2,197 bases of DNA, taken from assembly GCF_003334255.1 (NCBI RefSeq), contig NZ_QOWU01000140.1. The stretch is one strand, 5' to 3'. The notes beneath the pieces are model-generated. The model worked only from the letters and a program-made list of their open reading frames with translations, searched no databases and had not been told where the DNA came from. Numbering within the stretch: position 1 is the stretch's first letter; the number at the start of each line of letters is the position of its first letter. The DNA is from Escherichia coli. GTDB lineage: Bacteria; Pseudomonadota; Gammaproteobacteria; Enterobacterales; Enterobacteriaceae. Made by a program: the position numbers and the translations under genes. Of the stretch, positions 1 to 2,197 are shown piece after piece.

Positions 1-22
1 AGCTGATAGAAACAGAAGCCAC
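1..22 (-). CDS. insA: IS1 InsA, 5' end only (partial; CDS continues beyond window start)
   Basis: On the - strand, GTG at 22-20 followed by GCT TCT GTT TCT ATC AGC reads (M)ASVSIS, the InsA N-terminus, at the expected distance from the IRL. Confidence 0.6.
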
Positions 23-54
23 TGGAGCACCTCAAAAACACCATCATACACTAA

Positions 55-77
55 ATCAGTAAGTTGGCAGCATCACC
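55..77 (-). repeat. IS1 terminal inverted repeat (IRL, insA-proximal), 23 bp
   Basis: ATCAGTAAGTTGGCAGCATCACC at 55-77 is the reverse complement of the IS1 IRL GGTGATGCTGCCAACTTACTGAT. Confidence 0.85.
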
Positions 78-282
78 TCATGGTGATGGTAATAAAGAGC
101 ACTTTTTTACGCCCTATTCTGTCGCCCATTTTGCCGAAAATAAATGCTCCGACAATACGCGCCACATAACCTGCACCGTAGGTTCCCATTGCCAGAATTA
201 ACGCCATTGCCGTTGATGATTCAGGAAAAAATATTTCATGAAACACTAACGCTGCGCCGAGCGAATATAACTGGAAATCCAT
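73..282 (-). pseudogene. MFS transporter (metabolite:H+ symporter-like, ProP/ShiA/KgtP type) 5' fragment, truncated by IS1
   Basis: The 69-aa ORF contains the TM1 motif DFxLYS..AALVF..FFP and MFS signature G-x-x-x-D-R-x-G-R-K-K (FGKMGDRIGRKKVL) with the spacing seen in ProP/ShiA/KgtP. Native sequence stops at position 78; the last Arg codon spans the IS1 junction and the TGA stop (75-73) lies inside IS1. A protein of roughly 400+ aa is expected, so more than 80 percent is missing. Confidence 0.75.
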
Positions 283-697
283 AATTCACAGGTGTTTTTT
301 CCCATCCTGTGGTTTCCTTGGCGTTTTCTAGGTTTTTTCAGATAGTTGCATTTTTTTAAAAAGCATCCTAAGTTCGATCTCAGTGTCTATCTGGGGCCTA
401 TTTCTGTCCCATATATGCCCCAAAAAAACTCCCCAACAGATAAGTAGTTTTTTCATGGATTTATGCGTAAAATCAAGAACGGCTGGAAATCATTCAATAC
501 TCACACTATCGAAAAATTTACCAGCCAATCGCAGCACGTTCTTGCATAAGGTGTGTCTGCGGTTTTTCAACTATTCAGATACATCACTCCCATCACATTC
601 ATTCCTCCGCATCAAAGGCATATAGGCTATATCACCTTGATATTTTTCTTTTTCAGATAAAAACTGTTATCTATGTATACTTTTAAACCCAATCCGT

Positions 698-710
698 GTA
701 GAGTCTCTAC
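698..710. repeat. perfect 13-bp palindrome GTAGAG-T-CTCTAC; candidate protein-binding or recombination site
   Basis: GTAGAGTCTCTAC is exactly self-complementary about the central T. It shares a 12/13 core (CGTnTAGAGTCTC, 695-707) with the site at 1603-1615 and 17/21 matches over 687-707 versus 1595-1615. Confidence 0.4.
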
Positions 711-1055
711 ATAAGATAGTTTGCAGTTGCCGCTTCAGCTTGCGCCATAAACCGCCTGATTTTTGCTGCCACCTGTTAGCATTCCTGTATACCTGAAACG
801 ACAATGTTTATCTACGAACTTTAAGAACACCCAAGATAAAAATTGTCAACTATATCATATATAACACATTACTAATTCGAGGCTATATGAACAGCATACT
901 GATAATCACATCTCTCCTTATCATATTCAGCATTTTTAGTCATGCCCTAATAAAATTAGGGATTGGCATATCCAATAACCCAGACAAAACCGATGTATAA
1001 GTCAACATATCCTGAATCAGACATACAATATCGCAATGAAAATCAATAATATTTT

Positions 1056-1060
1056 AAGGA
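1056..1060 (+). promoter_or_regulatory. Shine-Dalgarno (AAGGA) for small ORF start at 1069
   Basis: AAGGA at 1056-1060, then an 8-nt spacer (atatcttc) before ATG 1069-1071. Confidence 0.4.
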
Positions 1061-1068
1061 ATATCTTC

Positions 1069-1302
1069 ATGAAATCAAAAGACACCCTAAAGTGGTTCCC
1101 TGCGCAGCTTCCTGAAGTAAGAATTATCCTAGGGGATGCTGTAGTGGAAGTAGCAAAACAGGGAAGACCTATCAATACCAGAACATTGCTTGATTACATT
1201 GAAGGAAACATAAAGAAAAAATCATGGCTGGATAACAAAGAATTATTACAAACAGCGATATCAGTTCTTAAAGACAACCAAAATTTAAATGGTAAAATGT
1301 AA
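1069..1302 (+). CDS. hypothetical small protein (77 aa from ATG 1069; 88 aa if upstream ATG 1036 is used)
   Basis: Open frame of 267 nt in AT-rich DNA where stops are frequent. ATG 1069 has an AAGGA Shine-Dalgarno 8 nt upstream; ATG 1036 has none. The translation has protein-like composition and is not low-complexity. No family recognised by eye. Confidence 0.45.
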   Translation: MKSKDTLKWFPAQLPEVRIILGDAVVEVAKQGRPINTRTLLDYIEGNIKKKSWLDNKELLQTAISVLKDNQNLNGKM

Positions 1303-1475
1303 TATAATAAACTTACTTTTTTATCATTTTTCCACTTTAACAACATTTTGCTCCACTTTTCCACGACCAAACAACTTGAAATCTGGTTAAAATAACACGC
1401 AACACTATTCTTCTTCCTTGAGTCCGCCCGGAACTCGAAAAACAAACCGAGTTAAAGCCATTTTTCACAAAATCG

Positions 1476-1495
1476 ATTTTGGGTCTCACCAAAAT
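1476..1495. repeat. inverted repeat ATTTTGG-gtctca-CCAAAAT
   Basis: Seven-bp perfect arms (1476-1482 and 1489-1495) around a 6-nt spacer GTCTCA, the same hexamer present in the 1603-1617 site. Confidence 0.3.
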
Positions 1496-1602
1496 TACGG
1501 GGTTGCATACGCATTCGTTTATTTTCGAACGTGTACATACAAATATGCACAAAAATAATCATAATTATTTTCTGAGATGCATTATGATATGAACACCAAT
1601 TT

Positions 1603-1617
1603 CGTATAGAGTCTCAC
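1603..1617. repeat. degenerate copy of the 698-710 site, overlapping the recombinase RBS and start codon
   Basis: CGTATAGAGTCTCAC, same orientation as the 695-707 core (offset 908 bp). It has an inner GAG-T-CTC palindrome and ends 1 nt before ATG 1619. GTCTCA recurs at 1621-1626 and 1483-1488. Confidence 0.4.
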
Positions 1618-1618
1618 T

Positions 1619-2125
1619 ATGTCTCAAATTTTTGCTTACTGTCGGATATCAACGCTGGATCAGACCACCGAAAATCAACGCCGGGAAATCGAAAGTGCAG
1701 GTTTTAAAATCAAACCTCAGCAAATAATCGAAGAACACATTAGCGGCTCAGCAGCAACCAGTGAGCGTCCTGGTTTTAACCGGTTGCTTGCTCGCCTGAA
1801 ATGTGGTGATCAATTGATTGTGACAAAACTGGATCGCCTTGGTTGTAATGCAATGGATATCAGGAAAACAGTGGAACAACTGACCGAAACAGGTATCAGA
1901 GTGCATTGCTTAGCATTGGGGGGCATTGACCTGACCAGTCCAACAGGAAAAATGATGATGCAAGTAATTTCAGCAGTCGCTGAATTTGAACGAGACCTTT
2001 TACTTGAACGCACTCATTCCGGGATAGTAAGAGCCCGCGGCGCAGGGAAACGTTTTGGTCGACCACCTGTGTTAAATGAAGAACAGAAACAGGCGGTATT
2101 CGAACGAATTAAGTCAGGTGGGTAA
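1619..2125 (+). CDS. small serine recombinase (resolvase/invertase family), C-terminus truncated by IS1; probably inactive
   Basis: 168-aa ORF. The N-terminus YCRISTLDQ matches the serine-recombinase catalytic motif (Y-x-R-x-S-T, Ser11 as nucleophile). KLDRLG and the [15 protein letters not shown]-helix align by eye with Tn3/gamma-delta resolvase, followed by a GRPP arm. The native sequence ends at 2120, after only the first helix of the C-terminal DNA-binding domain; the last Gly codon spans the IS1 junction and the TAA stop (2123-2125) is inside the IS1 IRR. Confidence 0.85.
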
Positions 2126-2143
2126 TGACTCCAACTTATTGAT
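2121..2143 (-). repeat. IS1 terminal inverted repeat (IRR), 23 bp
   Basis: GGTAATGACTCCAACTTATTGAT at 2121-2143 is the reverse complement of the IS1 IRR ATCAATAAGTTGGAGTCATTACC. Confidence 0.85.
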
Positions 2144-2197
2144 AGTGTTTTATGTTCAGATAATGCCCGATGACTTTGTCATGCAGCTCCACCGATT
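2136..2197 (-). CDS. insB: IS1 InsB (transposase) 3' end, partial; CDS continues beyond window end
   Basis: The - strand of 2136-2197 translates to ...SVELHDKVIGHYLNIKHYQ followed by TAA, the InsB C-terminus. Confidence 0.6.
   Translation of the reverse strand, partial: SVELHDKVIGHYLNIKHYQ

Follow-up and report, generated by a model that had tools for sequence, protein, structure and literature searches.

A 2,197 bp stretch of Escherichia coli DNA that both begins and ends inside the insertion sequence IS1 raises the question of what those two ends belong to. They could come from separate chromosomal copies, from the arms of a movable unit, or from one copy that closes a small circle. The stretch that we analysed (the window) is the whole of contig QOWU01000140.1 from assembly GCA_003334255.1 (L006), and it consists of a K-12 core of 2,043 bp (78-2120) between 77 nt of IS1 on one side and 77 nt on the other. 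We conclude that the window very likely derives from two lineage-specific chromosomal IS1 copies, in direct orientation, around the native end of the Qin prophage, as captured in a short-read contig.

IS1 ends and the DNA between them

We compared the two ends of the window with annotated IS1 elements and observed perfect 77-nt matches on both sides (Table 1). Both matches to L002 run plus/plus and fall on the extremities of a single 768 bp element, which is annotated on the minus strand as "IS1-like element IS1A family transposase"; we obtained the same result with the copy of IS1B in L003. The segments matched by the left end are the high-coordinate ends of these minus-strand IS1A and IS1B elements. 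Because the matches are same-strand matches to the two extremities of a minus-strand IS1, both window ends are antisense to the + strand and in direct orientation, as the initial annotation had described for the flanks of the 2,043 bp segment. Judged by sequence identity, two exact matches of 77 nt cannot have a chance origin. The 77-nt ends are identical in IS1A and IS1B, the full copies of which differ at 13 positions.

The left end carries the 23 bp IRL (55-77) and the first seven codons of insA, with a GTG start at 22-20, running leftwards off the contig. Gene calling recovered the InsA zinc-ribbon N-terminus here, also reading leftwards (a partial gene, at the equivalent place in the related contig L004 described below). 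At the right end lie the 23 bp IRR (2121-2143) and the final 19 transposase codons, which read leftwards and end at 2136; here gene calling gave a partial minus-strand gene at 2136-2197 with a DDE_Tnp_IS1 C-terminus. The two 23-nt terminal inverted repeats are complementary at 18 of 23 positions.

Between these ends, homology to K-12 extends from exactly position 78 to exactly position 2120 at 100% identity, and native K-12 diverges from the window at the same two bases (...cccca/tcatggtga and ...gtcaggtg/taagtat, where the slash marks the divergence). All 2,043 interior bases are identical to those of K-12 MG1655 and other K-12 strains. The order ydfJ', Qin boundary, ynfT, ydfK and pinQ is the native one and identifies the interior as an end of the Qin cryptic prophage (the chromosomal left end). 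Since this is the native Qin end of K-12 in its normal gene order, the interior is, by its sequence, chromosomal DNA in situ and not cargo in a new context.

Table 1. Features of the 2,197 bp window; L001 is the native K-12 locus, and L002 and L003 carry the annotated IS1 elements used for comparison.
Feature	Position	Strand	Basis
IS1 left end (IRL, insA-proximal)	1..77	-	77/77 vs L002 4016-4092 and L003 3001-3077
Nine bases adjoining IRL, TCATGGTGA	78..86		native K-12, L001 4001-4009
ydfJ' fragment, MHS-family MFS transporter pseudogene, ancestral codons 29-96	78..288	-	100% identity to K-12 ydfJ
ynfT, 37-aa small protein, YnaM/YnfT family, intact	887..1000	+	NF041477, E=1.2e-17; annotated in K-12
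ydfK, Qin cold-shock protein YdfK, 77 aa, intact	1069..1302	+	WP_000836768.1 at L001 4992-5225; Pfam YnaE
pinQ', Qin serine recombinase/invertase gene	1619..2125	+	100% identity to K-12 pinQ up to 2120
Nine bases adjoining IRR, AGTCAGGTG	2112..2120		native K-12, L001 6035-6043
IS1 right end (IRR, insB-distal)	2121..2197	-	77/77 vs L002 3325-3401 and L003 2310-2386

Two genes cut at the junctions

The initial annotation held that an MFS gene and a recombinase gene are each cut exactly at an IS1 terminus, with both stop codons supplied by IS1. The K-12 identity, which runs to the base on either side, agrees with the first point, and the reading frames agree with the second. On the left, the ydfJ open reading frame (282-73) ends ...ITM-R-TGA, with the Arg codon across the junction and the TGA at 75-73 wholly inside IS1. 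On the right, the pinQ frame ends ...KSG-G-TAA, with a Gly codon (2120-2122) spanning the junction and the TAA of IS1 at 2123-2125.

The ydfJ' fragment matched the metabolite/H+ symporter profile TIGR00883 (E=6.5e-27) at profile positions 7-74 only, and in alignments its homology to the Qin-free loci L007, L009 and L011 stops at about 288. Integration of Qin deletes the ydfJ promoter and 28 N-terminal codons (PMC6379469). The gene is therefore bounded by two separate events, Qin integration on its 5' side and IS1 on its 3' side, at 77/78. As Qin integration had killed ydfJ beforehand, the gene was already a pseudogene before IS1 arrived, and IS1 cut a pseudogene. A comparison with IS1-free K-12, from which both genes were expected to be recovered whole, did yield an intact pinQ (196 aa); however, the MFS gene ydfJ is already truncated by Qin in that strain. 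Exact-protein look-up placed the 69-aa YdfJ stub in GCA_001299315.1 and nowhere else; the 360-aa product of distal ydfJ turned up in hundreds of unrelated genomes, so it does not mark the lineage. A BLAST alignment of ydfJ that ran on into the IS1 end hinted that the target resembles IRL; when this similarity was tested empirically, p was ≈0.05 for the left junction and there was no similarity at the right one, and we treated the resemblance as chance.

Native pinQ codons 1-167 occupy 1619-2119 of the window, and the last native base is 2120. Intact K-12 PinQ comprises a Resolvase domain (PF00239; residues 4-144, E=4.5e-36) and an HTH_7 domain (residues 147-190). Residues 1-167 of the window protein equal those of K-12 PinQ, so the N-terminal Resolvase catalytic domain is present; a complete C-terminal HTH_7 is absent, as the frame ends after native residue 167. 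IS1 takes away the final 29 residues, that is, the distal half of the HTH DNA-binding domain. Having lost the DNA-recognition half of its HTH, the truncated PinQ is presumably inactive.

Recurrence in draft assemblies and IS1 traffic at the locus

The same IS1-bounded core makes up whole contigs in GCA_965136505.1 (L004; IS1 ends of 116 and 121 nt) and GCA_001299315.1 (L005; 104 and 81 nt). The piece thus occurs in two or more E. coli assemblies besides that of the window, and in at least three in all, and each of these drafts likewise stops inside IS1. Past the 77 nt present in the window, the left end is still IS1 in both L004 (to 116 nt) and L005 (to 104 nt), and the right end in L004 reaches 121 nt of IS1; against the reference element, the two L004 ends matched at 116/116 and 120/121 positions. 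We also found the exact 168-aa truncated PinQ under four protein accessions, all labelled Escherichia coli. Shigella, considered at first because it is rich in IS1, was rejected on account of these labels and of the 100% K-12-like core.

IS1 is present in multiple copies and, at 768 bp, is too long for reads to span, so contigs end inside it. When a de Bruijn assembler reaches a multi-copy repeat, it leaves symmetric repeat stubs at the contig edges. The exact 77 + 77 nt of IS1 in the window looks like an assembler k-mer overlap into a collapsed repeat, and the symmetry of the ends, rather than assembly metadata, suggests k = 77. With reads unable to span IS1, the contig would stop one k-mer length (77 nt) inside the repeat on both sides. 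The window is an ordinary outcome of IS1 insertions and the repeat-limited short-read assembly of an E. coli draft genome. Its edges demonstrate that one IS1 end abuts each side, and not two complete copies or target duplications; "bracketing" by IS1 cannot on its own separate two copies from one copy on a circle or from rearranged flanks. The lesson for method is that a short window with equal-sized pieces of a multi-copy IS at both edges is a draft contig halted in a repeat. A literature search for the assembly accessions returned nothing relevant.

We searched 5,426 complete E. coli genomes by megablast with the whole window and with each inner junction, and neither junction was present. 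The apparent "full-coverage" rows were multi-piece joins to IS1 copies elsewhere in the genome, and none was contiguous. A synthetic query for the predicted outer junctions likewise found none in these genomes, so the set offers no finished reference for the lineage. Among GTDB species-representative genomes, a degenerate pattern for an intact or IS1-interrupted pinQ site returned two E. coli records, both with pinQ intact. The predicted fusion of IS1 with the pinQ 3' end was not on record as an open reading frame by exact-protein look-up, a result that is uninformative as the gene may simply be uncalled. Absent from the complete genomes, the two inner junctions are lineage markers that could be used for strain typing.

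IS1 lands often in the ydfJ-pinQ neighbourhood: at least 12 complete genomes carry it elsewhere in ydfJ, and nine carry it 200-220 bp past the position of the pinQ cut. In strain AH62, ydfJ carries an IS1 in the same orientation, flanked by the 9-bp duplication CTAATCATC. In strain QEC11-421, IS1 lies just downstream of pinQ with no target duplication (flanks tcctgtgcag / atgaatcct); the right flank falls outside the 10-kb K-12 locus, and neighbouring Qin DNA has been lost. In E. coli it is commonplace for IS1 to insert in pseudogenes and in the genes of cryptic prophages.

Origin of the arrangement and comparison with known systems

In the reading that we favour, one IS1 copy would sit in the dead ydfJ remnant and another in codon 168 of pinQ, and we infer that each window end belongs to a different, complete IS1. 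Each copy is probably a simple insertion with a 9-bp duplication; if so, TCATGGTGA and AGTCAGGTG are the expected target-site duplications of the left and right copies, respectively. Simple insertion of the left copy predicts a junction of distal ydfJ, duplication and IRR, GGTACAGATCCCCATCATGGTGA/GGTAATGACTCC, and a contig ending ...GATCCCCATCATGGTGA/GGTAATGACTCC. For the right copy it predicts IRL, duplication and the pinQ 3' part, GGCAGCATCACC/AGTCAGGTGTAAGTATAAGTGCC, and a contig starting ...GCAGCATCACC/AGTCAGGTGTAAGTATAAG. Two direct copies would make the 2.0-kb segment deletable through homologous recombination between them. The insertions carry little biological weight, as both genes hit are dispensable, one being dead already and the other encoding the invertase of a defective prophage.

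A variant of the two-copy reading is that at least one IS1 did not arrive by simple insertion, and that an adjacent deletion, an inversion or IS1-IS1 recombination replaced its outer flank. In that case, what lies on the far side of IS1 would not be the remainder of ydfJ and/or the 3' end of pinQ, tfaQ and so on. The IS1 downstream of pinQ in QEC11-421, with its missing duplication and lost Qin DNA, provides a precedent, and the outer junctions predicted for simple insertion were found in no complete genome, nor as a called open reading frame. However, such negatives would arise in any case if no complete genome represents the lineage, and simple insertion with a 9-bp duplication is the commonest outcome for IS1, with an example in the same gene in AH62. 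We regard a rearranged flank as somewhat unlikely.

In Tn9, direct IS1 repeats flank a short segment, and the direct IS1 ends around the core of the window have the same architecture. A segment between direct copies could in principle move in the manner of Tn9, and the initial annotation had proposed that this one might move as an IS1-flanked unit. This is mechanistically possible; however, our searches lent it no support, as we found the unit in no second context among 72,556 plasmids (PLSDB) or the 5,426 complete E. coli genomes. The best PLSDB matches were either chromosomes with a wrong label or a 42-kb "plasmid" in which the genes are intact and the surroundings are those usual in the chromosome; none shows a mobilised unit. 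Furthermore, the segment keeps the ydfJ/Qin junction as it is in the chromosome, its cargo has no obvious selectable function, and two in-situ insertions make the simplest history. It is thus quite improbable that IS1-ynfT-ydfK-pinQ'-IS1 forms a composite transposon of the Tn9 kind, or a unit amplified in tandem, located elsewhere than, or besides, the Qin locus. That the block acts as a functional Tn9-like or amplifiable unit, mobilising or amplifying a prophage cold-shock gene in this lineage, is less probable still.

Lower again in probability, and very unlikely, is the suggestion that the window wraps around a small circular replicon with one IS1. A single IS1 joined to the 2,043 bp segment would give a 2,811 bp circle, either a small replicon or a product excised through IS1-IS1 recombination or intramolecular transposition, and the topology of the contig, with IRL at its left edge and a like-oriented IRR at its right edge, is one that a single closing IS1 would allow. 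However, the interior is purely K-12 chromosome and prophage. Apart from two truncated genes it contains only ynfT and ydfK; it has neither a replication initiator nor a known origin, and an Rfam search of the window found no RNA family, including no replication-control RNA. The inner 9-bp flanks differ (TCATGGTGA versus AGTCAGGTG), which on a circle would leave the one IS1 with no target duplication around it. PLSDB holds no such plasmid, and a non-replicating molecule would not recur in several independent assemblies, whereas the same linear piece is present in at least three differently assembled drafts. Least probable of all is a chimeric contig that wrongly joins IS1 ends to the Qin segment, since nothing more than the general fallibility of draft assemblies speaks for it, and against it stand base-identical junctions in at least three assemblies with differing contig sizes, therefore from different assemblers or parameters, as well as four independent protein depositions of the truncated PinQ.

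Two chromosomal IS1 copies in situ thus remain our preferred reading, and the window can be set beside several known systems on these terms. With IS1 of E. coli and Shigella (IS1A, IS1B and IS1R; 768 bp, IS1 family) it shares the termini, the imperfect 23 bp inverted repeats, the insA start and the insB' end; the reference element is the full 768 bp, with insA, insB' and a programmed -1 frameshift, whereas the window has just 77 nt per end. Composite transposons of IS1R with a Tn9-like backbone have been described (PMC8865565). Like Tn9 and Tn2670-type composites, the window has a short segment between two direct IS1 ends, but its "cargo" is native DNA in native arrangement, including the ydfJ/Qin junction, and contains no selectable gene. 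PinQ shares its Resolvase catalytic domain and HTH_7 with the serine DNA invertases Hin, Gin, Cin and Pin; unlike these, the window protein stops after residue 167 and one IS1-derived Gly. K-12 and all 5,426 complete genomes searched are without IS1 at the two positions occupied in the window, and Qin of E. coli K-12 has the same 2,043 bases, the same gene order and the same truncation of ydfJ by Qin.

IS1 termini and the two cut genes

We compared the edges of the window with annotated 768-bp IS1 elements from two complete E. coli genomes, IS1A of strain QEC11-421 and IS1B of strain AH62, in both of which the transposase is on the minus strand. Each 77-nt edge aligned plus/plus to these elements, so both IS1 ends have the same orientation, antisense to the plus strand, as the initial annotation had proposed. 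Gene calls on public contigs placed the N-terminus of the InsA zinc ribbon at the left edge and, at the right, the C-terminus of the IS1 DDE domain; both lie on the minus strand. No Rfam family was found in the window.

Features of the window, IS1 references and related contigs (IRL and IRR, left and right terminal inverted repeats of IS1; L002 and L003, the QEC11-421 and AH62 loci)
Feature	Location or extent	Strand	Detail and basis
IS1A reference	L002 3325-4092	transposase minus	annotated
IS1B reference	L003 2310-3077	transposase minus	annotated
IS1 IRL/insA end	window 1-77	minus	77/77 to high-coordinate end of both references, plus/plus
IS1 IRR/insB end	window 2121-2197	minus	77/77 to low-coordinate end of both references, plus/plus
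23-nt terminal inverted repeats of IS1	window 55-77 and 2121-2143		18/23 complementary; independent repeat finding
ydfJ			MHS-family MFS transporter pseudogene, "missing N-terminus"; K-12 annotation
ynfT	between ydfJ and ydfK		K-12 annotation
ydfK			cold-shock protein; K-12 annotation
pinQ			recombinase; K-12 annotation
21-nt direct repeat, first copy	window 687-707		ACCCAATCCGTGTAGAGTCTC
21-nt direct repeat, second copy	window 1595-1615		ACCAATTTCGTATAGAGTCTC
Same core, whole contig of GCA_965136505.1	2,280 bp		IS1 ends 116 and 121 nt
Same core, whole contig of GCA_001299315.1	2,228 bp		IS1 ends 104 and 81 nt

The match to K-12 breaks at 77/78 and 2120/2121, confirming that the MFS gene and the recombinase gene are each cut exactly at an IS1 terminus, with both stop codons supplied by IS1. 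At the left site (K-12 ...gatcccca/tcatggtgatgg, slash at the junction), IS1 takes the place of the left-hand part, and the ydfJ frame reads ...ITM, a junction-spanning Arg codon and then TGA at 75-73. At the right site (K-12 ...aagtcaggtg/taagtataag), IS1 takes the place of the right-hand part, and the pinQ frame reads ...IKSG, with a junction-spanning Gly codon, and then TAA at 2123-2125. Intact PinQ comprises 196 aa, with Pfam Resolvase (4-144) and HTH_7 (147-190) domains; the cut follows residue 167, so that the DNA-binding domain lacks its distal half, and the truncated protein is most likely inactive.

IS1-free relatives had been expected to yield both genes intact. This held for PinQ, which is whole in K-12, but ydfJ is already a pseudogene there. 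Homology of the window to Qin-free genomes ends at ~288, and comparison with these genomes shows that the ancestral YdfJ began 28 codons before the Met at 282. PMC6379469 agrees, stating that Qin, by integrating at the 5' end of ydfJ, cost the gene its promoter and 28 N-terminal codons; ydfJ was therefore a pseudogene before IS1 arrived, and the remnant, ydfJ', is cut on both sides.

Across E. coli, ydfJ has been disrupted in many independent ways, by Qin integration, frameshift, small deletions and IS1 at several positions. The lesions seen include a shortening of the run at window 101-106 from A6 to A5, which shifts the frame, and deletions of 5 bp and of 1 nt, surveyed around 9,990-10,010 in five E. 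coli loci (L007, L008, L009, L011 and L015) that were found via the broken-gene product and so form a biased sample. At the left junction (window 71-92), IS1 and ydfJ together form a short palindrome, CATCACC-tcat-GGTGATG. Four bp from the insertion point, the ydfJ target has GGTGATG, which matches bases 1-7 of IRL but in inverted orientation to the IS1 end; GGTAAT, matching bases 1-6 of IRR, comes next. The BLAST alignment of ydfJ ran on into the IS1 end, which suggested target homology to IRL; a wider empirical test of target similarity to the IS1 ends put this at chance level on the left (p≈0.05) and found none on the right.

The interior and the Qin prophage

Positions 78-2120 (2,043 bp) match E. 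coli K-12 MG1655 and numerous other K-12 derivatives with 100% identity; in K-12 the gene order is ydfJ, ynfT, ydfK, pinQ, then tfaQ and tail-fibre remnants; NCBIfam and Pfam agree with these gene identities. From its sequence, we identify the interior as the left end of the Qin cryptic prophage. Nothing in the window is new sequence: it consists of IS1 and the K-12 Qin end, arranged in a textbook manner.

Two direct copies of a 21-nt repeat, 81% identical and 908 bp apart, lie on either side of ynfT-ydfK. The first copy lies inside a perfect 7+1+7 palindrome, TGTAGAG-T-CTCTACA, and the second stops 3 nt upstream of the pinQ start codon. The pair is native to Qin, both copies being present in K-12, and may act as a site for regulation or recombination.

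Occurrence of the junctions

Neither inner junction was found as a contiguous match in 5,426 complete E. coli genomes; every full-coverage row consisted of separate pieces joined to IS1 copies at other positions. A synthetic query for the predicted outer junctions (the far sides of the two IS1 copies), which would also pick up an IS1-IS1 deletion product, gave no match at ≥80% coverage among these genomes. In the GTDB representative genomes the pinQ site occurred only in intact form, and PLSDB yielded no IS1-bounded version of the segment. From these searches, both insertions are specific to a small lineage.

The best PLSDB matches were chromosomes filed as plasmids and a 42-kb record with ordinary chromosomal context. 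The latter (NZ_CP141086.1, 42,027 bp, "plasmid unnamed2" of E. coli KE48, filed as circular and non-mobilizable) contains the ydfI–ydfJ'–ynfT–ydfK–pin–tfa–tail-fibre region of the chromosome and looks like a piece of chromosome or prophage, not a plasmid. Several multi-megabase PLSDB "plasmids" are likewise chromosomes.

IS1 has also entered this neighbourhood elsewhere, at other positions in ydfJ in at least 12 complete genomes and 200-220 bp past the pinQ cut in nine. In AH62 a simple insertion of the same orientation lies in ydfJ, flanked by a 9-bp duplication, CTAATCATC. QEC11-421 has IS1 132 bp downstream of pinQ; this copy lacks a duplication and abuts a truncated cold-shock gene, a sign that Qin DNA next to IS1 was deleted. 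Because these strains show one case each, simple insertion and adjacent deletion are both realistic for the outer flanks here. In Qin-free E. coli GCA_045608265.1, another independent IS1 lies within ydfI, the neighbour of ydfJ (L011 11,338-12,114).

Origin of the arrangement

An exact-protein look-up with the 168-aa truncated PinQ led to contig QOWU01000140.1 of GCA_003334255.1 (2,197 bp), to which the window is identical over its whole length; GenBank has this exact protein under four accessions, each assigned to Escherichia coli. In each of the three assemblies named here the contig ends within IS1, in the source assembly precisely 77 nt into the element at either end. Such equal ends are typical of de Bruijn-graph assembly, where a contig overlaps a collapsed repeat by the k-mer length, and 77 is a common largest k among assemblers. 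The bracketing by IS1 is therefore partly due to how draft assemblies end. Protein look-ups for neighbouring contigs returned non-specific matches or no record, and a literature search on the assembly accessions found nothing.

We consider it highly probable that the segment lies between two separate chromosomal IS1 copies of the same orientation, in ydfJ' and in pinQ, and that the window is the contig bounded by these repeats. Both copies may plausibly be simple insertions, each with its own 9-bp duplication (TCATGGTGA and AGTCAGGTG), a reading that is somewhat favoured. A 2.8-kb circle with one IS1, raised by the initial annotation, has a compatible topology; however, its interior would hold no replication function, the inner flanks are unequal, and the same piece occurs in several independent assemblies, making it very unlikely. 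Relocation as a composite transposon, or amplification of the unit, is improbable and has no support, and no evidence was found for the suggested mobility, the unit being absent from the complete E. coli genomes and from PLSDB. A chimeric assembly is excluded by recurrence of the piece in several independent assemblies.

IS1 pairs in direct repeat generally allow homologous recombination to delete what lies between them and, in principle, transposition of the intervening DNA as in Tn9; both properties would apply to the 2.0-kb segment between ydfJ' and pinQ.

Follow-up and report, generated by a model that had tools for sequence, protein, structure and literature searches.

Do two similar DNA sites, lying 908 bp apart and one of them directly in front of a recombinase gene, delimit a segment that this recombinase could move? 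The question was raised by a preliminary description of a 2,197-nt stretch of Escherichia coli DNA (hereafter, the window), in which a pair of related sites, A and B, was proposed to border an excisable cassette of about 0.9 kb, by analogy with res sites in front of tnpR genes. Our analysis leads to a different picture, which we hold to be probable as a whole: the recombinase gene, pinQ, would be a captured tnpR-type gene accompanied by a decayed res, site B would be the tail of this res remnant, site A would most likely resemble it by chance, and no cassette would lie between the two.

The locus and its two sites

The window corresponds to the left end of the Qin prophage of E. coli K-12 (ydfJ', ynfT, ydfK and pinQ) placed between two IS1 ends (Table 1). 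Homology to Qin starts at ~77 and ends at 2120, with 100% identity to the K-12 prophage. Positions 1-76 and 2121-2197 we take to be IS1 ends; 55-77 and 2121-2143 form an inverted repeat, and IS1 transposases are annotated at comparable junctions in the genomes compared. This IS1-flanked arrangement was colinear in 0 of 5,426 complete E. coli genomes, and none was found in PLSDB. The junction between prophage and chromosome falls at ~271-288: in Qin-free genomes, the match to the window is confined to 78-288, and phage Tritos matches it from 271 on, adjoining the Tritos integrase. The same module is also found in the b-region of intact lambdoid phages, e.g., Tritos and 2H10.

Table 1. Features of the window, with positions counted from its first nucleotide.
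Feature	Position	Strand	Basis or remark
IS1 terminal sequence, one inverted-repeat end	1-76	-	abuts the truncated ydfJ fragment
ydfJ' fragment (MFS transporter; host gene interrupted by Qin)	77-288	-	MG1655 annotation
Conserved non-coding block with promoter-like element ahead of ynfT-ydfK, having site A at the 3' edge	640-708	+	promoter scan, alignment
Site A: palindrome (698-710) plus left extension matching site B at 17/21	687-710	+	
ynfT, 37-aa small protein of the YnaM/YnfT family	887-1000	+	annotation; NCBIfam NF041477, E = 1e-17
ydfK, 77 aa, annotated as cold shock protein YdfK	1069-1302	+	annotation; PHROG 2718 (unknown function)
Remnant of res subsite I (crossover site)	1506-1531	+	six Tn3-type relatives, aligned colinearly
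Remnant of res subsite II	1546-1577	+	colinear alignment with Tn3-type relatives
Probable pinQ -10 box, TATGAT	1583-1588	+	alignment with TnpR relatives; promoter function inferred
Remnant of res subsite III	1587-1608	+	colinear alignment, half-site PWM
Site B as first defined: CGTATA (tail of subsite III half-site), Shine-Dalgarno-like AGAG, spacer TCTCAC	1603-1617	+	
pinQ', small serine recombinase of the TnpR type, truncated by IS1 at residue 167	1619-2120	+	
IS1 terminal sequence, other inverted-repeat end, truncating pinQ	2121-2197	-	

Most of what had been said about the letters themselves is accurate. Site A carries at 698-710 the perfect palindrome GTAGAGTCTCTAC, with 6-bp arms and one central base, and site B reads CGTATAGAGTCTCAC, ending 1 nt short of the ATG at 1619. 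The two share a 12/13 core in the same orientation (695-707 against 1603-1615), which extends to 17/21 on the same strand (687-707 against 1595-1615), and an exact 9-mer, TAGAGTCTC, is common to both. To call them a near-palindromic pair is appropriate for site A, but site B is barely palindromic, with symmetry in GAG-T-CTC only. Moreover, the 12/13 core is distinct from the 13-bp palindrome, to which site B aligns without gaps at 9/13 positions, and is therefore missed even when 3 mismatches are allowed. Nor does the interval hold one small ORF, since two annotated genes, ynfT and ydfK, are located there.

Chance expectations were derived by shuffling the window with its dinucleotide content preserved. 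In ~31% of the shuffles, a direct match somewhere in the window reached 17/21 or better (p ~0.3 window-wide); exact 9-mer pairs numbered 19 against 16 expected, and 6-1-6 palindromes 2 against 0.78 expected. The window even contains another pair of equal quality (655-674/834-853, 17/20). With the leader chosen beforehand, a match this good between the 39 nt upstream of the ATG and some other upstream place was reached in 3% of the shuffles (p ~0.03), and local alignment of the 261-bp neighbourhoods of A and B likewise gave p ~0.03. The shared 9-mer occurs in the 46-kb phage at those two places only, with no third copy. Overall, the similarity is real but marginal, just as the modest statistical support first assigned to it implied. 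Like chance short repeats in AT-rich intergenic DNA, such matches are frequent in shuffles; unlike them, one copy here falls right at the recombinase leader, and in K-12 the other is perfectly palindromic, which is why the pair looks designed (targeted p ~0.03).

PinQ and the DNA in front of its gene

PinQ belongs by kinship with the resolvases of Tn3-family transposons. It is 74-78% identical to recombinases adjoining Tn3-family transposases and 83% identical to a copy from a ColV-type plasmid, against 36-38% for the invertases Gin, PinE and Cin. Its recognition helix, TSRQTILR, is as in the TnpR group and unlike that of the invertases, and the protein matches the structures of the gamma-delta and Tn3 resolvases. 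Intact PinQ (196 aa) has the build of a Tn3-type small serine recombinase, in which the catalytic domain is N-terminal and is followed at the C-terminus by a helix-turn-helix. The IS1 insertion has removed the latter (residues 168-196) from the copy in the window, which is left without a DNA-binding domain. That a tnpA remnant might lie close to pinQ was considered and rejected, as three TnpA proteins gave no tblastn match at E <= 1 against the window or the Qin, Tritos and 2H10 loci.

For sampling relatives, plasmid and IMG/VR searches were more productive than genome contigs, which yielded 5 loci only; TnpR genes adjoining Tn3-family transposases are found on Yersinia pestis Java 9 pPCP, Vibrio anguillarum p65, Klebsiella pneumoniae virulence plasmids and pEA29. 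In these relatives, a three-subsite res with half-sites TGTCCGAAA/TTTCGGACA lies directly upstream of the start codon, a layout resembling that of the Tn3 control. In the plasmid-borne relatives, this res occupies positions -115 to -13, counted from the ATG, and the tnpR -10 box is found between its second and third subsites. The half-sites occupy fixed positions in six relatives (-115/-98, -75/-52 and -34/-21), and their columns are more conserved than those of the spacers (0.90 vs 0.68).

The region upstream of pinQ (~1506-1608) is colinear with this res, though decayed. Counted in order, the pinQ half-sites agree with the consensus at 4/9 and 7/9 positions in subsite I (CATACGCAT and TTTCGAACG), at 6/9 and 7/9 in subsite II (TGCACAAAA and TTTCTGAGA), and at 6/9 and 8/9 in subsite III (ATATGAACA and TTTCGTATA). 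Only one of the six is therefore within one mismatch, the others ranging from 4/9 to 7/9, and the window holds no intact three-subsite res. The assignment of subsite III is less secure than those of I and II because its half-sites stand in direct rather than inverted orientation. The surviving half-site, TTTCGTATA (1600-1608), alone stays close to the consensus and makes up the left part of site B; in a scan with a half-site PWM, 1599-1609 scored 10.5 bits, the second-best half-site in the window. The remainder of site B consists of unconserved spacer and the ribosome-binding region: relatives read CGTACAGAAnnTnTCAC there, and K-12-type alleles are 2 nt shorter. The -10 box, near-invariant as TATAAT in TnpR relatives (column identity 0.97), keeps 5/6 positions in pinQ. 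Alignment of homologous leaders, the check proposed for a conserved motif upstream of the recombinase, thus upholds the half-site part of site B and not the rest. A search of the literature for the half-site sequence gave no usable match.

Compared with a Tn3-family res/tnpR unit, the locus therefore shares the protein and its recognition helix, a colinear upstream stretch of 115 bp with a common -10 box, and a last half-site adjoining the start codon. It differs in having neither a transposase gene nor a remnant of one and no second res copy, in that 5/6 half-sites carry more than one mismatch with crossover subsite I lost, and in the placement of the pinQ module in the lambdoid b-region, between ydfK and the tail-fibre genes. 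The most probable account is that a lambdoid phage captured a tnpR-type gene of the Tn3 family along with the res upstream of it, and that this gene is pinQ; the same would hold for pinR, its twin in Rac. In Qin, the array would have stayed colinear but decayed, and with the loss of crossover subsite I, no recombination in cis would be expected.

Judged by its sequence, site B lies partly within a vestigial res or operator. It would represent the 3' end of the res remnant, in which the half-site TTTCGTATA is followed by the Shine-Dalgarno-like AGAG and then, after a short spacer, by the ATG. In Tn3 and gamma-delta, resolvase bound next to the start codon represses tnpR. In pinQ, the promoter-proximal subsites overlap the conserved -10 box and the leader, and the remnant half-site may serve autoregulation there as well. 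If site B has a role, it would most likely be that of a weak autoregulatory operator combined with the pinQ translation initiation region. The analogy with res and tnpR drawn at the outset was thus well aimed, given that the leader descends from a Tn3-type res whose subsite III lies beside the -10 box and the ATG, with TTTCGTATA as its best-preserved half-site.

Site A and the segment between the sites

Nothing comparable was found at site A. The res half-site PWM gave it 2.0 bits, against 10.5 at site B and 33 for real dyads, and site A was rejected on this score as a second res copy; two directly repeated copies of res are not present. In the whole 46-kb phage Tritos, no res-like dyad was detected (top score of 15.9 bits vs 33 for real sites). 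That the surroundings of site A might be an extended, decayed copy of the res-pinQ start was also considered and rejected, as local alignment stops within 24 bp.

Site A is situated at the 3' limit of a conserved, promoter-like stretch ahead of ynfT-ydfK, and its likeness to site B is most likely a coincidence. A promoter scan placed the element TTCAGA-18-TATACT at 652-681, and in the alignment, substitutions are few in 640-708 and many in 709-800. In 2H10, the phage copy that has diverged furthest, site A is without a change and the sequence 3' of it varies, a point that speaks against a mere coincidence. The palindrome, however perfect in K-12, is broken in most relatives (...CTCTGC), and allele L015 reads ...GTTTCTAC. 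The two sites change independently across alleles, site A in L015 and site B in L026 and L036-L040. In L036, L039 and L040, which have a longer, plasmid-like leader with two extra bases, the best match to the leader is no longer site A, and its score of 10 equals the shuffle mean. A and B resemble each other most where site B is not conserved among relatives. Overall, the resemblance of site A to site B is probably due to chance, although there may be a real relationship between them, as the p of ~0.03 for the leader-limited match and for the neighbourhood alignment and the restriction of the 9-mer to two places in the phage would suggest.

Two further candidates in this region were set aside. 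Site A as part of an attP arm would stand ~410 bp from the att junction at ~288, which is too far judged by lambda attP, and the Rac-type module, with a different integrase, has site A too. A hairpin at 800-813/834-847 is probably non-functional, since its arms change in 2H10 without compensation.

If A and B were directly repeated PinQ recombination sites, PinQ would excise ynfT-ydfK as a cassette and autoregulate through site B. The direct-repeat similarity (12/13 and 17/21), the overlap of site B with a genuine res-derived half-site directly upstream of pinQ, and the general knowledge that resolvases such as those of Tn3 and gamma-delta act on directly repeated sites all speak for such an arrangement. 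However, the survey of related genomes that had been proposed as a check returned the predicted deletion junction in 0 of 2,808 E. coli genomes carrying the flanks and the predicted inversion junction in 0 of 2,720. A single place covered at least 80% of the deletion query, and it proved to be an unrelated 274-bp deletion of 678-951 in strain KR2009. All loci holding both flanks retain the segment, the variants being IS insertions or this one off-site deletion, and a published BLAST survey likewise reported no inversions in Qin or rac (PMC12529663). Site A lacks a res half-site, crossover subsite I beside pinQ is destroyed, the similarity falls within unconserved spacer and is absent from L036-type alleles, and PinQ in the window has no DNA-binding domain. 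The segment between A and B is not an excisable or invertible cassette, and a PinQ-driven one is scarcely credible as an explanation of the pair. With the candidate cassette gone, the finding of the two sites is in itself of little weight.

Alternative readings and the identity of PinQ

The name pin would suggest that A and B are degenerate crossover sites of the Hin/Gin/Pin type. As with Hin, Gin, Cin and PinE, a small serine recombinase stands here beside phage tail-fibre genes; the orientation of pinQ to stf/tfa resembles that of cin in P1 and P7, and in Mu and e14 the invertase gene is closely preceded by its crossover site. PinQ-dependent inversion of the e14 P segment at pix sites has also been reported (PMC12529663). 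We scanned the window with a PWM derived from the half-sites of gix, cix and pix, positive controls included. One isolated half-site of good quality, TACTTTTAAACC (678-689, 9.1 bits), adjoins site A, but the full-site scores were 0.7 bits for A and -9.8 for B, against 27-31 for real gix, cix and pix and a best-in-shuffle mean of 6.1. Hin-type crossover sites at A or B were rejected on this basis: the 26-bp arrangement of TTNTCNNAAACC-type half-sites around a 2-bp core is present at neither, and no such site exists within 10 kb of pinQ/pinR in Qin, Rac-type prophages, Tritos and 2H10. Furthermore, A and B are direct rather than inverted, a site pair occurring in both orientations in nature was not found, the inversion junction occurs in 0 of 2,720 genomes, and PinQ, with its low identity to invertases and different recognition helix, falls outside their closely related group. 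We regard the chance of this reading as practically nil.

A less remote, though still unlikely, view is that both sites serve some factor distinct from PinQ, as operators or as leader elements in RNA, and that this factor couples the expression of the cold-shock-annotated ynfT-ydfK to that of pinQ; candidates would be a regulator of phage or host origin, or a motif of the cold-box kind. In its favour, both sites lie ~10-40 nt downstream of promoter-like hexamers, site A is within a conserved block, the two known site A variants (A709G and C705T) should still allow a 5-bp RNA stem, and the targeted p is ~0.03. The sequence CGUAUAGAG bears a loose likeness to the cspA cold box, UGACGUACAGA. Against it, CGTAYAGA in site B already has an explanation, being a repeated half-site for resolvase that is kept in Tn3-type elements without any cold-shock context, the spacing inside the motif differs by 2 nt in L036-type and plasmid alleles, the phage genome has no third copy of the motif, and the literature search gave no transcription start data. 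No known RNA family came near threshold in Rfam. The cold-box-like element accordingly stays a low-probability rival. More improbable still is that the pinQ leader half-site and the ynfT-ydfK leader share a recognition element, CGTRTAGAGTCTC, in K-12-type alleles, bound by PinQ/PinR or another factor that couples the cassette to the recombinase. Were this so, a domesticated resolvase would have become a factor in transcription or looping, for which a second operator had newly arisen.

The reading as a captured tnpR-type gene with a decayed res has consequences beyond the two sites. By descent and recognition helix, pinQ and pinR would have to be re-read as genes of Tn3-type resolvases with a fossil res, not of Hin/Gin-type invertases, and their lack of a neighbouring invertible segment would follow from this descent. 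The preferred DNA target of PinQ/PinR is predicted to be TGTCCGAAA-like. Finally, the same re-reading supplies a control experiment for the recently published view that the e14 P segment is inverted by PinQ directly (PMC12529663).

Sites A and B and the proposed segment between them

Site A (698-710) is the palindrome GTAGAG-T-CTCTAC, and 1 nt separates the end of site B (1603-1617, CGTATAGAGTCTCAC) from the ATG of pinQ. Their core match is 12/13 (695-707 vs 1603-1615), extending to 17/21 (687-707 vs 1595-1615) on the same strand with 908 bp between. The preliminary description had stated the 6-1-6 palindrome, both matches and the 1-nt gap correctly, as rechecking confirmed. Site B is hardly palindromic, however, and agrees with the 13-bp palindrome of A at 9/13 positions only.

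Chance was estimated from dinucleotide-preserving shuffles. Direct matches of 17/21 or better appeared in ~31% of them window-wide, 0.78 palindromes of the 6-1-6 type are expected, and 19 exact 9-mer pairs were seen against 16 expected; individually, these elements are unremarkable. When attention is limited to the 39 nt upstream of the ATG, the A/B match reaches p ~0.03, the value also obtained by local alignment of the 261-bp neighbourhoods of the two sites, with an extent of at most 24 bp. Overall, the resemblance is real but marginal, and the modest statistical support claimed earlier is borne out.

It had also been proposed that the pair bounds an excisable segment of ~0.9 kb, and that related genomes be checked for its absence or inversion. 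We built artificial queries spanning the junctions that an A x B deletion or inversion would create, designed so that normal loci cover at most half of each. The deletion junction occurred in 0 of 2,808 flank-carrying genomes and the inversion junction in 0 of 2,720. A single deletion-query match had at least 80% coverage, an unrelated deletion equivalent to 678-951 in E. coli KR2009, and the remaining structural variants were IS insertions. BLAST surveys in a 2025 paper on PinQ found inversions in e14 only, not in Qin or rac (PMC12529663). Neither a res half-site (best 2.0 bits) nor a Hin-type crossover site (full-site 0.7 bits vs 27-31 for gix/cix/pix controls) is present in site A itself. 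Since neither junctions in genomes nor a res or Hin-type site at A were found, we reject the proposal: A and B are not a recombination pair. The natural 274-bp deletion in KR2009 removes site A and the ynfT start, leaves ydfK and pinQ intact, and has end points coinciding with neither site.

The res remnant upstream of pinQ and the descent of PinQ

Half-sites with the consensus TGTCCGAAA/TTTCGGACA precede the recombinase gene of six Tn3-type relatives at constant distances from the ATG, and column conservation is 0.90 in the half-sites and -10 box versus 0.68 in the spacers. The three-subsite layout before tnpR in Tn3, fetched as a control, is similar. In pinQ the leader is colinear with this res array but decayed.

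Features of the locus and of the res array (window positions; for relatives, positions relative to ATG)
Feature	Position	Details
ydfJ'	to ~288	minus strand; host gene, interrupted
Non-coding prophage DNA	between ydfJ' and ynfT	600 bp
ynfT	887-1000	37 aa
ydfK	1069-1302	77 aa; annotated as cold shock protein
Spacer ydfK-pinQ		316 bp
pinQ	starts 1619	
pinQ subsite I, left half-site	1506-1514	consensus match 4/9
pinQ subsite I, right half-site	1523-1531	consensus match 7/9
pinQ subsite II, left half-site	1546-1554	consensus match 6/9
pinQ subsite II, right half-site	1569-1577	consensus match 7/9
pinQ -10 box TATGAT	1583-1588	consensus match 5/6
pinQ subsite III, first half-site	1587-1595	consensus match 6/9
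pinQ subsite III, last half-site TTTCGTATA	1600-1608	consensus match 8/9
Relatives, subsite I	-115 / -98	26-bp palindrome
Relatives, subsite II	-75 / -52	
Relatives, TATAAT box	between subsites II and III	almost invariant
Relatives, subsite III region	-34 / -21	

The last half-site of subsite III, at 10.5 bits the second among res half-sites window-wide, makes up the left portion of site B. When upstream regions are aligned, as the preliminary description had advised, this half-site is kept, but the rest of site B (GAGTCTCAC) falls in a stretch that varies among relatives (AGAAATTTTCAC, GGAAAGTTTC, AGAAGATCTCAC) and includes Shine-Dalgarno-like purines. Such a combination of half-site tail and variable stretch indicates that site B is, in all likelihood, the 3' end of a vestigial res site joined to the translation start. 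The expectation of a res-like site before a small serine recombinase gene was thus right for site B in an evolutionary sense. Recombination in cis is not expected because the crossover subsite has been lost; subsites II and III might still be bound to some extent, which would allow autoregulation.

The top-scoring res-type half-site of the window, GTTTCGGTCAG (14.4 bits, 1880-1890, minus strand), lies inside the pinQ coding sequence, and another, CTGTCGGATAT (9.5 bits, 1639-1649), 20 nt past the start codon; both may reflect chance or coding constraint. In the leaders of alleles L036, L039 and L040, the best internal repeat is ATATGTACA in subsite III versus ATATGTACA in the left half of subsite II (equivalents of 1587-1595 and 1546-1554), a surviving trace of the repeats within the former res site.

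PinQ shares only ~42% identity with Gin in a phage search, and 36-38% with Gin, PinE and Cin by direct comparison; its C-terminal recognition helix, TSRQTILR, is that of the TnpR group, unlike that of the Hin/Gin-type invertases. Its relatives are 74-83% identical overall (TnpR resolvases, 74-78%). A plasmid DNA search gave ~1,400 records at 68-86% nucleotide identity, with alignments reaching 40-77 bp beyond the start codon on its 5' side. Among the loci fetched, relatives adjoin Tn3-family transposases on Y. pestis Java 9 pPCP (tnpA and tnpR divergent), V. anguillarum p65 and a K. pneumoniae virulence plasmid; others lie beside plasmid partition genes (pEA29) or on ColV-type plasmids. No transposase remnant was found near pinQ. 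Judging from these sequence comparisons (loci 1619-2120 and L001:5542-6132), PinQ and its Rac twin PinR are Tn3-type TnpR resolvases by descent. No pix- or gix-like sites were found close to their genes. Such descent, together with the lack of nearby sites, fits poorly with a publication (PMC12529663) according to which the e14 P segment is inverted directly by PinQ acting at pix sites. What lambdoid prophages carry here is the familiar Tn3 res/tnpR module in decayed form.

Reading of site A

A conserved block at 640-708, holding a promoter-like TTCAGA-18-TATACT, has site A at its 3' border; the site may form part of the promoter-proximal stretch of ynfT-ydfK. In most relatives the palindrome of site A has CTCTGC, and in one GTTTCTAC. 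The two sites vary independently, with A alone changed in the L015 prophage and B alone in alleles L026 and L036-L040. L036, L039 and L040 carry the longer leader form, which the plasmid has as well (TAGAAGATCTC), and in these alleles site A has lost its rank as top match to the pinQ leader (best score 10, equal to the shuffle mean); therefore, the exact 9-mer identity hinges on a 2-nt difference in one allele class only. In the complete genome of phage Tritos, res-like dyads are absent and the 9-mer does not occur a third time. That both sites serve as one kind of operator or leader element seems to us improbable; for site A, a chance resemblance is the preferred reading.

Three AGATAAAAAYTGT-like motif copies lie upstream of ynfT (655-674, 801-813 on the minus strand, and 834-853). 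The direct copies match at 17/20, and the inverted one creates a potential 14-bp hairpin (800-813/834-847). A conserved hairpin is unlikely, since its left arm is altered in phage 2H10 without a compensating change.

Prophage context and IS1 borders

Positions 77-2120 match E. coli K-12 at 100% identity and are the left end of Qin, a cryptic lambdoid prophage. By their sequence, 1-76 and 2121-2197 are the two IS1 ends; they form an inverted repeat, as expected. The left-side IS1 truncates ydfJ', and the right-hand one cuts pinQ after residue 167/196, so that the helix-turn-helix (DNA-binding) domain is gone. The 2,044-bp Qin fragment, bracketed by two same-orientation IS1 ends, resembles a composite element; no colinear copy of this arrangement was found among 5,426 complete E. 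coli genomes or in PLSDB, so it may come from a Shigella or from a strain not yet sampled. Directly 3' of ydfK (1321-1368) are short T-rich repeats with CCAC ends (tttttCCACtttaacaacattttgctCCACttttCCACgacc), where no terminator-like hairpin was found.

The ynfT-ydfK-pin module also occurs in Rac-type prophages, with homology beginning at 511-525. Intact lambdoid phages, Tritos and 2H10 among them, carry it within the b-region between tail-fibre genes on one side and attP/int on the other. Phage 2H10 and the L015 prophage are ~63 bases longer in the interval from ydfK to the res remnant (in 2H10, between the equivalents of 1304 and 1310), and their distance from site A to the ATG is 988 vs 925. 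In Rac-type prophages a class I SAM-dependent methyltransferase gene adjoins the module on the upstream side of ynaM (L003:1980-3010), and one is also found beside the PinQ-like recombinase of the Erwinia plasmid pEA29 (L020:3467-4126).

Follow-up and report, generated by a model that had tools for sequence, protein, structure and literature searches.

The gene-poor stretch upstream of ydfK in Escherichia coli is probably the attR-side end of a Qin-type prophage made of four adjoining phage pieces

The stretch of E. coli DNA analysed here (2,197 nt in full, referred to as the window) was matched over its whole length by thousands of E. coli chromosomes in a nucleotide search, with identities of up to 99.8%. 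The features annotated under these chromosomal matches were ydfJ, ynfT, ydfK and pinQ, together with IS1. In both the best match and K-12 MG1655, ydfJ (minus strand) is followed by ynfT, ydfK and pinQ (plus strand) and then by the tail-fibre genes tfaQ and stfQ. Positions 1-77 and 2121-2197 of the window, which interrupt ydfJ and pinQ, are IS1 termini. The ydfJ-ynfT-ydfK-pinQ end of Qin in K-12 (1632277-1634212) is the same locus with the same genes in the same order, and differs in that ydfJ and pinQ are cut by IS1 copies in the window only. The window is the ydfJ/ynfT/ydfK/pinQ end of the Qin cryptic prophage, cut by IS1 on both sides.

Positions 283-1068, which the original prediction had singled out as AT-rich DNA with no convincing gene, correspond to K-12 1632286-1633071 and run from the prophage junction to the ydfK start codon. 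The first 318 bases (283-600) are 100% identical to K-12-type strains, and the right boundary agrees with the annotated ydfK start at 1069. The composition and the low ORF density are real: the GC content is 36.3%, against 43-45% in the flanking coding parts of ydfJ and pinQ, and the only ORF of at least 60 codons (383-625, 80 codons) is indeed spurious. The repeats reported in the stretch were described less accurately. CATCAC, said to be repeated over 583-615, is present just twice (at 582 and 591). The 9-mer AGGCTATAT does occur in two copies, the second at 880, as described, and the first at 624 instead of 623. Its recurrence was rightly put at chance frequency, as the window holds 20 pairs of repeated 9-mers compared with 14.7 ± 5.3 in shuffled sequences. 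CATCAC, too, does not exceed chance.

The claim that no convincing gene is present does not hold, since a validated and conserved gene of 37 codons, ynfT, was missed. Its translation is identical to K-12 YnfT/YnaM and it lies upstream of a ydfK/ynaE homologue, which places it in the YnfT/YnaM family. The protein has been detected by chromosomal epitope tagging, listed as ynfQ at the same coordinates (PMC6001520). A Salmonella phage carries a homologous 37-codon ORF with 78% amino-acid identity, and the nucleotide differences between the two fall 4, 4 and 15 times on the first, second and third codon positions, a clear third-position bias. ynfT thus codes for protein. The features of the stretch are collected in Table 1.

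Table 1. Features in and next to positions 283-1068 of the window, in window coordinates.
Feature	Position	Strand	Description
att core overlap	274-282		ATGGATTTC (minus strand), codons for Met-Asp-Phe in ydfJ; bacterial/phage junction
att-proximal phage arm	283-435	+	counterpart of the lambda P arm; segment rich in A/T tracts
promoter	346-382	+	TTGCAT (346-351), 17-nt spacer, TAAGTT (369-374), TSS 382; hexamers read from the sequence
putative non-coding RNA, ~187 nt	382-568	+	TSS 382 and 3' end 568; would run across the dinI scar into the terminator
dinI deletion scar	436-469	+	34 nt, where related prophages have 231 nt with nearly the whole dinI ORF
two-hairpin element E	463-568	+	~105 nt; fold z -3.9
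E 5' box	467-480	+	GTAAAATCAAGAAC
E stem 1	481-486 / 521-526	+	conserved 34-nt loop
E stem 2	527-540 / 550-564	+	bulge at 556; T-run 563-567
ynfT-ydfK promoter region	652-711	+	TSS 711; candidate -10 TAGAGT (700-705)
ydfK 5' leader	711-1068	+	358 nt, up to the ydfK ATG at 1069; contains ynfT
ynfT (b4748)	887-1000	+	37-codon small hydrophobic protein, YnaM/YnfT family; RefSeq annotation
ydfK translation-initiation region	1035-1068	+	AAGGAA at 1056-1061; conserved in the Salmonella phage

The left boundary of the stretch is a prophage junction. In the K-12 annotation, the feature "cryptic prophage Qin" begins 9 bp within ydfJ, and the identity between the window and phage Tritos starts at GAAAT(C/G)CAT (274-282), where the bacterial side gives way to the phage side. 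The active phages Tritos, HannyBb, mEp460 and PhiR42_1 hold the entire 786 bp at 97-99% identity; exo, xis and int come before this DNA, and a ydfK homologue, pin and then the tail-fibre genes come after it. The stop codon of the integrase gene is 47 bp ahead of the base equivalent to window 283 in Tritos and HannyBb, where the stretch is contiguous with xis-int across attP. Because of this contiguity and the core at 274-282, the segment 283-435 is identified as the attP arm that ends up at attR. The same arm is 85% identical in the Stx2_499 and GZM7 prophages, both of which are also inserted in ydfJ. From the junction inside ydfJ, phage DNA continues into ynfT-ydfK-pin and the tail-fibre genes, the layout that defines the attR-side end of a Qin-type prophage. 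The suggestion that the DNA was horizontally acquired was therefore correct, the source being a lambdoid prophage.

Within the arm, CACAGG..CCTGTG forms a hairpin at 287-311, and ATGCCCCAAAA at 416-426 is a candidate arm-type site for the integrase. The corresponding motif ATGCCCCA(A/T)AA occurs both there and in the int-side arm of Tritos. Written as ATGCCCCAWAA, it is matched twice in the locus against 0.36 matches expected, a weak excess that was equalled in 13 of 200 shuffles. The arm of the Rac prophage holds four repeats of TTTTGCCCC. This motif and the Rac repeats may be integrase arm-type sites.

Next to the arm, an accessory gene has been deleted. In Stx and other lambdoid prophages, a dinI "moron" sits near the att end, in the same position and between the same flanks (85% identity in Stx2_499); the ORF is present in Stx2_499, where a dinI-like gene lies 132 bp inside the junction, and is gone in the window. 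Relative to L006, the Stx2_499 locus, 283-435 aligns to 2501-2652 and 470-548 to 2884-2961, both at 85% identity, while the dinI coding sequence occupies L006 2632-2874. The flanks of the intact Stx2_499 dinI are thus retained on both sides of the scar, from which about 197 bp have been lost. In phage 2H10, dinI is complete and, as read from the alignment, preceded by LexA-box-like sequences. The homology of 2H10 to the window starts at 443, within the last 17 coding nucleotides of its dinI, and the final dinI codons persist at 443-459 in degenerate form (GATAAGTAGTTTTTTCATGGA compared with GACGAGTGGTTTGTTCGCTAA). The deletion occurs in phiP27 in the same form and is therefore old and shared.

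At the protein level nothing of dinI is left to detect. A tblastn search of the window with DinI gave a best E value of 0.56, at an unrelated site, and neither a DinI-like nor any other peptide was recovered, in line with the earlier statement that the stretch lacks a recognisable protein remnant. A BLASTX search for a degraded homologue, which the original prediction had proposed as the way to expose an ordinary pseudogene, is accordingly expected to come back negative, and "deletion scar" is a better name than dinI pseudogene. The reading of the stretch as a decayed gene holds for 436-469, where nucleotide synteny with Stx2_499 and 2H10 establishes the loss of dinI, and for that segment only.

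Published maps from K-12 point to an RNA across the scar. A transcription start site at NC_000913.2 1630409, whose 51-nt upstream sequence ends at window 382, was recorded with 16 reads in one data set (Kim 2012, PMC3415461 supplement). Term-seq gave "orphan" plus-strand 3' ends at K-12 1632571 and 1632574, equivalent to window 568 and 571 (Adams 2021, PMC7815308 supplement 1), and the sequence quoted there puts both directly past the T-run of stem 2. Two independent published maps, one giving the start at 382 and the other the 3' end at 568, indicate an unannotated RNA of ~187 nt, the two positions being probably the ends of one molecule. This RNA, which is not annotated in RefSeq, folds with -43.8 kcal/mol (z -2.3). 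It is most simply explained as the remnant of the dinI transcription unit.

The RNA would end in a conserved module of two hairpins, here called element E. In a hand-checked seed alignment, stem 2 was paired in 96% of cases, and 4 of its 14 pairs had changes in both partners. In a set of 70 distinct copies fitted to a covariance model, an alignment that leans toward the structure, 93% were paired and 10 of 12 pairs had changed on both sides, compared with 20-45% pairing in slid controls of the same alignment. Stem 2 is thus a conserved RNA structure supported by compensatory changes. The hand-defined seed and covariance model replaced a plain MAFFT alignment of 65 copies, on which RNAalifold missed stem 2 because the variable bulge misaligns the 3' arm. 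On the plus strand, G.U pairs outnumber A.C mismatches by 84 to 28, 40 of these G.U pairs coming from one pair of the stem. Stem 1 also pairs well and is nearly invariant, one of its arms having been set by the search pattern; in the copy of lambda it is weakened.

By sequence, stem 2 has the make-up of an intrinsic terminator, a G+C-rich stem (527-540/550-564) followed by T563-567. A simple terminator scan passed over it on account of its 9-nt loop and its bulge. Across copies, at least 5 T are found among the 9 nt at the 3' foot in 40 of 64. In vivo, the published Term-seq ends support termination at this hairpin, and the evidence on Rho comes from the copy upstream of ykgJ. There, between ecpE and ykgJ, a very strong 3' end (304212/3, score near 95,000) lies directly past stem 2, outside any Rho termination region and with an intrinsic-terminator score of 2.78 (Adams 2021, PMC7815308). 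The 3' end at 568 is probably made by termination and not by processing.

Element E is widespread well beyond Qin. A search with a 22-mer from the block found it in at least 120 viral loci, and the matches listed comprise 63-75 distinct versions with unrelated downstream flanks. Of the 128 copies among these matches, 64 are preceded by a full-length dinI and 56 by unrelated DNA. Among the IMG/VR matches listed, it lies within 350 bp of the upstream contig end in 33 of 120 loci, compared with 5 of 120 for the downstream end, and in prophage contigs it always points inward. The block 443-555 was found in 5410 of 5426 E. coli genomes, at a median of 3 places per genome. The core-genome copy between ecpE and ykgJ adjoins the remnant of a tail-fibre-assembly gene. 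The ynfT-ydfK cassette that Rac, Turner and 2H10 have in common with the window begins precisely where stem 2 does (about 524) and extends through ydfK; upstream of this point they carry the Rac arm, an unrelated ORF or dinI. In the Rac paralogue, ttcC-ynaM-ynaE-pinR, the region in common extends from stem 2 to ydfK, whereas the att arm differs and stem 2 is the sole retained part of E.

Phage lambda, too, has a copy of E at 24162-24256 (80% identity) between ea31 and ea47, oriented in the direction of int. Between ea47 and tfa, which are convergent, stem 2 occurs a second time without the rest of the element. The lambda b region and attP P arm occupy the same position as the stretch, with accessory DNA between attP and the tail-fibre genes and transcription in the int direction, but hold ea genes in place of dinI, ynfT, ydfK and pin. 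In lambda, sib/tI is a separate element adjoining attP. Known RNA families gave no match: permissive Rfam scans of the window and five related loci returned only noise-level hits to CssrB and mir-263 in the region. The 3' hairpin of the CssrB model (RF02799, chromosome-encoded Shigella sRNA B) resembles stem 2 on the opposite strand. Identity with CssrB was rejected, as the scores of 19.5 bits (window) and 30.6 bits (phiP27) fall far below the gathering threshold of 76 and cover the hairpin only, on the wrong strand. An exact-sequence search of the literature available to us found no paper containing the sequence of E, and searches by name (CssrB, EcOnc/dinI, ea31/ea47) returned nothing relevant.

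Downstream of E, the stretch serves the ynfT-ydfK cassette. A transcription start at NC_000913.2 1630738 corresponds to window 711, and the identical sequence has a start at Rac ynaE (Kim 2012, PMC3415461 supplement). The promoter region is perfectly conserved in Rac, Turner and 2H10; a promoter scan also found a consensus-like TTCAGA-18-TATACT at 652-681, upstream of the candidate -10. The accounts available to us that cite Raghavan 2011 describe the ydfK UTR as an RNA thermosensor (PMC4444293), attribute prematurely terminated transcripts to the leader (PMC5089854), and mention that the ydfK 5'-UTR and ttcC-ynaE RNAs co-purify with Hfq (PMC4152368). An early Term-seq 3' end at K-12 1632744 (window 741) falls within the leader (Adams 2021, PMC7815308), and a Fur-box cluster has been predicted near 1044 (17.1 bits, NC_000913.2 1631071; PMC2189734).

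The leader itself contains a 14-nt inverted repeat (800-813/834-847), and its fold at 37 °C is unremarkable (z -0.66). Homology to the Salmonella phage begins only ~50 nt before ynfT, so the far part of the leader is peculiar to the E. coli cassette. Like the cspA-type 5' UTR thermosensors, the leader is long (358 nt), precedes a cold-induced gene and, in the accounts above, is reported to sense temperature. In contrast to those, the window gave no cspA-thermoregulator match in Rfam, the ydfK leader also encodes a small protein, and the Salmonella homologue does not share the part ahead of ynfT. For 568-1068, the proposal of a regulatory or sRNA region is thus borne out by the mapped ydfK promoter, the small ORF and the leader reported as thermosensing and Hfq-bound.

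In our reading, stem 2 is an intrinsic terminator whose strength varies and which marks the borders of exchangeable gene cassettes in the lambdoid accessory region, although several observations sit uneasily with a plain terminator. About a third of the copies elsewhere have no good T-run, which means that the efficiency of termination must vary and that processing could account for some 3' ends. Stem 1 and its loop are conserved far beyond what a plain terminator needs, even if the 22-mer search pattern forces part of this conservation. The lambda copy lies between ea31 and ea47, inside one early transcription unit and not at the end of a unit. E could therefore be more than a terminator, namely a stable sRNA or 3'-UTR-derived regulator whose 34-nt stem-1 loop binds a target or a protein, with the ~187-nt transcript as the Qin version; we regard this as doubtful. 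The loop and 5' box are highly conserved over the distinct versions in unrelated contexts among the matches listed, nearly every E. coli genome has the block (median of 3 places), an RNA 3' end of very high abundance follows the ecpE-ykgJ copy, and in some contexts the sequence just before E reads as a sigma-70-like promoter. The Hfq co-purification mentioned in PMC4152368 for the ydfK-upstream and ttcC-ynaE RNAs would also fit, but the bound RNA may instead be the leader starting at 711, and between the hairpins of E there is no single-stranded U-rich Hfq site. Neither a target nor a promoter common to the copies was found, and stem 1, one arm of which was set by the search pattern, is weakened in lambda. 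The lack of an Rfam match or of a description in the literature searched indicates only that E is undescribed. In our judgement it is unlikely that lambdoid phages possess in E (5' box, stem 1 and its 34-nt loop, and stem 2) a functional RNA module, so far undescribed, which is not just a terminator and gives stable regulatory RNAs such as the ~187-nt RNA of Qin and the abundant RNA ending upstream of ykgJ.

A role of E modelled on sib of lambda is far less probable still. In the excised phage, an int transcript would cross attP and be cut by RNase III at E, leading to 3'-to-5' decay of int mRNA, and integration would part int from E. The geometry of Tritos resembles int-attP-sib of lambda, as E starts about 190 bp past the core on the same strand, and the excess of inward-pointing copies near upstream contig ends among the matches listed would also be expected. 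Lambda, however, has its own sib/tI by attP and E 3.5 kb further on, so the two are different things, and this largely rejects the model. In addition, dinI with its own promoter separates the att arm from E in half of the loci among the matches listed, the integrase gene of 2H10 is oriented away from E, and a stem 2 of 10-14 bp is short for an RNase III site. The notion that the whole stretch is inert, horizontally acquired AT-rich filler silenced by H-NS, free of working elements, is very improbable. The GC content of 36% and the H-NS flags on the Rac ynaE-uspF and ydfK-pinQ spacers (Shimada 2014) would suit it, but the same table carries no H-NS flag on the 283-1068 spacer, the stretch contains two mapped start sites, mapped 3' ends and a small gene that is translated, and active phages conserve it at 97-99%. 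Finally, ORF 383-625 begins with a GTG one base past the start site at 382 and is intact in Tritos, as would befit a leaderless small protein of 80 codons. The mapped RNA 3' end nevertheless falls 57 nt short of its stop codon, the frame crosses a working terminator as well as the junction left by the dinI deletion, stops interrupt it in Stx2_499, and the GTG is missing in GZM7; the ORF was rejected as a gene, and its chance of being one is next to nil.

The preferred reading is that 283-1068 is the attR-side end of a Qin-type lambdoid prophage, consisting of four adjoining phage pieces and not of one feature: an att arm, a dinI scar, a terminator module and the ynfT-ydfK control region. We give this reading a probability of about 0.8. 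The first piece (283-435) is the attachment-site arm on the phage side, which in the free phage comes right after xis-int and attP; a weak promoter inside it fires at 382. In the second (436-469), the dinI "moron" that related prophages keep here has been lost, leaving only a ribosome-site/start region and a degenerate tail. The third (463-568) is the two-hairpin module, whose second hairpin and T-run probably act as an intrinsic terminator that stops transcription running inward from the att side and so probably shields the next cassette. Depending on the phage, the transcript stopped there would be int read-through, dinI or, as here, the ~187-nt orphan RNA from 382. The fourth (568-1068) is the control region of the ynfT-ydfK cold-shock cassette, with a promoter that fires at 711 and the 358-nt leader containing ynfT, said in the accounts citing Raghavan 2011 to sense temperature as RNA and to bind Hfq.

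The stretch looks gene-poor because it combines an attachment-site arm and the scar of a lost accessory gene with a terminator and a long leader of regulatory function. The observation behind the original prediction is real for composition and ORF density and is explained by ordinary, mostly documented prophage-end features; each of its three readings is partly right, and each for a different segment. The stretch as a whole is ordinary, mostly already described and of little consequence in itself, as it belongs to a well-annotated corner of the E. coli K-12 genome. The undescribed items are the conserved terminator module at 463-568 and the orphan RNA that probably ends there. Should the module act as an RNA itself, almost all E. 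coli would have a further regulator, one of phage origin. As a terminator module, it is a widely shared, structurally conserved building block of the lambdoid accessory region, lambda included.

IS1 ends lie at both limits of the window, share one orientation and cut ydfJ and pinQ, so that the ynfT-ydfK segment is flanked by two direct IS1 copies. An intact arrangement is found in strain CPww7, where dinI, the two-hairpin element, ynfT, ydfK and a recombinase gene follow one another (1269-2359 of that locus). This arrangement adjoins prfC, a chromosomal site other than that of Qin, and probably shows the form of the Qin end prior to the deletion of dinI.

Within the window, the 8-mer TTCAGATA occurs four times against 0.10 expected, a count reached in 0 of 200 shuffles. 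Two of its copies take the form TTTTTCAGATA and lie upstream of the two mapped promoters. The TTCAGATA-type sequence may represent a protein-binding or UP-like motif. The ydfK start site (TSS 711) itself carries a perfect palindrome, GTAGAGTCTCTAC (699-711). An RNA 3' end was mapped by Term-seq at 741, 30 nt past this start site (Adams 2021, PMC7815308); no obvious terminator hairpin was found at that position. A second ORF-free stretch, with a GC content of 34%, separates ydfK from pinQ (1303-1618), and H-NS is flagged on this spacer (Shimada 2014 table). It contains the pinQ TSS at 1595 (Kim 2012, PMC3415461), and the 9-mer TAGAGTCTC recurs at 1607-1615, immediately 5' of the pinQ ATG.

Coordinates of insertion-sequence ends, repeats and related elements
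Feature	Location	Remark
IS1 terminus, left inverted repeat as reverse complement	window 1-77	truncates ydfJ
IS1 terminus, right inverted repeat	window 2121-2197	truncates pinQ after codon 168
TTCAGATA	window 337-344, 574-581, 652-659, 2155-2162	last copy within IS1
AGATAAAAAYTGT	window 655, 834; inverted at 801-813	related to TTCAGATA
ATGCCCCAAAAAAACTCCCCAA	window 416-437	
TTTTGCCCC, 4 copies	L009 ~2810-2900	Rac arm
TTTGCCCCAACCATGCCCCATAA	L003 2913-2935	end of phage Tritos int gene
Core-genome two-hairpin element	L010 ~1524-1631; Term-seq 3' end at K-12 304212/3	minus strand; 31 nt upstream of ykgJ
IS009 match	L133 6243-6441	inside phage lambda tail-fibre assembly gene tfa
IS009 match	L010 2028-2226	inside small 'hypothetical' ORF adjoining ykgJ, E. 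coli core genome

TGCCCC-type repeats lie close to three attachment sites, those of Rac, Tritos and the window, and are candidate integrase arm-type sites common to related integrases.

The element copy upstream of ykgJ coincides with an orphan Term-seq 3' end that ranks among the stronger ones, with a score near 95,000 (Adams 2021, PMC7815308), and seems to be the end point of an abundant unannotated RNA. Rfam family IS009 (RF02111) matches both lambda tfa and the ykgJ-adjacent ORF at 188-218 bits; this 'RNA family' looks like a piece of tfa coding sequence. The IS009/tfa match identifies the ecpE-ykgJ-yagU region as an old lambdoid remnant.

Follow-up and report, generated by a model that had tools for sequence, protein, structure and literature searches.

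What does a small open reading frame that lies just upstream of a serine recombinase gene in an Escherichia coli contig encode, and does its product act on the recombinase? The window, i.e., the whole stretch of 2,197 nucleotides analysed here (NCBI RefSeq assembly GCF_003334255.1, contig NZ_QOWU01000140.1), carries on its + strand an open reading frame at 1036..1302 that corresponds to 88 aa and has an internal ATG at 1069, from which 77 aa are encoded. The original prediction, made from the letters of the DNA, described an orphan without a recognisable family and speculated about a directionality factor or a transcriptional regulator. The frame is present in the sequence with the good Shine-Dalgarno before ATG 1069 that had been described, the 77-aa product is basic as stated (pI 9.57, 13 K+R against 9 D+E), and the serine recombinase gene indeed follows closely, starting at 1619, 316 bp downstream. 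However, the frame is not an orphan. It is, with virtual certainty, ydfK, the gene for a real protein in the cryptic lambdoid prophage Qin of E. coli. It is not a new gene either, as ydfK is already annotated and there is published evidence for its transcription, cold regulation and protein expression.

The identification was obtained at both the protein and the DNA level. The 77-aa product is 100% identical to YdfK of K-12 (b1544, UniProt P76154) and differs by one residue from the paralogue YnaE of the Rac prophage (b1375). When the window was compared with 5,426 complete E. coli genomes by megablast, the frame fell under the RefSeq annotation 'ydfK: cold shock protein YdfK', which recurs for it across thousands of E. 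coli genomes. Positions 60-2120 show 99.7% DNA identity to the left end of Qin in K-12 MG1655, where the order is ydfJ / ynfT (b4748), ydfK (b1544), pinQ, tfaQ, stfQ; in the K-12 record the annotated Qin prophage DNA starts at about position 274 and overlaps the first ydfJ codons. Likewise, in the window the frame sits near ydfJ, between 'ynfT: YnaM/YnfT family protein' and 'pinQ: recombinase family protein'. The full-length identity and the Qin position between ynfT and pinQ place the product in the YdfK/YnaE family. The Rac prophage carries the paralogous order ynaM-ynaE-pinR-tfaR-stfR and is 98.9% identical to the window over 525-2120, the identity of Qin and Rac beginning at 525. The features of the window are as follows.

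1..77, - strand: IS1 end with the left terminal inverted repeat at 55-77 (an IS1 family transposase is annotated under the matches)
73..282, - strand: ydfJ (MFS transporter), of which the left IS1 leaves the first 69 codons (ORF list, K-12 annotation)
652..681, + strand: candidate sigma-70-like promoter TTCAGA-18-TATACT (consensus scan, 9/12 matches, in the part common to Qin and Rac)
887..1000, + strand: ynfT, YnaM/YnfT family, membrane protein of 37 aa with one helix (63.9 bits with NCBIfam NF041477, whose cut-off is 35)
1036..1068, + strand: in-frame upstream extension of 11 codons from ATG 1036, outside the detected protein
1055..1060, + strand: Shine-Dalgarno TAAGGA of ydfK, 8 nt before ATG 1069 (read from the sequence)
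1069..1302, + strand: ydfK coding sequence, 'cold shock protein YdfK', 77 codons and stop (annotated in RefSeq for strain 4848 and for K-12)
1532..1559, + strand: promoter-like site of pinQ, TGTACA-16-AATAAT (consensus scan)
1619..2120, + strand: pinQ, small serine recombinase, truncated by IS1 after about 167 of 196 codons (annotation, ORF list)
2121..2197, + strand: second IS1 end with the right terminal inverted repeat at 2121-2143 (same inverted-arm pair)

The inverted arms found at 55-77 and 2121-2143 correspond to the terminal repeats of IS1. Between the two IS1 ends ynfT and ydfK are intact, while ydfJ and pinQ are truncated. Neither junction, on the ydfJ side or on the pinQ side, is contiguous in any of the 5,426 complete E. 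coli genomes, and the IS1/ydfJ junction had no match among species-representative genomes either. The frame had also been described as lying between repeated palindromic sites, but the two sites, 687-707 and 1595-1615, are no more alike than shuffled sequence (alignment score 24; shuffled null 18.7 +/- 2.3, maximum 27) and were therefore dismissed as recombination sites or cassette boundaries. The motif is missing upstream of pinE in e14, and its dyad, GAG-T-CTC, is centred on one base, whereas the sites of serine recombinases have a crossover core of 2 bp.

Concerning transcription, promoter-like sites are no commoner in the scanned region than in shuffled sequence (7 vs 5.3 +/- 2.2), and the site at 652..681 might at most be a candidate for the start of a long ynfT-ydfK leader. 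ynfT is probably on the same transcript as ydfK. For pinQ, a genomic SELEX study of RpoD gives the same hexamers as those of the site at 1532-1559 (PMC3946193), which suggests that pinQ is transcribed separately from ydfK. None of the hexamers quoted in that study for ydfK and ynaE lies inside the window.

The translation start of ydfK follows from published mass spectrometry. In top-down measurements on E. coli colonies, intact monoisotopic masses of 8772.78 Da for YdfK, obtained in BL21, and 8745.75 Da for YnaE were determined (PMC5594050). By computation, the 77-aa form that keeps its Met has a mass of 8772.80 Da, and the 88-aa form one of 10129.57 Da. Because the measured value fits the 77-aa and not the 88-aa form, translation starts at ATG 1069. 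This ATG is preceded by the Shine-Dalgarno sequence with its AAGGA core at 1056-1060, and an equivalent purine-rich motif precedes the start in Salmonella and in the YdfK-family locus L013, whereas inspection of the sequence upstream of ATG 1036 revealed no Shine-Dalgarno. In Salmonella the upstream frame lacks an ATG and ends after 8 codons; in L013 the in-frame upstream ATG is missing too, and a stop codon immediately precedes the start. Aligned full-length homologues start with MKS or MNS at the equivalent Met, except for a few N-terminally extended gene calls. The 88-aa form from ATG 1036 is thus ruled out by the measured mass and by the missing conservation of the upstream ATG.

These data also bear on the caveat that the frame might be open by chance and have no product. 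Two open reading frames of similar length, which had been called junk, do exist close by on the other strand (1194..1445 and 1337..1552). However, the detection of the intact protein at exactly the predicted mass and a dN/dS of 0.085 between the ydfK genes of E. coli and Salmonella (Nei-Gojobori; Sd 26.5, Nd 13.5) refute this reading, to which we give a negligible probability. In addition, homologues down to 26% identity keep the conserved motifs, and the structure of YdfK is predicted with confidence. For distant pairs within the family pS is about 0.8, meaning that synonymous sites are saturated, and pN is 0.2-0.3. Judged from these substitution patterns, ydfK is under strong purifying selection.

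YdfK and YnaE are among the clearest cold-induced proteins of E. coli. Cold induction of the ydfK and ynaE transcripts was first reported by Polissi et al. (2003), as cited in PMC5594050, and refrigerated colonies gave peaks of both proteins (PMC5594050). According to Raghavan, Sage and Ochman (2011; cited via PMC4444293 and PMC10654059), the 5' UTR of ydfK functions as an RNA thermosensor, and fragments of the leader bind Hfq (PMC4152368, PMC5089854). When uropathogenic E. coli is shifted from 23 to 37 C, the YdfK protein drops while its mRNA is unchanged (PMC12890032), which fits post-transcriptional control. In a pull-down with the RNA-decapping enzyme NudC, YdfK was captured only at 16 C, together with CsdA and Hfq (PMC10654059).

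When the ydfK leader was folded at 10-37 C, no clear temperature switch was seen, and the predicted accessibility of the ribosome-binding site was 0.25-0.39 at every temperature. In the minimum-free-energy folds the Shine-Dalgarno (1055-1060) pairs with UCCUUA at 915-920 inside ynfT, which would imply translational coupling. This pairing was rejected, as the segment reads UGCUUA in Salmonella and L013 and no compensating changes are found. An Rfam scan gave no family at threshold, only chance-level matches to CssrB and mir-263.

The relatives of YdfK form a small family. A word-indexed protein search returned 94 relatives, nearly all with the precomputed Pfam assignment PF27475 'YnaE'; the top clusters, 97-99% identical to YdfK, bear this assignment and the name 'cold shock protein YdfK'. 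A profile search of 1.84 billion representatives yielded just 31 proteins at E <= 0.001. Among the PHROGs, phrog_2718, whose function is given as unknown, matches residues 1-77 of 77 with an E-value of 1.8e-47. The Pfam-A scan of YdfK gave no match at E <= 10 because the scanned copy of Pfam does not contain PF27475. Neither YdfK nor YnfT was matched by the PADLOC defence models, and the best hit of a PDB sequence search with YdfK had an E-value of 0.46. Named relatives come from Escherichia, Salmonella, Enterobacter, Klebsiella and Limnobaculum, and structural matches add further genera of Enterobacterales. The PF27475 family is thus small, restricted to Enterobacterales where the matches are named, and found mostly in prophage-like contexts.

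Outside E. coli the gene neighbourhoods are different. In Salmonella (L010/L011) the order is a second family member of 70 aa, a 137-aa ORF, YnaM, YnaE and then a tail-fibre assembly gene; a cold-shock-domain gene lies near the homologue and a recombinase is absent. The DNA similarity of the window to Salmonella covers only 834-1306, i.e., ynfT, ydfK and a short stretch upstream, and ends 4 bases past the stop codon of ydfK. The neighbours in the Enterobacter cloacae complex are YnfU, GnsAB and DUF892 genes and a large glycoside hydrolase, and those of the prophage-borne Limnobaculum homologue, which lies between lysis genes and the terminase, are YnfU and a BON-domain gene; at locus L014 the family gene is found near tail genes. 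None of these three neighbourhoods includes a recombinase. Taken together, the Salmonella, Enterobacter, Limnobaculum and L014 loci indicate that the conserved partner of ydfK is the small membrane ORF rather than the recombinase. In E. coli, Salmonella, L013 and the diverged L014, the YdfK-family gene follows a YnfT-like ORF that is marked by a single TM helix and an SNNxD tail; the spacing is 68-77 bp in E. coli, Salmonella and L014 and 32 bp in L013. Such an ORF is missing from the family loci in Enterobacter, Limnobaculum and L016. As a separate observation, further cargo genes related to stress or cold are found around YdfK-family genes, namely those for cold-shock-domain, GnsAB and YnfU proteins.

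The structure prediction for YdfK, built from 18 sequences, is all-helical with three helices and no strands, and it is confident. In a structure search YmgB (PDB 2OXL) was the best match among those listed (Foldseek E 0.045), and the YdfK model superposes on it at 1.8-2.0 A. The predicted structure thus has the three-helix fold of YmgB; three-helix bundles as such are common. The only NCBIfam match of YdfK points in the same direction but stays far below the family cut-off (YcgZ_fam, NF040640, E 0.011, 15.9 bits against 80). Pfam places YcgZ and AriR together in PF10798 'YmgB', a family that YdfK does not hit even at E <= 10.

Single-sequence comparisons of YdfK with YcgZ (17.8%), AriR (1.8%) and YmgA (3.6%) were too weak to use, and family profiles were therefore built. 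With hhalign, the YdfK and YcgZ profiles gave a probability of 69.6% (E 4.2e-5, 61 columns), against a usual comfort level of 90-95%, and the YdfK family against AriR gave 31%; as a yardstick, YcgZ against AriR gave 93.6%. The YdfK scores, 29.6 for YcgZ and 24.7 for AriR, exceed the maxima of 200 column shuffles (20.1 and 17.8) and the reversed-profile controls (16.3 and 15.6, respectively). YdfK, YcgZ and AriR share the core LGxAVxxhxxxGRxhNxxxL. The conserved N-terminal motif TLxW[FY]PxQLP of the YdfK family has no counterpart in YcgZ or AriR, and the median pI differs, with 9.6 for the YdfK family, 6.3 for YcgZ and 4.6 for AriR. Based on the structure model and the profile comparisons, YdfK likely has a YmgB-like fold and a distant common ancestry with YmgB/YcgZ. 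As the curated family thresholds were not reached, we do not file it as a member of YmgB/AriR/YcgZ. In the literature searched, no paper was found that links YdfK/YnaE with the YmgB/YcgZ family.

Returning to the recombinase, the suggestion that YdfK is a recombination directionality factor or another accessory protein that controls PinQ draws on the position of ydfK, which lies 316 bp upstream of the recombinase gene and is co-oriented with it in Qin as well as in Rac, and on its small, basic product. Yet the two prophages are 98.9% identical across the stretch, and because of this their synteny counts as one observation. The conserved synteny that had been proposed as a check is limited to these near-identical E. 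coli copies. As the relatives in Salmonella, Enterobacter, Limnobaculum and L014 have no adjacent recombinase, the directionality idea is unsupported; the Salmonella similarity breaks off right after ydfK. Further points speak against it: the predicted fold is all-helical and YmgB-like, with no excisionase-type protein among the structural matches listed; pinQ has a promoter-like site of its own; cold and not prophage induction governs expression; and in this contig IS1 destroys pinQ, yet ynfT-ydfK is intact and identical to K-12. Adjacency to a recombinase within a single prophage lineage is therefore no evidence of a directionality factor, and among distant homologues the link vanished. We regard a role of YdfK in controlling PinQ as very improbable and are confident that YdfK is not a directionality factor. 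YdfK would then have no role in PinQ recombination, and the adjacency would reflect the position of a cargo gene at the tail-fibre end of the prophage. Of the two roles originally suggested, a regulatory one stays plausible in a broad sense, while the part that concerns recombinase directionality does not hold.

The proteins of the YmgB/YcgZ group offer a guide to the function of YdfK. YmgB and, to a lesser degree, YmgA activate the Rcs phosphorelay (PMC3509220). YmgB also binds SpoT directly and separately from Rcs activation; the contact residues lie mostly in helix 3, and the function can be uncoupled from Rcs (PMC10704370). YcgZ lowers the activity of the ompF promoter and is degraded by Lon, and the ycgZ operon is temperature-controlled through BluR (PMC5491885). 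From these mechanisms the YmgB/YcgZ proteins appear as small helical adaptors of low temperature that bind host proteins. A further lead comes from over-expression with the ASKA library, where about 40,000 clones were screened, 29 candidates were sequenced and 7 lowered ytfK'-lacZ; ydfK and ycgZ are two of these seven, and of the hits only cpdA was re-validated (PMC8600398). The literature searched contains no report of a partner, a phenotype or a mutant effect for ydfK.

The explanation that we favour overall, with somewhat more than even confidence, is that Qin ydfK encodes a prophage-borne, cold-made regulator of the YmgB/YcgZ type. The thermosensing leader of ydfK would permit translation in the cold, and YdfK would act like YcgZ, YmgA and YmgB as a small helical regulator that has no enzymatic activity. 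It would bind a host signalling protein, candidates being SpoT, a member of the Rcs phosphorelay or the ompF/ytfK pathway, and the prophage would in this way supply its host with an extra regulatory adaptor triggered by cold. It is possible, by analogy to YmgB and YcgZ, that YdfK influences a host signalling pathway through contact with another protein, though we hold this at a little under even chances. Still more tentatively, YdfK/YnaE may be an unrecognised prophage-borne branch of YmgB/AriR/YcgZ that serves as a cold connector, possibly with YnfT, to host signalling. The basic charge of YdfK, compared with YcgZ and AriR, makes a different partner possible, nucleic acid included.

The latter leads to a direct role of YdfK on DNA or RNA, as a transcriptional regulator or as a helper of RNA metabolism in cold shock. 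The family is basic (median pI, see above), several databases name members 'DNA-binding transcriptional regulator', and the segment AKQGRPINTRTLLDYI between helix 1 and helix 2 looks helix-turn-helix-like. The cold-specific capture with NudC, alongside CsdA and Hfq, and the cold-shock-domain, GnsAB and YnfU genes that neighbour it elsewhere fit such a role as well. We consider it unlikely, at roughly one chance in five. A different proposal takes YnfT and YdfK as a functional pair, e.g., a membrane sensor with its adaptor or a toxin-like peptide with its modulator. The small TM ORF upstream of the family gene in four loci, from E. coli to L014, argues for it, and in L014 the architecture of TM helix and SNNxD tail is retained even though the proteins are strongly diverged. 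Moreover, YnaM/YnfT is a curated family, and YnaM, the Rac copy whose sequence is identical to YnfT, is among the small proteins confirmed by tagging (PMC6001520). YnfT also bears a faint resemblance to PepG1, a type I toxin (E 0.055). However, this match is far below its cut-off (13.1 bits against 70), PADLOC matches neither protein, and the upstream ORF is lacking in Enterobacter, Limnobaculum and L016. A functional pair is therefore rather improbable in our view; it is compatible with a YmgB/YcgZ-like regulator rather than exclusive of it.

The link of the cold-made YdfK to YmgB/YcgZ is a modest, testable lead and not a discovery. If YdfK is a cold connector of this kind, cryptic prophages could rewire the envelope, biofilm or stringent responses of their host at low temperature.

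Compared with known systems, the closest counterpart of the locus is that of K-12, which has the same gene order ynfT-ydfK-pinQ and differs from the window only in the surroundings, i.e., the IS1 cuts. The excisionases of the Xis type, which are winged-helix proteins, resemble YdfK as small basic proteins beside a site-specific recombinase in a prophage. However, the YdfK model has no beta-strand that could form the wing, and searches of Pfam, NCBIfam and the PHROGs gave no excisionase match. The neighbour of YdfK, PinQ, is a recombinase of the small-invertase type, and small invertases such as Hin, Gin and Pin work with Fis and an enhancer and not with a directionality factor. With the CspA family (PF00313) ydfK shares the induction by cold and a long regulatory mRNA leader, the latter assigned by published work. 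Proteins of this family are five-stranded beta-barrels, have no sequence or structural relation to YdfK, which is predicted to be all-helical, and no Pfam CSD match was obtained. YdfK is thus a 'cold shock protein' by expression only; cspB, cspF and cspI are further cargo of Qin.

More is shared with YmgB/AriR, YcgZ and YmgA of the ycgZ-ymgABC operon. No effect of YdfK on Rcs, SpoT or ompF is reported in the literature searched, and the control differs, being assigned to an RNA thermosensor in the literature on ydfK and to the BluR/BluF repressor system for the ycgZ operon. However, with 78-90 aa these proteins are comparable in size to YdfK, the ycgZ locus adjoins prophage-derived genes (PMC3509220) as ydfK is prophage cargo, and both YcgZ/YmgB and YdfK are made preferentially at low temperature.

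The small gene ydfK has a conserved upstream partner, ynfT, which is encoded on the same strand and lies within the stretch that the literature takes as the thermosensing '5' UTR' of ydfK. The pair is uninterrupted between two IS1 ends that bound the window.

Features of the window around the ynfT-ydfK pair
1-77, IS1 terminus, cuts ydfJ
887-1000 (+), ynfT, a 37-aa single-helix membrane protein
1303-1618, spacer of 316 bp between ydfK and pinQ
1532-1559 (+), promoter-like site TGTACA-16-AATAAT, 60 nt upstream of pinQ
2121-2197, IS1 terminus, cuts pinQ

The distance between the small membrane ORF and the ydfK-family gene is 68-77 bp in E. coli, in Salmonella and at the locus L014, where the ynfT-like and the YdfK-like proteins are both highly diverged, and 32 bp at the locus L013. 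At the left end of the window ydfJ is cut by IS1 after its first 69 codons, and at the right end pinQ is cut after about 167 of its 196 codons. As we read the terminal repeats, the two IS1 elements have the same orientation. A search of 5,426 complete E. coli genomes and of the species-representative genomes found neither junction as an unbroken stretch, and the source strain therefore falls outside both collections; it may be a Shigella.

Downstream of ydfK, the similarity to Salmonella stops at position 1306, and within the spacer (1303-1618) no intrinsic terminator was detectable. An RpoD genomic SELEX study (PMC3946193) gives for pinQ exactly the hexamers of the promoter-like site, and it also marks an H-NS site within the spacer. 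The second copy of a short direct repeat ends 4 nt upstream of the pinQ start codon.

Copies of the 21-nt direct repeat
687-707, first copy, with a small dyad GAG-T-CTC
1595-1615, second copy, with the same dyad

The original prediction regarded these copies as paired sites. Their local alignment score of 24 is within the range of shuffled sequences (18.7 +/- 2.3, maximum 27). The 9-mer TAGAGTCTC has exactly two occurrences in Qin and Rac. The repeat probably arose by chance. Alternatively, the two copies may represent a shared operator. Chance is also the probable origin of a weak Rfam match on the minus strand (530-667) to CssrB, a chromosome-encoded sRNA of Shigella. The match has an E-value of 0.44 and reaches 19.5 bits, where the gathering score is 76. 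The alignment is good only in the 3' hairpin (530-565), and the position of the match coincides with the start of the Qin/Rac similarity at 525.

In other genomes, namely in Enterobacter (L005, L006), Limnobaculum (L007, L008), a Salmonella enterica contig (L010) and the locus L013, YdfK-family genes are repeatedly found amid small stress and cold cargo genes, including those for YnfU, GnsAB, DinI and DUF892 as well as cold-shock-domain and BON-domain genes. These recurring neighbours suggest that the genes belong to a pool of prophage-borne stress genes rather than to a fixed operon. The Salmonella contig carries a further family member.

L010 4143-4355, second, diverged YnaE-family gene, whose 70-aa product shares about 29% identity with YdfK

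This gene precedes the ynaM-ynaE pair by 650 bp, and thus two members of the family lie close to each other in Salmonella. In this respect the two YnaE-family genes resemble ycgZ-ymgA-ymgB, a run of paralogous small genes.
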